Below, piece by piece: positions 1 through 64,000 of a DNA stretch of 64,000 nucleotides; the first letter of the stretch is position 1; every line of letters starts with the position of its first letter. The position numbers and the translations under genes were made by a program. This DNA comes from Bacteroides sp. (GTDB lineage: Bacteria; Bacteroidota; Bacteroidia; Bacteroidales; Bacteroidaceae). The notes beneath the pieces are model-generated. The model saw only the letters and a list, made by a program, of their open reading frames with translations, did no database searches and was not told the DNA's origin. The stretch is taken from contig SUXY01000001.1 of the NCBI GenBank assembly GCA_015060705.1, positions 6,525 through 70,524 of the forward strand, in the 5' to 3' direction.

Positions 1-964
1 GATAAGGTTCCTTATCATTCAAAGAAAGTACATATCCATAAATGCTCTTGGCTACTTGATAGTATGCATCCTCCTTGACTGAAGCCACATCCAATGCTTT
101 CTTTAAGTCAGCATCTGCCTGTGCGTACTGAGCGGCATCTTCACTACCCATGTAATAATTGGCACGACGGACATAACCTTCCATACTATTCGGATATTGA
201 GCCAAAAACTCGTTCAATATATTCAGATAGCTGTCTTTATCCAATTGTTCTGCTGACATGTAAAGATATACCAATGCTTGGTCTTCTGTATCAGGTAATG
301 CTTTCTTGATACCGATATTGTTCAAAGCACCATCATTCATAGACAAAGCGGAAATATTCAACGAAGCACCGTAGCTAGCACCCAATGCATAACTTTCCAT
401 ACTGTCATCCGATGCATTCTTCTGAATCATACCCAACACTTGACCATTGATGTTCATGATTGGACAACTGATGGTCTTTTCACCAGTCTTCATTTCCAGT
501 GTATAATAAAATGATTGGTTACCGATACTGTCAACAGCAGTCACTTTTCCTGTCTGCAAAGCTGTAGCTTTCTGAGTAGAATAGGGAAGCAAATAAACAG
601 TTTCACCCACCTTGGCCGGTTGAGGAGCAAGGGTCAATGTCATCTGCTTCTTTTCAATGGCTGTATTGAACTTCACCACATCATACATCGAATTGGCTCC
701 CAAGATACGGTTTACCTCCACTTGTTTACCATCTGCATTGATGATTACCGCACGTTCAGCTCCTTCAAACAATGAATAATCCGACAATGCAGTACCTTGT
801 GCATCAATATAAAAACCATTACCGGTTCCCTTGATCTTGTTTTCCTTATCGTATGTAACGATCGAGAAAACAGCCTTCTTCGCTTTTTCAGCCCACTTGG
901 GTGCTTGTGCCGATGCCAATTGGGCAATCAAGCAACAAGTAATAATCCACAATGTTTTCTTCAT
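1..964 (-). CDS. Secreted trypsin-like-domain/TPR protein (partial; runs off the window start)
   Basis: Not in the ORF track; translated by hand from ATG at 964: MKKTLWIITCCLIAQLASAQAPKWAEKAKKAVFSIVTYDKENKIKGTGNGFYIDAQGTALSDY... Signal peptide, trypsin-like GTGNGFYI and CPIMNINGQVLGM segments, then TPR-like helices (EGYVRRANYY...ADLKKAL). Last gene of the dnaN operon. Confidence 0.75.
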   Translation of the reverse strand, partial: MKKTLWIITCCLIAQLASAQAPKWAEKAKKAVFSIVTYDKENKIKGTGNGFYIDAQGTALSDYSLFEGAERAVIINADGKQVEVNRILGANSMYDVVKFNTAIEKKQMTLTLAPQPAKVGETVYLLPYSTQKATALQTGKVTAVDSIGNQSFYYTLEMKTGEKTISCPIMNINGQVLGMIQKNASDDSMESYALGASYGASLNISALSMNDGALNNIGIKKALPDTEDQALVYLYMSAEQLDKDSYLNILNEFLAQYPNSMEGYVRRANYYMGSEDAAQYAQADADLKKALDVASVKEDAYYQVAKSIYGYVLSLNDKEPY

Positions 965-975
965 ATTCTTTTCAA

Positions 976-1731
976 TTATTCTTCCGTAGCAAATCCACGT
1001 TGTTTTACAGCTTCGTAAATCAACACACCGGCAGCTACAGATACATTCAAAGATTCAATTTTACCAATCATCGGAATCTTGATCCATTCATCGCAAAGAG
1101 CGAGGTGTTCATAAGATACACCCTTGTCTTCGGCACCCATAATGATACAGGTAGGATCCATATAATTGGCTTTGCTATAATCATAATCTCCCTTTTCAGT
1201 AGCAGCTACAATCTTGAAACCGCTATCCTTCAAGAACTTGATTGTTTGAGTCAGGCTTTGTTCACGACATACCGGAAGTGTATGCAATGCTCCGGCAGAA
1301 GTCTTGATTGCATCGGCATTGACGGTTACACTGTTCTTGGCCGGAATGATGATACCGTCTACACCGGCACACTCACAAGTACGTGCAATCGCACCAAAGT
1401 TGCGTACATCGGTAATTCCGTCCAACATAATCAGCAACGGATTCTTTCCTTCTTCAAACAAGAATGGTACCAAGTCTTCCGTCTTCTGATAAGTAATGGA
1501 AGAAATATAGGCAACTACCCCTTGATGATTCTTACGGGTAATGCGGTTGATGCGTTCAACCGGCACACGCTGAACCGGAATCAATGTACCCTTCAATACG
1601 GCAAAAAGCTCTTTCGAAAGGTCACTCTGAATATCGCGCTTGATCAAAATCTTGTCGATTTCCTTTCCGGCTTGAATAGCTTCGATGACGGCACGTACAC
1701 CGAATATCATTTCACTCTTTTCTGTCATCAT
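976..1731 (-). CDS. rlmB: 23S rRNA (guanosine-2'-O)-methyltransferase RlmB (SpoU/TrmH family)
   Basis: SPOUT motifs DGITDVRNFGAIAR, IMGAEDKG, IPMIGKIESLNVSVAAG; NHQGVVA motif. ATGA overlap with recN. Confidence 0.92.
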   Translation of the reverse strand: MMTEKSEMIFGVRAVIEAIQAGKEIDKILIKRDIQSDLSKELFAVLKGTLIPVQRVPVERINRITRKNHQGVVAYISSITYQKTEDLVPFLFEEGKNPLLIMLDGITDVRNFGAIARTCECAGVDGIIIPAKNSVTVNADAIKTSAGALHTLPVCREQSLTQTIKFLKDSGFKIVAATEKGDYDYSKANYMDPTCIIMGAEDKGVSYEHLALCDEWIKIPMIGKIESLNVSVAAGVLIYEAVKQRGFATEE

Positions 1732-3398
1732 ATCGATTCGTTATTTAATAATGCCTTTGCGTTGTTCAGTGCTGCTTCAGTCAACGTTGCACCGCTCAAC
1801 ATGTTGGCTATTTCATGTATTCTTTCTTCTTGATTCAATTGTCGGATGTGGCTATTGGTACCAACTTCCGTATCTTCCTTATATACTTTATAATGCGTCT
1901 TACCCTTGGAAGCAATTTGCGGCAAATGGGTAATACTGATGACCTGTCGGTCGGCTTGTCCCATTTCTTGCATAATCAATGCCATTTTCTCTGCAATGGA
2001 ACCGGATACACCTGTATCGATTTCATCGAAGATAATGGTCGGCAATTTCACCGCACCGGCAATCATGGCTTTCAATGAAAGCATTACGCGAGCGATTTCA
2101 CCTCCCGATGCTATGGAAGCCACTTGCTGCAATTGTCCGTTTTTATTAGCAGAGAAAAGGAAAATAACTTTATCCATTCCCTTGGCATCCGGCTCTTTCT
2201 TAGTCTGCATTTCTATGGCAAAACGGACATTCGGCATACCTAGCGGCACCAAATATGCCTGCATCTGTTGTTCGATTTCTTTACCCGCTTTTGTGCGAAG
2301 TTTTGTCAAGACCGATGCTTGCTTTACCACCTTATTATAATTGACCTCCTTTTGTTGGGTCAATTCCTGAATCCGATCATCCGATGAAGTAATAGCGTCC
2401 AGTTGCGTACGATAATTCTCTGTAATGTCTAAAAGTTCCTGAATGGAAGAAACACGGTGTTTCTGTTGCAAGGAATAAATCAGGTTCAATCGCTCGTTCA
2501 CATAATCCAATCGGGTAGGGTTGAACTCCACTTCCTCGGCCGCATTCATGATTTCATGCGACAAATCTTTCAGTTCGATATAACAACTGTCCAATCGATT
2601 GATCCATTCCTGTGCAGGAGCGAACACTTTACTGATTCCCTGCAACGTCTGCATACAATCCTTGGTAGCTGAAAGCAATGTCATTTCATCCGATGCCATG
2701 AGTTGGTCTACCTTATATAGACTCGACTTGATATCTTCTGCATGGCTCAACGTTTCCGCTTCCTGTTCCAACTCTTCCTGTTCATCCGCTTGAAGATGTG
2801 CTTCTTCCAATTGTTCTACCTGAAAACGGATGTAGTCTTCATCCTGTCGGTTCTTTTCTGCCAATTCCTGAAGATCAGCCAATTCACGGGACACTTTCTT
2901 ATAGTCGGCATACAATTCCTTGTAAGTCTGCAGTTCCACCTCGTCATGTGCCAATATGTCGAGAACGCTCAATTGGAAATCTTCATGATTCAGCAACAGA
3001 TTCTGATGTTGGCTATGTACATCAATCAACTTTTCGCCCAATTCCTTCATCTGAACCAATGAAGCAGGAGTGTCGTTGATAAATGCCCTGCTTTTGCCCG
3101 ATGCATAAAGTTCTCTTCGAAGAATACATTCTCCATTTTCGTATTCCAAATCATGTTCTTCGAAGAATGATTCCAGTGCATAGGAGGATATATTGAACCG
3201 GGCTTCCACAATGCATTTGCTAGCTCCGTTTTTGATCGCCTTGATATCTGCACGTTGACCGACCAACAATCCGATGGCTCCCAGGATAATGGACTTACCT
3301 GCACCCGTTTCACCGGTGATGACCGAAAAACCGGAATGAAAGTCGATATCCAACGATTCTATCAACGCATAGTTTTGTATATGAATGGACTGTAACAT
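1728..3398 (-). CDS. recN: DNA repair protein RecN
   Basis: ITGETGAGKS Walker A, long coiled coil, ASGGEIAR signature, IFDEIDTG Walker B, ITHLPQIA. Confidence 0.97.
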   Translation of the reverse strand: MLQSIHIQNYALIESLDIDFHSGFSVITGETGAGKSIILGAIGLLVGQRADIKAIKNGASKCIVEARFNISSYALESFFEEHDLEYENGECILRRELYASGKSRAFINDTPASLVQMKELGEKLIDVHSQHQNLLLNHEDFQLSVLDILAHDEVELQTYKELYADYKKVSRELADLQELAEKNRQDEDYIRFQVEQLEEAHLQADEQEELEQEAETLSHAEDIKSSLYKVDQLMASDEMTLLSATKDCMQTLQGISKVFAPAQEWINRLDSCYIELKDLSHEIMNAAEEVEFNPTRLDYVNERLNLIYSLQQKHRVSSIQELLDITENYRTQLDAITSSDDRIQELTQQKEVNYNKVVKQASVLTKLRTKAGKEIEQQMQAYLVPLGMPNVRFAIEMQTKKEPDAKGMDKVIFLFSANKNGQLQQVASIASGGEIARVMLSLKAMIAGAVKLPTIIFDEIDTGVSGSIAEKMALIMQEMGQADRQVISITHLPQIASKGKTHYKVYKEDTEVGTNSHIRQLNQEERIHEIANMLSGATLTEAALNNAKALLNNESI

Positions 3399-3403
3399 AG
3401 CCG

Positions 3404-4606
3404 TTATTTCTTCATGCTTACTACCAATCGGTCAATGATGTCCTTGGCCACTTCTGCCTTGTTTTTCAAAGGGTAGGGGGTTGCACCGTCCCGATCGATA
3501 ATGGTAATCTTGTTGGTATCCACCCGGAAGCCTGCACCTTGGTCGTTCAACGAATTCAATACAATGAAATCAAAATTCTTTCGTTGGAGCTTGGACTGTG
3601 CATTAGCTGCTTCGTCGTTGGTTTCAAGTGCAAAGCCTACCAATGTCTGACCTTCCTTTTTCGATGCTCCCAAAGAAGCGGCAATGTCTTGTGTCGGTTT
3701 CAACTGAAGAACCAAGTCATCCTTTTCACGCTTGATTTTATGGTCAGCTGCATGATCCGGAGTAAAATCGGCTACCGCTGCACAAAGAATACCTGCATCC
3801 GCATCCACATAGGCTTCCTTGGCTGCTTCATACATTTCCTGCGCACTTTCCACATCGATACGACAGATGTTCGGATGATGTGCCTGTAAAGTCACCGGAC
3901 CGCTTACCAATGTCACTTTTGCTCCTCTGGATGCACATTCTTCGGCCAAGGCATAACCCATTTTACCCGAAGAATAGTTGCCGATGAAACGTACCGGATC
4001 GATCTTTTCATAAGTCGGGCCAGCGGTAATGACTACCTTCTTGTCCTTCAAGTCCTGTTGTTGTGCAAAGAAAGCTTCGAGCACTTCCACAATCTTTTCC
4101 GGTTCTTCCATGCGTCCTTTACCCACCAAATGACTGGCCAATTCCCCTTCTCCCGGTTCGATGATGTAATTTCCATACGAGCGGAGAATATCCAAATTCT
4201 TTTGGGTAGACGGATGAGCAAACATATCCAAGTCCATGGCAGGTGCCACAAATACCGGCGCTTTCATAGAGAGATAAGTAGTGATGAGCATGTTGTCAGC
4301 TACCCCATGCGCCATTTTTCCAATGGTACTGGCTGTTGCCGGTGCAATGACCATGGCATCTGCCCAAAGGCCCAAGTCGACGTGACTGTGCCAAGTACCG
4401 TCCCGTTGCGAGAAAAATTCGCTGATAACCGGTTTGCTAGTCAACGCTGAAAGAGTAATGGGAGTAATGAACTCCTTACCGGCCGGTGTAATCACCACCT
4501 GTACTTCGGCGCCTTTTTTAATAAGTCCTCTTATGAGTATAGCCGCTTTGTAGGCGGCTATGCTTCCAGTAATACCTAATACTATCTTTTTTCCTTTCAT
4601 GTTCAT
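3404..4606 (-). CDS. coaBC: Bifunctional phosphopantothenoylcysteine decarboxylase/synthetase CoaBC
   Basis: GITGSIAAYK, APATA, PAM, TAGPTYEKIDPVRFIGNYSSGKMG, VGFALET. Start moved to ATG 4606, which overlaps the exonuclease stop (ATGA). Confidence 0.95.
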   Translation of the reverse strand: MNMKGKKIVLGITGSIAAYKAAILIRGLIKKGAEVQVVITPAGKEFITPITLSALTSKPVISEFFSQRDGTWHSHVDLGLWADAMVIAPATASTIGKMAHGVADNMLITTYLSMKAPVFVAPAMDLDMFAHPSTQKNLDILRSYGNYIIEPGEGELASHLVGKGRMEEPEKIVEVLEAFFAQQQDLKDKKVVITAGPTYEKIDPVRFIGNYSSGKMGYALAEECASRGAKVTLVSGPVTLQAHHPNICRIDVESAQEMYEAAKEAYVDADAGILCAAVADFTPDHAADHKIKREKDDLVLQLKPTQDIAASLGASKKEGQTLVGFALETNDEAANAQSKLQRKNFDFIVLNSLNDQGAGFRVDTNKITIIDRDGATPYPLKNKAEVAKDIIDRLVVSMKK

Positions 4607-5379
4607 TTCATTAATCCCGTCTCTCGTAATCTGATTTTTGTCAAAACATTCTTGGTATTCAAGGTAAAATCTCCTTGCATGATCCAACCATAATAACCGA
4701 TATCCTTCTTCAAGACTTCAGCCACCGAAATTCCCTTGTACTTGCCGAAGTTGAATACTTCTACACCTTGTTCGTTATAAACGATACGACCGGCAAAGTC
4801 GACATTCTTATTGAAGCTGGAATAATCGGACAAGAATGCAATGTCGTTTTCCAATACTTCCGGATAGCGGTCCAATTGTGCTTTCAGCACTTCGTAAGTG
4901 GCACGAGTGTCGGCTTCAGCCGTATGGGCATCTTCCAAGTTCTTACCACAATAGAATTTGTAGGCAGCCGAGAGGGTACGTTGTTCCAGTTTATGATAAA
5001 TTACCTGAACATCCACAAACTTTCTCTTCATCAAGTCCACATCCACACCTGCACGCAGGAACTCTTCCGCCAATACCGGAATATCGAAACGGTTGGAATT
5101 AAATCCAGCCAAGTCACATCCTTCGATGTCTGCAGCAATCTTCTTGGCCACATCCTTGAAAGTAGGACAGTCCACCACATCCTCATCGTAAATGCCATGA
5201 ATGGCCGAAGATGCTTCTGGAATATGCATACCCGGATTAATGCGAAGAGTCTTACTCTCTTCATTTCCATTCGGATAGACCTTCAAATAGCAGATTTCTA
5301 CGATTCTATCTGCATTGATATTGGTACCCGTTGTTTCCAAATCGAAGAAAACCAACGGGTTCTTTAAATTCAGTTTCAT
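4603..5379 (-). CDS. DEDDh 3'-5' exonuclease (DNA polymerase III epsilon-like)
   Basis: FFDLETTG (ExoI), GFNSNRFD (ExoII), AHTAEADT (ExoIII); C-terminal FGKYKG motif; directly downstream of dnaN. Confidence 0.9.
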   Translation of the reverse strand: MKLNLKNPLVFFDLETTGTNINADRIVEICYLKVYPNGNEESKTLRINPGMHIPEASSAIHGIYDEDVVDCPTFKDVAKKIAADIEGCDLAGFNSNRFDIPVLAEEFLRAGVDVDLMKRKFVDVQVIYHKLEQRTLSAAYKFYCGKNLEDAHTAEADTRATYEVLKAQLDRYPEVLENDIAFLSDYSSFNKNVDFAGRIVYNEQGVEVFNFGKYKGISVAEVLKKDIGYYGWIMQGDFTLNTKNVLTKIRLRETGLMK

Positions 5380-5392
5380 GGTTATCCAACGA

Positions 5393-6514
5393 TTAATCGT
5401 TCAACATCATCGGCATCAACAACATCAACAAATCTTCTTCTTCGTTTTGTTCTACCGGAACGATGACACCTGCACGTGAAGGGTCTGCCAATTCCAATAC
5501 CACATCCTGCGATGCAATGTTGTTCAAGATATCAATCAAGAAAGTCGACTTGAAACCGATGCTCATCGGATTGCCTTCGTATTGGCACATCAAAGTTTCT
5601 TCTGCCGAAGTAGAGAAGTCGATGTCCTGACCTGAAATCTGAATGGTATTCATGTCCAGATGAAGTTTGATCAAGCTGCTAGCGGCTGAAGAAAATACCG
5701 AAACACGCTTCAAGGCGCTCATGAAAGCAGCACGGTCAATGGTTGCCTTGTGCGGATTGTTCTGCGGGATAACCGAATTGTAGTTCGGATAACGGCCCTC
5801 AATCAAGCGGCAAGTCATGTTGTAATTTTCCATTGTAAATACCGCATTGCGGTCGTCGAAACCGATCTGTACATCAGCCATTTCCTTAGGAAGAAGGTTC
5901 TTCAGCAAAGTAGCCGGCTTCTTCGGAAGTATAAACGCAGCCTTTTCATTGCCACGAGCCTTGTATGTCTTGTTGCGAACCAACTTATGGCCATCTGATG
6001 CCACGAAAGTAATGTCTTCGGTAGTAATGTCGAAATAGATACCGTTCATCACCGGACGAAGTTCATCATCAGCAGTAGCAAAAAGGGAACGGTTGATACC
6101 ATTCATCAATACCGGAGCACCCAAAATTACATGCACCGCATTACCACCCAAGTTGGCTGCCTGCGGATATTCATCCGCATTCTGACCCATGAGGCTATAC
6201 TTACCGTTCTGATACTTCACTATGATTTCCAAGTTGTCGTTCACTTCGAAAGTCAACGGCTGTTCAGGAATTTCCTTCAATGCATCCAGAATGGTTTTGC
6301 TGTTTACGGCAAAACGACCATTACTATCCGATTCTGTGGTTTCGATAGAAGTTGCCAAAGTTGTTTCGCTATCCGAAGCGGTGATAGACAATGTTCCATC
6401 GACCAATTCCAACAAGAAACAATCCAGGATAGGCAATGAATTCTTTGAGTTGATTACGCGGCTAATCGCCTGCAAATGACTGAAAAGTCCTGTACTTGAG
6501 ACAATGAATTTCAT
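5393..6514 (-). CDS. dnaN: DNA polymerase III beta sliding clamp
   Basis: 373 aa; LPILDC, RPVMNGI, VASDGHKL, RLIEGRYPNY, C-terminal LLMPM. Confidence 0.97.
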   Translation of the reverse strand: MKFIVSSTGLFSHLQAISRVINSKNSLPILDCFLLELVDGTLSITASDSETTLATSIETTESDSNGRFAVNSKTILDALKEIPEQPLTFEVNDNLEIIVKYQNGKYSLMGQNADEYPQAANLGGNAVHVILGAPVLMNGINRSLFATADDELRPVMNGIYFDITTEDITFVASDGHKLVRNKTYKARGNEKAAFILPKKPATLLKNLLPKEMADVQIGFDDRNAVFTMENYNMTCRLIEGRYPNYNSVIPQNNPHKATIDRAAFMSALKRVSVFSSAASSLIKLHLDMNTIQISGQDIDFSTSAEETLMCQYEGNPMSIGFKSTFLIDILNNIASQDVVLELADPSRAGVIVPVEQNEEEDLLMLLMPMMLND

Positions 6515-6565
6515 AGGTAGTATAGTATTTTATTTATATTCAATTTGTTATTAAAATTAATCTGC

Positions 6566-6573
6566 CAAAGATA
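6566..6573 (-). promoter_or_regulatory. Bacteroidetes sigmaA -7 element (TATCTTTG) for the dnaN operon
   Basis: Exact TAnnTTTG on the minus strand about 50 nt upstream of the dnaN ATG. Confidence 0.6.
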
Positions 6574-6670
6574 CTAAAAACTTTGCATACCATTCATAAA
6601 AAATAAGCTAAAAATTAGCAACATTCAAACAAAAAGCGTACTTTCGCAACAAATTTAAATGAAATAAACA

Positions 6671-7042
6671 ATGGAATTATCAGGTAAAGTAATTGCCGTA
6701 CTCGAGCCAAGAGGCGGCGTATCAAAAACTGGCAACGCTTGGAAAGTACAGGAATACGTAATCGAGACTCACGACCAATACCCTCGAAAGATGTGTTTCG
6801 ACGTATTCGGTGAAGACAAGATCAATCAGTTCAACATTCAGGTTGGTGAAGAGCTGACCGTTCATTTCGATATTGATGCCCGTGAATGGCAAGGCCGTTG
6901 GTTCAACAGTATCCGTGCATGGAAAGTGGAACGCGCTGCTGCTCAACCGGCTCCTGCGGGTTCAGATGTACCTTTCCCGCCGATGAGTGCTGCTCCGGTA
7001 GACTTCTCGGCTGGTGACGAAAAGGACGATTTACCTTTCTGA
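6671..7042 (+). CDS. DUF3127-type OB-fold protein with SSB-like acidic tail
   Basis: Beta-rich N-terminal domain (WKVQEYVIET...CFDVFG...DIDAREWQGRWFNSIRAWK), Pro/Ala linker, C-terminus EKDDLPF. Confidence 0.8.
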   Translation: MELSGKVIAVLEPRGGVSKTGNAWKVQEYVIETHDQYPRKMCFDVFGEDKINQFNIQVGEELTVHFDIDAREWQGRWFNSIRAWKVERAAAQPAPAGSDVPFPPMSAAPVDFSAGDEKDDLPF

Positions 7043-7051
7043 TTCAAGCAA

Positions 7052-7090
7052 ATAAAAAAGAGGTTTCGAATGGAAACCTCTTTTTTTATG
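7052..7090. terminator. Bidirectional intrinsic terminator between DUF3127 and rho
   Basis: AAAAAAGAGGTTTC-GAATG-GAAACCTCTTTTTTT hairpin with A and T tracts between convergent genes. Confidence 0.85.
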
Positions 7091-7092
7091 TC

Positions 7093-8991
7093 TTACGAAT
7101 TCATGCTCATCAGGAATTCTTCGTTGTTTCGGGTATTGTCCATCTGACCCTTCAAGAAAGTCATCGCTTCTATCGGATTCATATCCGAGAGATACTTGCG
7201 GAGCACCCACATGCGGTTCAGTGTCTGTTCATCCATCAAGAGATCATCACGACGTGTACTTGAAGCGATCAAGTTGACAGCCGGGAAGATACGCTTGTTG
7301 CTCAAGTTGCGGTCGAGCTGCAATTCCATGTTACCTGTACCCTTGAATTCTTCGAAAATCACTTCATCCATCTTCGAACCGGTATCAATCAAGGCAGTTG
7401 CAATGATAGTCAACGAACCACCCCCTTCAATGTTACGGGCAGCACCGAAGAAACGCTTAGGCTTGTGGAGTGCATTGGCATCCACACCACCCGAAAGTAC
7501 CTTACCCGATGCCGGAGATACGGTGTTGTATGCACGAGCCAAACGAGTGATTGAATCCAAGAAGATTACCACATCGTGACCACATTCCACCATACGCTTT
7601 GCCTTTTCCAATACAATACCTGCAATCTTCACGTGGCGTTCTGCCGGTTCGTCAAAAGTAGAAGCAATCACTTCCGCCTTGACACTACGGGCCATGTCGG
7701 TCACTTCTTCCGGACGTTCGTCAATCAGCAACATGATCATATATGCTTCCGGATGATTGGCTGCAATGGCATTCGCAATATCCTTCATCAAAATGGTCTT
7801 ACCGGTCTTTGGCTGTGCCACAATCAACGCACGCTGTCCCTTACCGATCGGAGAGAAGAGATCCACTACACGAGCCGACGGATTGTCCTTGCCGTCACCC
7901 TTGCACAACTGGAACTTTTCATCCGGGAAGAGCGGAGTCAAATGATCGAAAGGTACACGGTCGCGTACCAACACCGGATCCAAGCCGTTGATTTTGGTCA
8001 CTCGCACCAATGGGAAAAACTTTTCACCTTCCTTCGGCGGACGGATCGGACCTTCTACCACATCCCCAGTCTTCAAGCCGAAGAGCTTGATTTGCGACTG
8101 CGATACATAGATATCATCCGGTGATGAAAGATAGTTGTAATCCGACGAACGCAAGAAACCATAACCATCCTGCATGATTTCAAGTACACCTACACCGCTC
8201 AAGATACCGTCAAAATCGTATTGCTTTTCCTGAGGACGGCGTTGTTCTTGTTGAGCAGCAGGATTAGACTGCTGGGCTGGTTGGTTGTTTTGGTTTTGAT
8301 TGTTCTGGTTATTGTACTTTGGATTGCGGTTCTGTAATCGAGGAGGGTTGGCTTCACCCTTGGTTGCTTCAAACTTACCAAGCAATTCGCTTGGCAATTC
8401 CACCTTTTCAGAAGGCAAGTCTTCGATGGCAATAAAATCATCTGCAGCAATAGGTGCCGGTGCATCTTCCTGTTTCGGTTCTTCCTTAACTTCAGCCTTT
8501 GCATCTGCCGGTTGTTCGGCAACTTGTTCAGCTGTTTTTTCTGTTTTCGGTTTGCGACCGCGTTTCTTTGGAGCCGGCTTGGTTTCAGCAACTGCCTCTT
8601 TCGGCGCTTCCGTTTCTGGAGCAGGTGCAGCCTTCAACTCTTCCTCCTTTGCAGGAGCATTGTCTGTATTGAAAGGAGAGACCTTTGCCGGGATTTCCGG
8701 AGTATTCGCTTCCAGTTTCTGTGCCTTGTCCTGAGTAGCGGTATAAACCTTGTCGCCCTCTTTCTTTACACTGATACGTGAACGTTTACGTGGTTGGTTT
8801 TCTTTTTCCTTATTCGCTGCTTTTTCCTTATTGGCTGTTCTTTTGCTGGCATTGGCAATGGCCTGTTCGTCCAGGATGCTATATACCAGTTCGTCTTTCT
8901 TCATGGACTCGAATTTATTGATTCCCAACTCTTTGGCAACCGATTGCAATTCCGACAAATCCATGTCGTTCAATTGGATAATGTTATACAT
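7093..8991 (-). CDS. rho: Transcription termination factor Rho with a large N-terminal disordered insertion
   Basis: Rho_N helix, GYGFLRS and [12 protein letters not shown]-binding motifs, PIGKGQR...[40 protein letters not shown]. Confidence 0.98.
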
Positions 8992-9151
8992 AGATGTATA
9001 TTAATTAGTGAAAATTTCGTTGTTACTTGTGTATTATCATAGAACAATCCGAATCGGAAAATTCCAATCGGCATTACTTAATGATAATTAAAGGTATAAT
9101 TGATTTCTTAAAAATACGACGGCCGGAATGACCTCGGATATTTACGGAGGA

Positions 9152-9159
9152 CAAAAGTA
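9152..9159 (-). promoter_or_regulatory. -7 promoter element (TACTTTTG) for rho, implying a ~155-nt leader
   Basis: Exact TAnnTTTG on the minus strand upstream of rho. Confidence 0.5.
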
Positions 9160-9274
9160 GCTATTTTTTTCAAATTACACCTAAAAAACATCACTTTTTT
9201 TATGAATACCTGTTAAAAATATACTAATTTAGCCACCAAAATTAAAGTGATAAACCTTATAACATTTACGAATT

Positions 9275-9652
9275 ATGAAAAAAGTAATTTTTACTGAAAA
9301 GGCTCCAGCAGCCATCGGTCCTTATAGTCAAGCAATTGAAGCAAACGGCATGATTTTCCTTTCTGGCCAACTTCCTGTTGATCCGGCAACTGGCGAATTC
9401 GCTCCGGGTGGTGTAGCCGAACAGACTACTCAATGCTTCGAAAACATCAAGAACGTATTGGCAGAAGCTGGTTTGACTACAGCCAACATCGTGAAGACTA
9501 CCGTATTCTTGGCAGACATGTCATTGTTCGCTGAAATGAATGCAGTTTACGCTACTTATTTCGAAGGCGATTTCCCGGCTCGTTCGGCCTTTGCAGTAAA
9601 GGCTCTTCCGAAGGGTGCTTTGGTAGAAATTGAAAGCATCGCAGTAAGATAA
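9275..9652 (+). CDS. ridA: RidA (YjgF/YER057c/UK114) enamine/imine deaminase
   Basis: APAAIGPYSQA, SGQLP, FPARSA (catalytic Arg), LPKGALVEIE. Confidence 0.92.
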   Translation: MKKVIFTEKAPAAIGPYSQAIEANGMIFLSGQLPVDPATGEFAPGGVAEQTTQCFENIKNVLAEAGLTTANIVKTTVFLADMSLFAEMNAVYATYFEGDFPARSAFAVKALPKGALVEIESIAVR

Positions 9653-9659
9653 CTTGCTT

Positions 9660-10466
9660 ATGAAATACATATCACCTGGCGGTTGGTTCTCGTTGGAGTA
9701 CCCCGCCACTTGGTCTGAATTCGAAGACACGGAAGAATCATTCCTTTTCTACAATCCTAACAAGTGGAGTGGGAATTTCCGTATCTCGGCGTACAAAGAT
9801 ACCGCCAAGGATTATGGCCGTCAATGCATCAACTACGAGTTGAAGCATAATCCGACTTCTACTTCGGTCAAGATAGGAGAGTGGGAGTGTGCTTACAGTG
9901 CCGAAACCTTCCAGGAAGAAGGTGCCTGGTACACCACTCACTTTTGGATCACCGGCAAGAACGACACCTGTTTGGAATGTTCGTTCACCGTTGCCAAGGG
10001 CGAAGAACGTACACCAGCCGAAGACATTATCCGTACCCTTCAGGTTCGTACCGGCAAGGAAAGTCAGGAAATCATTCCAATCCGTGTACTCGAAATCGGT
10101 GAAGTGAATGCTGCCTTCGAATGGGCATCGACCACTGTCAAGAAAACGTTGACCAAGGATTTCACTTCCCAAGAAGCCGATATCGAAAAGCTCCAGAAGC
10201 TCATGGACGGTGGCAAGATTCAAGCCAACCAACGCACCGCCTGGGAAAGCATCGGCCTGGCATTCGGCACCATTCTCGAAAACGAAATGGACGGTATGAC
10301 TTGGGTAACGGTCATCGACGGCAAAAAGGAATATCCGGCTTTGCAGTTCAGTAGTTTGCTCTTCGATCCTGCTTCCATGGTATGGAACAAGATCAAGAAC
10401 AAACAAGCTTGCGATTTGAAAGCTGAGTTTGCCCGCATCAAGAGTGAAGTGGAAGAAGCAATGTAA
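9660..10466 (+). CDS. Conserved hypothetical protein (DUF3805/DUF3806-like)
   Basis: N-terminus KYISPGGWFSLEYPATW...FYNPNKWSGNFRISA resembles Bacteroides DUF3805 proteins as recalled; ATG at 9660. Confidence 0.6.
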   Translation: MKYISPGGWFSLEYPATWSEFEDTEESFLFYNPNKWSGNFRISAYKDTAKDYGRQCINYELKHNPTSTSVKIGEWECAYSAETFQEEGAWYTTHFWITGKNDTCLECSFTVAKGEERTPAEDIIRTLQVRTGKESQEIIPIRVLEIGEVNAAFEWASTTVKKTLTKDFTSQEADIEKLQKLMDGGKIQANQRTAWESIGLAFGTILENEMDGMTWVTVIDGKKEYPALQFSSLLFDPASMVWNKIKNKQACDLKAEFARIKSEVEEAM

Positions 10467-10487
10467 TCTTTCCTGTTGAACGTATAT

Positions 10488-10529
10488 AAAATAGTCCTTG
10501 TTGGAATTTTCCTTCAAGGACTATTTTTT
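10488..10529 (+). terminator. Intrinsic terminator after ridA-DUF3805
   Basis: AAAATAGTCCTTG ... CAAGGACTATTTT inverted repeat followed by a T tract. Confidence 0.75.
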
Positions 10530-10555
10530 AATAACTGCCTTACTGCCTTACTGCC
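10530..10555. repeat. Heptamer tandem repeat (ACTGCCT-type, ~3 copies); left arm of an inverted pair
   Basis: AATAACTGCCTTACTGCCTTACTGCC; 18/19 reverse-complement match to 12659-12677. Confidence 0.8.
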
Positions 10556-10630
10556 CGAGAAGATTTATGCCTGCTGCTATATAGCCATTCAATTAATTGT
10601 ATATCTTTGCATATACTAAACCAAGATATC

Positions 10631-11133
10631 ATGGAAAAAGTCGTGAAACAACATAAAAAGTCAATCCGATTCTTTAACGACCGAGAAGTGCGGGCTGTTT
10701 GGGATGAAGAACATGCCAAGTGGTGGTTCTCTGCTACCGATATTGTGCGTGCCATCAACAACGAAGATGACTACACCAAAAGCCGTAACTATTGGAAGTA
10801 TCTGAAAGGGAAGCTACAGAAAGCGGGATTCCAACTGGTTAGTGCTACTAACCAGTTCAAATTCGAAGCTCCTGATGGTAAAATGAGAACAGGTGATGTG
10901 CTCGACGCAGAAGGCGTACAGATTGTGGCCAAGAACTATCCTTATAACCGTGCAAGTGCTTTTCTTGATTGGTTTGTATATAGTGACAACAGTGTTGACG
11001 GACAAAGCAAGAAAAAGGCTTATACACTTATATCAAAAAACTGCTACAAGGAGCCATGACCAACTTGATTGAGGACCGCGAAATGTTTATGAAGGGAATA
11101 GACTACTCCTATTATTATGAACAGATAGATTGA
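10631..11133 (+). pseudogene. fic: BRO-N/Fic fusion gene remnant; internal deletion has removed the Fic catalytic core
   Basis: 10631-11059 encodes a BRO-N-like domain (SIRFFNDREVRAVWDEE..WWFSATDIV) ending at SKKKAYTL. After ~11030 a different frame reads IKKLLQGAMTNLIEDREMFMKGIDYSYYYEQID*, the typical C-terminus of class III Fic proteins. No HPFxxGNGR motif lies between. A TATCTTTG promoter element remains at 10602-10609. Confidence 0.8.
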
Positions 11134-11188
11134 TTACTAATATGAGGAACTTTGACTGCCTAAGACAAGTTTTCATGGAACCATTTTA

Positions 11189-11218
11189 ACCTCCCCCTTG
11201 TGAAGGGGGAGATTTTTT
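11189..11218. terminator. Intrinsic terminator hairpin between the fic remnant and the small Cys-rich ORF
   Basis: CTCCCCCTT-GTG-AAGGGGGAG followed by ATTTTTT. Confidence 0.75.
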
Positions 11219-11262
11219 AGCAAAACTAAAATGATATAAATGAAATGTTTGTGTTGTGTGGT

Positions 11263-11418
11263 TTAACTCCCCAAATCGCTTCCTTTACTCCGATTGTTTT
11301 TGCTCGGAGAACGGCAACACAGTTTACATTTACCATTACCGCACGGGCAACACCTCATGGGTGGTTTCCCCGCACTGAATCCGTTGATTGGTACGGATAC
11401 CTTGATTGTTCTTTTCAT
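11263..11418 (-). CDS. Putative 51-aa cysteine-rich small protein (below the ORF-track cutoff)
   Basis: MKRTIKVSVPINGFSAGKPPMRCCPCGNGKCKLCCRSPSKNNRSKGSDLGS*. A-rich start context (AAAACATCAGAATT-ATG), upstream promoter, downstream hairpin. Confidence 0.45.
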   Translation of the reverse strand: MKRTIKVSVPINGFSAGKPPMRCCPCGNGKCKLCCRSPSKNNRSKGSDLGS

Positions 11419-11455
11419 AATTCTGATGTTTTACGGTTTGTGATTGATCAATCTG

Positions 11456-11487
11456 CAAGCCTAAGTAAGGAGAAAATAGAATACAAA
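11456..11487 (-). promoter_or_regulatory. Bacteroidetes sigmaA promoter pointing into the small Cys-rich ORF
   Basis: TTTG (11487-11484), 20-nt spacer, TAGGCTTG (11463-11456; one mismatch to TAnnTTTG). Confidence 0.55.
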
Positions 11488-11513
11488 AAGACGTTTCTTC
11501 CAACTATTTTTTT

Positions 11514-11582
11514 CGCAATCGTTATCGGAAACGTTATCGAAATTCGCAAACGTTATCGATAACGTTATCGGAAACGTTTTCG
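11514..11582. promoter_or_regulatory. Array of five overlapping LacI-type operator pseudo-palindromes
   Basis: CGCAATCGTTATCG (11514), CGGAAACGTTATCG (11526), CGCAAACGTTATCG (11545), perfect palindrome CGATAACGTTATCG (11557), CGGAAACGTTTTCG (11569). Central CG typical of LacI/GalR sites; immediately upstream of a LacI gene. Confidence 0.75.
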
Positions 11583-11628
11583 AAACTAAAAAGAACCATG
11601 AATAATAATCATTTAATCTAATAAAAAC

Positions 11629-12660
11629 ATGAAACATACCACTACTCTAGCAGACATAGCCAAGAAACTAAACCTTTCTATCCCAACGGTTTCCAGAGCT
11701 TTGCGTGGTGATGATCTTAACATCAGTGAGAAAACTAAAAAACGGGTCTTGCGTACAGCCAAACGCATGGGGTACAAGCGCAATGAAATGGCTGCCAATC
11801 TTCGCAAAAATTGTACCCGTACTGTCGGAATTATCGTACCGGAAGCGGTCAATTTCTTCTTCATGAAATTCATCTTCCATGCCCAGGAATACTTGCAAAA
11901 AGAGGGCTATCGGGTGACATTGGCACAATGCAGTGAAAATGCAGATACAGAAAGAATTAATCTACAGATGATGATAGATTATCGGGTAGACGGTGTAATT
12001 ATTTGTGCTTGTCATAACACGAAGAATATGGATGCCTATAAGGAATTGCTAGATAGAGGAATCCCCTTGGTCTTCTTCGACCGGACAGTCGACGGAATCC
12101 CCGTTTCGAAAGTGAAAATCGATGATTACATGAAGGCTTTTTTCATGGTAGAACACCTCATTCGACAAGGGAAACGACGAATTGTTCACCTCTCAGGCCC
12201 CGATTTTATCCAAAATTCGCACGAAAGAATCCGTGCTTACAAGGATGCCCTCAAAAAATTCAAAATTCCTTTTGAACACATCGTCGAATCGGGAGTCAGT
12301 TTTGAAGACGGTGAGAAAGCCATGGAAGCGCTCATACACAGCGGATTACAATTCGATGCCGTCTTTTGCTTCACGGAAAATGCTGCCCTTGGTGCCAAAC
12401 ATGTTTTGCAACGACATCATGTAGAAATACCGCAAAATGTGGCTATTTGTTGCGTTTCGGGCACACAATTATCGACGTTGGTCTACCCGAAAATGACTGC
12501 AATCGAGCAACCGGTGCAGCTTATGGCGAAAAAGTCGGTGGAATTGATGCTTGAAAAATTGAATAATCCGAACGCAAAAGAACAAGAAGTCTTTTTGAAA
12601 GCAATGATGATTGTTAGAGAATCGACTGATAATCAGTTGGATAGAAATAATGGATATTAG
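11629..12660 (+). CDS. LacI/GalR family transcriptional regulator
   Basis: TTLADIAKKLNLSIPTVSRAL HTH, MGYKRNEMAANLR hinge helix, periplasmic-binding-type effector domain, C-terminal IVREST. Confidence 0.95.
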   Translation: MKHTTTLADIAKKLNLSIPTVSRALRGDDLNISEKTKKRVLRTAKRMGYKRNEMAANLRKNCTRTVGIIVPEAVNFFFMKFIFHAQEYLQKEGYRVTLAQCSENADTERINLQMMIDYRVDGVIICACHNTKNMDAYKELLDRGIPLVFFDRTVDGIPVSKVKIDDYMKAFFMVEHLIRQGKRRIVHLSGPDFIQNSHERIRAYKDALKKFKIPFEHIVESGVSFEDGEKAMEALIHSGLQFDAVFCFTENAALGAKHVLQRHHVEIPQNVAICCVSGTQLSTLVYPKMTAIEQPVQLMAKKSVELMLEKLNNPNAKEQEVFLKAMMIVRESTDNQLDRNNGY

Positions 12661-12677
12661 GCAGTTAGGCAGTTATT
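12659..12677. repeat. Heptamer repeat; right arm, inverted relative to 10530-10548
   Basis: AGGCAGTTAGGCAGTTATT, whose reverse complement is AATAACTGCCTAACTGCCT. Confidence 0.75.
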
Positions 12678-12799
12678 TTTTTTGAGTATTACGACGATAT
12701 CCTGAGAAGAAAAATTAAAGAATTAATTTCCTTTAAATCGATGGTTATTTCGACGAAAAACTTTTTCTTTGTAAATGCGTAATTAAAAAGAACCATGTT

Positions 12800-13339
12800 A
12801 TGATTGATGATATTTTAAAGTACAACCAGGAGTTCGTAGCCAACAAGGGGTACGAGAAGTTTATCACCAACAAATATCCGGACAAGAAGATTGCCATTCT
12901 TTCTTGTATGGATACCCGACTGACCGAATTACTACCCGCTGCACTGGGGGTGAAGAATGGCGATGTAAAGATGATTAAAAATGCCGGAGGTATTATCTCG
13001 CATCCATTCGGTAGTGTGATCCGTAGTCTGTTGGTAGCAATATATGAGCTAGGGGTGACCGATGTCATGGTAGTGGCCCATAGCGATTGTGGGGCTTGCC
13101 ACATGAGCGCCGAACAAATGATAGAACACATGAAAGCGCGTGGCATTCATCAGGAAACCATTGACATGATACGCTATTGTGGGGTGGATTTCGAAAAATG
13201 GCTTTATGGCTTCGGCGATACGGAAAAATCGGTCCGTGAAACGGTGGATGCCATTGTCAACCACCCGCTGATTCCTCACGATATCCAAGTGCATGGGTTC
13301 ATCATCGATTCGCATACCGGTGAATTGAGTCGGATCTGA
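12800..13339 (+). CDS. Beta-class carbonic anhydrase
   Basis: Zn ligands in SCMDTR and HSDCG; KNAGG. Confidence 0.93.
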   Translation: MIDDILKYNQEFVANKGYEKFITNKYPDKKIAILSCMDTRLTELLPAALGVKNGDVKMIKNAGGIISHPFGSVIRSLLVAIYELGVTDVMVVAHSDCGACHMSAEQMIEHMKARGIHQETIDMIRYCGVDFEKWLYGFGDTEKSVRETVDAIVNHPLIPHDIQVHGFIIDSHTGELSRI

Positions 13340-13345
13340 CATAAG

Positions 13346-13371
13346 AAAAGGGGCCGTTTAGCCCCTTTTTA
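13346..13371. terminator. Bidirectional terminator
   Basis: AAAAGGGGC-CGTTTA-GCCCCTTTTT between convergent genes. Confidence 0.75.
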
Positions 13372-13372
13372 T

Positions 13373-15241
13373 TTATCCTTCTATTTCGCTCAATTCCAAC
13401 CACCGCAAGGTCTTTTCATCAATCAGATCATTGAGTTCCGGCAAGCGTTTGGATTTTTCGGTAAGTTCATCGACCGATAGGGTACCGCTACAAAGGGCAG
13501 CTTCGATATCGGCTTTCTCCTGTTCCAGTTCTGCAATCAGCGACTCCAGTTGCTCGAATTCCTTCTTTTCCTTGAAAGTCATCCTGCGCTTGTCATTCAG
13601 ACGGACACGGGAAGTCTTTTCTTCCTTCGGCTTTTCCTGTTCTTTCTCGTGTTGCTCCTTGGCCTCTTTCCAATCACGATAGTGGGTATAGTTGCCCGGG
13701 AAATCGCGGATATCACCTTGGCCTTTGAACACCAACAAGTGGTCTACTACCTTGTCCATGAAATAGCGGTCGTGACTCACCACAATCACGCATCCCTTGA
13801 AGTTCTGCAAGTATTCTTCCAATACCTGAAGGGTAATGATGTCCAAATCGTTGGTCGGTTCGTCGAGCACCAGGAAGTTAGGATTACGCATCAAGACCGT
13901 ACAAAGGTACAGACGACGCTTTTCGCCACCGCTGAGCTTGTACACATAGTTGTGCTGCTGCTCCGGAGTGAAGAGGAAATGCTGGAGGAATTGCGAGGCA
14001 GTCAGCTTTCTGCCACCACCCAACTCGATGACTTCGGCAATGTCCTGAATCACATCGATGACCTTCATCTGCTCATCGAACTTCAAGCCTTCTTGCGAAT
14101 AATAACCGAAACGGACGGTCTCGCCAATGTCGAGGGTACCGGAATCGGGCTTGTGTTCTCCCATCAGAATCTTGATGAAGGTGGATTTTCCGGTTCCATT
14201 GTTGCCGACAATACCCATCTTTTCGTAACGGGCAAAGATGTAGGAGAAATCGTCCAGAATCTTCAAGTCGCCGAAACTCTTGTACAAATGCTCGGCTTCG
14301 AAAATCTTCGAACCGATATACGATGCCTTGACATCCAACTTGACATTGCGATTGTCAAAGCGTTGCTTAGCTACTTTTTCCAATTCATAAAAGGCTTCTT
14401 CGCGATAGCGGGCCTTATGTCCACGGGCTTGCGGCATACGGCGCATCCACTCCAGTTCCGTACGATAGAGGTTGTTGGCACGGACGATTTCTGCATTGGT
14501 GGCATCAATCCGTTCCTGACGCTTTTCCAGGTAATAGCTATAATTGCCTTTATACGAATAAATCTGCTTGTTGTCTATCTCGATGATTTCGGAGCAGACT
14601 CTATCCAAGAAATAGCGGTCGTGAGTAACCATGAGCAGACTCAGTGTACCGCGACTCAGATAACCTTCCAGCCATTCGGTCATTTCCAGGTCGAGGTGGT
14701 TGGTAGGTTCGTCCAAAATCAGGAAATCGGGTTCGGTAATCAAGACATTCGCCAACGCTACACGCTTCAACTGTCCACCCGAGAGATGCTTGATCTGCTG
14801 GTTGAAATTGCGGATTTTCAATTGGGAAAGAATCTGCTTGGCCTTGCGTTCATAGTCCCAAGCCTTTTCTTGTTCCATACGGGCGAGGAGGTCTTCCAAT
14901 CCCGGATTTCCTTCCGTCTCCATGCACTTTTCGTATTCCTTGATGAGTTGGACAATCGGAGTTCCGTGATAGAAACAGGCTTCGAGTACGGTCAGTTCTT
15001 CCGGATAGTGCGGATCTTGTTCCAGATAACCCACACGCAAATCCCGACGATAGACAATCTTGCCTTCGTCGTAACCTTCCTTTCCGCTCAAGATACTCAA
15101 AAGGGTAGTCTTTCCGCTTCCGTTCTTGGCAATCAAACCGATGCGTTGTCCTTCGGCTACTCCGAAGTTGATCTTCTCGAACAAAACCAAATCGCCGAAC
15201 GACTTGGTCAGTCCTTCTACTTGTAAATAGGGGTTTGCCAT
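13373..15241 (-). CDS. ABC-F family ATPase (Uup/YfmR-like)
   Basis: Two ABC domains (AKNGSGKT/LSGGQ/LDEPTNHLD and GNNGTGKS/LSGGE/LDEPTNDLD), no TM segments, C-terminal coiled coil. Confidence 0.92.
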   Translation of the reverse strand: MANPYLQVEGLTKSFGDLVLFEKINFGVAEGQRIGLIAKNGSGKTTLLSILSGKEGYDEGKIVYRRDLRVGYLEQDPHYPEELTVLEACFYHGTPIVQLIKEYEKCMETEGNPGLEDLLARMEQEKAWDYERKAKQILSQLKIRNFNQQIKHLSGGQLKRVALANVLITEPDFLILDEPTNHLDLEMTEWLEGYLSRGTLSLLMVTHDRYFLDRVCSEIIEIDNKQIYSYKGNYSYYLEKRQERIDATNAEIVRANNLYRTELEWMRRMPQARGHKARYREEAFYELEKVAKQRFDNRNVKLDVKASYIGSKIFEAEHLYKSFGDLKILDDFSYIFARYEKMGIVGNNGTGKSTFIKILMGEHKPDSGTLDIGETVRFGYYSQEGLKFDEQMKVIDVIQDIAEVIELGGGRKLTASQFLQHFLFTPEQQHNYVYKLSGGEKRRLYLCTVLMRNPNFLVLDEPTNDLDIITLQVLEEYLQNFKGCVIVVSHDRYFMDKVVDHLLVFKGQGDIRDFPGNYTHYRDWKEAKEQHEKEQEKPKEEKTSRVRLNDKRRMTFKEKKEFEQLESLIAELEQEKADIEAALCSGTLSVDELTEKSKRLPELNDLIDEKTLRWLELSEIEG

Positions 15242-15243
15242 GA

Positions 15244-15846
15244 TTATCCTTTCAGACTTTGATTAATACTATCAATATAGTCCAGAATCTCCATGCGGCC
15301 GGTCTTCTTTTCCGAAGAAGAAACAAATACCGGTGGAAGTTCTTCCCACTGTTCACTCAATTTATTCATATAGGCATCCACACTGGCCTTCGCCTTGCCG
15401 ACACTCAACTTATCGGCTTTCGTAAAGATGATAGAGAAGGGGACACCATTCTCGCCCAGCCATTCGAAAAATTCCAAGTCGATTTTCTGTGGTTCTAGAC
15501 GGATATCGATCAGCACGAATAGATTGATGAGCTGTTCGCGTTCGAGCACATAGTCTTCAATGATTTTCTGAATCTTTTCCACTTGTTTCTTGCCACGGGC
15601 AGCATAGCCATAGCCTGGAAGGTCCACCAGGTACCATTCCTTGTTGACCAAAAAGTGATTGATAAGCAAAGTCTTTCCCGGTGTAGCCGAGGTCATGGCC
15701 AACTTAGGCTTCTTGGTAAGCATGTTGATCAAGCTCGACTTGCCCACATTGGAGCGTCCGATGAAAGCATATTCCGGCAGATTGCCTTTCGGGCAAAGGT
15801 CTACCTTGGTGTTACTGATGATAAATTCAGCACTTTTTATTTCCAT
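15244..15846 (-). CDS. yihA: Ribosome biogenesis GTPase YihA/YsxC (EngB)
   Basis: [28 protein letters not shown]. Start corrected to ATG 15846 (MEIKSAEF). Confidence 0.95.
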
Positions 15847-15951
15847 ACATCTGTGATTTAAAGTAGAAGTATTACTTTTCTTGGGCAAATGTACGGAAAA
15901 ACCCTCAAAAATGCGTAAGTTTGCACGCATTATCACAGAAGAATTCATAGA

Positions 15952-16569
15952 ATGAGCCAACAATATCCTTCCCAGTTACTCGAAAAGGCAGTCGGAGAGT
16001 TTGCCAAGCTCCCCGGTATCGGACGAAAAACAGCCATGCGCTTGGTGCTGCACTTGTTACGGCAGGAGCAAGCTACGGTAGAGACTTTCGGTCAAGCAAT
16101 CATGACTTTGAAACGGGAAGTGAAGTATTGTAAGGTTTGCCACAACATATCGGATACGGAAACGTGTCTGATTTGTGCCAATCCCCGTCGGGATCCTTCG
16201 ACCATCTGTGTCGTGGAAAACGTGCGAGATGTCATGGCGGTGGAAGCGACTCAACAGTTCCAGGGTCTGTATCATGTATTGGGTGGGGTGATTTCGCCCA
16301 TGGACGGCATTGGTCCGTCGGATTTACAGATAGACAGTCTAGTGGAACGGGTAAAGTCGGGCGGAGTGAAGGAAGTGATTCTGGCGTTGAGTTCAACCAT
16401 GGAAGGGGATACCACCAATTTCTTTATCTTCCGGAAGTTGGCCCCGTACGAAGTCAAGATGAGCGTCATCGCCCGAGGCATTTCCATCGGTGACGAGTTG
16501 CAATACACCGATGAAGTGACATTGGGACGCTCCATTGTGAATAGAACATTGTTTACAGGAAATATGTAA
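15952..16569 (+). CDS. recR: Recombination mediator RecR
   Basis: LPGIGRKTA HhH, CKVC...CLIC Zn finger, [22 protein letters not shown] domain. Confidence 0.97.
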
Positions 16570-16574
16570 AGATT

Positions 16575-17033
16575 ATGAAAGAAAAGATTAAGAAATTATT
16601 ACTCGCACAGAAAGGAAAATTCATTGCCTACTGGACTATTCCAGTATGGTTTGTGGTACTCTATGAAACCGGAGTATGTAACAAAGGTATTCATGCCGGT
16701 AACATACAATTGGAATATATCCTTCAAAGTGTAGGTATCTTATTGACTATCGGCTTGATTCCTTTTGCACTCCGTATCTTCAATTTCAACTTAGTTAAAG
16801 GAATCCGTGAATATCCATTGGAAAGAGCGTTGGCTAGTTACAATTTATGGAGTGACGTCCGCTTGTTCCTTTTAGCAGTTCCTGCTATCCTCAATTTCTC
16901 GTTTTATTATCTGACCATGAACACTACCGGTCTGTTCTGTGGAGCCATGGCTATGTTGGCATCGCTTTTCTGCATACCTTCTGAAAGCCGCATCAAGAAC
17001 GAACTCGACTTGCCGGAAGAAATCAACGAATAA
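16575..17033 (+). CDS. Hypothetical membrane protein (~4 TM)
   Basis: Several hydrophobic segments; in an operon with recR and the GNAT gene. Confidence 0.7.
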   Translation: MKEKIKKLLLAQKGKFIAYWTIPVWFVVLYETGVCNKGIHAGNIQLEYILQSVGILLTIGLIPFALRIFNFNLVKGIREYPLERALASYNLWSDVRLFLLAVPAILNFSFYYLTMNTTGLFCGAMAMLASLFCIPSESRIKNELDLPEEINE

Positions 17034-17560
17034 TGCCTATGGATTTGCTTCAGAAAGACGGATACCGGTTGCGAGCTCCTGAACCGGAAGACTTGGACTG
17101 TATGATGCAGTTCGAGAATACCCCTTCGTTGTGGGAAGTGAGCAATGCTACGGGACCTTATTCGCGTTTCTACCTGAAGCAATACATCGAATCCAACAAG
17201 AACGATCTCTATGCCGACAACCAACTTCGGCTGATGATTGAATCGCCGGAAAAGAAGGTAGTAGGAATTATTGACATCTTCAATTTCGAGCCTTTTCATA
17301 ACCGGGTAGAGGTAGGGATTGTGATTGCCGACTATTCCCGTCGACAAGGCATCGGTTTACTCGCTTTGGAATTGCTCACGAAGCATTGCTTTGATTATTT
17401 GGGTATTCACCAACTATATGCATTCATCGATGTAACCAACGAAGCCTGCCGCCGACTTTTCCAAAAGAGCGGATTCGAGGAGTGTGCCTTATTAAAGGAC
17501 TGGATGCGCACCGGAAAAACCTATCGGGATGTCGTGATGGTGCAACGGTTGAACCGTTAG
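17033..17560 (+). CDS. GNAT (RimJ/RimL/SpeG-like) N-acetyltransferase
   Basis: RLRAPEPEDL, RRQGIG acetyl-CoA motif, NEACRRLFQKSGF. Confidence 0.85.
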   Translation: MPMDLLQKDGYRLRAPEPEDLDCMMQFENTPSLWEVSNATGPYSRFYLKQYIESNKNDLYADNQLRLMIESPEKKVVGIIDIFNFEPFHNRVEVGIVIADYSRRQGIGLLALELLTKHCFDYLGIHQLYAFIDVTNEACRRLFQKSGFEECALLKDWMRTGKTYRDVVMVQRLNR

Positions 17561-18147
17561 TTCATGGAAGGGTATTTGGGATAACGGGACCAAATGGCAT
17601 ATTTACCGCCCAAACCGCACAACGATTCTTGCCACAAATCGCGCAGATACATGCTCAGCAAATCCACCTTACTTTCATTGCTGACCAACCAGGTATTGTC
17701 TTCAATTTCTTGTTTCAACTGACCTTTTTGCCAACCGGCATACCCCATAAAGAAACGAACCACTCCTTGAGTAGGAGCACCGCTCAAGATGTATTCCTGC
17801 ATCTGGTTGAAATCACCGTTCAGATACAATCCATTGCCCAATGGCAAGGCATCTTTCAGATAGGAGAGGGTATGGAGATAAAACAAGGTTTCTCTGCCCA
17901 CCGGTCCCCCTTTATATAAAGGTATAGGCGGCAAGTTTTCCAATGCAGGAACCAGTTCATTCAACGTCGTCAGTCTGTTGAAATTCTTGTTCAGCACAAT
18001 GCCCATGCTTCCTTCTTCATTATGCTCAAGCACCAACACCACCGAACGTGAAAAGTGAAAATCGCGCAAGAATGGTGCAGCAATCAAGAGACCTCCTTGG
18101 CAAGGAAGAACCTTGTTCGATTCAACTTGAAAAACGGTCATGTCCAT
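17557..18147 (-). CDS. YqgE/AlgH family protein
   Basis: FSRSVVLVLEHNEEGSMGIVLNK, GGPV, GYAGWQKGQL. Confidence 0.9.
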   Translation of the reverse strand: MDMTVFQVESNKVLPCQGGLLIAAPFLRDFHFSRSVVLVLEHNEEGSMGIVLNKNFNRLTTLNELVPALENLPPIPLYKGGPVGRETLFYLHTLSYLKDALPLGNGLYLNGDFNQMQEYILSGAPTQGVVRFFMGYAGWQKGQLKQEIEDNTWLVSNESKVDLLSMYLRDLWQESLCGLGGKYAIWSRYPKYPSMN

Positions 18148-18234
18148 AATTATACTGCATTAGATTCGAAAAAACGTACTAATTTACATATTATATCCGA
18201 AAAAGCAAGTAACCGTTGGCTTTTTTATGCATAA

Positions 18235-18262
18235 AAAAGGAGAATGTTTCTACATTCTCCTT
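18235..18262 (-). terminator. Intrinsic terminator for the AKR-polyferredoxin operon
   Basis: AAGGAGAATGT-TTCT-ACATTCTCCTT; the A tract on + gives a U tract on the minus strand. Confidence 0.75.
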
Positions 18263-18284
18263 AAATATATCGTCTAAATATGCC

Positions 18285-19772
18285 TTAAATCTCACGATGC
18301 ACTTCGTGACCTTCTACATAAATCGCACTAAACGGACGAGAAGGACAAAGGTTTTCGCAAGCACCACAACCGATGCAACGTTCGGTATTCACTACCGGAA
18401 TCTGCAATGACTTCGGATCGTTGGCATCCTTCGGCACCATTTGGATAGCACCGGTCGGACAATGGCGGGCACAATTGCCACACTTCTGACCGTCAGCATT
18501 CACGATACAGTTCTCAGCAATCCATACGGCATGACCAATCTGAATAGCGGTCTTTTCTTCCTTAGTAATCGGCTTGATAGCACCGGTCGGACATACTTCC
18601 GAACACTTGGTACATTCCGGACGGCAATATCCACGTTCGTACGAAGTTTCCGGTTGCATGAAAGTAGACAAGTCGCTGGATGGACGAAGCACTTGATTCG
18701 GACAAACCGAGATACACAATTGACAGGCGGTACAATGCTGTGCCAAATTCTTAGCACTGAGTGATCCCGGAGGAGTCAACGGAGTTTCACGCTTTGGAAT
18801 TTGCTTGTCTTCGATGGTAGCAAAGCCACCGTCCATTTTCAACTTTTGAGCCTTGGCAACACCTGCACCTGCCATTACCGCAGTGGCTGTAATGAAAGCA
18901 CGACGACCCTTGTCTGCACTAGCACCGGTAGGAGCGGTTTGAACTGATTTCGAACGAGGTACATACTTAATGGCACCTTGACGGCACTTGTCGATGCAAT
19001 CCAAACATACGACGCAACGGCTATAATCGATGGCATGATTCTTCGAATCAATACATGAAGCCTTGCAATTACGGGCACAAAGACCGCAACCGTTACACTT
19101 CGATGTGTCGATGACTGGCTTCAAATAAGAGAAACGAGAAAGGAAACCCAATACAGTACCTACCGGACAAATGGTGTTACAATACGTACGGCCATTCTTG
19201 AATGCCAATACGAAAAGAGCCACCAAAGTAACGATAGCTACCACCAAAGTAATACCACCCTTCAACCAAACATCTACGCTATAGAAAGCATAGCTGTCTG
19301 CACTTTCCGCCCAAGCAGCCAACAGGTTGTTTCCCCATTGGTAAACAGGCGCCAAGAGGTTGGAAGCAATACGTCCATAAGCACTATACGGAGCAATCAA
19401 AGCAGCAATGGAACCGAAACCGGCAACCAATGCCACCACCAATACACCCAACATGACATAGCGAAGGATGTTCATCGGCTTGGAATAAGAATAACGGTTC
19501 TTCTTGGCTTTCTTACCGAACCAACCAAAGATATCTTGCATGACACCCAACGGACAAATGACCGAACAATAGATACGTCCCATGAGAAGGGTAAGCAAAA
19601 TCAAGGCAACGACTACCACAACGTTCAACGCCAAGACAGCCGGCAAGAACTGAATCTTCGCCATCCAACCGAACCATGCATGGATGCTTCCTGTAAAGTC
19701 CAGGAAAAGCAAGGTGATGAGAGCGAAGAAAACAACAGCTAGTATTCTTCTTATTTTACTATTCATAATCAT
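18285..19772 (-). CDS. Membrane-bound polyferredoxin (NapH/MauN-like membrane part fused to NapF/MauM-like ferredoxin)
   Basis: TM helices with GRIYCSVICPLG and GRTYCNTICPVG, multiple CxxCxxCxxxC(P) motifs, internal GRRAF followed by a hydrophobic stretch. Start ATG 19772 (or 19766). Confidence 0.85.
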   Translation of the reverse strand: MIMNSKIRRILAVVFFALITLLFLDFTGSIHAWFGWMAKIQFLPAVLALNVVVVVALILLTLLMGRIYCSVICPLGVMQDIFGWFGKKAKKNRYSYSKPMNILRYVMLGVLVVALVAGFGSIAALIAPYSAYGRIASNLLAPVYQWGNNLLAAWAESADSYAFYSVDVWLKGGITLVVAIVTLVALFVLAFKNGRTYCNTICPVGTVLGFLSRFSYLKPVIDTSKCNGCGLCARNCKASCIDSKNHAIDYSRCVVCLDCIDKCRQGAIKYVPRSKSVQTAPTGASADKGRRAFITATAVMAGAGVAKAQKLKMDGGFATIEDKQIPKRETPLTPPGSLSAKNLAQHCTACQLCISVCPNQVLRPSSDLSTFMQPETSYERGYCRPECTKCSEVCPTGAIKPITKEEKTAIQIGHAVWIAENCIVNADGQKCGNCARHCPTGAIQMVPKDANDPKSLQIPVVNTERCIGCGACENLCPSRPFSAIYVEGHEVHREI

Positions 19773-19784
19773 CAATTTAATGGT

Positions 19785-21161
19785 TTATAATGTTTCTTGC
19801 TTCAACTGTTCGATGAACTTGTCGATACGTTCAATTTCACGAGGGATATTGATACGTTGCGGACAATGTTCGTTACACTGACCACAGCTGGTACAATGGT
19901 CGGCTTGGCGAAGCTTTTCTACCGTACGGTCATAACTTACGAGATATGCACGACGGGCAGCGCGATAATTCGGGTCTTGACTATTCTTTGGCACATTACC
20001 TTCGTTTACACATTTATTATAATGTAAGAGAATACCCGGAATATCGATACCATACGGACAAGGCATACAATACTTACAGTCGTTGCAATCCACAATCGGA
20101 TATTGCTTGTAAATCTGTGCGGTTTCTTCCAAGAATTCGAGTTCCTCGTCTGTCAACGGTTCAAGCGGAGAGAAAGTCTTCAAGTTGTCTACCAAGTGTT
20201 CTTTATATGTCATACCACTGAGAACAGTCAACACACCCGGATGATGTCCGGCAAAACGGAATGCCCAGGAAGCAACACTGTCATCCGGACGACGTTGTTT
20301 CAAACGAGCCACCAAGTGATCGGCCATGTTCGAGAGACGGCCACCCAACAACGGTTCCATGATATTAACTGGAATATTTCGCTTGGCCAATTCGTTGTAC
20401 AAATACTCTGCATGATTATTGCGGGAAGCATGACGCCAATCCACATAATTCAACTGAATCATGGCGAAATCCCATTTCACATCCATGCTCAACACATAAT
20501 CGAATGTAGCCACATCGCCATGGAAAGACCAACCCAAATTACGGATACGACCGGCTTCACGTTCTTTCAACAAGAAATCGAGCAAACCATTGTAGATGAA
20601 TCGTTCCTTGAAAGTTTCGATACCTTTACCACCACCGATAGAGTGCAACAAATAATAGTCGATGTAATCTACCTGAAGATTCTTCAAGGAGTTGTGATAC
20701 ATCTCTACCGAACGCTTGAAATCTGGAATACGCGGATTCGACATTTTGGTTGCGATAAAGAACTTTTCGCGTGGATGCCGCTTGAGCGCAATACCCATCG
20801 CTGCTTCCGACTGACCTTGCAAATAAACAGGAGCCGTATCAAAGAAATTTACACCATGCTCAATGGCATAATCTACCAATTCGTTTACTTTTTCCTGATC
20901 AACGATGTCTTTTCCTTCCTCATTCTTCTTCATCGGCCAACGCATACATCCATAACCGAGAATTGAAACCTTGTCGCCTGTATTCGGATTGGTACGGTAA
21001 GTCATTTCACCGGTTGGTTCGCCACCTGTACCTTCCACAGACCATTTTTGCTTGGACTTGTTGTCCGAAGAACAACTAGCTAGAGAAGCCCCTGAAACTA
21101 CAGCACCTGCAAGGCCCAGTTTTTTCAGAAAATCTCTACGTCCTAATTCTTTATTAGCCAT
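19785..21161 (-). CDS. Aldo/keto reductase with C-terminal 4Fe-4S dicluster and Tat/lipoprotein-like N-terminus
   Basis: GRRDFLKK...LASC; LGYGCMR, FFDTAPVY, IATK, YLLH; CNDCKYCMPCP and CTSCGQCNEHCP. Confidence 0.88.
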   Translation of the reverse strand: MANKELGRRDFLKKLGLAGAVVSGASLASCSSDNKSKQKWSVEGTGGEPTGEMTYRTNPNTGDKVSILGYGCMRWPMKKNEEGKDIVDQEKVNELVDYAIEHGVNFFDTAPVYLQGQSEAAMGIALKRHPREKFFIATKMSNPRIPDFKRSVEMYHNSLKNLQVDYIDYYLLHSIGGGKGIETFKERFIYNGLLDFLLKEREAGRIRNLGWSFHGDVATFDYVLSMDVKWDFAMIQLNYVDWRHASRNNHAEYLYNELAKRNIPVNIMEPLLGGRLSNMADHLVARLKQRRPDDSVASWAFRFAGHHPGVLTVLSGMTYKEHLVDNLKTFSPLEPLTDEELEFLEETAQIYKQYPIVDCNDCKYCMPCPYGIDIPGILLHYNKCVNEGNVPKNSQDPNYRAARRAYLVSYDRTVEKLRQADHCTSCGQCNEHCPQRINIPREIERIDKFIEQLKQETL

Positions 21162-21323
21162 ATAAATGTAATATTATAAACTTATGTAAACCTTTTGCAA
21201 ATATATTCGAAAAACGAGAAATTCACAACAAATTCCGAAATTATCACAATTATTCTTAACATGATGAAGGTAAAATGTTTATATTTGCGCCCAATCTGGA
21301 AACATTTATAAAAACTATAGACG

Positions 21324-22871
21324 ATGAAAAAATTTTTTATGGCAGCATTTGTAGCTGCAACCCTATGTGTAGGCAATGCCTTTGCACAACCGGCAGCCGT
21401 CAAGAAAATCATCGAGACAGCTAAGGTAGACAATCAAACCATGCATCACTTGGATATCTTGAGTAATCGCTTCGGAGGTCGTCTGATTGGTTCGGATGCA
21501 TACGAAAACGCAGCCGAATGGATGTTGCGTGAATTCAAGAAGTGGGGCATCGAAGCTCACTTGGAAGAAGCAGGCGAAGTTCCTGTAGGTTTCAACCGTG
21601 GACCTTGGTTCGGTCGTATGATTGGTGGTGACCAACCGATGACACTGCATTTCTGTACTCCATCACATACTTCAGGTACAAAAGGTTTGCAACGTGGTCA
21701 TGTATTGATTGAACCACAATCGGATGCAGAATTCAATCGCATGAAGCATCAGTTGAAAGGTGCATGGGTGTTGGTAGGAGGATTAAACGCTGGTTGGCCG
21801 CTCCCTCACTCAGCTAAGGATGATTCTATCCGTGCAGAACAAAAGGCCAAGAATGCTGAAATCGCTAAGAAAAACAACGAAATCCGCATGAAGAACCGTA
21901 TGAACGGAACCAATGAGCCAATGCTCAAGATGGAAGAAGTTCCAGGTTTGTATTATCGCGAAATGGTCGAAGCAGGTGTACTCGGTTTCATCCAAGCATC
22001 TGCAGTGCCTATCCGTGCATTGTATGACCGCCCGATGGTGAACGATCCAAACACAACTTTCGACAACTTGCCGGAAATTTGTGACATCAAGTTGGACGAA
22101 AACCAATTTGCAATCATCAAGAAGATGGCTCAAGAAAGACGTGAATTCTGGTTGGAATTTGATATCCGCAACCACTTCAAGTTGGGTCCAATCAAGTATC
22201 ACAATGTTGTAGCTTCTATCAAGGGTACTCATTATCCGGATGAATATGTAATCATCAGCGGTCACCTTGATGCATACGATGTGGCAACAGGTGGTGTAGA
22301 CTGTGGTACAGGTATCGCTCCGATGATGGAAGCCGCTCGTTTAATTGCTCTTTCAGGTGCTAAGCCAAAGCGTACGATCCTTTTCGTAGGCTTTGCCGGT
22401 GAAGAATTCGGCTTGTTGGGTGCCAAGGCATTCTGCAAGACTCACAAGGACAAGTTGCCGAAGATTGCTAACCTCTTCAACCGTGACGGTGGTCCAACTC
22501 CAGCTGTAGGTATTTCAGTGCCAAAAGCCATGTACGATGACTTTGTAGAAATCTGCAAGCCTATCAAGGATATCAATCCGGAATATCCTTTCGAAGTAAC
22601 CGTAGCTCAACCACGCAAGAAACCGACTCAAATGGGTGGTACCGATGCAAGTGTATTTGCTGTTAACGGTGTACCTACTTATGGATTCCGAGAACAAGAC
22701 TTCAAGGGTTACAACTTCAACTATGGTGAAATCTGGCATACCGAACGTGACCTTTACACCAAGAGTATTCCAGAATACATGGAACACACATCGGTTGTAA
22801 CAGCTATCGTAGCATTGGGTGTTGCTAATTTAAAGCACCAATTATCAAGAGAAGGCATGTATACAGAGTAA
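21324..22871 (+). CDS. Secreted M28-family (M20/M25/M40 clan) metallopeptidase
   Basis: Signal peptide; metal-ligand motifs SGHLD, GGVDCGTG, GEEFGLLG, GGTD, WHTERD. Confidence 0.85.
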   Translation: MKKFFMAAFVAATLCVGNAFAQPAAVKKIIETAKVDNQTMHHLDILSNRFGGRLIGSDAYENAAEWMLREFKKWGIEAHLEEAGEVPVGFNRGPWFGRMIGGDQPMTLHFCTPSHTSGTKGLQRGHVLIEPQSDAEFNRMKHQLKGAWVLVGGLNAGWPLPHSAKDDSIRAEQKAKNAEIAKKNNEIRMKNRMNGTNEPMLKMEEVPGLYYREMVEAGVLGFIQASAVPIRALYDRPMVNDPNTTFDNLPEICDIKLDENQFAIIKKMAQERREFWLEFDIRNHFKLGPIKYHNVVASIKGTHYPDEYVIISGHLDAYDVATGGVDCGTGIAPMMEAARLIALSGAKPKRTILFVGFAGEEFGLLGAKAFCKTHKDKLPKIANLFNRDGGPTPAVGISVPKAMYDDFVEICKPIKDINPEYPFEVTVAQPRKKPTQMGGTDASVFAVNGVPTYGFREQDFKGYNFNYGEIWHTERDLYTKSIPEYMEHTSVVTAIVALGVANLKHQLSREGMYTE

Positions 22872-22902
22872 TTAATGCCCTATTTTACATCATTATTGAT
22901 AG

Positions 22903-24555
<1,653 letters not shown>

Positions 24556-24561
24556 AGGAAT

Positions 24562-24810
24562 ATGAACAAGACAATGGATATGACTATCGCTACTCCCGAA
24601 GGAATCGTATTCGAAGGGAAAGTAGAAAGTGCCAAGTTTCCGGGAGCTTCGGGTGCCTTTACCGTATTGCCAAGACATGCTGCTCTGATTTCGGCTCTTA
24701 CAGCAGGGAAGATTACCTATACCCAAGAAGGGAAACCAACCGAAGTTATTATTCGGGGAGGGTTCGTTGAAATTAAAAAAGATAGATTATCCGTTTGTGT
24801 AGAAGTATAA
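24562..24810 (+). CDS. atpC: F1Fo ATP synthase subunit epsilon (N-terminal beta-sandwich only)
   Basis: IATPEG, FPGASGAFTVLPRHAALI, GGFVE; 82 aa with no C-terminal helices. Confidence 0.9.
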   Translation: MNKTMDMTIATPEGIVFEGKVESAKFPGASGAFTVLPRHAALISALTAGKITYTQEGKPTEVIIRGGFVEIKKDRLSVCVEV

Positions 24811-24814
24811 GCCA

Positions 24815-25222
24815 ATGAGTATCTCACTGACTAAAAAACTCTTTATCACTTGGTACACGTTGCTGATGTTGGTTGCCGGTTGGACCATAGGTCCGGCCAT
24901 AGCTACTTGGTTGCCGGAGCATTATTTTGAATGGTATCCTTTTATACCGGTGTTCTTTTACATTTTCGGTTGGTTTACCATATCCATGTTTGAAGCTTGT
25001 CGCCGATACGCTCCTCAAAAGATGCAATTGGTTTACTTAAGTACCAAAGGAATCAAGATGTTTTTCTCGCTGATCATTTTATTGATTTATGCGGTAAAAG
25101 TAGAAGAAAAGAAAGTGGAGTTTTTCTTGACATTCTTTGCATTCTACATCATCAGTTTGGTATTCGAGAGTTGGTTCTTTTTTCGCTATGAGCGGGAACA
25201 TAAAGGAATAGAAAAACAATGA
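24815..25222 (+). CDS. Membrane protein in the atp operon (AtpI-like accessory protein)
   Basis: ~4 TM helices; lies between atpC and atpB and overlaps the atpB start. Confidence 0.65.
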   Translation: MSISLTKKLFITWYTLLMLVAGWTIGPAIATWLPEHYFEWYPFIPVFFYIFGWFTISMFEACRRYAPQKMQLVYLSTKGIKMFFSLIILLIYAVKVEEKKVEFFLTFFAFYIISLVFESWFFFRYEREHKGIEKQ

Positions 25223-26283
25223 AGACATTGAAATACATACTAGGAATGATTTTCTGCTTGATGATAGCATTGCCTTTAAAAGCATCCAGTCATCAGGAAG
25301 CAGGAAAGGTAGATGCGAAAGAAATCGTCTTTCATCATATTCAAGATACCTATGAATGGCACATCACTTCATGGGGAGAGAAGCATTTCACCATTTCATT
25401 ACCTATCATCGTATATAGTCAGGAGACGGGTTGGCATTGTTTCTCCTCCTCACACTTGCTTCACGCCGAAGGAGAGAGTTATGAAGGATTCAAGATAGCT
25501 ACCGAAGGTTCGCATGAAGGGAAGGTGGTTGAAACGTTATCAAACGGTGAAGAAGTTCGTCCTTTCGATATTTCCATTACCAAGACCGTACTTTCCTTAT
25601 TTATCAATTGTTTGGTGGTCATCGGTATCATCCTTTATACTGCCCGTTGGTACAAGAGAAGTACTCCTGAAAGTCCTGCTCCTAAAGGCTTCATCGGTTT
25701 CATGGAAATGTTTATCATGATGATTGAAGAAGATGTCATCAAGAGTTGTATCGGTAAGGATTACAAGAAGTATTCACCTTATCTGCTGACGGCCTTCTTC
25801 TTCATCTTCATCAACAACATCATGGGATTGATACCGGTATTCCCAGGAGGTGGTAATGTGACAGGTAATATTGCCATTACCCTCGTTTTGGCACTATGTA
25901 CTTTCATTGCCGTCAATGTATTCGGTACCAAGGAATATTGGAAAGAAATTTTATGGCCGGAAGTACCGATGTGGTTGAAGTGTCCGGTTCCTATCATGCC
26001 AGCTATCGAATTGTTCGGTATCTTCACCAAGCCTTTTGCTTTGATGATCCGTTTGTTTGCCAATATCATGGCCGGACACTCTATCATCCTGGCATTGACC
26101 AGCATCGTGTTTGTAACCGCCAGTATGGGAGCGGTCATCAGTACATCGATGAGCATTGTATCGGTACTTTTCAGCATCTTCATGAATTGCGTAGAAGTAT
26201 TGGTAGCATTTATTCAAGCGTATGTATTTACCATGCTTTCGGCGGTATTTATCGGCATGTCAAGAGTTGAAGGACATCATTAA
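25219..26283 (+). CDS. atpB: F1Fo ATP synthase subunit a
   Basis: KPFALMIRLFANIMAGH, FIQAYVFTMLS; Bacteroidetes-type N-terminal extension. Confidence 0.96.
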   Translation: MKTLKYILGMIFCLMIALPLKASSHQEAGKVDAKEIVFHHIQDTYEWHITSWGEKHFTISLPIIVYSQETGWHCFSSSHLLHAEGESYEGFKIATEGSHEGKVVETLSNGEEVRPFDISITKTVLSLFINCLVVIGIILYTARWYKRSTPESPAPKGFIGFMEMFIMMIEEDVIKSCIGKDYKKYSPYLLTAFFFIFINNIMGLIPVFPGGGNVTGNIAITLVLALCTFIAVNVFGTKEYWKEILWPEVPMWLKCPVPIMPAIELFGIFTKPFALMIRLFANIMAGHSIILALTSIVFVTASMGAVISTSMSIVSVLFSIFMNCVEVLVAFIQAYVFTMLSAVFIGMSRVEGHH

Positions 26284-26312
26284 TAATGAGAATTAGACAA
26301 AATAAGAAATAA

Positions 26313-26591
<279 letters not shown>

Positions 26592-26603
26592 TCGTCAGGG
26601 CCT

Positions 26604-27107
26604 ATGTCATTGTTAGTGCCCGATAGTGGTTTGCTTTTCTGGATGCTGCTTTCCTTCGGCATCGTGTTCTTTGTGCTTGCCAAGTTCGGCTTCCCTATTA
26701 TTACTAAAATGGTGGAAGAACGGAAGCAGTACATCGACCACTCGCTGATTGTAGCCAAGGAAGCCAATGAACAGCTTGCCAACATCAAGGCGGAAGGTGA
26801 AAGTATCCTGACGAAGGCCAACGAAGAACAAGTGCGTATTCTGAAGGAAGCCGCCGAAGCCCGTGAACATATCGTACGAGAAGCCAAAGAACAAGCCCGC
26901 ATCGAAGGCGACAAAATCTTGGCGGAAGTACGCCGACAGATTCAGATGGAAAAAGAAGATGCTATCCGTGATATCCGCCAACAAGTGGCTGTCCTCTCGG
27001 TAGATATTGCTGAAAAGGTACTTCGCAAGAATCTCAATACAGACAAGGAGCAAATGGCGATGATTGACCGGATGCTTGACGAATTAACCAATGTTTCTAA
27101 AAACTGA
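26604..27107 (+). CDS. atpF: F1Fo ATP synthase subunit b
   Basis: N-terminal TM helix followed by a charged coiled coil; operon position. Confidence 0.93.
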
Positions 27108-27112
27108 TTGCT

Positions 27113-27667
27113 ATGAATTTAGGTACCATTTCCATGAGATATGCCCGAGCATTGCTGATGTTTGCCAACGATGCCGGTGTGGCCGCAAAGGTATATCATG
27201 AAGCATTGACGCTACGCAAGAGTTTTCGTGAAGTACCCGAACTCCGAAGTGCAATGGAGAAGCCTGTCATGACCCACGAAAATAAACTTCTATTATTGAA
27301 GCAAGCAGCAGGAGGGGAAATTACGGAGCAGATGCAAAAATTCATTGCCTTGGTATTGCAGGAAAAAAGGGAAAAGTATCTGATGGGAATCAACCAAAGT
27401 TTCATTGACCTTTACCGGAAGCAGGAGAAAATCCATGTAGGCAAACTAACTACTGCTGTACCTATCAAGCCGGAGGAAGTGGAACGTATCCGTCGTATCG
27501 TAGTAGAATCGGCTGGAGGTACCGCCGAATTTGCCACGAAGGTAGATCCAAAGATAGAAGGTGGTTTCATCTTTGAAATCAACACGTATCGTCTCAATGC
27601 CAGTGTAGCCGACCAGATGCGACGTATCAAGCAACAATTTATAGAAAAGAACCGAAGAATTGTATAA
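27113..27667 (+). CDS. atpH: F1Fo ATP synthase subunit delta
   Basis: RYARAL, VDPKIEGGF, operon position. Confidence 0.92.
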   Translation: MNLGTISMRYARALLMFANDAGVAAKVYHEALTLRKSFREVPELRSAMEKPVMTHENKLLLLKQAAGGEITEQMQKFIALVLQEKREKYLMGINQSFIDLYRKQEKIHVGKLTTAVPIKPEEVERIRRIVVESAGGTAEFATKVDPKIEGGFIFEINTYRLNASVADQMRRIKQQFIEKNRRIV

Positions 27668-27679
27668 AAAGAAAGAAGT

Positions 27680-29266
27680 ATGTCCGAAAATATAAGACCC
27701 AGTGAAGTTTCCGAAATCTTGCTTCAGCAACTCAAGGAAATCGATACCTCACTTCAATTTGAAGAAGTGGGTACGGTGCTACAAGTAAGCGACGGTGTGG
27801 TGCGTATCTATGGATTGCTCAATGCCGAAGCCAATGAATTGTTGGAGTTTGAAAACGGTATCAAGGCCATTGTAATGAACCTTGAAGAAGACAATGTGGG
27901 TGCCGTGTTGCTCGGTCCTACCGACCATATCAAGGAAGGTATGATTGTGAAACGAACCAAACGTATCGCTTCCATAAAAGTAGGCGAGGGGATGTTGGGA
28001 CGTGTCATCGACCCAACCGGTGAACCATTGGATGGTAGGGGAATGATTGGTGGAGAATTATGCGAAATGCCGCTAGAAAGAAAAGCACCAGGTGTTATTT
28101 TCCGTCAACCGGTAAACCAACCATTGCAGACTGGTTTGAAGTCAGTAGACGCCATGATTCCTATCGGAAGAGGTCAGCGTGAGTTGATCATCGGTGACCG
28201 CCAAACAGGAAAGACCGCTATTGCCATTGATACGATCATCAACCAAAAAGCGAATTACGAAGCTGGTAAACCGGTATATTGTATTTATGTTGCCGTTGGT
28301 CAGAAGGGTTCTACGGTAGCCAATATCGTAAATACCTTGAAAGAAAAGGGCGCCATGGACTATACCATTGTAGTAGCCGCTACGGCCGCTGATCCAGCCG
28401 CGTTGCAATATTTTGCTCCGTTTGCAGGTGCCGCTATCGGTGAGTATTTCCGCGATACAGGACGTGATGCGCTTGTCGTTTATGATGACCTTTCCAAACA
28501 AGCCGTGGCTTATCGTGAAGTATCCTTGATTCTTCGTCGTCCTTCGGGTCGTGAAGCTTATCCGGGGGATATCTTCTACCTCCATTCACGATTGCTTGAA
28601 CGTGCCGCCAAGATCATCAACCAACAAGAAGTAGCCGAACAAATGAACGACCTTCCGGAAAGTCTTCGTGGACGAGTAAAAGGTGGTGGCTCATTGACCG
28701 CATTGCCTATCATCGAGACACAAGCTGGTGACGTATCGGCTTATATCCCGACCAATGTGATTTCCATTACCGACGGGCAGATCTTTTTGGAAACCGACCT
28801 TTTCAACCAAGGTTTCCGTCCGGCAATCAATGTGGGTATCTCGGTATCACGTGTAGGAGGTAGTGCTCAAATCAAGAGTATGAAGAAGGTAGCGGGTACA
28901 TTGAAGATTGACCAAGCCCAATACCGTGAATTGGAAGCCTTCTCCAAGTTCAGTAGCGACATGGATGCCGTAACCGCTATGGCTATTGACAGAGGTAGAA
29001 AGAACAACAAATTGCTTATCCAACCTCAATATAGTCCGATGCCGGTAGGAGAACAAATTGCGGTACTCTATTGTGGAGTACATAGCTTGATGCGCGACAT
29101 TTCCTTGGAAAAAGTAGCAGAATTCCAGGAGGCTTTCCTCGAAACCATGCGAATCAAGCATCAAAACGACGTTATCGATGTATTGGCTTCTGGAATCATC
29201 AATAACGATGTAACTTCGATCATCGAACAAGTAGCGAAAGAAACGGCAAAAGCCTTTAAAAACTAA
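27680..29266 (+). CDS. atpA: F1Fo ATP synthase subunit alpha
   Basis: [30 protein letters not shown]. Confidence 0.98.
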
Positions 29267-29272
29267 CGTATT

Positions 29273-30136
29273 ATGGCATCACTGAAAGAAGTCAAGGGAC
29301 GCATAGCCACCGTGAACAATACCCGTAAAATCACGTCGGCCATGAAAATGGTAGCCTCTGCCAAACTCCATAAAGCACAGGCGGCCATTACCAACATGTT
29401 GCCCTATGAACAACGTTTGCATCGTTTGCTCACCAACTTCTTGAACGGTGAGGAGATTTCATCGTGTTATTCTCAGATAAAAGAGGTGAAACGCATCGCA
29501 CTGATCGTCTTCTCTTCCAATTCCAGTCTTTGCGGGGGATTCAATGCCAATGTCATCAAACACACGAACCAGTGGATGGATGAACATAAAGCATTGGGAA
29601 AAGAAAACATATTGATCTATCCCGTAGGAAGAAAGGTAGCCGATGCCATAATCAAGCAAGGATATGAAGTACAAGGCGATTTCCAACACATGGCAGACAA
29701 GCCTTCTTTTGCCGAAGCTTCGGCATTGGCACAAGAGTTGATGGATATGTATGAACGGGGAGAGATAGATAGAGTGGAAATTCTATACAATCATTTTAAG
29801 AATACGGCTTCGCAAATTCTTACCCATGAAGTTTATTTGCCGATACCTATCCAAGCTTCCGATGAATTAGCTTCCAAGGAGGATACAGATTATATTTTGG
29901 AACCTTCACGTGAAGAGTTGCTTGCGATGCTTTTGCCCAAAGTGCTCCGTATGAAGCTATATACGATTTTGTTAGACTCCAATGCATCCGAACATGCCGC
30001 CCGTACCATGGCCATGCAAATTGCGACGGACAATGCCGACGACTTGTTACAAGAACTTACGTTGATGTACAACAAGACCCGTCAACAAGCGATTACCAAC
30101 GAATTGCTGGATATTGTGGGTGGTTCGATGGCATAA
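29273..30136 (+). CDS. atpG: F1Fo ATP synthase subunit gamma
   Basis: KITSAMKMVA, LCGGFN, SEHAART, RQQAITNEL. Confidence 0.97.
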   Translation: MASLKEVKGRIATVNNTRKITSAMKMVASAKLHKAQAAITNMLPYEQRLHRLLTNFLNGEEISSCYSQIKEVKRIALIVFSSNSSLCGGFNANVIKHTNQWMDEHKALGKENILIYPVGRKVADAIIKQGYEVQGDFQHMADKPSFAEASALAQELMDMYERGEIDRVEILYNHFKNTASQILTHEVYLPIPIQASDELASKEDTDYILEPSREELLAMLLPKVLRMKLYTILLDSNASEHAARTMAMQIATDNADDLLQELTLMYNKTRQQAITNELLDIVGGSMA

Positions 30137-30178
30137 ATATTCATCTATAGATGTAGAATTTACAGTTAAATAATAAAG

Positions 30179-30213
30179 AATGGTTGTATTGATTGCGATG
30201 CAACCATTTTTTA
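30179..30213 (+). terminator. atp operon terminator, followed directly by the aspS -7 element (TATCTTTG, 30215-30222)
   Basis: AATGGTTGTATTG-ATTG-CGATGCAACCATT (with G-U pairs) plus T tract. Confidence 0.7.
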
Positions 30214-30253
30214 TTATCTTTGCGCCACTAATAAATTAAAAACGTAGAAGATT

Positions 30254-32014
30254 ATGTTCAGAAGTCATACATGCGGCGAGTTGAGACTGGCCGATGCAGG
30301 AAAGAGCGTGACACTGGCCGGATGGGTACAGCGTGCACGTAAAATGGGAGGGATGACCTTTGTGGATCTCCGCGACCGTTATGGTATCACTCAATTGGTG
30401 TTCAATGCGGAAGTAAATGCGGACTTGTGCGAACAGGCTAGCCACTTGGGACGTGAATTCGTCATTCAAGTGACTGGAGAAGTGAACGAACGCTCGAACA
30501 AGAATGCCAATATCCCGACTGGTGAAATCGAAATCATCGTTTCGGAAATGAATGTACTGAACAGTGCATTGACTCCTCCGTTTACCATTGAAGACAATAG
30601 CGATGGTGGAGACGACATCCGTATGAAATACCGTTATTTGGACTTGCGCCGTACTCCGGTTCGCAAGAACTTGGAATTGCGTCACCGAATGACTATGGAA
30701 GTACGCCGTTACTTGGACAGCAAGGGTTTCTTGGAAATCGAAACTCCAATGTTGGTTGGTTCGACTCCAGAAGGTGCACGTGACTTTGTGGTACCCTCTC
30801 GTATGAATCCGGGACAGTTCTATGCATTGCCACAGTCTCCTCAGACATTGAAGCAGTTGTTGATGGTTTCGGGCATGGACCGTTACTTCCAGATTGTAAA
30901 GTGTTTCCGTGACGAGGACTTACGTGCTGACCGTCAACCGGAATTTACTCAGATTGACTGTGAAATGAGCTTTGTAGAACAAGAAGATGTAATCAGCTTG
31001 TTCGAAGGTATGGCAAAGCACCTCTTCAAGGAACTCCGTGGGGTAGAATTGACAGAACCGTTTATCCGCATGCCATGGGCGGATGCCATGAAGTATTATG
31101 GTAGCGACAAGCCAGATATCCGTTTCGGCATGAAGTTCGTGGAATTGATGGACATCATGAAGGGGCATGGTTTCCCTGTATTCGACAATGCTGCTTATGT
31201 AGGTGGTATCTGTGCTGAAGGTGCAGCTAGCTATACCCGCAAGCAGTTGGACCAATTGACCGACTATGTGAAGCGTCCACAGATCGGTGCAAAGGGTATG
31301 GTATACGCTCGTGTAGAAGCTGATGGTAATGTGAAGTCAAGCGTAGACAAATTCTACTCTCAGGAAGTATTGCAGCAGATGAAGGAAGCCTTCGGTGCGA
31401 AGCCGGGTGACTTGATTTTGATCCTTAGCGGTGACGATGCCATGAAGACTCGTAAGCAACTTTGCGAATTGCGTCTGGAAGTAGGCCGTCAGCTTGGTTT
31501 GCGCGACAAGAACCAGTTTGCTTGTCTGTGGGTGGTAGACTTCCCAATGTTTGAATGGAGCGAAGAAGAAGGTCGCTTGATGGCTATGCACCATCCGTTT
31601 ACTCACCCGAAAGATGAAGACATCCCAATGTTGGATACCAACCCGGCAGCTGTACGTGCAGATGCCTACGACATGGTTATCAATGGGGTAGAAGTAGGTG
31701 GTGGCTCTATCCGTATCCACGATTCACAATTGCAGGCTAAGATGTTCGAAATCCTTGGATTCACACCGGAAAAGGCACAGGAACAGTTTGGCTTCCTAAT
31801 GAATGCATTCAAGTATGGTGCACCTCCTCACGGTGGTTTGGCATATGGTTTGGACCGTTGGGTATCCCTCTTTGCTGGTCTGGACAGTATCCGCGACTGT
31901 ATTGCATTCCCAAAGAACAACAGCGGACGCGACGTGATGTTGGATGCACCGGCAGCACTCGATCAAAAGCAGTTGGACGAATTGCAATTGGCTTTAGACT
32001 TGAAAGAAGAATAA
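30254..32014 (+). CDS. aspS: Aspartate--tRNA ligase
   Basis: [53 protein letters not shown]. Confidence 0.98.
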
Positions 32015-32019
32015 AATAT

Positions 32020-32049
32020 AAAGGGAGGTTCTTACGAACCTCCCTTTTT
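32020..32049. terminator. Bidirectional terminator
   Basis: AAAGGGAGGTTC-TTAC-GAACCTCCCTTTTT. Confidence 0.85.
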
Positions 32050-32054
32050 CATTT

Positions 32055-32645
32055 CTACCAAGTGGTTCCTTGGAATACATCACTTTCATCAAGCGGTAAC
32101 AAGACGCCCGTCATAGTCATGTTATTATTATTGAAATTTGGACTGATATTCACACTGGCTTGGTTGGTACCACCAGTTAAAGTAATAAACACCGTAGCCG
32201 AAATAGCTATCCCTTGAATTGTATAGCTATAGAAATAGTTGCCATCCTTGTCTTCTTTTATCTTCAATCCAGAAATATTTCCTTGTACAGTGACCCCACC
32301 TAAACCATTCGGCCCTGGAGAGTAAGCAAAGTTAGAGAATGCAGTCTGTACAATGCCTTCTCCATTATCTACCTGCACATAGTTGGTATTGCTGGATACA
32401 TAACGAGTAATTCCATTAGGGAAAGTCACATTGTTTGCTTCCAGCACAAAAGAACCGGTTTTCAAAGCTTCTACCGCCTTCAAATAGGCTATAGAATCCT
32501 GTTGAGCTTCCAACGCCTTTCGGGCTTCACGTTCTTTTTTCAAAGCTTCACGTCTAGCAGCACGGGCTTCTTTACTAGTCTGGGCATAGGTTGTTACTGT
32601 AAAGCTGAGCAACAACAATGTCGTGAGAAATAATACCTTTTTCAT
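32055..32645 (-). CDS. Secreted DUF4251-like protein
   Basis: Signal peptide, basic helix, FVLEAN...NYVQV...Q...NGLGGVTVQG pattern recalled for DUF4251; ATG 32645. Confidence 0.7.
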   Translation of the reverse strand: MKKVLFLTTLLLLSFTVTTYAQTSKEARAARREALKKEREARKALEAQQDSIAYLKAVEALKTGSFVLEANNVTFPNGITRYVSSNTNYVQVDNGEGIVQTAFSNFAYSPGPNGLGGVTVQGNISGLKIKEDKDGNYFYSYTIQGIAISATVFITLTGGTNQASVNISPNFNNNNMTMTGVLLPLDESDVFQGTTW

Positions 32646-32728
32646 AATCAATAGTGTTTAGTTAGTTGTTCTTTTCTAAATCAACTCCTAAACGACTATT
32701 GAAAGGGGGTTGTTCAAGGAATTCACCT

Positions 32729-35700
32729 TTATTTTTCTTTCTTCTGATTTTGCTTCCTCATGAGCCATTGGAAGAGGTCGTTCCACTTATTGAAATCCTT
32801 CTTATAAATGAAACCGATGCCTTGTGTAGTCAAGGTAGACTTGGTGAAATAACGGTCATTGGTCTGGTTATAACCCCGCAGACGGAACTCTCCATTCTTT
32901 GTCAACAACCAGACAGCTTCAAAGTCACCCACAAAGTTAGTATTGGCCATTACATTTTCCCGATAACCGAAATTACCGTTGATAAGCAAACGGTTATTGA
33001 GCAATCGTCCGGATAGGATAGCTTCGGCTTCGACGTCACTCCAACCTTCCTGACCGGTACTGAAATTGGCTCCAATATTCCAATTCTTGTTTTCCATCAC
33101 TTGTGATAGCATATTGTTCAACTGACCGGAGAGGGTACTGAATGCCAAAGAACTGGTCGCACTGGAAGAACGGTTGGAATTTTCTCCATAATCGTACGCA
33201 TAGAACTTACCGATACCAAGCAGATAAATAATTTGAGTATTCATCTGTTCTTCCGTACTGGTAGCACTACGTACCAATTCACGGTCTTCTTCGCTTACTG
33301 TAGGTAATTCCAAATCGAACTTGATAGTAGGATTAGCCAAACTACCCGTGAGGTTCATGATACAGTTAACCTTCACCGTACTTTGTGTCAAAGAAGCATC
33401 GGTAGAAAGGTCGCTTAACGATACAGAATTGACCGTATAAGCAGCCTTCACATCCAGATTGGCCAGATAAGGATCTCCAGTAAAGGTTACCGTACTTCCT
33501 GACTGAAGTGCAAAGTCCTTGCGTATGATTTCCTGCATACTAAGCTTGTACATACCTTCGTCTATCGTATAGGTACCAAACATACGGAAATCACCCTTAT
33601 TATAGAAAGAAACCTGGAAGTTTCCATTACCACGAGCTGTGATATTATCCCCAGCTACCGGATCCATCACCACCTTCATGGCCGCATCAGGAGTAGCATC
33701 GATCAGCATTTTGATACGTAAATCCATTGGAGGACCATCGTCTTCCTTTTTCTTTCTAGCATCCGAAAAATGATAAATTTCAGTTCGAATACTATCCTGA
33801 ATACGTTTCGGAGTCTTATCGACAAAAGTAATAAACTGATTACTTGTAGCTTCAGTAGTCAAACCGGTAACGTATGTAAAAGTCGTATTCCGTCCGGTAG
33901 TGATATTGGCATCGATATTCATGGCATTGTTTCCACCATCCAAAGTTATCCTACCAGTAGCATAAACCTTACCATAGAAAAGCATATCTCCCGGATCATT
34001 GGTATTATACACCAATAGATTATCACCCTGAATATCGAAATGATACATCAAATTCTTCAAGTGAGTATGGCGCAAGGCACCTGATATACGACCGGAATTA
34101 CCTTCACGGTCAAATATGCGGGCATTCTTCAAAACAAACTCTCCATGATTGATGTACACTGAATCATCATGCAGCTGAATATAGCTATTGATCATATCGA
34201 CTTTAGTATCGAGTTTGACACGTACACCACCTTCGAAATCGAGTGTTTTGAAACCTCCATGCAATCGAACCAACCCATTGGCACGAGCATCCAGATCGCT
34301 AAAGATACCCTCAAAATAAGGATTCAACAAATCCAAGTTTGTACTATCAGCTTCAATCCGTAAATCTAACGCTTTCAGTTTCGGTGATACAAAACCAGAT
34401 ACACGGGTCTTTGACAAGTCTTTCTCCTCAATATCTGCTTCCAAACGGATACCTGGGAGTTCATTATCCCATACACCCTTAATGTCCGCTTCACCCATCA
34501 AACCTTTATTGACCGCAAAATTATGAACATTCAAACGGGTCTTTAAATCCGGCTTATCCAAGATATTCTTCAGCAAGACTTTACCTGTAGCTAAACCACC
34601 AAATTCCACATCGTCGAATTTCACGATATCCAAAACATATTGTACATCGACATTCTTCAAATCTATGACACATGAATCGGTCGATTCTTTGGTAATCTTT
34701 CCATCTATCCGAAGATGTTGCCCCGGACGTTCAAAAAGGAAGTTGTCAATGTATACTCGACCGGAATCGATTGCAACATGTGAGGAGCGAATGTTCCACA
34801 ATGTATCATTCAAGATGACATCAGTTGGTAAAATATCAATGTCTGCTTGTAGGATAGGGGACTTTCCTTCTGTTTTGAAGAAGCGGGTCACAGCTTCAAA
34901 TTTACCCCCATAAGTTACATCTGTATTATTTCCCCAATTAATTACCGTCTTCAAACGATCTTGCTCAGCTTCTGCATCCAATGACATCGTTAGCATAGCT
35001 CCACTATTCATTAACATATTACCACGCAAACGGCAATCAAAATATGTGGATGGATTTTCACAAAGCAAAGTAATAGATTCGTATAAAGTACCATTATATG
35101 TTAAACTAGGAATAGAGCCTTCCATACGAATCTGACCATTCATATCATTTACAAAACCTTTTAAAGAAAGTGGCATATGCACCTCCAATGGTACATAGAA
35201 CAATTCTTTAAAGAATGTTGCATCACTCAACTGAACATCAAACCTGAAATTGTTGAAAAGAGTTTTCCGATTATTTTTCCATGAAACCAACGATGGGATA
35301 TAGCGTTGCATTATCTGCATAACACTACCCGGAATCGTCTGATAAGAATAATCACCTCTGACTACAGCCGTCATAAATGGTGCCAAAATCTGTATTTCTT
35401 TCTCACCTGCAACTTGACCAGCTGTGATGGTCATATTATTCAATAAATAACTTTGCTTCCCAGCAGTATTCATCACCAAGCTATCTAATAAAATGCGTCC
35501 TCTTACATCGTCAATAGAGCTTCCTACGAAATCGGCAGTAAGATTCAACGATATGTCTGAATCTACATACTTATCTGTCAAGTTCAATGCATTTGGACGG
35601 AAATTCTTGACCGAAGCCTGTAAATTAAAATCAGAAATCTTTTGAGCTATATTGAACTTTCCATCTACTCGAATCATTCCATTCTCATCATCCAAAGACA

Positions 35701-37171
35701 AATGTCCATTGAAACCGCCATCCTTATAAATGCCATCCAATGAAATGTTTTCGTATCGGTAATTACTATAGTCCAACGATGAAATAATTCCTTTTATATA
35801 TGATTCGGGATATCTATTTTGGTAATTAAAACCTTCTACCTCGATATTGAACTGAGTTTGTCCAAACTTGTTATCTCCCAACACTTTTCCTAATTGGATA
35901 TCATTCGTCTTAAGTCCACCTGAGTAAGTACGTTTGTAGTTCTCGTCTGAATTAATCAGCAAGTTGGCATTCAACGAACCTGCTCCTGTTTGAAGCAAAC
36001 CGGATACTTGCAAATCATGTAAATAGCCATCGGCATCACCTTTAAACTGAATGTATTCCAATCGTTGAAGTATAGAAGGAACAGATCCAGTCAATGCTCG
36101 CATGAAATAATTGATACCAGCCTTCGTAACCGATAGATTAGCTAATTTAGCTTGAAGGAACATATTCCTATTAGCATCCCAATTCAAAACAGAAGCATTA
36201 CCCTTTATATTCAAATGTCTATTGTCTGATATGGACAACAAAGGAACTTCCACATTTTTTCCTTGTCCATTGAATGCCAAAGAAATGTCAAGAGGGTAAT
36301 CCAATTCCTTGAAAGCGGGCACAACTGTAGCCAAATCCTTCATAACAAATGCTCCATTCAATTGTCCCTTGAAATGAACGTCATCTGTCAGTTTTGGCAG
36401 ATTCTGTAAACTATCATAGTGAATCTTCACACTATCCAGCATTAAAGTAGAAGTTGGAAGATTGACACTAAAATCACTTAAATTCAATTGTTTATTATCT
36501 GCTATCAACTTAGCGACCAAGTTTTTTAACTGAAAACCTGACTGTTCTTCGAAAGACAAGCGACGAATGATAGCATGGATGGTATCATTCCGAAGGGCCT
36601 TAAGGGATATGGATGCAGACAAATTGCGTAGTCCCAAATGCGAACCATTCAATTTTCCGGGAGTTTCGGCCTCAGAAAGGACATCATATGAAATCTGCCC
36701 CCGATTTATAAAGACAGAGTTGATTCTCAAATCCAAATTAGGCGATTTATTCAACGTATCTTTGGAAGCAAATGCATCCAATACAAATTGAAAATTGGGA
36801 GTAGATTCTGGATTATCTTTCTTCAAGCGAATATCAAACCCTATCAACTGTACACTATTAATAACTATCTTCCCGTCTAACAATGGTTTAATTTCAAAAC
36901 GGGCAGTAAGTCGTTGCAAATTCAACATATCATCGCCTTGATGATCTTTCAACAACACATCTTCTATATGAAATCGGTTTAAAAAACCCATTTCAACGTA
37001 CCCGACAGACACCTCGGTATTTAACAATTTACGGAGTTCTGCAGTGGCTATAGATGCTAGTTTATTTTGAACAGATGGTATATTCAAAAGCACAACTATA
37101 CCGATATGGAAACCAAGGATTCCCCATACCAATATACGAACAATGTATTTTATCTGTCTACTTGTAACCAT
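32729..37171 (-). CDS. tamB: Translocation/assembly module TamB-domain protein
   Basis: 1480 aa; N-terminal TM anchor, repetitive beta-taco segments, C-terminal TamB-like region (FTGDPYLANLD, LNNRLLINGNFGY, TQGIGFIYKKDF). Confidence 0.85.
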   Translation of the reverse strand: MVTSRQIKYIVRILVWGILGFHIGIVVLLNIPSVQNKLASIATAELRKLLNTEVSVGYVEMGFLNRFHIEDVLLKDHQGDDMLNLQRLTARFEIKPLLDGKIVINSVQLIGFDIRLKKDNPESTPNFQFVLDAFASKDTLNKSPNLDLRINSVFINRGQISYDVLSEAETPGKLNGSHLGLRNLSASISLKALRNDTIHAIIRRLSFEEQSGFQLKNLVAKLIADNKQLNLSDFSVNLPTSTLMLDSVKIHYDSLQNLPKLTDDVHFKGQLNGAFVMKDLATVVPAFKELDYPLDISLAFNGQGKNVEVPLLSISDNRHLNIKGNASVLNWDANRNMFLQAKLANLSVTKAGINYFMRALTGSVPSILQRLEYIQFKGDADGYLHDLQVSGLLQTGAGSLNANLLINSDENYKRTYSGGLKTNDIQLGKVLGDNKFGQTQFNIEVEGFNYQNRYPESYIKGIISSLDYSNYRYENISLDGIYKDGGFNGHLSLDDENGMIRVDGKFNIAQKISDFNLQASVKNFRPNALNLTDKYVDSDISLNLTADFVGSSIDDVRGRILLDSLVMNTAGKQSYLLNNMTITAGQVAGEKEIQILAPFMTAVVRGDYSYQTIPGSVMQIMQRYIPSLVSWKNNRKTLFNNFRFDVQLSDATFFKELFYVPLEVHMPLSLKGFVNDMNGQIRMEGSIPSLTYNGTLYESITLLCENPSTYFDCRLRGNMLMNSGAMLTMSLDAEAEQDRLKTVINWGNNTDVTYGGKFEAVTRFFKTEGKSPILQADIDILPTDVILNDTLWNIRSSHVAIDSGRVYIDNFLFERPGQHLRIDGKITKESTDSCVIDLKNVDVQYVLDIVKFDDVEFGGLATGKVLLKNILDKPDLKTRLNVHNFAVNKGLMGEADIKGVWDNELPGIRLEADIEEKDLSKTRVSGFVSPKLKALDLRIEADSTNLDLLNPYFEGIFSDLDARANGLVRLHGGFKTLDFEGGVRVKLDTKVDMINSYIQLHDDSVYINHGEFVLKNARIFDREGNSGRISGALRHTHLKNLMYHFDIQGDNLLVYNTNDPGDMLFYGKVYATGRITLDGGNNAMNIDANITTGRNTTFTYVTGLTTEATSNQFITFVDKTPKRIQDSIRTEIYHFSDARKKKEDDGPPMDLRIKMLIDATPDAAMKVVMDPVAGDNITARGNGNFQVSFYNKGDFRMFGTYTIDEGMYKLSMQEIIRKDFALQSGSTVTFTGDPYLANLDVKAAYTVNSVSLSDLSTDASLTQSTVKVNCIMNLTGSLANPTIKFDLELPTVSEEDRELVRSATSTEEQMNTQIIYLLGIGKFYAYDYGENSNRSSSATSSLAFSTLSGQLNNMLSQVMENKNWNIGANFSTGQEGWSDVEAEAILSGRLLNNRLLINGNFGYRENVMANTNFVGDFEAVWLLTKNGEFRLRGYNQTNDRYFTKSTLTTQGIGFIYKKDFNKWNDLFQWLMRKQNQKKEK

Positions 37172-37410
37172 AATTATGCAAAATTACAAATATCGATTGA
37201 AATGTACACTATCATTTGAGGAGTATTTTCATCCTTTCCATCGGAAAACCGAATCAATTGGGAATAAAAAGTGCATAACTAACAGCAAGCAACGTAAGAA
37301 ATACAAAAAAGACAGCAATATACATAAAGGAACTTTCCCAATTCGAAATAATTGACGAAATTTGCGCCCCGAAATAAATATCTATCTATTTTACATATTA
37401 TAATTAAAGA

Positions 37411-38877
37411 ATGAAGAACAAGAATCTACCTTCTCCTCTAATCTCGTTAATACCTATAGCAGTGTTGGTAGCCATGTTGGCTGTCACAATCCACTTGTTT
37501 GGTAGTGATGCATTGGGAGGTGGGAGTCAAGTATGCCTATTAGCAGCATCAGGAGTCTGTGTATTGATTGGCATGGGAGGCTTCCAACGCAAATGGAAAC
37601 ATTTTGAAAAAGCAATCACCCATAATATTACAGGTATTGCAACAGCTTTGCTTATCTTATTGATTATCGGAGCTTTATCCGGAGCATGGATGGTAAGTGG
37701 AGTAGTACCAACCTTGATTTATTATGGTATCCAAATCATTCATCCCAGTTTCTTTTTAGTATCGACCTGTTTGATTTGTTGCATTGTTTCGGTCATGACT
37801 GGTAGTTCCTGGACAACCATTGCCACCATCGGTATTGCCTTGATGGGGATTGGTGAAGCACAAGGATTCGCCCCAGGATGGATTGCCGGTGCAATTATCT
37901 CGGGAGCTTATTTTGGAGACAAAGTTTCTCCACTTTCAGACACCACCGTTTTGGCAGCTTCGGTAACAGGAAGTCCTATCTTCTCGCACATCCGATATTT
38001 GCTATTTACCACCATTCCATCGCTAATTATCACCCTTGTCATCTTTACTATTTCCGGATTGTTCCATGAAGCATCAAGCACTGGAAACATAGCCGAATTT
38101 ACCCAAGCATTGGATGCCAAGTTTTACATTTCAGGATGGTTGATGATTGTGCCAATTGCAACAGGTATCATGATTGCCAAGAAGGTACCTTCGCTCATTA
38201 CGTTATTTGTCTCAACCGCATTAGCAACAGTCTTTGCAGCTATATTCCAACCGGAACTCTTGTTTGAAATAGCTGGCGACACAGGTAATTACATCCTGAC
38301 ATTGATCAAAGGATGCATGTCCATCCTTTTTGGAAGTACAAGCCTTGATGCAGGAAATGCCCAAATCAACGAATTAATCGCCACTCGGGGCATGTCAGGT
38401 ATGCTGAATACCATCTGGTTGATTATTTGCGCCATGTGTTTCGGCGGTGCCATGACAGCAGGAGGGATGTTGGAAAGTATCACCCATGTATTTACCCGAT
38501 TAGCCAAAACAAGAGTCAGCATGGTTTCATCGACTGTAGCTTCCGGATTATTTCTGAACGTAACCACGGCCGACCAATACATTTCCATCATCTTGACTGG
38601 TAACATGTTCCGTGACATCTACGAAGAAAACGGATACGAAGGTAGATTGTTAGGACGTACGACCGAAGATGCCGTAACGGTAACTTCACCTCTTATTCCG
38701 TGGAACACTTGCGGTATGACCCAAGCAACCATCTTGAATGTACCGACTCTCACTTATCTGCCATATTGTTTCTTTAACTACATCAGTCCTTTGATGAGTA
38801 TCATTGTGGCAGCTACCGGTTACTCCATCGTAAAACGATGCGTGAAGCCCAAAGAAGAAACTCTAACCAACGAATAA
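37411..38877 (+). CDS. nhaC: NhaC-family Na+/H+ antiporter
   Basis: TGSSWTT, ISGAYFGDKVSPLSDTT, PLIPWNTCG; many TM helices. Confidence 0.88.
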   Translation: MKNKNLPSPLISLIPIAVLVAMLAVTIHLFGSDALGGGSQVCLLAASGVCVLIGMGGFQRKWKHFEKAITHNITGIATALLILLIIGALSGAWMVSGVVPTLIYYGIQIIHPSFFLVSTCLICCIVSVMTGSSWTTIATIGIALMGIGEAQGFAPGWIAGAIISGAYFGDKVSPLSDTTVLAASVTGSPIFSHIRYLLFTTIPSLIITLVIFTISGLFHEASSTGNIAEFTQALDAKFYISGWLMIVPIATGIMIAKKVPSLITLFVSTALATVFAAIFQPELLFEIAGDTGNYILTLIKGCMSILFGSTSLDAGNAQINELIATRGMSGMLNTIWLIICAMCFGGAMTAGGMLESITHVFTRLAKTRVSMVSSTVASGLFLNVTTADQYISIILTGNMFRDIYEENGYEGRLLGRTTEDAVTVTSPLIPWNTCGMTQATILNVPTLTYLPYCFFNYISPLMSIIVAATGYSIVKRCVKPKEETLTNE

Positions 38878-38892
38878 GCGTTTCAAAGCAAT

Positions 38893-38932
38893 CGTGCCGA
38901 TGTTTTTCTCCAAACATCGGCACGTTTCTTTA
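38893..38932 (+). terminator. Intrinsic terminator after nhaC
   Basis: CGTGCCGATGTTT-TTCTCC-AAACATCGGCACG followed by TTTCTTT. Confidence 0.8.
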
Positions 38933-39003
38933 AATGTTCATAGAAAAGCTCTTTTTTTTATATATTAAACACGCAAACATTCTTTTTTCACATTTTTTTT
39001 GTC

Positions 39004-39011
39004 TACATTTG
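39004..39011 (+). promoter_or_regulatory. -7 promoter element (TACATTTG) for the nqr operon
   Basis: Exact TAnnTTTG 35 nt upstream of nqrA. Confidence 0.6.
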
Positions 39012-39046
39012 CCTCTAAATTTTAAAACCATTTATAAACATTCAAT

Positions 39047-40396
39047 ATGGCAAATGTGATAAAATTACACAAAGGCCTAAACATCAACCTGAAAGGAAAA
39101 CCTGCTCAGGAGATTTTCACTGTGAATGCACCGGACACATATGCACTTGTGCCCGATGATTTTCATGGGGTTACTCCAAAAGTGGTGGTAAAAGAACAGG
39201 AAAGTGTTAAGGCTGGTGATGCTTTGTTCGTAGACAAGAATCACCCTGAAGTTAAGTTCGTTTCTCCTGTTAGCGGTACAGTTACTGCTGTTACGAGAGG
39301 CGAACGTCGTAAAGTCCTCAGCATTACCGTAGCGGCTGCTAAGGCACAAGAGTACGTAGAATTTGGTAAGAAGGACGTTTCCAAGATGAGCGGTGCCGAA
39401 GTAAAGGCAGCTTTGTTGGAAGCCGGTCTTTTTGCATTCTTCGTTGAACGTCCATACGCTGTGACTGCCAACCCGGATGCGACACCAAAGGCAATCTTCG
39501 TTTCTGCATTCGACAGCAACCCATTGGCTGCTAATTTCGAATACGTGTTGCAAGGTCAGGAAAAGGATTTCCAGACAGGTTTGGATGCTTTGGCAAAGAT
39601 TGCCAAGACTCATCTCGGCATCTGCGTATGCCAGAAGAATCCGGCTTTGACTGGTGCCAAGAACGTAACAGTAACAGCATTCGAAGGTGCAAACCCTGCA
39701 GGTAACGTAGGTGTGCAGATCAACCACATCGACCCAATCAACAAGGGTGAGATCGTTTGGACATTGGGTGCTGAAGAAGTTATCTTCATCGGTCGCTTGT
39801 TCAACACCGGTCATGTAGATTTCACTCGTACCATTGCATTGACCGGTTCGGAAGTGAAGTCTCCGGCTTACACTAAGTTGATGGTAGGTGCTGCATTGAA
39901 GAACGTATTTGCCGGCCGTGTAAACAACAGCGAACCTGTTCGTTACATCAACGGTAACCCTTTGACTGGCAAGCAGACTTGTGCAGAAGGTTTCTTGGCT
40001 GCTCATGCAACCAGCTTGACCGTTATCCCTGAAGGTAGCGACAACCACGAATTCCTCGGCTTCATCATGCCACGTACCAACCAGTTCTCTACTAGCCGCA
40101 GCTACTTCAGCTGGTTGTGCGGCAAGAAGGAATATGCCCTCGACGCTCGTATCAAGGGTGGTGAACGTCACATGATCATGTCTGGAGAATACGACAAGGT
40201 ATTCCCGATGGATATCTATCCTGAATATTTGGTGAAGGCTATCATCGCCGGTGACATTGACCGTATGGAAGCACTTGGTATCTACGAAGTGGCTCCTGAA
40301 GACTTTGCAGTGGCAGAATTCGTTTGCTCTTCTAAGCTTGAATTGCAACGCATCGTTCGCCAAGGTCTCGACATGCTTCGCAAGGAAATGTGCTAA
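39047..40396 (+). CDS. nqrA: Na+-translocating NADH:quinone reductase subunit A
   Basis: IKLHKGLNINLKG, SPVSGTV, RGERR, PAGNVG, LGIYEVAPED. Confidence 0.96.
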   Translation: MANVIKLHKGLNINLKGKPAQEIFTVNAPDTYALVPDDFHGVTPKVVVKEQESVKAGDALFVDKNHPEVKFVSPVSGTVTAVTRGERRKVLSITVAAAKAQEYVEFGKKDVSKMSGAEVKAALLEAGLFAFFVERPYAVTANPDATPKAIFVSAFDSNPLAANFEYVLQGQEKDFQTGLDALAKIAKTHLGICVCQKNPALTGAKNVTVTAFEGANPAGNVGVQINHIDPINKGEIVWTLGAEEVIFIGRLFNTGHVDFTRTIALTGSEVKSPAYTKLMVGAALKNVFAGRVNNSEPVRYINGNPLTGKQTCAEGFLAAHATSLTVIPEGSDNHEFLGFIMPRTNQFSTSRSYFSWLCGKKEYALDARIKGGERHMIMSGEYDKVFPMDIYPEYLVKAIIAGDIDRMEALGIYEVAPEDFAVAEFVCSSKLELQRIVRQGLDMLRKEMC

Positions 40397-40417
40397 TTAT
40401 TTAAAATAGAGAATTAA

Positions 40418-41587
40418 ATGAAAGCGTTAAGAAATTATCTCGATAAGATAAAGCCTAACTTTGAAAAGGGCGGCAAATTCCAGGCTTTCCGTTCAGTGTT
40501 CGACGGTTTTGAAACATTCTTGTTCGTACCTAACAGCACTTCGAAAACTGGGGTTCACGTTCATGATTCAATTGACAGCAAGCGAATCATGTCTATCGTG
40601 GTTATTGCGTTGATACCGGCTTTGTTGTTCGGTATGTACAACGTAGGTTATCAGCATTACAATGCAGTAGGCATGGCTGATGCTGGTTTCTTTGAAATGT
40701 TCATCTATGGTTTCTTGGCTGTATTGCCGAAAATCATCGTATCTTATGTAGTAGGTTTGGGTATTGAGTTCGTAGTAGCTCAATGGAAGAACGAAGAAAT
40801 CCAGGAAGGTTTCTTGGTATCAGGTCTTTTGATTCCGATGATCGTTCCTGTAGGTTGTCCGTTGTGGATCTTGGCTATCGCTACTGCTTTCTCAGTAATC
40901 TTCGCTAAGGAAGTGTTCGGTGGTACAGGTATGAACGTATTCAATCCAGCTTTGATTGCCCGTGCATTCTTGTTCTTCGCTTATCCGGCCAAGATGTCAG
41001 GTGACACCGTTTGGGTGGCTAAGGACAGCATCTTCGGTTTGGGCCAGACAGTTGACGGTTTGACTGCTGCTACTCCGCTTGGTCAAGCTGCAACCAACAT
41101 TGTTCCTGATGCATCATTGGCAGATATGATTATCGGCTTGATTCCGGGTTCTATCGGTGAAACCAGTGTTATCGCCATCGCTATCGGTGCATTCATCTTG
41201 TTATGGACAGGTGTGGCAAGCTGGAAGACTATGGGTTCTGTATTTGTTGGTGGTATCGTGATGGCTTTGATTTTCAATGCCCTCGGTTCTGAAAGCAACA
41301 CTATGGCTCAGCTTCCTTGGTACGAACACATCGTTCTCGGTGGTTTCTGCTTCGGTGCTGTGTTTATGGCTACTGACCCTGTTACTTCGGCTCGTACAGA
41401 AAGCGGTAAGTACATCTACGGTTTCTTGATTGGTGCGATGGCTGTTATCATCCGCGTACTCAACCCAGGTTACCCAGAAGGTATGATGCTCGCAATCTTG
41501 TTGATGAACGTATTTGCTCCGCTGATTGACTACTGTTTCGTACAGAAGAACATTTCAGCTCGCGCCAAGAGACTTCAATCCAAATAA
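40418..41587 (+). CDS. nqrB: Na+-NQR subunit B
   Basis: DSKRIM, KEVFGGTG.N.FNPA, flavinylation site TAATPL, FMATDPV, YPEG. Confidence 0.96.
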   Translation: MKALRNYLDKIKPNFEKGGKFQAFRSVFDGFETFLFVPNSTSKTGVHVHDSIDSKRIMSIVVIALIPALLFGMYNVGYQHYNAVGMADAGFFEMFIYGFLAVLPKIIVSYVVGLGIEFVVAQWKNEEIQEGFLVSGLLIPMIVPVGCPLWILAIATAFSVIFAKEVFGGTGMNVFNPALIARAFLFFAYPAKMSGDTVWVAKDSIFGLGQTVDGLTAATPLGQAATNIVPDASLADMIIGLIPGSIGETSVIAIAIGAFILLWTGVASWKTMGSVFVGGIVMALIFNALGSESNTMAQLPWYEHIVLGGFCFGAVFMATDPVTSARTESGKYIYGFLIGAMAVIIRVLNPGYPEGMMLAILLMNVFAPLIDYCFVQKNISARAKRLQSK

Positions 41588-41608
41588 TAACCATTAAATC
41601 GAAACATT

Positions 41609-42283
41609 ATGAATACTAACAGTAATAGTTATACGATCATTTATGCTGCGATTATGGTGGTTATCGTAGCTTTCTTGCTGGCATTCGTTTCTTCTTCATT
41701 GAAGGAAACTCAGTACAAGAACGTTGAACAGGACACCAAGAAGCAAATCTTGAGTGCCATCAACGTAACCGACGTGAAGGATGCCGAAGCCGAATTTGCC
41801 AAGTATGAAGTGAAGGACATGTTGATGAATGCCGATGGTACATTGGCTCCTTACACAGATGCTTTCCAAGTTTCTTATAAGGGTGAAATCGCTGAAAAGC
41901 GTTTCCACGTATTCGAATGTAAGGTAGACGGTGCTACCAAGTACATTCTTCCTATCTATGGTGCCGGTCTTTGGGGTCCGATTTGGGGTTATGTAGCCTT
42001 GAACGATGATAAGGATACTGTTTATGGTGTTTACTTCTCTCACGCTGGCGAAACTCCGGGTTTGGGTGCTGAAATCGCTACTCCGAAGTTCCAGGCTCAG
42101 TTTGCCGGTAAGAAGGTGACTGAAAACGGTGCTATCGGTTTGACCGTAGCCAAGAACGGCAAGGTGACTAAGCCTGATTATGAAGTGGACGGTATCTCAG
42201 GTGGTACTATCACTTCTCAGGGTGTAGACGCCATGTTGAAGGATTGTTTGAAAGAGTACAACCCATTTTTGTCTAATAAATAA
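41609..42283 (+). CDS. nqrC: Na+-NQR subunit C
   Basis: GLWGPIWG, ETPGLG, flavinylation motif DGISGGTITS. Confidence 0.96.
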   Translation: MNTNSNSYTIIYAAIMVVIVAFLLAFVSSSLKETQYKNVEQDTKKQILSAINVTDVKDAEAEFAKYEVKDMLMNADGTLAPYTDAFQVSYKGEIAEKRFHVFECKVDGATKYILPIYGAGLWGPIWGYVALNDDKDTVYGVYFSHAGETPGLGAEIATPKFQAQFAGKKVTENGAIGLTVAKNGKVTKPDYEVDGISGGTITSQGVDAMLKDCLKEYNPFLSNK

Positions 42284-42299
42284 GAAGGAGGAATAGAAT

Positions 42300-42935
42300 A
42301 TGAGTTTATTTTCTAAGAAAAACCAAGAAGTTCTGCTGACTCCGCTGGGGTTGAACAACCCTGTAACCGTACAGGTGCTCGGTATCTGTTCTGCATTGGC
42401 TGTAACTGCCCAGTTGGAACCGGCTATCGTGATGGGTCTTTCTGTAACCATCATTACTGCATTCGCCAACTTGGTTATCTCATTGTTGCGTAACACCGTA
42501 CCTAACCGTATCCGTATCATCGTGCAGTTGGTAGTTGTTGCTACATTTGTAACCATCGTTAGTGAAGTTTTGAAGGCATTCGCTTACGACGTAAGTGTTC
42601 AGCTTTCAGTTTACATCGGTTTGATTATTACAAACTGTATCTTGATGGGACGCCTCGAAGCGTTCGCCATGATGAACGGTCCGTGGGAATCATTCCTCGA
42701 CGGTATCGGTAACGGTCTCGGCTATGCCAAGATTTTGATTATCGTTGCTTTCTTCCGTGAATTGCTCGGCTCAGGTTCATTATTCGGCTTCAAGATTATC
42801 CCGGATGCAGTTTATGAAATGGGATACTTGAACAACGGTTTGATGTTGATGCCTCCTATGGCATTGATTATCTGCGCTTGCGTTATCTGGTATCAGCGTG
42901 CTAAGCACAAAGAATTGCAGGAAAGTAGTAATTAA
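42300..42935 (+). CDS. nqrD: Na+-NQR subunit D
   Basis: NNPVTVQVLGICSALAVT, GLIITNCILMGR. Confidence 0.96.
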   Translation: MSLFSKKNQEVLLTPLGLNNPVTVQVLGICSALAVTAQLEPAIVMGLSVTIITAFANLVISLLRNTVPNRIRIIVQLVVVATFVTIVSEVLKAFAYDVSVQLSVYIGLIITNCILMGRLEAFAMMNGPWESFLDGIGNGLGYAKILIIVAFFRELLGSGSLFGFKIIPDAVYEMGYLNNGLMLMPPMALIICACVIWYQRAKHKELQESSN

Positions 42936-42954
42936 TCCCCAATAAAATAAGAAT

Positions 42955-43551
42955 ATGGAATATTTGAGTTTATTTGTAAAGTCCATCTTTGTGGACAATA
43001 TGATTTTCGCATACTTCTTGGGGATGTGTTCTTACCTTGCAGTATCGAAGAACGTAAAGACAGCCGTAGGTTTGGGTGCAGCCGTTACTTTCGTGTTGAT
43101 TGTAACTGTGCCAGTGAACTACCTGTTGGAAAATTATGTATTGAAGGCTAACGCTTTGGTGGAAGGTGTGGATTTGAGCTTCTTGAGCTTGATTCTCTTC
43201 ATCGCCGTAATCGCAGCTATCGTTCAGTTGGTAGAAATGATTGTAGAGCGTTTCAGCCCGTCGTTGTATGCCGCTCTCGGTATCTTCCTTCCGTTGATTG
43301 CCGTGAACTGTGCCATCATGGGTGCTTCTTTGTTTATGCAACAACGTGCATTCGTTAATATTGGCGAAGCTGCAACTTATGCTTTGGGTTCAGGTATCGG
43401 TTGGTTGTTGGCTATCGTAGGTTTGGCTGCTATCCGTGAAAAGATGGCTTACTCTGATGTACCTGCTCCGTTGAAGGGCTTGGGTATTACATTCATCATT
43501 GTAGGTTTGATGGCAATGGCCTTTATGTGTTTCTCTGGTTTGAAAATCTAA
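42955..43551 (+). CDS. nqrE: Na+-NQR subunit E
   Basis: [32 protein letters not shown]. Confidence 0.96.
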
Positions 43552-43569
43552 TAAAGAAAGGAATATACA

Positions 43570-44841
43570 ATGACAGCTTTAATTTTAACTAGTATTGGAG
43601 TATTCCTTGGAATTATTCTATTACTTGTAATTGTTTTGCTTGTCGCTAAGCAGTATTTGACTCCAAGCGGCAAGGTGAAATTGACTATCAATGGTAAGAC
43701 TGAACTGGAAGTAGAACAGGGTTCTTCTTTGTTGAACACTTTGTCTACTAACGGTGTATACTTGTCATCCGCCTGTGGTGGTAAGGGTTCTTGCGGTCAG
43801 TGTAAGTGTCAGGTTGTAGAAGGTGGTGGTGAAATCCTCGATTCAGAAAAGGGTCACTTCACTCGTAAGCAACAGAAGGACAACTGGCGTTTGGGTTGCC
43901 AGGTAAAGGTAAAGGGCGATATGGCCGTGAAGGTAGACGAATCTGTACTCGGCGTAAAGGAATACGAATGTACAGTTATCAGCAACAAGAACGTGGCTAC
44001 CTTTATCAAGGAGTTCAAGGTGCAGTTGCCTGAAGGTGCTCACATGGACTTTATCCCTGGTTCTTATGCTCAGATTCAGATTCCGAAGTTCTCTATCGAC
44101 TACGATAAGGATTTCGACAAGAGCTTGATTGGCGACGAATACTTGCCGGCATGGGAAAAGTTCGGTTTGTTCCCACTGAAGTGTGTGAACCCGGAACCAA
44201 CTATCCGTGCTTACTCTATGGCTAACTACCCAGCCGAAGGTAACGTGTTCATGTTGACAGTACGTATCGCTACTCCTCCGTTCAAGCCGAAAGAACAAGG
44301 TCCGGGCTTCATGGATGTAAATCCGGGTATCGCTTCATCTTACATCTTCTCACTCAAGCCGGGTGACAAGGTAATCATGAGTGGTCCTTACGGTGACTTC
44401 CACCCGCACTTCGATTCTAAGAAGGAAATGATTTGGGTTGGTGGTGGTGCCGGTATGGCTCCGTTGCGTGCTCAGATTATGCACATGACCAAGACTTTGA
44501 AGACTACAGACCGTGAAATGCACTACTTCTATGGTGCCCGTGCATTGAACGAAGTATTCTACTTGGAAGACTTCTTGGGCATTGAAAAGGAATTCCCTAA
44601 CTTCCACTTCCACTTGGCTCTTGACCGTCCTGACCCAGCAGCTGATGCAGCAGGCGTTAAGTACACAGCCGGTTTCGTTCACCAAGTAATGTTGAACACT
44701 TACTTGAAGGATCACGAAGCTCCGGAAGATATCGAATACTACATGTGTGGTCCTGGCCCGATGTCAAAGGCAGTTGTAGCTATGTTGACTGACCTCGGTG
44801 TTGAAGAAAGCTCTATCATGTACGATAACTTTGGAGGTTAA
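43570..44841 (+). CDS. nqrF: Na+-NQR subunit F
   Basis: SACGGKGSCGQC 2Fe-2S motif, RAYSMA, GGGAGMAP, YMCGP, C-terminal DNFGG. Confidence 0.97.
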   Translation: MTALILTSIGVFLGIILLLVIVLLVAKQYLTPSGKVKLTINGKTELEVEQGSSLLNTLSTNGVYLSSACGGKGSCGQCKCQVVEGGGEILDSEKGHFTRKQQKDNWRLGCQVKVKGDMAVKVDESVLGVKEYECTVISNKNVATFIKEFKVQLPEGAHMDFIPGSYAQIQIPKFSIDYDKDFDKSLIGDEYLPAWEKFGLFPLKCVNPEPTIRAYSMANYPAEGNVFMLTVRIATPPFKPKEQGPGFMDVNPGIASSYIFSLKPGDKVIMSGPYGDFHPHFDSKKEMIWVGGGAGMAPLRAQIMHMTKTLKTTDREMHYFYGARALNEVFYLEDFLGIEKEFPNFHFHLALDRPDPAADAAGVKYTAGFVHQVMLNTYLKDHEAPEDIEYYMCGPGPMSKAVVAMLTDLGVEESSIMYDNFGG

Positions 44842-44858
44842 TCCTCGACACTCAATAG

Positions 44859-44886
44859 AAAAGCCGCTTTTACAAGCGGCTTTTTC
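44859..44886. terminator. Bidirectional terminator
   Basis: AAAAGCCGCTT-TTAC-AAGCGGCTTTTT. Confidence 0.85.
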
Positions 44887-44887
44887 T

Positions 44888-45880
44888 TTATCTTCTTTCC
44901 AATGCTTCACACATCAACTGATAACCTCTATCCGAAATCTCCCTCGCTTTGGCATAATCGGAAATCTCTCCGTAACTATCAAATGGCATCTTGACCAAGA
45001 TATCCGGTTTATACAATTCCAGCATCAGTTCCGTATTTTTGTGGTTCATCAGACTGAAGGTGCGGTCCAATAAGTCGTAATAATTATCGCCATAATCCAA
45101 CGAATCGTCTTCATTGAAAGCTCGTCGATAATTGAATACATCTTTCAGCACTTCCATGCTTCGGCTACCGGCATGTTTCAGTCGCTTTATCAGACTCATG
45201 TCCGTATCGTGCTTGAAATCGTGAATCACATCCAACAATTCTTCGTGTACTTCCAACTCAAACTGTTTGTCTATCAGTCTAGCTTCGTGTTCCCGACGAA
45301 GAATCAAGTTGATTTCTTCCTCGTTCACATCATTCACATCGAATGCTACTAATAAATCACCTTCTGTGCGTCGTACCCGATTCAGCGGTAAACAATTCGT
45401 AATGGCACCGTCTATTAGGGTAGTCAAGCCAAATTTTACAGGACGGAACAACGAAGGAATGGAAATAGAAGCGCGGATAGCTCTAAAAAGCGGTCCATAG
45501 TCGAACAACACTTCACGTCCTGTATAAAGATCTGTTGCCACCGCACAATACGGAATCGGTAAATCTTCGATGTTTATATTAGGAACAATCTGCATGATAG
45601 CATCAATTACCTTGTCACCTTTTACGAAATGATTCTTCCCGATGGAAAGATCCATGAGCGAAAATACTTCCCACGCATCGAGTGAATAGAGCCATTCTTT
45701 AAACTCTGCTAATTTACCCGCAGCATAGATTCCACCCACCAAGGAACCTATGGAGGTACCGGCTATCGAGGTAATGGTATATCCATGTTCTTCCAAAGCT
45801 TCGATTGCACCGATGTAGGCAAAGCCACGAGGACCACCGCTTGAAAGAACAAGTGCTACATTCTTATTGTTCTGTTCCAT
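44888..45880 (-). CDS. Patatin-like phospholipase
   Basis: LSSGGPRG oxyanion motif, GTSIG nucleophile, ASISIP, DGA. Confidence 0.9.
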   Translation of the reverse strand: MEQNNKNVALVLSSGGPRGFAYIGAIEALEEHGYTITSIAGTSIGSLVGGIYAAGKLAEFKEWLYSLDAWEVFSLMDLSIGKNHFVKGDKVIDAIMQIVPNINIEDLPIPYCAVATDLYTGREVLFDYGPLFRAIRASISIPSLFRPVKFGLTTLIDGAITNCLPLNRVRRTEGDLLVAFDVNDVNEEEINLILRREHEARLIDKQFELEVHEELLDVIHDFKHDTDMSLIKRLKHAGSRSMEVLKDVFNYRRAFNEDDSLDYGDNYYDLLDRTFSLMNHKNTELMLELYKPDILVKMPFDSYGEISDYAKAREISDRGYQLMCEALERR

Positions 45881-45974
45881 AATATATCGTATAGATTCTA
45901 AAGTCTAGGCAAACTTACACAAAATCTGAAGATTTTTATGTATGTTTGCACGATAAAACTAAAGAAAAAGAAAT

Positions 45975-46748
45975 ATGGGATATGGAAAATGGATAGGGGG
46001 TATAGTCGGCTTTATGGCAGCAGGTCCCCTCGGAGCTTTGGCAGGATATGCTATCGGCTCCATGTTGGAAAACAATGACGATGACAATTATAGCGGTGGC
46101 GGATATACATATGAGAATCCAACCTATGGCCAGCGCAACAGCTTCCTTTTCTCGATGTTGGTTATGGCTTCATACATCATCAAGGCAGACGGAAAAGTGA
46201 TGCATAGTGAAATGGAATTTGTCCGTCAGTTCCTTCGCGTAAACTTCGGCGAAGCAGCAGTAGCGGAAGGAAACCAAATTCTCCTCAACCTTTTTGAACA
46301 ACGGAAGCAAATGGATGCCAACAATCCTTCGGCATTCAAGAATACCATTTACGAATGTGGTATGCAAATCAAGCAGAACATGGGATATGAAGAACGTCTC
46401 CAACTGCTTAGTTTCTTGGCTAAGATTGCACAAAGCGACGGTAGTGTTTGCCAAGCTGAAATAGAAGCCTTGAAGGAAGTGGCAACGGCTATGGGTATGT
46501 CTGCTCAGGAAGTGGAATCCATGTTGAACCTGGGAGGTAATACCTTGGAACAAGCTTATAAGGTACTTGAAATCGAACCGACCGCTACCGACGATGAAGT
46601 GAAAGCCGCTTATCGTAAGTTGGCCTTGAAACATCATCCGGACCGTGTGGCTACGCTTGGCGAAGATGTGAAGAAAGCAGCTGAAGAAAAGTTCCAGCAG
46701 ATAAACAATGCCAAGGAAATGATTTATAAAGCTAGAGGAATGAAATAA
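45975..46748 (+). CDS. djlA: DjlA-like co-chaperone (TerB-like domain plus J domain)
   Basis: Gly-rich N-terminal TM, IKADGKV TerB-like segment, C-terminal J domain with HPD. Confidence 0.85.
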   Translation: MGYGKWIGGIVGFMAAGPLGALAGYAIGSMLENNDDDNYSGGGYTYENPTYGQRNSFLFSMLVMASYIIKADGKVMHSEMEFVRQFLRVNFGEAAVAEGNQILLNLFEQRKQMDANNPSAFKNTIYECGMQIKQNMGYEERLQLLSFLAKIAQSDGSVCQAEIEALKEVATAMGMSAQEVESMLNLGGNTLEQAYKVLEIEPTATDDEVKAAYRKLALKHHPDRVATLGEDVKKAAEEKFQQINNAKEMIYKARGMK

Positions 46749-46750
46749 AT

Positions 46751-48262
46751 ATGAAGCGACTGACCTATTCACTATTGTTGGCAAGTGCATTGGCAAATCC
46801 TGGCATTGCACAAGACCGCCCTAACATCATCCTCTTCTTGGTCGATGATATGGGTGTCATGGATACTTCAGTGCCTTTCCTGACCGATGCTGAAGGAAAG
46901 GTTCAGAAACATCCACTGAACGAATGGTATCGTACACCCAACATGGAGAAGTTGGCCGCTCAAGGCATCCGTTTCTCTACATTCTATGCCCAAAGTGTGA
47001 GTTCTCCTTCGCGTACCTCTATCATGACAGGGCAGAATGCGGCTCGCCACCGGACAACCAATTGGATCAATTCTGAAAGCAACAACCGCACGACCTTTGG
47101 TCCTCACGATTGGAATTGGGAAGGGCTGAATAGTCAAATACCTGTTTATCCCAAGCTCTTGCAAAAGGCTGGTTATCGTACCATTCATGTAGGAAAAGCT
47201 CATTTCGGATGCATCGGTAGTGAAGGAGAAGACCCTCGAAATGTTGGTTTCGATGTGAATATCGGCGGAAACTCTATCGGTCAACCGGGTAGCTATTATG
47301 GTGAATGGGGATATGGATTCATCAAAGGAAACAAGTCAAGAGCCGTACCAGGATTGGAGAAGTATCATGGAAGCGACATCTTCCTGACCGATGCGCTGAC
47401 TTTGGAAGCGGAAGCCGAAATGGAAAAAGCTCTCCAAGAAGGAAAGCCTTTCTATTTGAATATGTCGCATTATGCGGTACACCAACCCTTCGAAGCTGAC
47501 AAACGGTATCTTGCCCATTACCAGAATTCCGGAAAGGGTGGACAAGCCGAAGCTTTCGCGACATTGGTAGAAGGTATGGACAAATCTTTGGGTGATTTAA
47601 TGCAAAAACTCGAAGAACTGGGAGTAGCCGAGAATACATTGATTCTTTTCTTGGGAGACAATGGGGGAGATGCCCCATTAGGTGGACCTGCCGATTACGG
47701 TTCATCGGCTCCGTTAAAGGGAAAGAAAGGTTCTGAATATGAGGGTGGAGTACGTGTTCCATTCATTGCAGCATGGGCGAAACCAAATGCAAACAACAAG
47801 TTCCAGAAGAAATATCCGATTGCCCAAAATGCAGTCCAACTTCAGCAAGGTACGGTAATGGACCTTTATCCAACGATTCTTTCGGTAGCGGGAGTGGATA
47901 CTCCCAAGAACTATGCACTGGATGGAGCAGACTTAAAAAAGTTACTTCAAGGAAAGAAGGACAAGAAGCATCGGGATGATTTCCTCATGCACTTTCCTCA
48001 CGGTGAACATCGTGCCAACTATTTCACCACTTATCGCAAAGGGGACTGGAAACTCATCTACTACTATAATCCTGAAACAACGGGAGAACCTTCATGGAAA
48101 CTCTACAACTTAAAAGAAGACCCGTACGAAACATCGGATGTAGCAGAAAAGTATCCTGAAAAGGTAACATCCATGATTAAGATGATGAAAGAACGTTTGG
48201 AAGAGGAAAATGCCCTCTATCCAGTAGATAAAGCCAACAACATTTGTAAGCCTCATCTCTAA
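46751..48262 (+). CDS. Ser-type sulfatase (S1 family)
   Basis: Signal peptide; PNIILFLVDDMG, SSPSRTSIMTG (Ser in place of Cys), GYRTIHVGKAH, GDNGG, EGGVRVP. Confidence 0.92.
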   Translation: MKRLTYSLLLASALANPGIAQDRPNIILFLVDDMGVMDTSVPFLTDAEGKVQKHPLNEWYRTPNMEKLAAQGIRFSTFYAQSVSSPSRTSIMTGQNAARHRTTNWINSESNNRTTFGPHDWNWEGLNSQIPVYPKLLQKAGYRTIHVGKAHFGCIGSEGEDPRNVGFDVNIGGNSIGQPGSYYGEWGYGFIKGNKSRAVPGLEKYHGSDIFLTDALTLEAEAEMEKALQEGKPFYLNMSHYAVHQPFEADKRYLAHYQNSGKGGQAEAFATLVEGMDKSLGDLMQKLEELGVAENTLILFLGDNGGDAPLGGPADYGSSAPLKGKKGSEYEGGVRVPFIAAWAKPNANNKFQKKYPIAQNAVQLQQGTVMDLYPTILSVAGVDTPKNYALDGADLKKLLQGKKDKKHRDDFLMHFPHGEHRANYFTTYRKGDWKLIYYYNPETTGEPSWKLYNLKEDPYETSDVAEKYPEKVTSMIKMMKERLEEENALYPVDKANNICKPHL

Positions 48263-48297
48263 CAAGATTAAGGCATTATTAATGTAAAATACATGCC

Positions 48298-48390
48298 TAC
48301 GAGCTTTCGCTGAAAGACGTATGGTCTTACCACGACAAGACGTATCATCTTACTGCGATAAGACCATACGTCTTTCGGCAGATGCCCGTA
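48298..48390. repeat. 93-bp palindromic REP/MITE-like element
   Basis: 32-bp terminal inverted repeats (27/32 match, TA at both ends) and three AAGAC-N5-(G/A)TCTT units at exact 23-bp spacing (48314, 48337, 48360). Confidence 0.75.
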
Positions 48391-48518
48391 TACGAAAACC
48401 AGACAATGACTATTCCGGATAAAAGGTTCAAAACGTTTTGTTCTAAATGTCCTTTGTTTTTGTTATCCATTCATAAATAAAATCTTATCTTTGTAAACAT
48501 AAAAACAAAGACAAGATT

Positions 48519-49295
48519 ATGAAAACATCAATCGTATATTTCAGTGCCACCTATACTACACACCGAGTTGTAGGACATTTGGCAAAACAAATAACCGAAG
48601 AGATTACAGAGTATGATATTACCAATCATGCTCCAAGCAAAGAAATTATAATCCCCAAGAATGAATTGTTGATTGTAGGGATACCGGTTTATGCCGGTCG
48701 TATTCCAGAAATGGCCGTTGACCGTATCCGTCAATTCAAAGGAGAAAGAACGCCTGCCATAGCCGTAGCGGTTTATGGTAACCGAGACTACGACGATGCT
48801 TTACTCGAATTATCGGACTTGTTAGCGGACAATGGCTTCCAAGTCATTTCGGCCGGTGCATTCATTGCCAAACACAGCATCTTCCCGAAAGTAGGTGCCC
48901 AAAGACCGGATGCTGACGACTATCAACAAATCAATGTTTTTGCAAGCGAAAGCTACAAGATATTGAACAAGAATCTGGAAAAGTTATTGCCTATTCATGT
49001 TCCCGGAAATCGTCCTTACAAAATTCCTGGTTCGATTCCTATCTACCCTTCGGGTACCAAGACTTGCAAAGAATGTGGTAAATGTGTCGAATTATGTCCG
49101 GCAGGTGCTATCCCTAAGGATCGTCCGAAGGAAGTCGACGAAACGAAGTGTATCAAGTGCGGTAGATGCATTGTGGTATGTCCAACACAAAGTAGAAAGT
49201 TCCAAGGCATGACTTATACCATGGCTTCCATGAAGTTCAACCTTGCTTACAAGGAACGTCGAGAACCAGAAATGTTTTTTGCACGATACAATTAA
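48519..49295 (+). CDS. Flavodoxin-like domain plus 2x[4Fe-4S] ferredoxin (EFR1-like)
   Basis: YFSATYTT, PVYAGRIP, VYGNRDYDDAL; CKECGKCVELCP and CIKCGRCIVVCP. Confidence 0.87.
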   Translation: MKTSIVYFSATYTTHRVVGHLAKQITEEITEYDITNHAPSKEIIIPKNELLIVGIPVYAGRIPEMAVDRIRQFKGERTPAIAVAVYGNRDYDDALLELSDLLADNGFQVISAGAFIAKHSIFPKVGAQRPDADDYQQINVFASESYKILNKNLEKLLPIHVPGNRPYKIPGSIPIYPSGTKTCKECGKCVELCPAGAIPKDRPKEVDETKCIKCGRCIVVCPTQSRKFQGMTYTMASMKFNLAYKERREPEMFFARYN

Positions 49296-49322
49296 GCATC
49301 AAGATTATTAAAACCAAGCTAT

Positions 49323-50309
49323 ATGAAAAAACATCTTTATGTAAGCTTATGCTTGATAGGCATGCTCACTTTACTTTATTCTTGCCAACAGAGCGAAAGT
49401 AAGAAGCAACCGCAATACATCGTCGATGTACAAGCACATCGGGGTGGCATGGGGCTTATGCCAGCCAATACACTAGAAGCCATGAAAAATGCTGTAGACT
49501 TAGGGGTCAACACACTCGAAATGGATATTGTTGTCACCAAAGACAAGAAAGTGATTCTTTCTCATGACAAGTATTTTACCGCCGAAGAAACCACACGTCC
49601 GGACGGTACACCGATGAAAAAGGAAGATCCAAGGGAATACATGTGGAAGATGACTTACGAAGAAATTGCTAAATACGATGTAGGCATGAGACAGCATCCG
49701 AACTATCCTGAACAGAAGACACTTCCGGCCATCCGACCTCTGCTCTCTGATGTCTTATCGTTCATAGAAAACTATACCGAAGAACAGGGAATGGCTCCGA
49801 TGAATTATAATATCGAAATCAAGGCCGACCCAGACTGGAATGGTGGCATTGAAGGGACGGATTGGCCTGTATATAATGAAATGGTGGATATCTGTCTAGG
49901 CGTAATCACTCCATTCAATCTAGGCGACCGTCTGATTGTGCAGACCTTCGACGAAAGAGCCTTGGCTTACATGAACGAAAAATATCCGGAACTTCAACTT
50001 TCCTATCTGGTAGGTGGAGGCGAAGTCCATTGGTTGGAAAACAAAGAAATGGATTTCGATACCATCTTGGGCAATATAGGTTTCGTTCCTGAATGGTTCA
50101 GTCCAGCAAGTATTTTTGTAACCAAATCATGTGTAAACGAAGCACATAAAAGAGGGATGAAGGTTGTCACTTGGACAGTCGACAACAAAGATGAGATGAT
50201 AAAAATGATTGATGCTGGAGTAGATGCCATCATTTCCAACTACCCGGATAGATTGTTGGATGTAGTCAAAAACTATACAACCTATACATCCGGAGCTAAT
50301 AACCAATAA
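49323..50309 (+). CDS. Glycerophosphodiester phosphodiesterase, probable lipoprotein
   Basis: LYSC lipobox; QAHRGG, LEMDI, LSHD, NIEIK, WTVD, IISNYPD. Confidence 0.92.
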   Translation: MKKHLYVSLCLIGMLTLLYSCQQSESKKQPQYIVDVQAHRGGMGLMPANTLEAMKNAVDLGVNTLEMDIVVTKDKKVILSHDKYFTAEETTRPDGTPMKKEDPREYMWKMTYEEIAKYDVGMRQHPNYPEQKTLPAIRPLLSDVLSFIENYTEEQGMAPMNYNIEIKADPDWNGGIEGTDWPVYNEMVDICLGVITPFNLGDRLIVQTFDERALAYMNEKYPELQLSYLVGGGEVHWLENKEMDFDTILGNIGFVPEWFSPASIFVTKSCVNEAHKRGMKVVTWTVDNKDEMIKMIDAGVDAIISNYPDRLLDVVKNYTTYTSGANNQ

Positions 50310-50318
50310 ACCAGAAAC

Positions 50319-51647
50319 ATGAAACTCTCAAATACAATCACACAAGCTCTTGCTTACTTGAACATTAAATCGTTAAACCCGATGCAAGAGGCATCCATCG
50401 ATGCATGGAAAGAAGGGAAAGACTTAATTCTGCTCTCACCAACCGGTTCAGGAAAGACGTTGGCATATCTATTACCTCTACTTGAAACGTTGAATCCGGA
50501 AGAGAAAGGAGTGCAAGCCGTTGTTTTGGTTCCTTCCCGTGAACTGGCGCTACAGATAGACCAAGTCTTCAAAAGCATGAATACTCCCTACAAGGTGATG
50601 AGTTGCTATGGTGGACGTCCAGCTATGGAAGAACACCGCACCATGAAAGGCATCCATCCTTCCATTATCATTGGTACACCGGGACGTATGAACGACCATT
50701 TGAGCAAGCAGAATTTTGATGCATCCAGTGTACGGACATTGGTCATCGATGAATTTGACAAGTGTTTGGAATTTGGTTTCCAAGAAGAAATGGCTACGGT
50801 CATCGGACAACTACCGAACTTACAACGGCGGTTCTTGCTATCGGCCACCGATTCGGAAGAAATTCCACAATTCACCGGCATGAACCGCACCACCAAACTC
50901 AGCTTCTTGAATGAAGAAGAACCGATTTCAGAACGGATACATATATATAAGGTAATGTCGCCTATCAAAGACAAGCTTGAAACCTTGTATAAATTACTCT
51001 GTACACTCGGAAGCCAATCGACTTTGGTGTTCTGCAATCATCGGGAAAGTGTAGAACGGGTAGGGAAGTACCTTCAATCACAAAAGTTCCCTTGCGGAGT
51101 CTTTCATGGAGGTATGGAACAAGAAGACCGTGAACGTTCGCTCTATAAATTCCGTAATGGAAGCTGTCATGTGTTGATATCTACCGATCTTGCAGCTCGC
51201 GGCCTTGACATCCCTGATATTGAAAACATCGTTCACTATCACATGCCTATCCAAGAAGACGGATACATCCACCGTAACGGACGTACCGCCCGTTGGGAAG
51301 CCGAAGGAAATTCATACATTATTCTTCATGGTGAAGAAACCTTGCCGGCATACATCCAAGAGGAACCGGAACTATTCACATTACCTGAAAAGACTCCTAA
51401 ACCTTCCCAACCGGAATTTGTTACTTTATATATTGGAAAAGGGAAGAAAGACAAAATCAATAAGATCGACATTGTAGGCTTTCTCTTTAAAAAAGGTAAC
51501 CTAAACAAGGAAGAAGTTGGACGAATTGACGTTAAAGACCATTATTCGTTTGCAGCCATCTCGCGCAAAAAGGCAAAACAAGCCCTAAGCTTGATACGTG
51601 GTGAAAAGATAAAAGGGGTAAAAACCATCATAGAAGAAGCAAAATAA
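50319..51647 (+). CDS. DEAD-box RNA helicase with DbpA-type C-terminal RNA-binding domain
   Basis: SPTGSGKT, PSRELA, TPGR, DEFD, SAT, ARGLD, HRNGRTAR; C-terminal GKGKKDKINKIDIVG. Confidence 0.9.
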   Translation: MKLSNTITQALAYLNIKSLNPMQEASIDAWKEGKDLILLSPTGSGKTLAYLLPLLETLNPEEKGVQAVVLVPSRELALQIDQVFKSMNTPYKVMSCYGGRPAMEEHRTMKGIHPSIIIGTPGRMNDHLSKQNFDASSVRTLVIDEFDKCLEFGFQEEMATVIGQLPNLQRRFLLSATDSEEIPQFTGMNRTTKLSFLNEEEPISERIHIYKVMSPIKDKLETLYKLLCTLGSQSTLVFCNHRESVERVGKYLQSQKFPCGVFHGGMEQEDRERSLYKFRNGSCHVLISTDLAARGLDIPDIENIVHYHMPIQEDGYIHRNGRTARWEAEGNSYIILHGEETLPAYIQEEPELFTLPEKTPKPSQPEFVTLYIGKGKKDKINKIDIVGFLFKKGNLNKEEVGRIDVKDHYSFAAISRKKAKQALSLIRGEKIKGVKTIIEEAK

Positions 51648-51793
51648 TAACAGATTGTCAACAAACGGAACAAAAATGGGTGCTTACACTTTGAAAAAGA
51701 TGGAAGTTTATTTGGGAATAATGAAAATAATGCCTATATTCGCATAGATAAAAAACAAATCATAATTGTATCACAATTTAAACCTATTTGGAT

Positions 51794-52858
51794 ATGAAAA
51801 AGCATAATTTCAGTGCAGGTCCATCTATCCTGCCTCGTGAGGTAATCGAAAATACAGCTCAAGCCGTATTGGATTTCAACGGTCTTTCCATTTTGGAAAT
51901 CAGCCACCGTTCCAAAGATTTCCAAGCTGTGATTGACGAAGCTGTAGCCTTGTTCAAGGAGTTGCTGAATATTCCGGAAGGCTATTCTGTATTGTTCGTG
52001 GGAGGTGGTGCAAGTATGCAATTCTGCATGGTTCCATATAACTTCTTGGAAAAGAAGGCCGCTTATTTGAATACAGGTGTTTGGTCAAAGAAAGCTATCA
52101 AGGAAGCAAAGGCATTTGGTGAAGTAGTAGAAGTGGCTTCATCGGCTGAAACTACTTTCAATTATATTCCTAAGGGCTATACGATTCCTGAAGATGCTGA
52201 TTATTTCCATGTAACCAGCAACAATACTATCTATGGTACTGAAATTCGCAAAGATTTGGACTCTCCTGTTCCAATGATTGCTGACATGTCTTCAGACATT
52301 TTCTCTCGCCCGGTAGACGTTTCTAAGTACATCTGTATTTATGGTGGTGCTCAGAAGAATTTGGCTCCTGCCGGTGCTACATTCGTTATCGTAAAGGACG
52401 AAGCTTTGAACAAGGTTTCACGTTATATCCCGACTATGTTGAAGTATCAGACTCACGTGGACGGTGGTTCTATGTTCAATACACCTCCAGTATTGCCTAT
52501 CTACTCGGCTCTACAGACTTTGCGTTGGATCAAGAAGGAAGGTGGCGTAGCGGAAATGCAACGTCGTGCTAAGGAACGTGCCGATTTGCTTTATGGTGAA
52601 ATCGACCGCAACAAGTTGTTCCGTGCAACCATCGCTGATCCAGAAGACCGCTCATATATGAATATCTGCTTCGTCATGAACGATGAATACAAGGAATTAG
52701 AACCTGAATTCATGAAGTTCGCTACTGAAAGAGGTATGGTAGGCATCAAGGGACACCGTTCGGTTGGTGGTTTCCGTGCATCATGCTATAACGCAATGCC
52801 ATTGGAAAGCGTTCAGGCTCTCGTGGACTGCATGCAAGAATTTGAAAAGCTTCATTAA
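51794..52858 (+). CDS. serC: Phosphoserine aminotransferase
   Basis: HNFSAGP, EISHRS, ADMSS, GAQKN (PLP Lys), [15 protein letters not shown]; ATG 51794. Confidence 0.97.
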
Positions 52859-52919
52859 TTGATAACCATAAAATAAGGGCATGCCTTGGCATGTCCTTAT
52901 TCTTTATAAATTTAAAACC

Positions 52920-53840
52920 ATGAAAGTATTAGTAGCAACTGATAAGCCGTTTGCCAAGATTGCAGTAGACGGCATCCGTAAAGAAATAGAAGCAGCAGGT
53001 TACGAACTCGTATTGCTGGAAAAGTATGGCGAAAAGGCCAATTTGTTGGAAGCCGTTAAGGACGCCAACGCTATCATTATCCGTAGCGACATCATCGATG
53101 CCGAAGTATTGGATGCAGCCAAGGAACTAAAGATTGTGGTTCGTGCCGGTGCAGGTTATGACAATGTAGACCTTGCCGCTGCTACAGCTCACAATGTATG
53201 CGTAATGAATACTCCGGGACAGAATTCAAATGCCGTTGCCGAATTGGCTTTGGGTATGATGGTCATGGCTGTCCGCAACATGTACAACGGTACTTCAGGC
53301 TCCGAATTGATGGGCAAGAAGTTGGGTATCCATGCATATGGTAATGTCGGCCGCAATGTAGCCCGTATCGCTAAGGGATTCGGCATGCAGATTTATGCAT
53401 ACGATGCATTCTGCCCAAAGGAAGTGATTGAGGCTGACGGTGCAATAGCTGTGAACAGTGCAGAAGCTCTTTATGAAACTTGTAATGTGGTTTCACTCCA
53501 TATTCCGGCAACTGCTGAAACCAAGAACTCCATCAATTATGACTTGGTGAACAAGATGCCGAAGGGAGGCTTGTTGGTGAACACCGCCCGCAAGGAAGTC
53601 ATCAACGAAACAGAACTCATCAAGTTAATGGAAGACCGTCCGGACTTGAAGTATGTAACAGACGTTATGCCGGCCGCACATGCAGAATTTGCTGAAAAGT
53701 TTGCCGGACGCTACTTCACTACACCGAAGAAGATGGGTGCTCAGACAGCTGAAGCAAACATCAATGCAGGTATTGCAGCTGCCAAGCAAATCGTTGGCTT
53801 CTTGAAAGACGGTTGCGAAAAATTCCGTGTCAATAAATAA
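52920..53840 (+). CDS. serA: D-3-phosphoglycerate dehydrogenase, short type III form with catalytic Lys
   Basis: RAGAGYDNVD, NTPGQNSNAVAE, NTAR, TPKKMGAQT; no ACT domain; downstream of serC; ATG 52920. Confidence 0.85.
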   Translation: MKVLVATDKPFAKIAVDGIRKEIEAAGYELVLLEKYGEKANLLEAVKDANAIIIRSDIIDAEVLDAAKELKIVVRAGAGYDNVDLAAATAHNVCVMNTPGQNSNAVAELALGMMVMAVRNMYNGTSGSELMGKKLGIHAYGNVGRNVARIAKGFGMQIYAYDAFCPKEVIEADGAIAVNSAEALYETCNVVSLHIPATAETKNSINYDLVNKMPKGGLLVNTARKEVINETELIKLMEDRPDLKYVTDVMPAAHAEFAEKFAGRYFTTPKKMGAQTAEANINAGIAAAKQIVGFLKDGCEKFRVNK

Positions 53841-53870
53841 AACCTTTAAATACTAGAATCTAATACCACT

Positions 53871-55118
53871 ATGGCTGTAATCAAACCTTTTAAAGGCATC
53901 CGTCCACCGAAAGCATTGGTGGAAGAGGTAGCTTCACGTCCTTACGACGTATTGAACTCTGCCGAAGCACGTGCAGAAGCCGGTGATAACGAAAAGTCAC
54001 TCTATCATATCATCAAACCGGAAATCAACTTCCCGGAAGGTACCGATGAACACGACCCGTGTGTATACGAAAGTGCTGCAGAACATTTCCAGATGTTCCA
54101 GGACAAAGGTTGGTTGGTACAGGATGAAAAGGAAAACTACTACGTATATGCTCAAACCATGAACGGCAAGACCCAATATGGTTTGGTAGTTGGTGCTTAT
54201 GTTCCTGATTATATGAACGGTGTCATTAAGAAGCATGAATTGACTCGTCGTGACAAAGAAGAAGACCGCATGAAGCATGTTCGTGTAAACAATGCCAACA
54301 TCGAACCGGTATTCTTTGCTTATCCGGACAATGCTGAACTTGATGCTATCGTAGCAAAATATACCGCAGGTACTCCGGAATACGATTTCATCGCTCCAGG
54401 TGATGGCTTTGGTCACACCGTTTGGGTAATCGACCAACAAGAAGACATCGATGCCATTACGAAGGCATTTGCTGCTATGCCGGCTCTTTACATAGCCGAT
54501 GGTCACCACCGTTCAGCTGCTGCTGCATTGGTCGGTGCTGAAAAGGCTCAACAAAATCCGAACCATAAGGGTGATGAAGAATACAATTATTTCATGGCAG
54601 TATGTTTCCCAGCCAACCAGTTGACTATCATCGACTACAACCGTGTAGTAAAGGATTTGAACGGCTTGACTCCGGAAGAATTCCTTGCAGCAGTAGGCAA
54701 GAACTTCATTGTAGAAGAAAAGGGTGCTGACATCTATAAACCAAATGCATTGCATAACTTCTCCCTTTATTTAGAAGGCAAGTGGTATAGCTTGACCGCA
54801 AAGGAAGGTACATACGATGACAATGACCCAATTGGTGTACTTGACGTAACCATTTCTTCCAACTTGATTTTGGATGAAATTCTCGGCATCAAGGACCTTC
54901 GTTCAGACAAGCGTATCGACTTCGTAGGTGGAATCCGCGGTTTGGGCGAATTAAAGAAGCGTGTAGATAGCGGTGAAATGAAGGTAGCTTTGGCGCTCTA
55001 CCCAGTAAGCATGAAGCAATTGATGGATATCGCCGATACAGGTAATATCATGCCTCCAAAGACTACTTGGTTTGAACCGAAACTTCGTTCAGGTTTAATT
55101 ATCCATAAGTTGGTATAA
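53871..55118 (+). CDS. DUF1015 family protein
   Basis: PYDV, KKHELT, YIADGHHR (ParB/Srx-like), MPPKTTWFEPKLRSGL. Confidence 0.88.
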   Translation: MAVIKPFKGIRPPKALVEEVASRPYDVLNSAEARAEAGDNEKSLYHIIKPEINFPEGTDEHDPCVYESAAEHFQMFQDKGWLVQDEKENYYVYAQTMNGKTQYGLVVGAYVPDYMNGVIKKHELTRRDKEEDRMKHVRVNNANIEPVFFAYPDNAELDAIVAKYTAGTPEYDFIAPGDGFGHTVWVIDQQEDIDAITKAFAAMPALYIADGHHRSAAAALVGAEKAQQNPNHKGDEEYNYFMAVCFPANQLTIIDYNRVVKDLNGLTPEEFLAAVGKNFIVEEKGADIYKPNALHNFSLYLEGKWYSLTAKEGTYDDNDPIGVLDVTISSNLILDEILGIKDLRSDKRIDFVGGIRGLGELKKRVDSGEMKVALALYPVSMKQLMDIADTGNIMPPKTTWFEPKLRSGLIIHKLV

Positions 55119-55119
55119 T

Positions 55120-55156
55120 AAAAAAGAAAGAGGCTCCATTGAGCCTCTTCTTTTTT
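55120..55156. terminator. Bidirectional terminator
   Basis: AAGAGGCTC-CATT-GAGCCTCTT flanked by A and T tracts. Confidence 0.8.
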
Positions 55157-55907
55157 ATGTTGTAATCAGTTCCCAACAAATCTTGATAAAGAAGATTGCC
55201 AAGACTATGATGATTACCGGTTTCACAAATCCCGTTCCCTTGCTTGTGAAATAATTGGCTCCGATGTAATTACCCGCAATACCAAATACCGCCGCAACCA
55301 ACGCCAACGGAAACCACACCACTCCGTGAACCAAAAATACCGCCAAGGCCGCGAAATTGGTCGAAAGATTGATGACCTTAGTTGTACCGGCGGCTTCATT
55401 CAAACTTACATGAGCTACCGCGGTCAACAATAACATCAAGAATGTTCCTGTACCCGGACCATAGAAACCATCGTATACCCCAATCACCAATGCCAATGAC
55501 ATGATGATAATCATGGTCTTTCGTTCAGAAAAAGGCGTTTTGTCGGATTGAAGGGATTTCTTACGCAACACATAACATGCCGTGAGCGGGAGAACAATCA
55601 ACATGATAATTTTGAATGCATCCGCTTCCACCAACAAAGCCAATCGCGCACCTAACCATGAACCAAGCAAAGCGGTAACTACGGCCGGTAATACACGCTT
55701 CCAATGAATAAATCCACAACGGGCATAGTGCCAAGTAGCTACAGTAGTACCCAAGCAAGCACTGAACTTATTTGTACCAATGGCCGCATGAGGCGGAAGA
55801 CCTGCAATCAGATAAGCAGGAAGAGAAATCAAGCCACCGCCACCGGCAATGGCATCAATAAAGCCCGCAAGGAAAACCAGCGGACAGACAATCAGGTATT
55901 CTATCAT
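55155..55907 (-). CDS. TauE/SafE (TSUP) family membrane transporter
   Basis: AGFIDAIAGGGGLI, AIGTNK, GVYDGFYGPGTG. Confidence 0.92.
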   Translation of the reverse strand: MIEYLIVCPLVFLAGFIDAIAGGGGLISLPAYLIAGLPPHAAIGTNKFSACLGTTVATWHYARCGFIHWKRVLPAVVTALLGSWLGARLALLVEADAFKIIMLIVLPLTACYVLRKKSLQSDKTPFSERKTMIIIMSLALVIGVYDGFYGPGTGTFLMLLLTAVAHVSLNEAAGTTKVINLSTNFAALAVFLVHGVVWFPLALVAAVFGIAGNYIGANYFTSKGTGFVKPVIIIVLAIFFIKICWELITT

Positions 55908-55979
55908 ATTACTTTTTAGATTTTCGCAAAAATAACCATTTTATTTGTACCTTTGCAATCTATTGAAAAGAATTTACGA

Positions 55980-56600
55980 ATGACACAAGAAGATACCTAT
56001 AAAACCATTACTGACTTAGCCGAAGGTATATTTACCGAGAAGCGAAGCAAGTTCATTGCCATCGCCATTCCGGTACGTACCTTGGAGGAGGTAAAACAAC
56101 ATTTGGAGGTTTATCAGAAGAAATATTACGATGCCCGTCATGTGTGTTATGCCTACATGTTGGGCCATGAACGTCTCAATTTCCGTGCCAATGACAATGG
56201 AGAACCTTCGGGTACGGCAGGAAAGCCTATCCTCGGTCAGATCAACTCTAACGAATTGACGGATATCTTGATTATTGTTGTTCGTTATTTTGGAGGTATC
56301 AAATTAGGTACAAGCGGATTGATTGTAGCTTATAAAGCCGCCGCCGCCGAAGCCATAGCCGCCGCAACTATCATCGAAAAGACGGTGGACGACAACGTGT
56401 ACTTTGCCTTCGAATATCCTTTCATGAACGATGTGATGCGCATCGTAAAGGAAGAAGAACCGGAAATCCTGGAACAATCTTACGATATGGATTGCTTGAT
56501 GCGCCTCCGAATCCGTCGCTCCATGATGCCAAAGCTACGAGCAAGACTGGAAAAGGTGGAAAGCTTACGATTTATTGAAGAAGAGGAAGAAGAAAAATAA
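55980..56600 (+). CDS. YigZ/IMPACT family protein
   Basis: EKRSKFIA, ARHVCYAY, DNGEPSGTAG, RYFGGIKLGTSGL; ATG 55980. Confidence 0.92.
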   Translation: MTQEDTYKTITDLAEGIFTEKRSKFIAIAIPVRTLEEVKQHLEVYQKKYYDARHVCYAYMLGHERLNFRANDNGEPSGTAGKPILGQINSNELTDILIIVVRYFGGIKLGTSGLIVAYKAAAAEAIAAATIIEKTVDDNVYFAFEYPFMNDVMRIVKEEEPEILEQSYDMDCLMRLRIRRSMMPKLRARLEKVESLRFIEEEEEEK

Positions 56601-56624
56601 AAGCGGGGAATTCCCCGCTTTTTT
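56599..56624. terminator. Bidirectional terminator
   Basis: AAAAGCGGGGAATTCCCCGCTTTT perfect palindrome between convergent genes. Confidence 0.8.
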
Positions 56625-57354
56625 ATTGCATCTTCAAACATGCCAGATAATCATAATGTTCTCCTTCCTGAACCAACTCTGCCTTAAAACCATTTTCAGC
56701 GGCATAATAGGATAGTGTCTGGAAATCCACGTAGAGCCAATCAAACGGTTCACCCTTGATTTGCTTGTATTGCATGCGGAAATCTATTTCACCATAATAA
56801 CCGGCGGCTAGGTCTACCAAGAAACTTCCGTCTTCGTCCTCGAACAAATAACGGAGGTCAGAAGAATCCATATAGATGCATCCACCTGGGTTAAGAAGTT
56901 GCTTCATTTTCGTGAAGAAGGCACCCATGTTTTCCAATTTTCCGATGATACCCGAGCCATTCATCAACATCAGAATTGTATCAAACTTTTGCAAATAATT
57001 CTCATCAAACAAGTTGATCTGATATGCCTGACGAATCCCTCTCTTTTGCATGATTTCTACCGAAAGAGGGGAGATGTCAATCGCTTCTACCTCCTTACCC
57101 ATGTCTTGTAAGGCCAAAGCATGGCATCCACTTCCCGCACCACAATCCAAGATTTTACCACTCGCTAAACGCAAAGCTTCTTGTTCCAGGGGAGGCATTT
57201 CATCAAAGGTACGGAAAAGTTGTTCGGCAGGAATTTCATCTTCCTCGAATTGAGAAGAGAACACACGAAGTTTAGCGGCACGACCTTTGTGGAAATAATC
57301 GGCAATAGCCGCACCCATCGGGTCCTTTTGAGGGGATAAAAGATTCGTTTTCAT
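56623..57354 (-). CDS. Class I SAM-dependent methyltransferase
   Basis: ILDCGAGSG motif I, AIDISP, FDTILMLMNG. Confidence 0.88.
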   Translation of the reverse strand: MKTNLLSPQKDPMGAAIADYFHKGRAAKLRVFSSQFEEDEIPAEQLFRTFDEMPPLEQEALRLASGKILDCGAGSGCHALALQDMGKEVEAIDISPLSVEIMQKRGIRQAYQINLFDENYLQKFDTILMLMNGSGIIGKLENMGAFFTKMKQLLNPGGCIYMDSSDLRYLFEDEDGSFLVDLAAGYYGEIDFRMQYKQIKGEPFDWLYVDFQTLSYYAAENGFKAELVQEGEHYDYLACLKMQ

Positions 57355-57785
57355 GACTTCAACCCTTTCTTAGCCTTCAACACACGAGGAATATCAATCA
57401 AGACTACACCCACCAAAATTCCCAAGATACCATAATCCATCCAATCCCAATAACCTTGGTGCATCACGATATACGAAGCCGCCATGCCTAAACATAGCAA
57501 AGCCTTTACCGACGAAAAGATGATCTGACCTTTCGGCAAGACACGAAGTTCACGACCGAAATAAAATACGCCCATCATGGAAGCCACCAAGAGCAACATC
57601 ATGAGGTTCTGATTGACTACAATACCATTCAACGTTACCAACAATACGAAAAAGAACACAATAGCCGAAAAATTCAAGCCATACATATTTCGCTTGAAAT
57701 CCTTCTTGGCTTGCTCTTCTCTAGCCTTCTGATTCTCGTACTTGATTTCGTTTCGGAAACTATATTTCTTTTCTGACATAAGCAT
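57351..57785 (-). CDS. Hypothetical membrane protein (~4 TM)
   Basis: Charged N-terminus then hydrophobic helices; ATGA overlap with the methyltransferase gene. Confidence 0.7.
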   Translation of the reverse strand: MLMSEKKYSFRNEIKYENQKAREEQAKKDFKRNMYGLNFSAIVFFFVLLVTLNGIVVNQNLMMLLLVASMMGVFYFGRELRVLPKGQIIFSSVKALLCLGMAASYIVMHQGYWDWMDYGILGILVGVVLIDIPRVLKAKKGLKS

Positions 57786-57840
57786 TGATTTTAAAGTTTC
57801 TGCAAATGTAAGAAATCAAGTGTGGAAATGCAAATCCCTT

Positions 57841-58443
57841 TTATCCGAAAACCTTCACTCGATCTTCTAACGGCTTGTATTTCTTATCATCCGGAGTGGA
57901 AGTGGGCATACCGAAAGGCATTTGAGCCATGAGTTTCCACGTCTTGGGAAGATGCCATTCATATTGTACTTCCTCATCGATAAGCGGATTGTAATGCTGG
58001 AGAGAAGCCCCGAATCCCAAGTCTTCCAGCATGGTCCATACCACAAACTGATGCATACCCGAAGTTTGTTGTGACCAAATCTTGAAATTCTCGGCATAGA
58101 GCGGGTAAGTAGCCATGAATTTCTCCACTACCTCGGTATCTTCGAAGAAAAGAATGGTTCCATGTCCACTCGCAAAACTATGATCGACTTTTTGGCTGGT
58201 ATTGAGATACACATCTTCCGGCAAAATCTTTTTCAAGGTTTCCTTAACGATGTTCCACAACTTCCGATGCTCTTCGCCTTGCAACAAGACAATACGGGTC
58301 GTTTGAGAATTGAAGGCCGAAGGTACATGCTTCACGGCATTGTGAAGAACATGCACCACTTCATAATCTGCCACTGGCGAATCACTCGATAAGTTGTAAT
58401 AACTTCTACGATTGATCAATGCTTCTTCAAAAGTTCTTTTCAT
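57841..58443 (-). CDS. Nitroreductase family protein (Frm2/Hbn1-like)
   Basis: RRSYY, PSAFNSQ, GASLQHYNPLID, AQMPFG. Confidence 0.9.
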   Translation of the reverse strand: MKRTFEEALINRRSYYNLSSDSPVADYEVVHVLHNAVKHVPSAFNSQTTRIVLLQGEEHRKLWNIVKETLKKILPEDVYLNTSQKVDHSFASGHGTILFFEDTEVVEKFMATYPLYAENFKIWSQQTSGMHQFVVWTMLEDLGFGASLQHYNPLIDEEVQYEWHLPKTWKLMAQMPFGMPTSTPDDKKYKPLEDRVKVFG

Positions 58444-58567
58444 ATCTATTACTTCATATTCATTTTATCAACACCCTCTATCTTCATTTGTTCAATCTAT
58501 CAGAGCATAGAAAAATTATCTAGTCAATCATAGCAAATTTTATAAAAATCTACTTATCTTTGGATAA

Positions 58568-60151
<1,584 letters not shown>

Positions 60152-60173
60152 AAATAATTAAACAAATAGAGTT

Positions 60174-61841
60174 ATGAAAACAGACATTGAAATTGCTCGA
60201 AGTATTGAATTGAAGAAAATAAAGGAATTGGCCAAGTCCGTAGGGATGCCTGAAGATCATGTAACCCATTATGGACGACACATGGCCAAAGTAGATATCA
60301 GCTTGATTGACGATGAAAAGATCAAGAACAATCATTTGATTCTGGTAACCGCCATTACGCCTACCAAGGCGGGTATCGGTAAGACCACCGTATCCGTGGG
60401 CTTGGCCTTAGGCTTGAACCACATCGGCAAGAATGCGATTGTAGCCCTTCGCGAACCTTCCCTCGGACCTTGCTTTGGGATGAAGGGTGGGGCAGCCGGT
60501 GGTGGCTATGCCCAAGTCCTCCCGATGGAAAAAATTAACCTCCACTTCACGGGAGACTTCCATGCCATTACCTCGGCCAACAACATGATCTCGGCTCTGT
60601 TGGACAATTACATTTATCAGAACCGTGATAATGGCTTTGGTTTGAAAGAAATCCTTTGGCGTCGTGTATTAGACGTGAATGACCGCTCGCTTCGCTACAT
60701 CGTAACGGGTCTCGGTCCAAAGACCAACGGTATCACCCAAGAATCAGGTTTCGACATTACTCCGGCTTCGGAAATCATGGCTATCCTTTGCTTGGCCAAG
60801 GATGAAGATGATTTGCGTCGTCGTATTGAGAATATCCTTCTCGGCTTTACTTACGACAATAAACCTTTCACCGTAAAGGACTTGGGTGTTGCAGGAGCTA
60901 TTACCGTTCTCTTGAAGGATGCTCTTTCACCTAACCTCGTACAAACGACCGAAAATACACCTGCATTCGTACATGGTGGTCCTTTTGCCAACATCGCCCA
61001 TGGATGCAACTCTGTATTAGCTACCAAATTGGCTATGACTTTCGGCGATTATGCCATTACAGAAGCTGGTTTCGGTGCCGACCTCGGTGCAGAAAAGTTC
61101 TATGACATCAAGTGCCGCAAAGCTGGTTTGAATCCAAAACTTACCGTACTTGTTGTAACCGCACGTGCCTTGAAGATGCATGGTGGTGTATCACAAGACA
61201 TCGTTGGCCAACCAAACCTCGAAGCGTTGAAGGTGGGTATTGCCAACATGGACAAACACCTTGACAATTTGTTGAAATTCGGTCAAAACGTGGTCGTAGC
61301 CTTCAATCGTTATGGCGATGATGTGGAAGACGAAATCGATTATGTACGCCAACATTGTGCTGAATTGGGTATCGGATTTGCCGTGAACAATGCCTTTGTT
61401 GAAGGTGGTAAGGGTGCCGTAGAACTGGCTAATCTTGTGGTAAAGACCATCGAAGAAAATCCGTCAAAAGAGTTGAAATTCGCATACAAGGACGAAGATG
61501 AAGTAAAGGACAAGGTATGCAAAGTAGCTTGTAATCTTTATGGTGCCAAGTTAGTGACATTCAGTCCTACCGCTAAAAAGAAATTGGCAATAATTGAGGA
61601 GTTGGGATATACCCATTTCCCAATTTGTATTGCCAAGACCCAATACTCTTTCTCAACCAATGCGAAGCTTGTCAATGTGCCTAAGGACTTCGAATTCCAT
61701 GTACAAGACATCGTTATCAATGCCGGTGCCGAAATGCTGGTAGTTATCTCTGGTGAAATCATGCGTATGCCGGGATTGCCAAAGAATCCACAAGCGTTAC
61801 ATATTGATATTGTGAACGGTCAAATCGAAGGTTTGTCCTAA
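60174..61841 (+). CDS. fhs: Formate--tetrahydrofolate ligase
   Basis: [63 protein letters not shown]. Confidence 0.97.
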
Positions 61842-61877
61842 AAGAAAAGGAGTGGGGTGAATCATCACCCCACTCCT
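61842..61877 (-). terminator. Intrinsic terminator whose 5' arm is the last codons of queL
   Basis: Minus strand AGGAGTGGGGTGA-TGAT-TCACCCCACTCCT-TTTCTTTT; 13-bp perfect stem. Confidence 0.8.
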
Positions 61878-62554
61878 AAATCCGTATTCTCCATCAATAC
61901 CTCTATCCGCGGATCATCCTTGATCATCGGATAAACCTCTTTCGCAAACCAGGAGGCTAATTCCTTGTCTTGCTTTATTGAAGTATGGTTATCACAAAAC
62001 ACATTCACACTGAAGTATTCAAAATGTGCCTTGGCCAGCTCAATGTCTTTCAGGATGTGCTCCTTGGTTTCTCCTTGCGTACAACACAATAGACAAATGC
62101 CTTGGAAATGTTGAGCGATGTCTTGAACGGAAACCGATGATGGGATTCCTTTCTTCCATGCCTCCCGAAGAGCCGTATCAAAGGTTTCTACCCCACAACG
62201 GAACTTCACCTTGGCAGGCGCAAATTGTTCGGCAAAGGAAGCCAGTTTTTTACGAAACATGTAGTGCGCCTCGAACCAAAGGGTATGAATCTTTTTCTCC
62301 TTTACCACTTCTTTGATGAAGGCTATGGTTTCTTCATCAAGTTCCATGGCCGAACCGGAATTAATCACATCAAGCACTCCATATTGCCCTGTTACTTGAC
62401 GCAAAACGGGCTCGTTCACTTCGAAGGGACGCTCGCTCACATCTTCGTGGTAATCGCAAAACGTACACTTCCGCCAACGACACCCCATCCCTTGCAACAA
62501 GACAAATTCCCGGGGCATCTTGGTCGATATCAACGCGTATCTATCCATGATCAT
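61865..62554 (-). CDS. queL: Queuine lyase QueL (compact radical SAM enzyme)
   Basis: 229 aa; RY...REFVLL, CRWRKCTFCDY (CX4CX2C), VTGQYGVLDVINSGS, FEAHY, GVETFD and C-terminal NTDLGVG match clostridial QueL as recalled. ATGA-coupled to a queuosine-precursor transporter gene. Confidence 0.8.
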   Translation of the reverse strand: MIMDRYALISTKMPREFVLLQGMGCRWRKCTFCDYHEDVSERPFEVNEPVLRQVTGQYGVLDVINSGSAMELDEETIAFIKEVVKEKKIHTLWFEAHYMFRKKLASFAEQFAPAKVKFRCGVETFDTALREAWKKGIPSSVSVQDIAQHFQGICLLCCTQGETKEHILKDIELAKAHFEYFSVNVFCDNHTSIKQDKELASWFAKEVYPMIKDDPRIEVLMENTDLGVG

Positions 62555-63189
62555 TCCAATTTAAGCACGTAGCGACGCAAAGCATGAATCACGGCATATG
62601 CCATCGGGGTACCAAAAACCGACTCGATGAGCAACTTCACACCATATTGGAAGGCGATCATCATCAAGAGGTCGTGAGTGGAAACAATACCCAAGAAAGC
62701 GATGAGCACGAAAGGTAAGGAATCGAACAGATAAGCCACCGCCGAACTACCGATTGTACGGACCCAAAGGTGTTTACCCTTCGTCTTTATCTTGATTTTT
62801 TCCATGAGCCATGCATTGGAAAGTTCACCCAAAAGGAAACCCACCAACGAGCCGATCACGATTCGAGGAACATAGGAGAACAGATGATTATAGGCCGTCT
62901 CCGTTTCCGCCAGATAATCGGGCGAAGGGAGCCATACCCCTATCTGTGTACAAATCACCATGAGGATATTACAGAAGAAGGTCATCCAAATCACTTTTCG
63001 AGCGGTCTTGAAGCCCCACAACTCCGTGAGGACATCGCCCAGCATATAAGCAAAAGGGAAGGTGATGGTACCTGCGTCGAAATAGAAGAGACCGAAAATA
63101 CTAATGACCTTGACGGCCATAATGTTGGATACCAAATAGAGTGTTACGAAGAGGGCCGTGATGGTCATTAACGCCGTGTGGCTACTCAT
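62551..63189 (-). CDS. yhhQ: Queuosine precursor transporter (YhhQ/QPTR, VUT family)
   Basis: VSNIMAVK, DAGTITFPFAYMLGDVLTELWG, PRIVIGSL, LWVRTIGSS..DS..F..IAF. Probable start is ATG 63189; the ORF-track start at 63228 would include the riboswitch. Confidence 0.9.
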   Translation of the reverse strand: MSSHTALMTITALFVTLYLVSNIMAVKVISIFGLFYFDAGTITFPFAYMLGDVLTELWGFKTARKVIWMTFFCNILMVICTQIGVWLPSPDYLAETETAYNHLFSYVPRIVIGSLVGFLLGELSNAWLMEKIKIKTKGKHLWVRTIGSSAVAYLFDSLPFVLIAFLGIVSTHDLLMMIAFQYGVKLLIESVFGTPMAYAVIHALRRYVLKLE

Positions 63190-63224
63190 TCGGTTTTTTT
63201 TAAAAGGGTGTTCCGATACCTTTT
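63190..63224 (-). ncRNA. Class I preQ1 riboswitch aptamer (predicted)
   Basis: AAAAGG-UAUCGGAACAC-CCUUUU-AAAAAAAA-CCGA-(AUG): 6-bp P1, loop beginning with U and ending in AC, A-rich L3, 4-bp P2 pseudoknot UCGG/CCGA. Lies directly upstream of yhhQ-queL. Confidence 0.8.
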
Positions 63225-63231
63225 TCATTTT

Positions 63232-63253
63232 CTGATTACTGATTACTGATTAC
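63232..63253. repeat. Heptamer tandem repeat (CTGATTA)x3 in the yhhQ leader
   Basis: CTGATTACTGATTACTGATTAC. Confidence 0.85.
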
Positions 63254-63258
63254 GTGGG

Positions 63259-63266
63259 CAAAGGTA
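63259..63266 (-). promoter_or_regulatory. -7 promoter element (TACCTTTG) for yhhQ-queL
   Basis: Exact TAnnTTTG just past the GH92 terminator; places the aptamer inside a ~65-nt 5' UTR. Confidence 0.65.
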
Positions 63267-63267
63267 T

Positions 63268-63300
63268 AAAAAAAATAGGTATGGAGAATATCCATACCTA
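63268..63300 (-). terminator. Intrinsic terminator of the GH92 gene
   Basis: TAGGTATGGA-TATTC-TCCATACCTA followed by T8 on the minus strand. Confidence 0.85.
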
Positions 63301-63322
63301 CTTTTTTGTGTATTTTATCGAA

Positions 63323-64000
63323 TCAATACCAGCATGCCGGTGTAGCACCCATTTCGTATTCCAATGTACCACCCTTAGCAATGTCTTCAAATTCAATCCA
63401 TGCCTTTTCATACGGCTGGCCATTGAGCTTGATGCTTTGGATGTACTTGTTTTCCTTGGAATTGTTATGAGCGATGATGGTAAACTTACCGTCACGTACA
63501 TTCAATACGGCCTTGTCCACGTTCGGCGAACCGAATACATAACGTCCATCGGCTGGGTTCAACTGATAGAAACCGAGGGATGACAAGACATACCAGGAAG
63601 ACATGGCACCTACATCTTCGTTACCCGAAAGACCATCCGGTTGGTCGCTATACATCATATCGTAAACCTGACGTACTCGATCGGCCGCTTTAGCCGGTTC
63701 ACCCGCCATGGTATAGAAGTAGATAATGTGGTGGCTCGGTTCATTACCATGAGCGTACTGACCAATCAAACCACTGATATCCGGAGAAGTATTTTCACCG
63801 TCCAACTTCGCTTCGGCCACAAACAATTCGTCCATCTTCTTTACCAACGCTTCCTTGCCACCGAAACATTCCACCAAACCTTCAAAATCGTGCGGAGTGA
63901 GGAAGGTATATTGCCATGCATTGCCTTCGCAATAGTCATCGTCACGGTGAGTCGATGCAAACGGATTGAACGGTTCGTGGAATTCACCCTTAGTACCACG
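63323..64000 (-). CDS. GH92 family alpha-mannosidase (C-terminal part; start lies beyond the window)
   Basis: YCEGNAWQYTF upstream in frame, GQYAHGNEPSHH, GNEDVGAMSSWYV, GGTLEYEMG. Confidence 0.92.
   Translation of the reverse strand, partial: RGTKGEFHEPFNPFASTHRDDDYCEGNAWQYTFLTPHDFEGLVECFGGKEALVKKMDELFVAEAKLDGENTSPDISGLIGQYAHGNEPSHHIIYFYTMAGEPAKAADRVRQVYDMMYSDQPDGLSGNEDVGAMSSWYVLSSLGFYQLNPADGRYVFGSPNVDKAVLNVRDGKFTIIAHNNSKENKYIQSIKLNGQPYEKAWIEFEDIAKGGTLEYEMGATPACWY

Follow-up and report, generated by a model that had tools for sequence, protein, structure and literature searches.

In Clostridioides difficile, according to the account of Yuan et al. (2019) relayed in PMC11477304 and PMC11570991, the genes queK, qrtT and queL (CD1682-CD1684) form an operon behind a preQ1-I riboswitch. 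Control by preQ1 riboswitches has been described in the literature for queL, queK and yhhQ (PMC11477304, PMC12519234), and the QPTR/YhhQ family of transporters is classically under such control (PMC5372724). An operon in which queL and yhhQ are governed by a riboswitch is already a known kind of operon, and the initial annotation overrated the novelty of the one described here. The locus that we analysed, in a window of 64,000 nucleotides of Bacteroides sp. DNA, shares with the C. difficile operon a predicted QueL step from queuine to preQ1, a co-transcribed importer of queuosine (Q) precursors, a host without de novo preQ1 synthesis and control by a preQ1-type riboswitch, which is putative here. 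It differs in that the importer is a YhhQ/QPTR protein, whereas C. difficile uses an ECF S-component, and in that the host belongs to the phylum Bacteroidota and the aptamer-like element lies inside an open reading frame. Our interpretation is that the locus is an operon of two genes that serves to salvage queuine indirectly, with preQ1 probably switching it off via a preQ1-I-like pseudoknot, and we assign this interpretation a probability of roughly 0.7.

The operon reads on the minus strand and consists, in this order, of a promoter box, a yhhQ/QPTR gene, a radical-SAM gene and a strong terminator, flanked by fhs (FTHFS match, 821 bits) on one side and a GH92 gene (279 bits) on the other; all of these parts are present where the initial annotation had placed them. 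The candidate promoter element is a -7 box of the Bacteroidetes type, TAccTTTG, at 63259..63266 (minus strand), and many of the 21 loci compared have a TAnnTTTG box 20-45 nt 5' of their conserved ATG; a sigma-70 scan gave no promoter match at 63266-63259, as expected for this phylum. The transporter gene occupies 62551..63228 (minus strand; 225 aa from its conserved start), and the queL homologue occupies 61865..62554 (minus strand; 229 aa), with an alternative start at 62548 that would yield 227 aa. The two genes had been described as coupled through an ATGA, and the overlap does exist at 62551-62554, but it is not kept among related loci, and both the homologues of queL and the database gene calls begin two codons further downstream (227 aa). 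The operon closes with an intrinsic terminator at 61840..61877 (minus strand), formed by a hairpin from 61877 to 61848 (13-bp stem with 8 GC pairs, 4-nt loop) and the following TTTCTTTT, and the 5' arm of this terminator overlaps the last queL codons. The nearest relative (G465) aligns with the window only up to 61846 and carries its yhhQ-queL module about 5.9 kb further on in the same contig, so that synteny neither proves nor disproves the proposed insertion of the module between fhs and the GH92 gene. GC content gave no foreign signal.

The identification of the second gene as queL rests on homology to the crystallised queuine lyase PDB 6P78, which served as our reference in place of the C. 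difficile QueL. The alignment to 6p78_A, entitled 'Queuine lyase', is full-length (residues 3-229 against 23-250; E 2e-52, 181 bits), an alignment of 40 family members shows no variation at the Cx4Cx2C cysteines C25, C30 and C33, whose spacing is that of 6P78, and the C-terminal ...NTDLGVG corresponds to ...PTDFGVG in the solved protein, a shared TDxGVG ending. The 229-aa radical-SAM protein with these two motifs had been named QueL beforehand, and the name stands. Identity between the Bacteroidales protein and 6P78 is only about 43%. Its cleavage of queuine to preQ1 is a prediction, and one could suppose instead a QueL paralogue that acts on some other 7-deazaguanine compound and by a different reaction. 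Pfam returned only a weak Radical_SAM match and NCBIfam only a weak RaSEA match, there being no curated HMM for the QueL family, and these weak matches together with the distance from 6P78 would suit a paralogue. We nevertheless consider a divergent reaction very improbable, given the full-length alignment with shared motifs and a small family (356 representatives in 1.84 billion proteins at 50% identity) whose members consistently accompany Q-salvage genes and whose distribution complements that of queC. Since database relatives of QueL are annotated just as 'hypothetical protein' or 'radical SAM protein', the correct name should be useful in itself.

The rest of the genome provides the remaining steps of a salvage route. 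Its tgt is of the E. coli type with the motif GGLAVGE, which in TGT is associated with the use of preQ1 (PMC11570991), and queA and queH were found as well, whereas searches for queC and queF in the genome returned nothing. The initial annotation had pointed out that the operon lacks queK, and this proved correct; the QueK hydrolase encoded in the C. difficile operon is here missing also from the genome as searched, in which neither a QueK-type IU-nucleoside-hydrolase nor Qng1 gave a match. The source genome (G000) is 88% complete, so absences in it alone are soft, but queC and queF are absent in four of the five genomes that carry the module, some of which are 99-100% complete. In this lineage, without queC and queF, the operon is the only recognisable source of preQ1. 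Taken together, QueL homology, the GGLAVGE-type tgt, the presence of queA and queH and the failure to find queC and queF support the indirect queuine salvage that had been suggested for this module. In the proposed pathway, the YhhQ/QPTR importer would take up a precursor of queuosine, probably queuine as the free base, which the co-transcribed QueL would split to preQ1; the canonical preQ1-type TGT of the cell would then put preQ1 into tRNA, and QueA followed by QueH would complete queuosine. Chlamydia trachomatis likewise has a YhhQ/QPTR protein as its presumed queuine importer, but its TGT, of the altered GG[LS][AS]G type, inserts queuine directly, whereas the TGT here keeps GGLAVGE. With such a TGT, and with QueL, QueA and QueH present, the route here would be indirect, unlike that of Chlamydia.

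What the transporter carries is less directly read. Its membership of the QPTR/YhhQ family (COG1738) is clear from Vut_1 (PF02592; 162 bits, 1.5e-47, cut-off 27.2) and TIGR00697 (116 bits, 1.7e-33, cut-off 51), and the E. coli-type equivalog NF008406 gave just 51 bits against a cut-off of 252. Compared with YhhQs that are linked to QueL in other phyla, the protein is 26-28% identical, and compared with the closest paralogue found, a queC-linked Bacteroides YhhQ, 33%; at these levels (26-33%) the substrate is unreadable from similarity; moreover, QPTR specificity varies among species and is not predicted by family membership (PMC11570991). We therefore infer the import of queuine from the operon partner only. 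This variability, and the queC linkage of the nearest paralogue, would also fit a transporter that brings in preQ1 (or preQ0), as does E. coli YhhQ, with QueL being fed in some other way or dispensable. Against this, queL lies directly downstream of yhhQ in all 21 Bacteroidales loci examined, the operon yhhQ is the sole Vut_1 gene found in the genome, and, as neither QueK nor Qng1 was found to free queuine inside the cell, QueL would be left without an evident substrate unless queuine is imported. We regard uptake of preQ1 or preQ0 as decidedly unlikely, and queuine as the probable substrate.

The distribution of queL is in line with such a role. In a sample of 31 genomes of the genus, QueL occurred in four of the seven genomes without queC and in none of the 24 with queC. 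QueL is rare in Bacteroidota, where it forms one clade that groups with a Firmicutes sequence, and it had no match in 400 other Bacteroidota genomes, which therefore supply no additional aptamer variants for covariation analysis. Both the tree and this distribution are consistent with the acquisition of QueL from Firmicutes that had been raised as a possibility. The YhhQ-QueL pairing also occurs in two unrelated metagenomic lineages of other phyla; as their YhhQs are only distantly similar to the one here (the 26-28% identity given above), the yhhQ-queL pair was probably assembled locally, to judge from these comparisons. Animals are unable to synthesise the micronutrient queuine and depend on diet and microbiota for it. 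Bacteroides species are typically able to synthesise Q, according to published surveys (PMC11130926); the operon would mark those Bacteroidaceae lineages that lost queC and queF and are now consumers of Q precursors, and the queC-lacking carriers of QueL would matter when the exchange of Q precursors in gut communities is modelled.

The position of the regulatory element depends on where translation of yhhQ begins. The upstream start, ATG1 (63226..63228, minus strand), is an ATG in all 21 loci and sits 3-6 nt 5' of the aptamer-like element in every one of them; from there the frame into the YhhQ core is open and stop-free across six linker lengths (22-27 codons), and one database gene call begins at it (225 aa). 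A second, in-frame ATG2 (63187..63189, minus strand) directly follows the element and is lineage-specific, being present only in the source genome and its nearest relative. If translation began at ATG2 here, the aptamer would be an ordinary 5'-UTR element that ends exactly at the start codon, and the immediate succession of P2 and ATG2 in these two genomes, together with a metagenome gene call that starts there (212 aa), would agree with this. We find it unlikely, since the other 19 loci lack ATG2, and in several of them there is no in-frame start close by, whereas ATG1 and its frame are kept throughout; in addition, the distance from the promoter box to ATG1 leaves about 25 nt, a normal Bacteroides leader. 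The initial annotation was right to list an aptamer-like element here, but the element does not lie in an untranslated leader and instead is positioned between the conserved ATG1 and the lineage-specific ATG2.

Taking ATG1 as the start, the element is an H-type pseudoknot resembling preQ1-I type II, located at 63190..63223 (minus strand) inside codons 3-13 of yhhQ. P1 pairs 63223-63219 with 63207-63203 (AAAGG/CCUUU), P2 pairs 63216-63213 with 63193-63190 (UCGG/CCGA), L1 is UA, L2 is AACAC, L3 is UAAAAAAAA, and the putative specificity C is at 63208 (all minus strand). The H-type pseudoknot is common to this element and to the type II aptamers of Thermoanaerobacter tengcongensis and Bacillus subtilis queC (review PMC11625349), as are an AC preceding the 3' strand of P1, a U that follows its 5' strand, a P2 of 4 bp and an L3 rich in A. 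Unlike those aptamers, the element here has a shorter, A-U-rich P1, follows a start codon, falls below Rfam detection and has no Shine-Dalgarno sequence or terminator in its expression platform; neither follows the element. The overall architecture matches Bsu/Tte-type aptamers, with the U that follows P1, the C preceding the 3' strand of P1 and the A-tract at the positions of the ligand-contact bases of preQ1-I. P1 comprises only 4-5 pairs, mostly A-U, and predictions do not make the RNA stable in isolation; when the leader was folded for minimum free energy (MFE), no significant structure emerged, which is expected for a pseudoknot.

Comparison of related loci showed that selection acts on the nucleotides of this element. 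In each of the 21 loci it stands in frame behind the conserved ATG, and it is invariant between hypervariable flanks. All three invariant-residue codons inside it have frozen third bases, as against none of 78 elsewhere in the gene. Across 19 loci, pairing is preserved in 98.7% of the cells for the eight proposed P1/P2 pairs, compared with 70% or less for slid controls. With so little variation in the element (six of its eight pairs are constant), covariation rests on one compensatory pair, a U-A to G-C change in a single locus (L016). A relaxed pseudoknot pattern had 18 matches in 5.9 Mb on both strands, and this one alone lies beside a Q gene. Rfam PreQ1 (RF00522; gathering score 39 bits) had no match at E<=10 in 251 nt or in 61 nt of sequence; the region was scanned with three window sizes, and 16 related loci were scanned as well, all with no PreQ1 match. 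A whole-genome RF00522 search scored only 150 of 350 candidates. The model also missed a canonical-looking element in one related locus (L027) and the yhhQ-queC leader of a sister species (G083), so the Rfam negative is weak evidence.

A comparable arrangement within the family is a yhhQ-queC-queF cluster with a preQ1-I-like 5'-UTR leader in sister species (G083, G048 and G466). The existence of this leader, like that of the preQ1-I riboswitch of the C. difficile operon, speaks for a switch here. This Bacteroidaceae operon likewise has a YhhQ gene first and a pseudoknot of type-II-like form that includes an A-tract, but its aptamer ends a few bases 5' of the ATG, whereas the element here comes after the ATG; moreover, that operon makes preQ1 and encodes the 33%-identical YhhQ paralogue, whereas the operon here would salvage. 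Its leader in G048 gave only a weak PreQ1 match of 11.2 bits, which indicates that the RF00522 model is weak for this clade.

The absence of an Rfam match and the single compensatory pair, together with the in-frame translation of the element in every locus, leave room for a conserved 30-nt stretch that senses no ligand and serves as an N-terminal peptide (MxKVSENPFKNR), an A-rich initiation enhancer or a protein or sRNA site, the operon being constitutive or otherwise regulated. A-rich starts are typical of Bacteroidetes, which adds to this case. We think it improbable all the same, because the encoded residues vary (S/A/T, E/D, N/H, F/L/S) while the bases are fixed, the element alone has frozen third codon positions, the pairing geometry and the ligand-contact bases fit preQ1-I, and the family of the host gene is classically controlled by preQ1 riboswitches (PMC5372724).

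With a ligand-sensing pseudoknot as the preferred interpretation, a mode of control can be outlined in which preQ1 would shut expression off through this 34-nt structure, which begins four to five bases 3' of the start codon. The ligand-bound pseudoknot would fill a part of the mRNA that has to be single-stranded for the 30S subunit, and initiation would be blocked without involvement of a Shine-Dalgarno sequence. Bacteroidetes largely do without such sequences. The pseudoknot is probably, though this is unproven, an in-ORF translational preQ1 switch independent of Shine-Dalgarno; the fuller scenario, in which a preQ1-I-derived aptamer moved into the yhhQ coding sequence of Bacteroidales, one codon 3' of its AUG, to be translated as codons 3-12 and to become a Shine-Dalgarno-independent translational OFF switch, with positions +7 to +39 in the mRNA channel taken up by the pseudoknot, is tentative, with chances that we judge slightly short of even. 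In the literature searched, we found no description of a preQ1-I aptamer inside an ORF. If the element binds preQ1, it would be a simple example of riboswitch control of translation without Shine-Dalgarno, and a natural riboswitch in which RNA and protein-coding demands jointly constrain the entire aptamer, within a phylum whose translational riboswitch workings are poorly understood. Most relatives have a sequence-variable hairpin directly 3' of the element, and this hairpin may belong to the expression platform.

The yhhQ–queL unit is compact, lies on the minus strand and is flanked by two unrelated genes. On the upstream side, the 3' end of a gene for a GH92 glycosidase (279 bits) gives way to a hairpin with a U-run (63300–63276), whose 10-bp stem has T-runs on both strands and which serves as terminator of the GH92 gene and insulator of the yhhQ promoter. 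A Bacteroidetes -7 promoter box (TAccTTTG, 63266–63259, minus strand) precedes a leader of about 25 nt with three tandem GTAATCA units (63232–63252, minus strand); the leader of a related locus, L015, contains a run of similar ATAATTC units. The yhhQ ORF (63228–62551, minus strand; Vut_1 162 bits, TIGR00697 116 bits) is overlapped at its stop, as ATGA, by the start of the 229-aa queL ORF (62554–61865, minus strand), and a 13-bp GC-rich hairpin with TTTCTTTT (61877–61848, minus strand) closes the unit on the side of fhs (FTHFS 821 bits), which runs convergently toward it. The arrangement described in the initial annotation, with promoter, transporter gene, ATGA-overlapping 229-aa radical-SAM gene and own terminator between fhs and GH92, was thus recovered in full. 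The ATGA overlap is not conserved across related loci, and in relatives and in database gene calls queL starts two codons further on, giving 227 aa.

The radical-SAM protein matched Radical_SAM in Pfam below threshold only, and NCBIfam gave only a weak RaSEA match. A search of solved structures returned a single match, 6P78 chain A (E 2e-52, residues 3–229 of 229), which was deposited as a queuine lyase. The two proteins are about 43% identical, by hand count from the printed alignment, and have identical Cx4Cx2C spacing and an identical TDxGVG end; judged from this full-length match and the shared motifs, the protein is identified as QueL, as had been proposed. The family is small: of 1.84 billion proteins, 356 representatives at 50% identity belong to it. 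Residues E16, L20, C25, C30, C33, E123 and K135 are invariant in an alignment of 40 diverse members. Named members come from Firmicutes (Clostridiales, Bacilli, Erysipelotrichia and Succinispira), Leptotrichia and Rifleibacterium, and all of them are labeled merely “radical SAM” or “hypothetical” in databases.

Between the promoter and the YhhQ core, the minus strand reads AUG AAA-AAGG-UA-UCGG-AACAC-CCUU(U)-UAAAAAAAA-CCGA-AUG (element at 63223–63190), that is, P1, a two-base L1 starting with U, a four-base P2 strand, an L2 ending in AC, the P1 return strand, an A-rich L3 (UAAAAAAAA) and the P2 return strand. This layout, compared with the Bsu and Tte reference aptamers, is that of a type II preQ1-I pseudoknot with putative ligand binding. 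Rfam PreQ1 gave no score on the element, a negative that weighs little because a conventionally placed yhhQ–queC leader of the same genus obtains just 11.2 bits. A relaxed element pattern occurs 18 times genome-wide, and only the copy in the window adjoins a Q gene.

Across 21 related loci, a 30-nt core is near-invariant and both flanks are unalignable. The third base is invariant in 14 of 221 ungapped codon columns, seven of them within the first 17 columns; among the 81 columns with an invariant residue (M and W left out), it is frozen in three, K3, P8 and K10, all within the element, and three more element columns keep the third base despite a residue change. The constraint on the element acts on nucleotides, and because the comparison was made within one alignment, shared ancestry does not explain the frozen third bases. 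The eight proposed pairs are kept in 98.7% of cells, against at most 70% for slid-partner controls, with just one compensatory change (U-A to G-C in P2 of locus L016).

An ATG lies 3–6 nt before P1 in all 21 loci, and the frame from this start (ATG1, 63228–63226) into the YhhQ core is open, without stops, in every one, with six linker lengths (22–27 codons) and indels only in multiples of three. Gene calls for the window's species conflict (225 versus 212 aa). A start at ATG2 (63189–63187), directly after P2, is less likely, as this codon is found only in the window's genome and in G465, its nearest relative, and several loci have no nearby in-frame start. Given ATG1 with its open frame, the restricted ATG2 and the position of promoter boxes 20–45 nt upstream of ATG1 in related loci, we read the aptamer as coding, with predicted codons 3–12 or 3–13 of yhhQ. 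A ligand-bound pseudoknot just downstream of the AUG would block 30S accommodation, which is the likely mechanism. A survey of the 36 nt after the aptamer (L010–L023 and L029–L032; window 63150–63189) also revealed, in most of the 21 loci, hairpins of 5–10 bp that begin 1–5 nt past the aptamer, inside variable linker codons of yhhQ, and are dissimilar in sequence. Their mean z is -1.5 versus mononucleotide shuffles, and in nine loci at most 5% of shuffles fold equally well; in the genus of the window (G000, the window's own genome, G465 and G464) there is little or no such hairpin. These hairpins may belong to the expression platform.

[quoted passage not shown] YhhQ–QueL pairs are also present in other phyla. 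With these precedents, the module is of an already known type. In sister Bacteroidaceae yhhQ-queC-queF clusters (L034, 764–803; L052, 750–791; L053), a preQ1-I-like pseudoknot lies in the 5' UTR and ends 4–8 nt before the ATG, whereas the module element follows ATG1; Rfam PreQ1 gives 11.2 bits on L052 and nothing on L034, so such leaders seem to escape detection at the gathering score. No description of an in-ORF preQ1-I aptamer was found in the literature searched, and this position may be new.

The initial annotation had proposed checking the rest of the genome for queuosine genes. Five genomes with the module were searched, among them that of the window (88% complete). All have tgt and queA, four have queG, and queC and queF were found only in G083, with a separate yhhQ-queC-queF cluster. 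The 88% complete window genome has queH and a single Vut_1 gene, the yhhQ of the operon, and gave no match for IU-nucleoside-hydrolase or for Qng1, for which the control was also silent. Its TGT carries the motifs ...AFDECTPG... and ...GGLAVGE...; queuine-using TGTs carry GG[LS][AS]G and E. coli-type enzymes GGLAVG (PMC11570991), so that the enzyme should need preQ1, exactly what QueL would supply. Each of the five genomes (G000, G139, G083, G426 and G238) has two queA-like genes; in the second (G000:C55:2539-3729 and equivalents), the match to the model is split into two parts of a single longer open frame of 404–527 aa.

Genomes with QueL numbered 15 among 151 sampled from the family, 5 among 301 from the order and 1 among 401 from the phylum, with the window's own genome included in every count. 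Within the genus, where genomes are related, hence not independent, and several are incomplete, queC exceeds the cut-off in 24 of 31 genomes, none with QueL; QueL occurs in G000, G465 and G464, plus a fragment in G455, all among the seven lacking queC. This complementarity fits salvage replacing synthesis, and its strictness inside one Bacteroidaceae genus may be new. In a quick maximum-likelihood tree, 21 Bacteroidales QueLs cluster together, with a long-branched unlabelled sequence (P0140) placed unresolved among them, and their sister in this unrooted tree is P0121 (SH-aLRT 97), whose contig carries a spoIIIA operon, the mark of a spore-forming Firmicute. The acquisition from Firmicutes raised earlier as a possibility agrees with this topology; transfer from Firmicutes to Bacteroidales is an inferred direction. 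GC content gave no foreign signal. YhhQ identity among Bacteroidales modules is 71–83%, compared with only 33% to queC-linked Bacteroides YhhQ and only 26–28% to the YhhQs linked with QueL in two other lineages; YhhQ and QueL seem to have been brought together repeatedly, and this recurrence speaks for a functional link. In G465 (L041, 2443–3942), synteny with the window ends directly after the fhs stop codon. The module lies on that contig too, about 5.9 kb away from fhs, and two small overlapping ORFs (104 and 99 aa) are found in the interval. A long-branched QueL-like gene (218 aa; L059, 3001–3657) has no yhhQ partner; its neighbors are crcB and a gene for a TonB-dependent receptor, and the metagenomic contig that carries it probably comes from a different lineage of Bacteroidota.

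Follow-up and report, generated by a model that had tools for sequence, protein, structure and literature searches.

The first codons of the yhhQ gene in the window, the 64,000-nt stretch of Bacteroides sp. DNA analysed here, carry what is very probably a compact preQ1-type riboswitch that is missed by the standard database model. Under our main reading, to which we give a probability of about 0.6, a class-I-type preQ1 aptamer occupies yhhQ codons 3-13, and the ligand-locked knot would block initiation and so shut off the importer together with a QueL-like enzyme. The element is a real RNA under selection, and sequence comparison makes a clear and well-supported case for an aptamer located inside an ORF.

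The element and its place in the yhhQ operon

On the minus strand, positions 63224-63187 read AAAAGG, UAUCGGAACAC, CCUUUU, eight A residues, CCGA and AUG, letter for letter as in the initial annotation. They can be laid out as a hairpin whose 6-bp stem is AAAAGG/CCUUUU and whose 11-nt loop contains UCGG, complementary to the downstream CCGA (Table 1). The class I preQ1 register that had been assigned to these letters holds as well, with a U at the first loop position, a G at the sixth whose partner is the C that follows the A-tract, and a C at the loop end. We collected 80 orthologous loci (81 with the window), all from Bacteroidales MAGs of animal guts and with 73-98% protein identity. The motif was found in 80/80, with the consensus AAGG-UAUCGGAAAAC-CCUU-UCAAAAA-CCGA. 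P1 has 4 bp in most members, and the A-rich L3 tail between P1 and P2 has 4-8 A in every member, being longer where P1 is longer; the A-tract of the window's subclade exceeds that of the other members. When a covariance model built from the orthologues (R1) was run on the window's own 2.95-Mb genome, a single match of 44 bits was obtained, with the runner-up at 18 bits. Because of this gap and the presence of the motif in every orthologue, the element lies far beyond chance.

Table 1. Features of the yhhQ locus in the window, with examples of the paralogous aptamer (positions of the latter refer to their own loci).
Feature	Position	Strand	Remark
Small radical-SAM-family gene	61865..62554	-	229 aa; start overlaps yhhQ stop (ATGA)
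Terminator-like hairpin	61848..61877	-	closes the two-gene operon
yhhQ / QPTR queuosine-precursor transporter ORF	62551..63228	-	225 codons from ATG1
Second in-frame ATG (ATG2, Met-14)	63187..63189	-	start assumed in the initial annotation
P2 3' strand CCGA (pseudoknot)	63190..63193	-	
A8 tract (L3 tail)	63194..63201	-	
P1 3' strand	63202..63207	-	core CCUU = 63207-63204
11-nt loop	63208..63218	-	U63218 and A63217 = L1
L2 = AACAC	63212-63208	-	C63208 = predicted ligand-pairing C
P2 5' strand UCGG	63216-63213	-	within the 11-nt loop
P1 5' strand	63219..63224	-	core AAGG = 63222-63219; extended to 6 bp in the window's subclade
Conserved yhhQ start (ATG1)	63226..63228	-	3 nt 5' of core P1
Tandem 7-nt repeats (3 perfect copies)	63232..63253		short leader between -7 box and ATG1
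-7 promoter box match TAccTTTG	63259..63266	-	about 30 nt before ATG1
Hairpin flanked by T/A runs	63276..63300		terminator of upstream GH92 gene (stop codon 63325-63323)
Paralogous aptamer, L150	2121-2150	-	
Paralogous aptamer, L152	2108-2137	-	
Paralogous aptamer, L160	1442-1471	+	

The initial annotation had the aptamer end directly on the start codon, with the A8 tract and CCGA at positions -12 to -1. In the ORF that begins with the in-frame ATG at 63228-63226, the AUG at 63189 is only Met-14, and it is the upstream codon that is conserved in the clade, so that the numbering does not apply to the clade's conserved start, which lies 5' of the aptamer. A start codon is found 5' of P1 in 81/81 loci, always in frame and never then interrupted by a stop. 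It is ATG everywhere except in L079 (GTG), and its spacing to AAGG is 3 nt, or 6 nt in L044 and in locus L140 of the family sample. ATG2 is kept in 11/81 loci only, namely the window and its closest relatives, and in the other 70 its position is occupied by ACA, ATC, GTG, ACT, GAT, AAA and other codons. The linker that follows CCGA measures 0, 3, 6, 9, 12 or 33 nt or, in loci whose core has one base less, 4 or 16 nt, and in 62/81 loci no ATG, GTG or TTG occurs between the aptamer and a Thr-Ala/Pro-Leu segment, which must be translated because its codons vary synonymously. Since ATG1 is universal and in frame and ATG2 is present in 11/81 loci only, we conclude from the alignment that the element corresponds to yhhQ codons 3-13 and would hence be translated. 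The bases upstream of ATG1 are A at -11 to -13 in 57-62 of 80 loci and at -3 in 48/80, G is nearly absent, and no Shine-Dalgarno (SD) sequence was found upstream of ATG1 in the 80 orthologous loci. This A-enrichment agrees with the signature described for the initiation region of Bacteroidetes, which combines such A-rich positions with low structure from -20 to +20 (PMC6847099).

The product of yhhQ belongs to the YhhQ/QPTR family (PF02592 at 1.5e-47; TIGR00697). The small gene that overlaps its stop codon lies downstream on the same strand in 65/80 loci. Its 229-aa product gave sub-threshold radical-SAM and RaSEA matches only, the nearest Atlas clusters being radical-SAM proteins of about 230 aa, mostly from Bacillota; these matches are compatible with a QueL-like enzyme, though they do not prove it. 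The genome, which is 88% complete, encodes a TGT (C85:16910-17986, 524 bits), and neither a full QueC match nor QueF was found in it, so the organism looks like a salvager of preQ1 or queuine that apparently lacks de novo preQ1 synthesis. Upstream of yhhQ, the sequence TAccTTTG fits what we take to be the Bacteroidetes -7 consensus, and we infer a transcription start near 63255-63250. A TAnnTTTG box occurs within 80 nt upstream of ATG1 in 44/80 loci, mostly 19-35 nt away. Other short tandem repeats were seen at the place equivalent to that of the window's 7-nt repeats in the leaders of L017, L027, L035, L038 and L039. Metatranscriptome contigs from one study (4 runs) span the leader and both neighbouring genes; they show neither a transcript start nor a strand, and may stem from carried-over DNA. 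The statement of the initial annotation that neither an SD nor a terminator is present was borne out, in that a purine-rich SD and a conserved downstream terminator are both absent. A hairpin at 63104-63120 (minus strand, yhhQ codons for MAVKVI) was considered as a terminator platform and rejected, as its pairing and T-run are not conserved; it is probably there by chance.

Two features next to the aptamer may be mentioned here. Codon 2 (63225-63223 in the window) belongs to the NAY type, encoding Asn, Asp, His or Tyr, in 70/81 loci (L009-L088 and the window), against 11% NAY elsewhere in the ORFs; in the window itself it is AAA. The NAY families are the four read by queuosine-tRNAs, and the choice of codon 2 may add a further regulatory layer through them, or the bias may reflect a mere nucleotide constraint (A at +5, and a pyrimidine at +6 that avoids lengthening P1). 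Right after the aptamer, L054, L058, L059 and L069 share a lineage-specific in-frame insertion of 33 nt; an inverted repeat in it, GGCACA...UGCGUGCC, may form an additional hairpin beside the pseudoknot.

Selection on the RNA and the pseudoknot fold

We made a codon alignment of the 81 yhhQ ORFs and compared third-position entropy inside and outside the motif. Outside, the entropy of the third position averages 1.42 bits over the 109 conserved degenerate codons and in no case drops below 0.1, synonymous sites there being saturated. Inside, synonymous sites on predicted stem and ligand-pocket bases show no change, and the third positions of AAG, TCG, GAA, AAC, CCT, AAA and AAC are invariant (entropy 0). 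The motif codons that do vary (GTN, TTC/TTT/TTA/TCA and CGA/CGG/CGC) map to L1 (second position), to the beginning of the tail and to P2 (fourth pair), sites that the preQ1-I model leaves free. Non-conservative residue changes (Phe, Ser, Leu) occur where the RNA model permits them, and where the A-tract is one base shorter, Lys-Asn-Arg becomes Lys-Thr-Glu/Ala/Gly while CCGA is retained. Frozen synonymous sites together with tolerated peptide changes indicate that a conserved peptide is not the explanation.

Both helices are nearly invariant within the in-ORF clade, apart from a fourth P2 pair that is mismatched in about 8 loci, and the clade therefore holds little information on pairing. Other Bacteroidales YhhQ proteins are 35-43% identical to that of the window, and R1 proved too narrow for the leaders of these paralogous genes (L148-L172). 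By reading the leader sequences, we found that 19 of the 28 sampled, across Bacteroidales families, carry a compact preQ1-I-like aptamer of the form CGUG-U[G/A]CUUG...AC-CACG-U[U/A]AAAAA-CAAG, which is non-coding and lies 2-8 nt before the ATG. Rfam gave no match on these 5'-UTR aptamers. The two families share an identical 4-11-4-7-4 layout and differ in their stems, those of the UTR family being CGUG/CACG and CUUG/CAAG. Further stem variants are CGAG/CUCG in L149, UUGG/UCAA in L157, L163 and L171, and GGGAG/CUCCC with CUAG/CUAG and the loop UACUAGAAAAC in L158.

The two families were combined in an ungapped alignment (A2) of 23 distinct sequences, 16 in-ORF and 7 UTR. Six of the eight pairs are changed on both sides in a compensatory manner, and 98.4% of cells are paired, compared with 74% in shuffles. 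The covariation score was 0.65, against 0.22 in shuffles; of the six offsets used as slid controls, five gave about 0 and one (+2) gave 0.30. This covariation, which comes from few independent events and mainly from one deep split between the two families, points to an H-type pseudoknot with two helices. P1/P2 covariation in yhhQ leaders, named in the initial annotation as a check, is accordingly compensatory across the two families, while the in-ORF clade taken alone is nearly invariant. The pocket bases of preQ1-I (the U at loop position 1, the last C of the loop, the closing G-C of P1 and the P2 G-C after the tail) are present and invariant, the two A2 pairs that never vary being the G-C pairs that flank the pocket. 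The full set of invariant bases in A2 (G4, U5, G10, A14, C15, C16, A22-26 and C27) coincides with what we take to be the preQ1 contacts in the aptamer structures solved for T. tengcongensis and B. subtilis.

Nested folding of the 107-nt leader gave z = +1.9, a structure as weak as or weaker than that of shuffles, and the 42-nt aptamer alone reached -3 kcal/mol. We set aside thermodynamic support from nested folds, which is no better than that of shuffles and is uninformative for a ligand-dependent pseudoknot. Such a weak nested fold implies that the default state is open, which suits an SD-less initiation region.

Proposed control of initiation and its alternatives

SD-independent translational control, as proposed in the initial annotation, is a sensible reading because a preQ1-like knot stands at a yhhQ operon in an SD-less lineage and no terminator is present; the geometry given for it has to change. 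Translation from ATG1 at 63228 would put the aptamer at +5/+7 to +39 of the mRNA. In the ligand-free state this stretch would be essentially unstructured and the SD-less Bacteroidales ribosome could load, and binding of preQ1 (the predicted ligand) or of a close 7-deazaguanine would lock the pseudoknot. Once the start codon occupies the P site, the knot would begin at +7 (+5 in the window) and abut the A-site codon. Toeprinting places the limit to which the 30S subunit holds mRNA single-stranded at about +15. A ligand-locked knot in this downstream position and the 30S initiation complex would be mutually exclusive, so that initiation would be blocked at ATG1 and also at the adjacent ATG2 where one is present. 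The importer and the co-transcribed QueL-like enzyme would then be shut off, giving feedback on preQ1 salvage. Since TGT is present and QueC and QueF were not found, these two proteins would both supply preQ1 and be repressed by it.

Probably the aptamer obstructs the ribosome from its downstream side. As to the more specific proposal that the same 33 nt encode transporter residues 3-13 and form a preQ1-sensing pseudoknot 3' of the start, which acts on the downstream half of the SD-less ribosome-binding site, we would put the chances at about even. Repression of initiation by a preQ1-I pseudoknot through steric block and without SD masking has been described, with the knot upstream of the start (PMC10018353). 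Programmed frameshifting on A AAA AAC was also considered and discarded, as this heptamer occurs only in the window's subclade and no structure lies at the right downstream distance.

The position of the start codon bears directly on this proposal. If translation in this strain began at ATG2 (63189), the aptamer would be a 5'-UTR element, the ligand would lock the pre-AUG A-tract and CCGA, and ATG1 would be unused or minor. This is how the initial annotation saw the A-tract, as a platform before the AUG, and that notion fits the paralogous family, in which the same aptamer lies 2-8 nt before the start codon; the direct succession of CCGA and ATG2 in the window and its closest relatives (11/81) and the longer A-tract of this subclade also speak for it. 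However, ATG2 is missing in 70/81 loci and ATG1 is universal, in frame and followed by no stop, the A-rich signature at -11 to -13 and the A at -3 belong to ATG1, and the -7 box is only about 30 nt before ATG1. We consider ATG2 unlikely as the main start, and the pre-AUG platform, at odds with the geometry of the clade, may apply to it as a secondary start of the window's subclade. It is also quite unlikely, in our view, that a real aptamer acts here mainly through Rho-dependent termination, mRNA decay or early elongation instead of a block of initiation. Untranslated leaders are known targets of Rho and RNases (general knowledge; PMC13104608), and the two genes are translationally coupled through their ATGA overlap, which would be in keeping with such an output. 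Yet no conserved terminator was found, the sole terminator-like candidate within the ORF lacks conservation, the sequence before the pseudoknot has no slippery site, and effects of this kind would most simply be a consequence of blocked initiation, not a substitute for it.

That the element senses no ligand at all, and owes its conservation to the N-terminal peptide, to a codon or structure need of SD-less initiation, or to a protein or sRNA site, appears very improbable. The peptide varies (F/S/L; NR to TE) at positions left free by the RNA model, and synonymous sites do not change where that model requires a given base. In a non-coding paralogous family both helices are preserved by compensatory changes, and the bases that never vary match the preQ1-I pocket. 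Against these stand the missing Rfam match, a nested fold no better than shuffles, and a tight, patchy clade whose shared ancestry inflates conservation.

Relation to known preQ1 riboswitches and distribution

The element resembles preQ1-I riboswitches (RF00522; T. tengcongensis, B. subtilis queC, Carnobacterium antarcticum queT) in being an H-type pseudoknot of about 30-34 nt, with a P1 closed by a G-C beside the pocket, a loop that begins with U and ends with the ligand-pairing C, and an A-rich tail followed by a G-C pair of P2. In the same register it can be aligned with the C. antarcticum sequence given in PMC10018353. Riboswitches of this class are found at queuosine-precursor genes, including COG1738/yhhQ, and the same association with queuosine synthesis or salvage is seen here through YhhQ/QPTR and the small radical-SAM gene. 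It differs from the solved aptamers in its shorter P1 (4 bp in most members) and in the sequences of P2 and L1, and it has no SD to hide. Unlike known preQ1-I aptamers, which usually occupy a 5'-UTR and have an SD overlap or a terminator as platform, it lies 3' of the start codon, in translated codons 3-13. The paralogous Bacteroidales 5'-UTR aptamer shares its layout, pocket bases, transporter family and order, and both are missed by Rfam; that aptamer differs in being non-coding, in its stems, and in having its A-tract about 9 to 15 nt before the start. As in the steric roadblock of C. antarcticum (PMC10018353), the locked pseudoknot is here proposed to occupy the ribosome footprint without SD-antiSD masking. 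The C. antarcticum knot lies upstream, at -13 to about -24, in an SD-using host, whereas the one described here would lie downstream, at +7 to +39.

The Rfam class I model, named as a check in the initial annotation, returned nothing at the site. RF00522 had no match in the whole window at the gathering score (39 bits), none at E<=10 in 231 nt and 66 nt around the site, and likewise none at the site in a search of the window's own genome; the gathering threshold is an operational criterion and not a structural one. By its hallmarks the element would be structurally a preQ1-I riboswitch, although it falls short of the Rfam score and stands outside the usual 5'-UTR/SD context.

A survey of Bacteroidaceae lists two riboswitch regulogs only, TPP and cobalamin (PMC3766115), and according to surveys preQ1 switches occur mainly in Firmicutes (PMC3766115, PMC2258182). 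In the literature that we searched, no preQ1 riboswitch was tied to Bacteroidales and no aptamer was placed inside an ORF, though an earlier description may exist. Non-coding leaders are taken for granted in the search for and modelling of riboswitches, as is SD masking where a switch acts on translation. If our reading is true, gut and rumen Bacteroidales use preQ1-type switches that the standard model misses, and an aptamer can move across the start codon into an ORF and yet stay under selection. The element would then also offer a test system of about 40 nt for the control of SD-less ribosomes by mRNA structure 3' of the start codon, and yhhQ with the radical-SAM gene would form a preQ1-repressed salvage cassette in organisms apparently without de novo preQ1 synthesis.

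Strong R1 matches were all at yhhQ starts. In the family sample, 16/151 genomes were positive, the window's own included. The order sample, with about one genome per family, gave one credible match among the other 150 genomes (G236, 54.9 bits), and no credible match was found across 150 phylum-wide genomes. A match of 29 bits in G206 of the order sample and matches of 24-29 bits in L097-L100, L127 and L142 were rejected as false, none of them being at yhhQ. The cassette of aptamer, yhhQ and radical-SAM gene (window 61865-63266) has a patchy distribution, and all 6 further genomes sampled from the window's genus lack it. Such patchiness, combined with proteins that are at least 73% identical, suggests that the cassette has spread laterally among animal-gut Bacteroidales.
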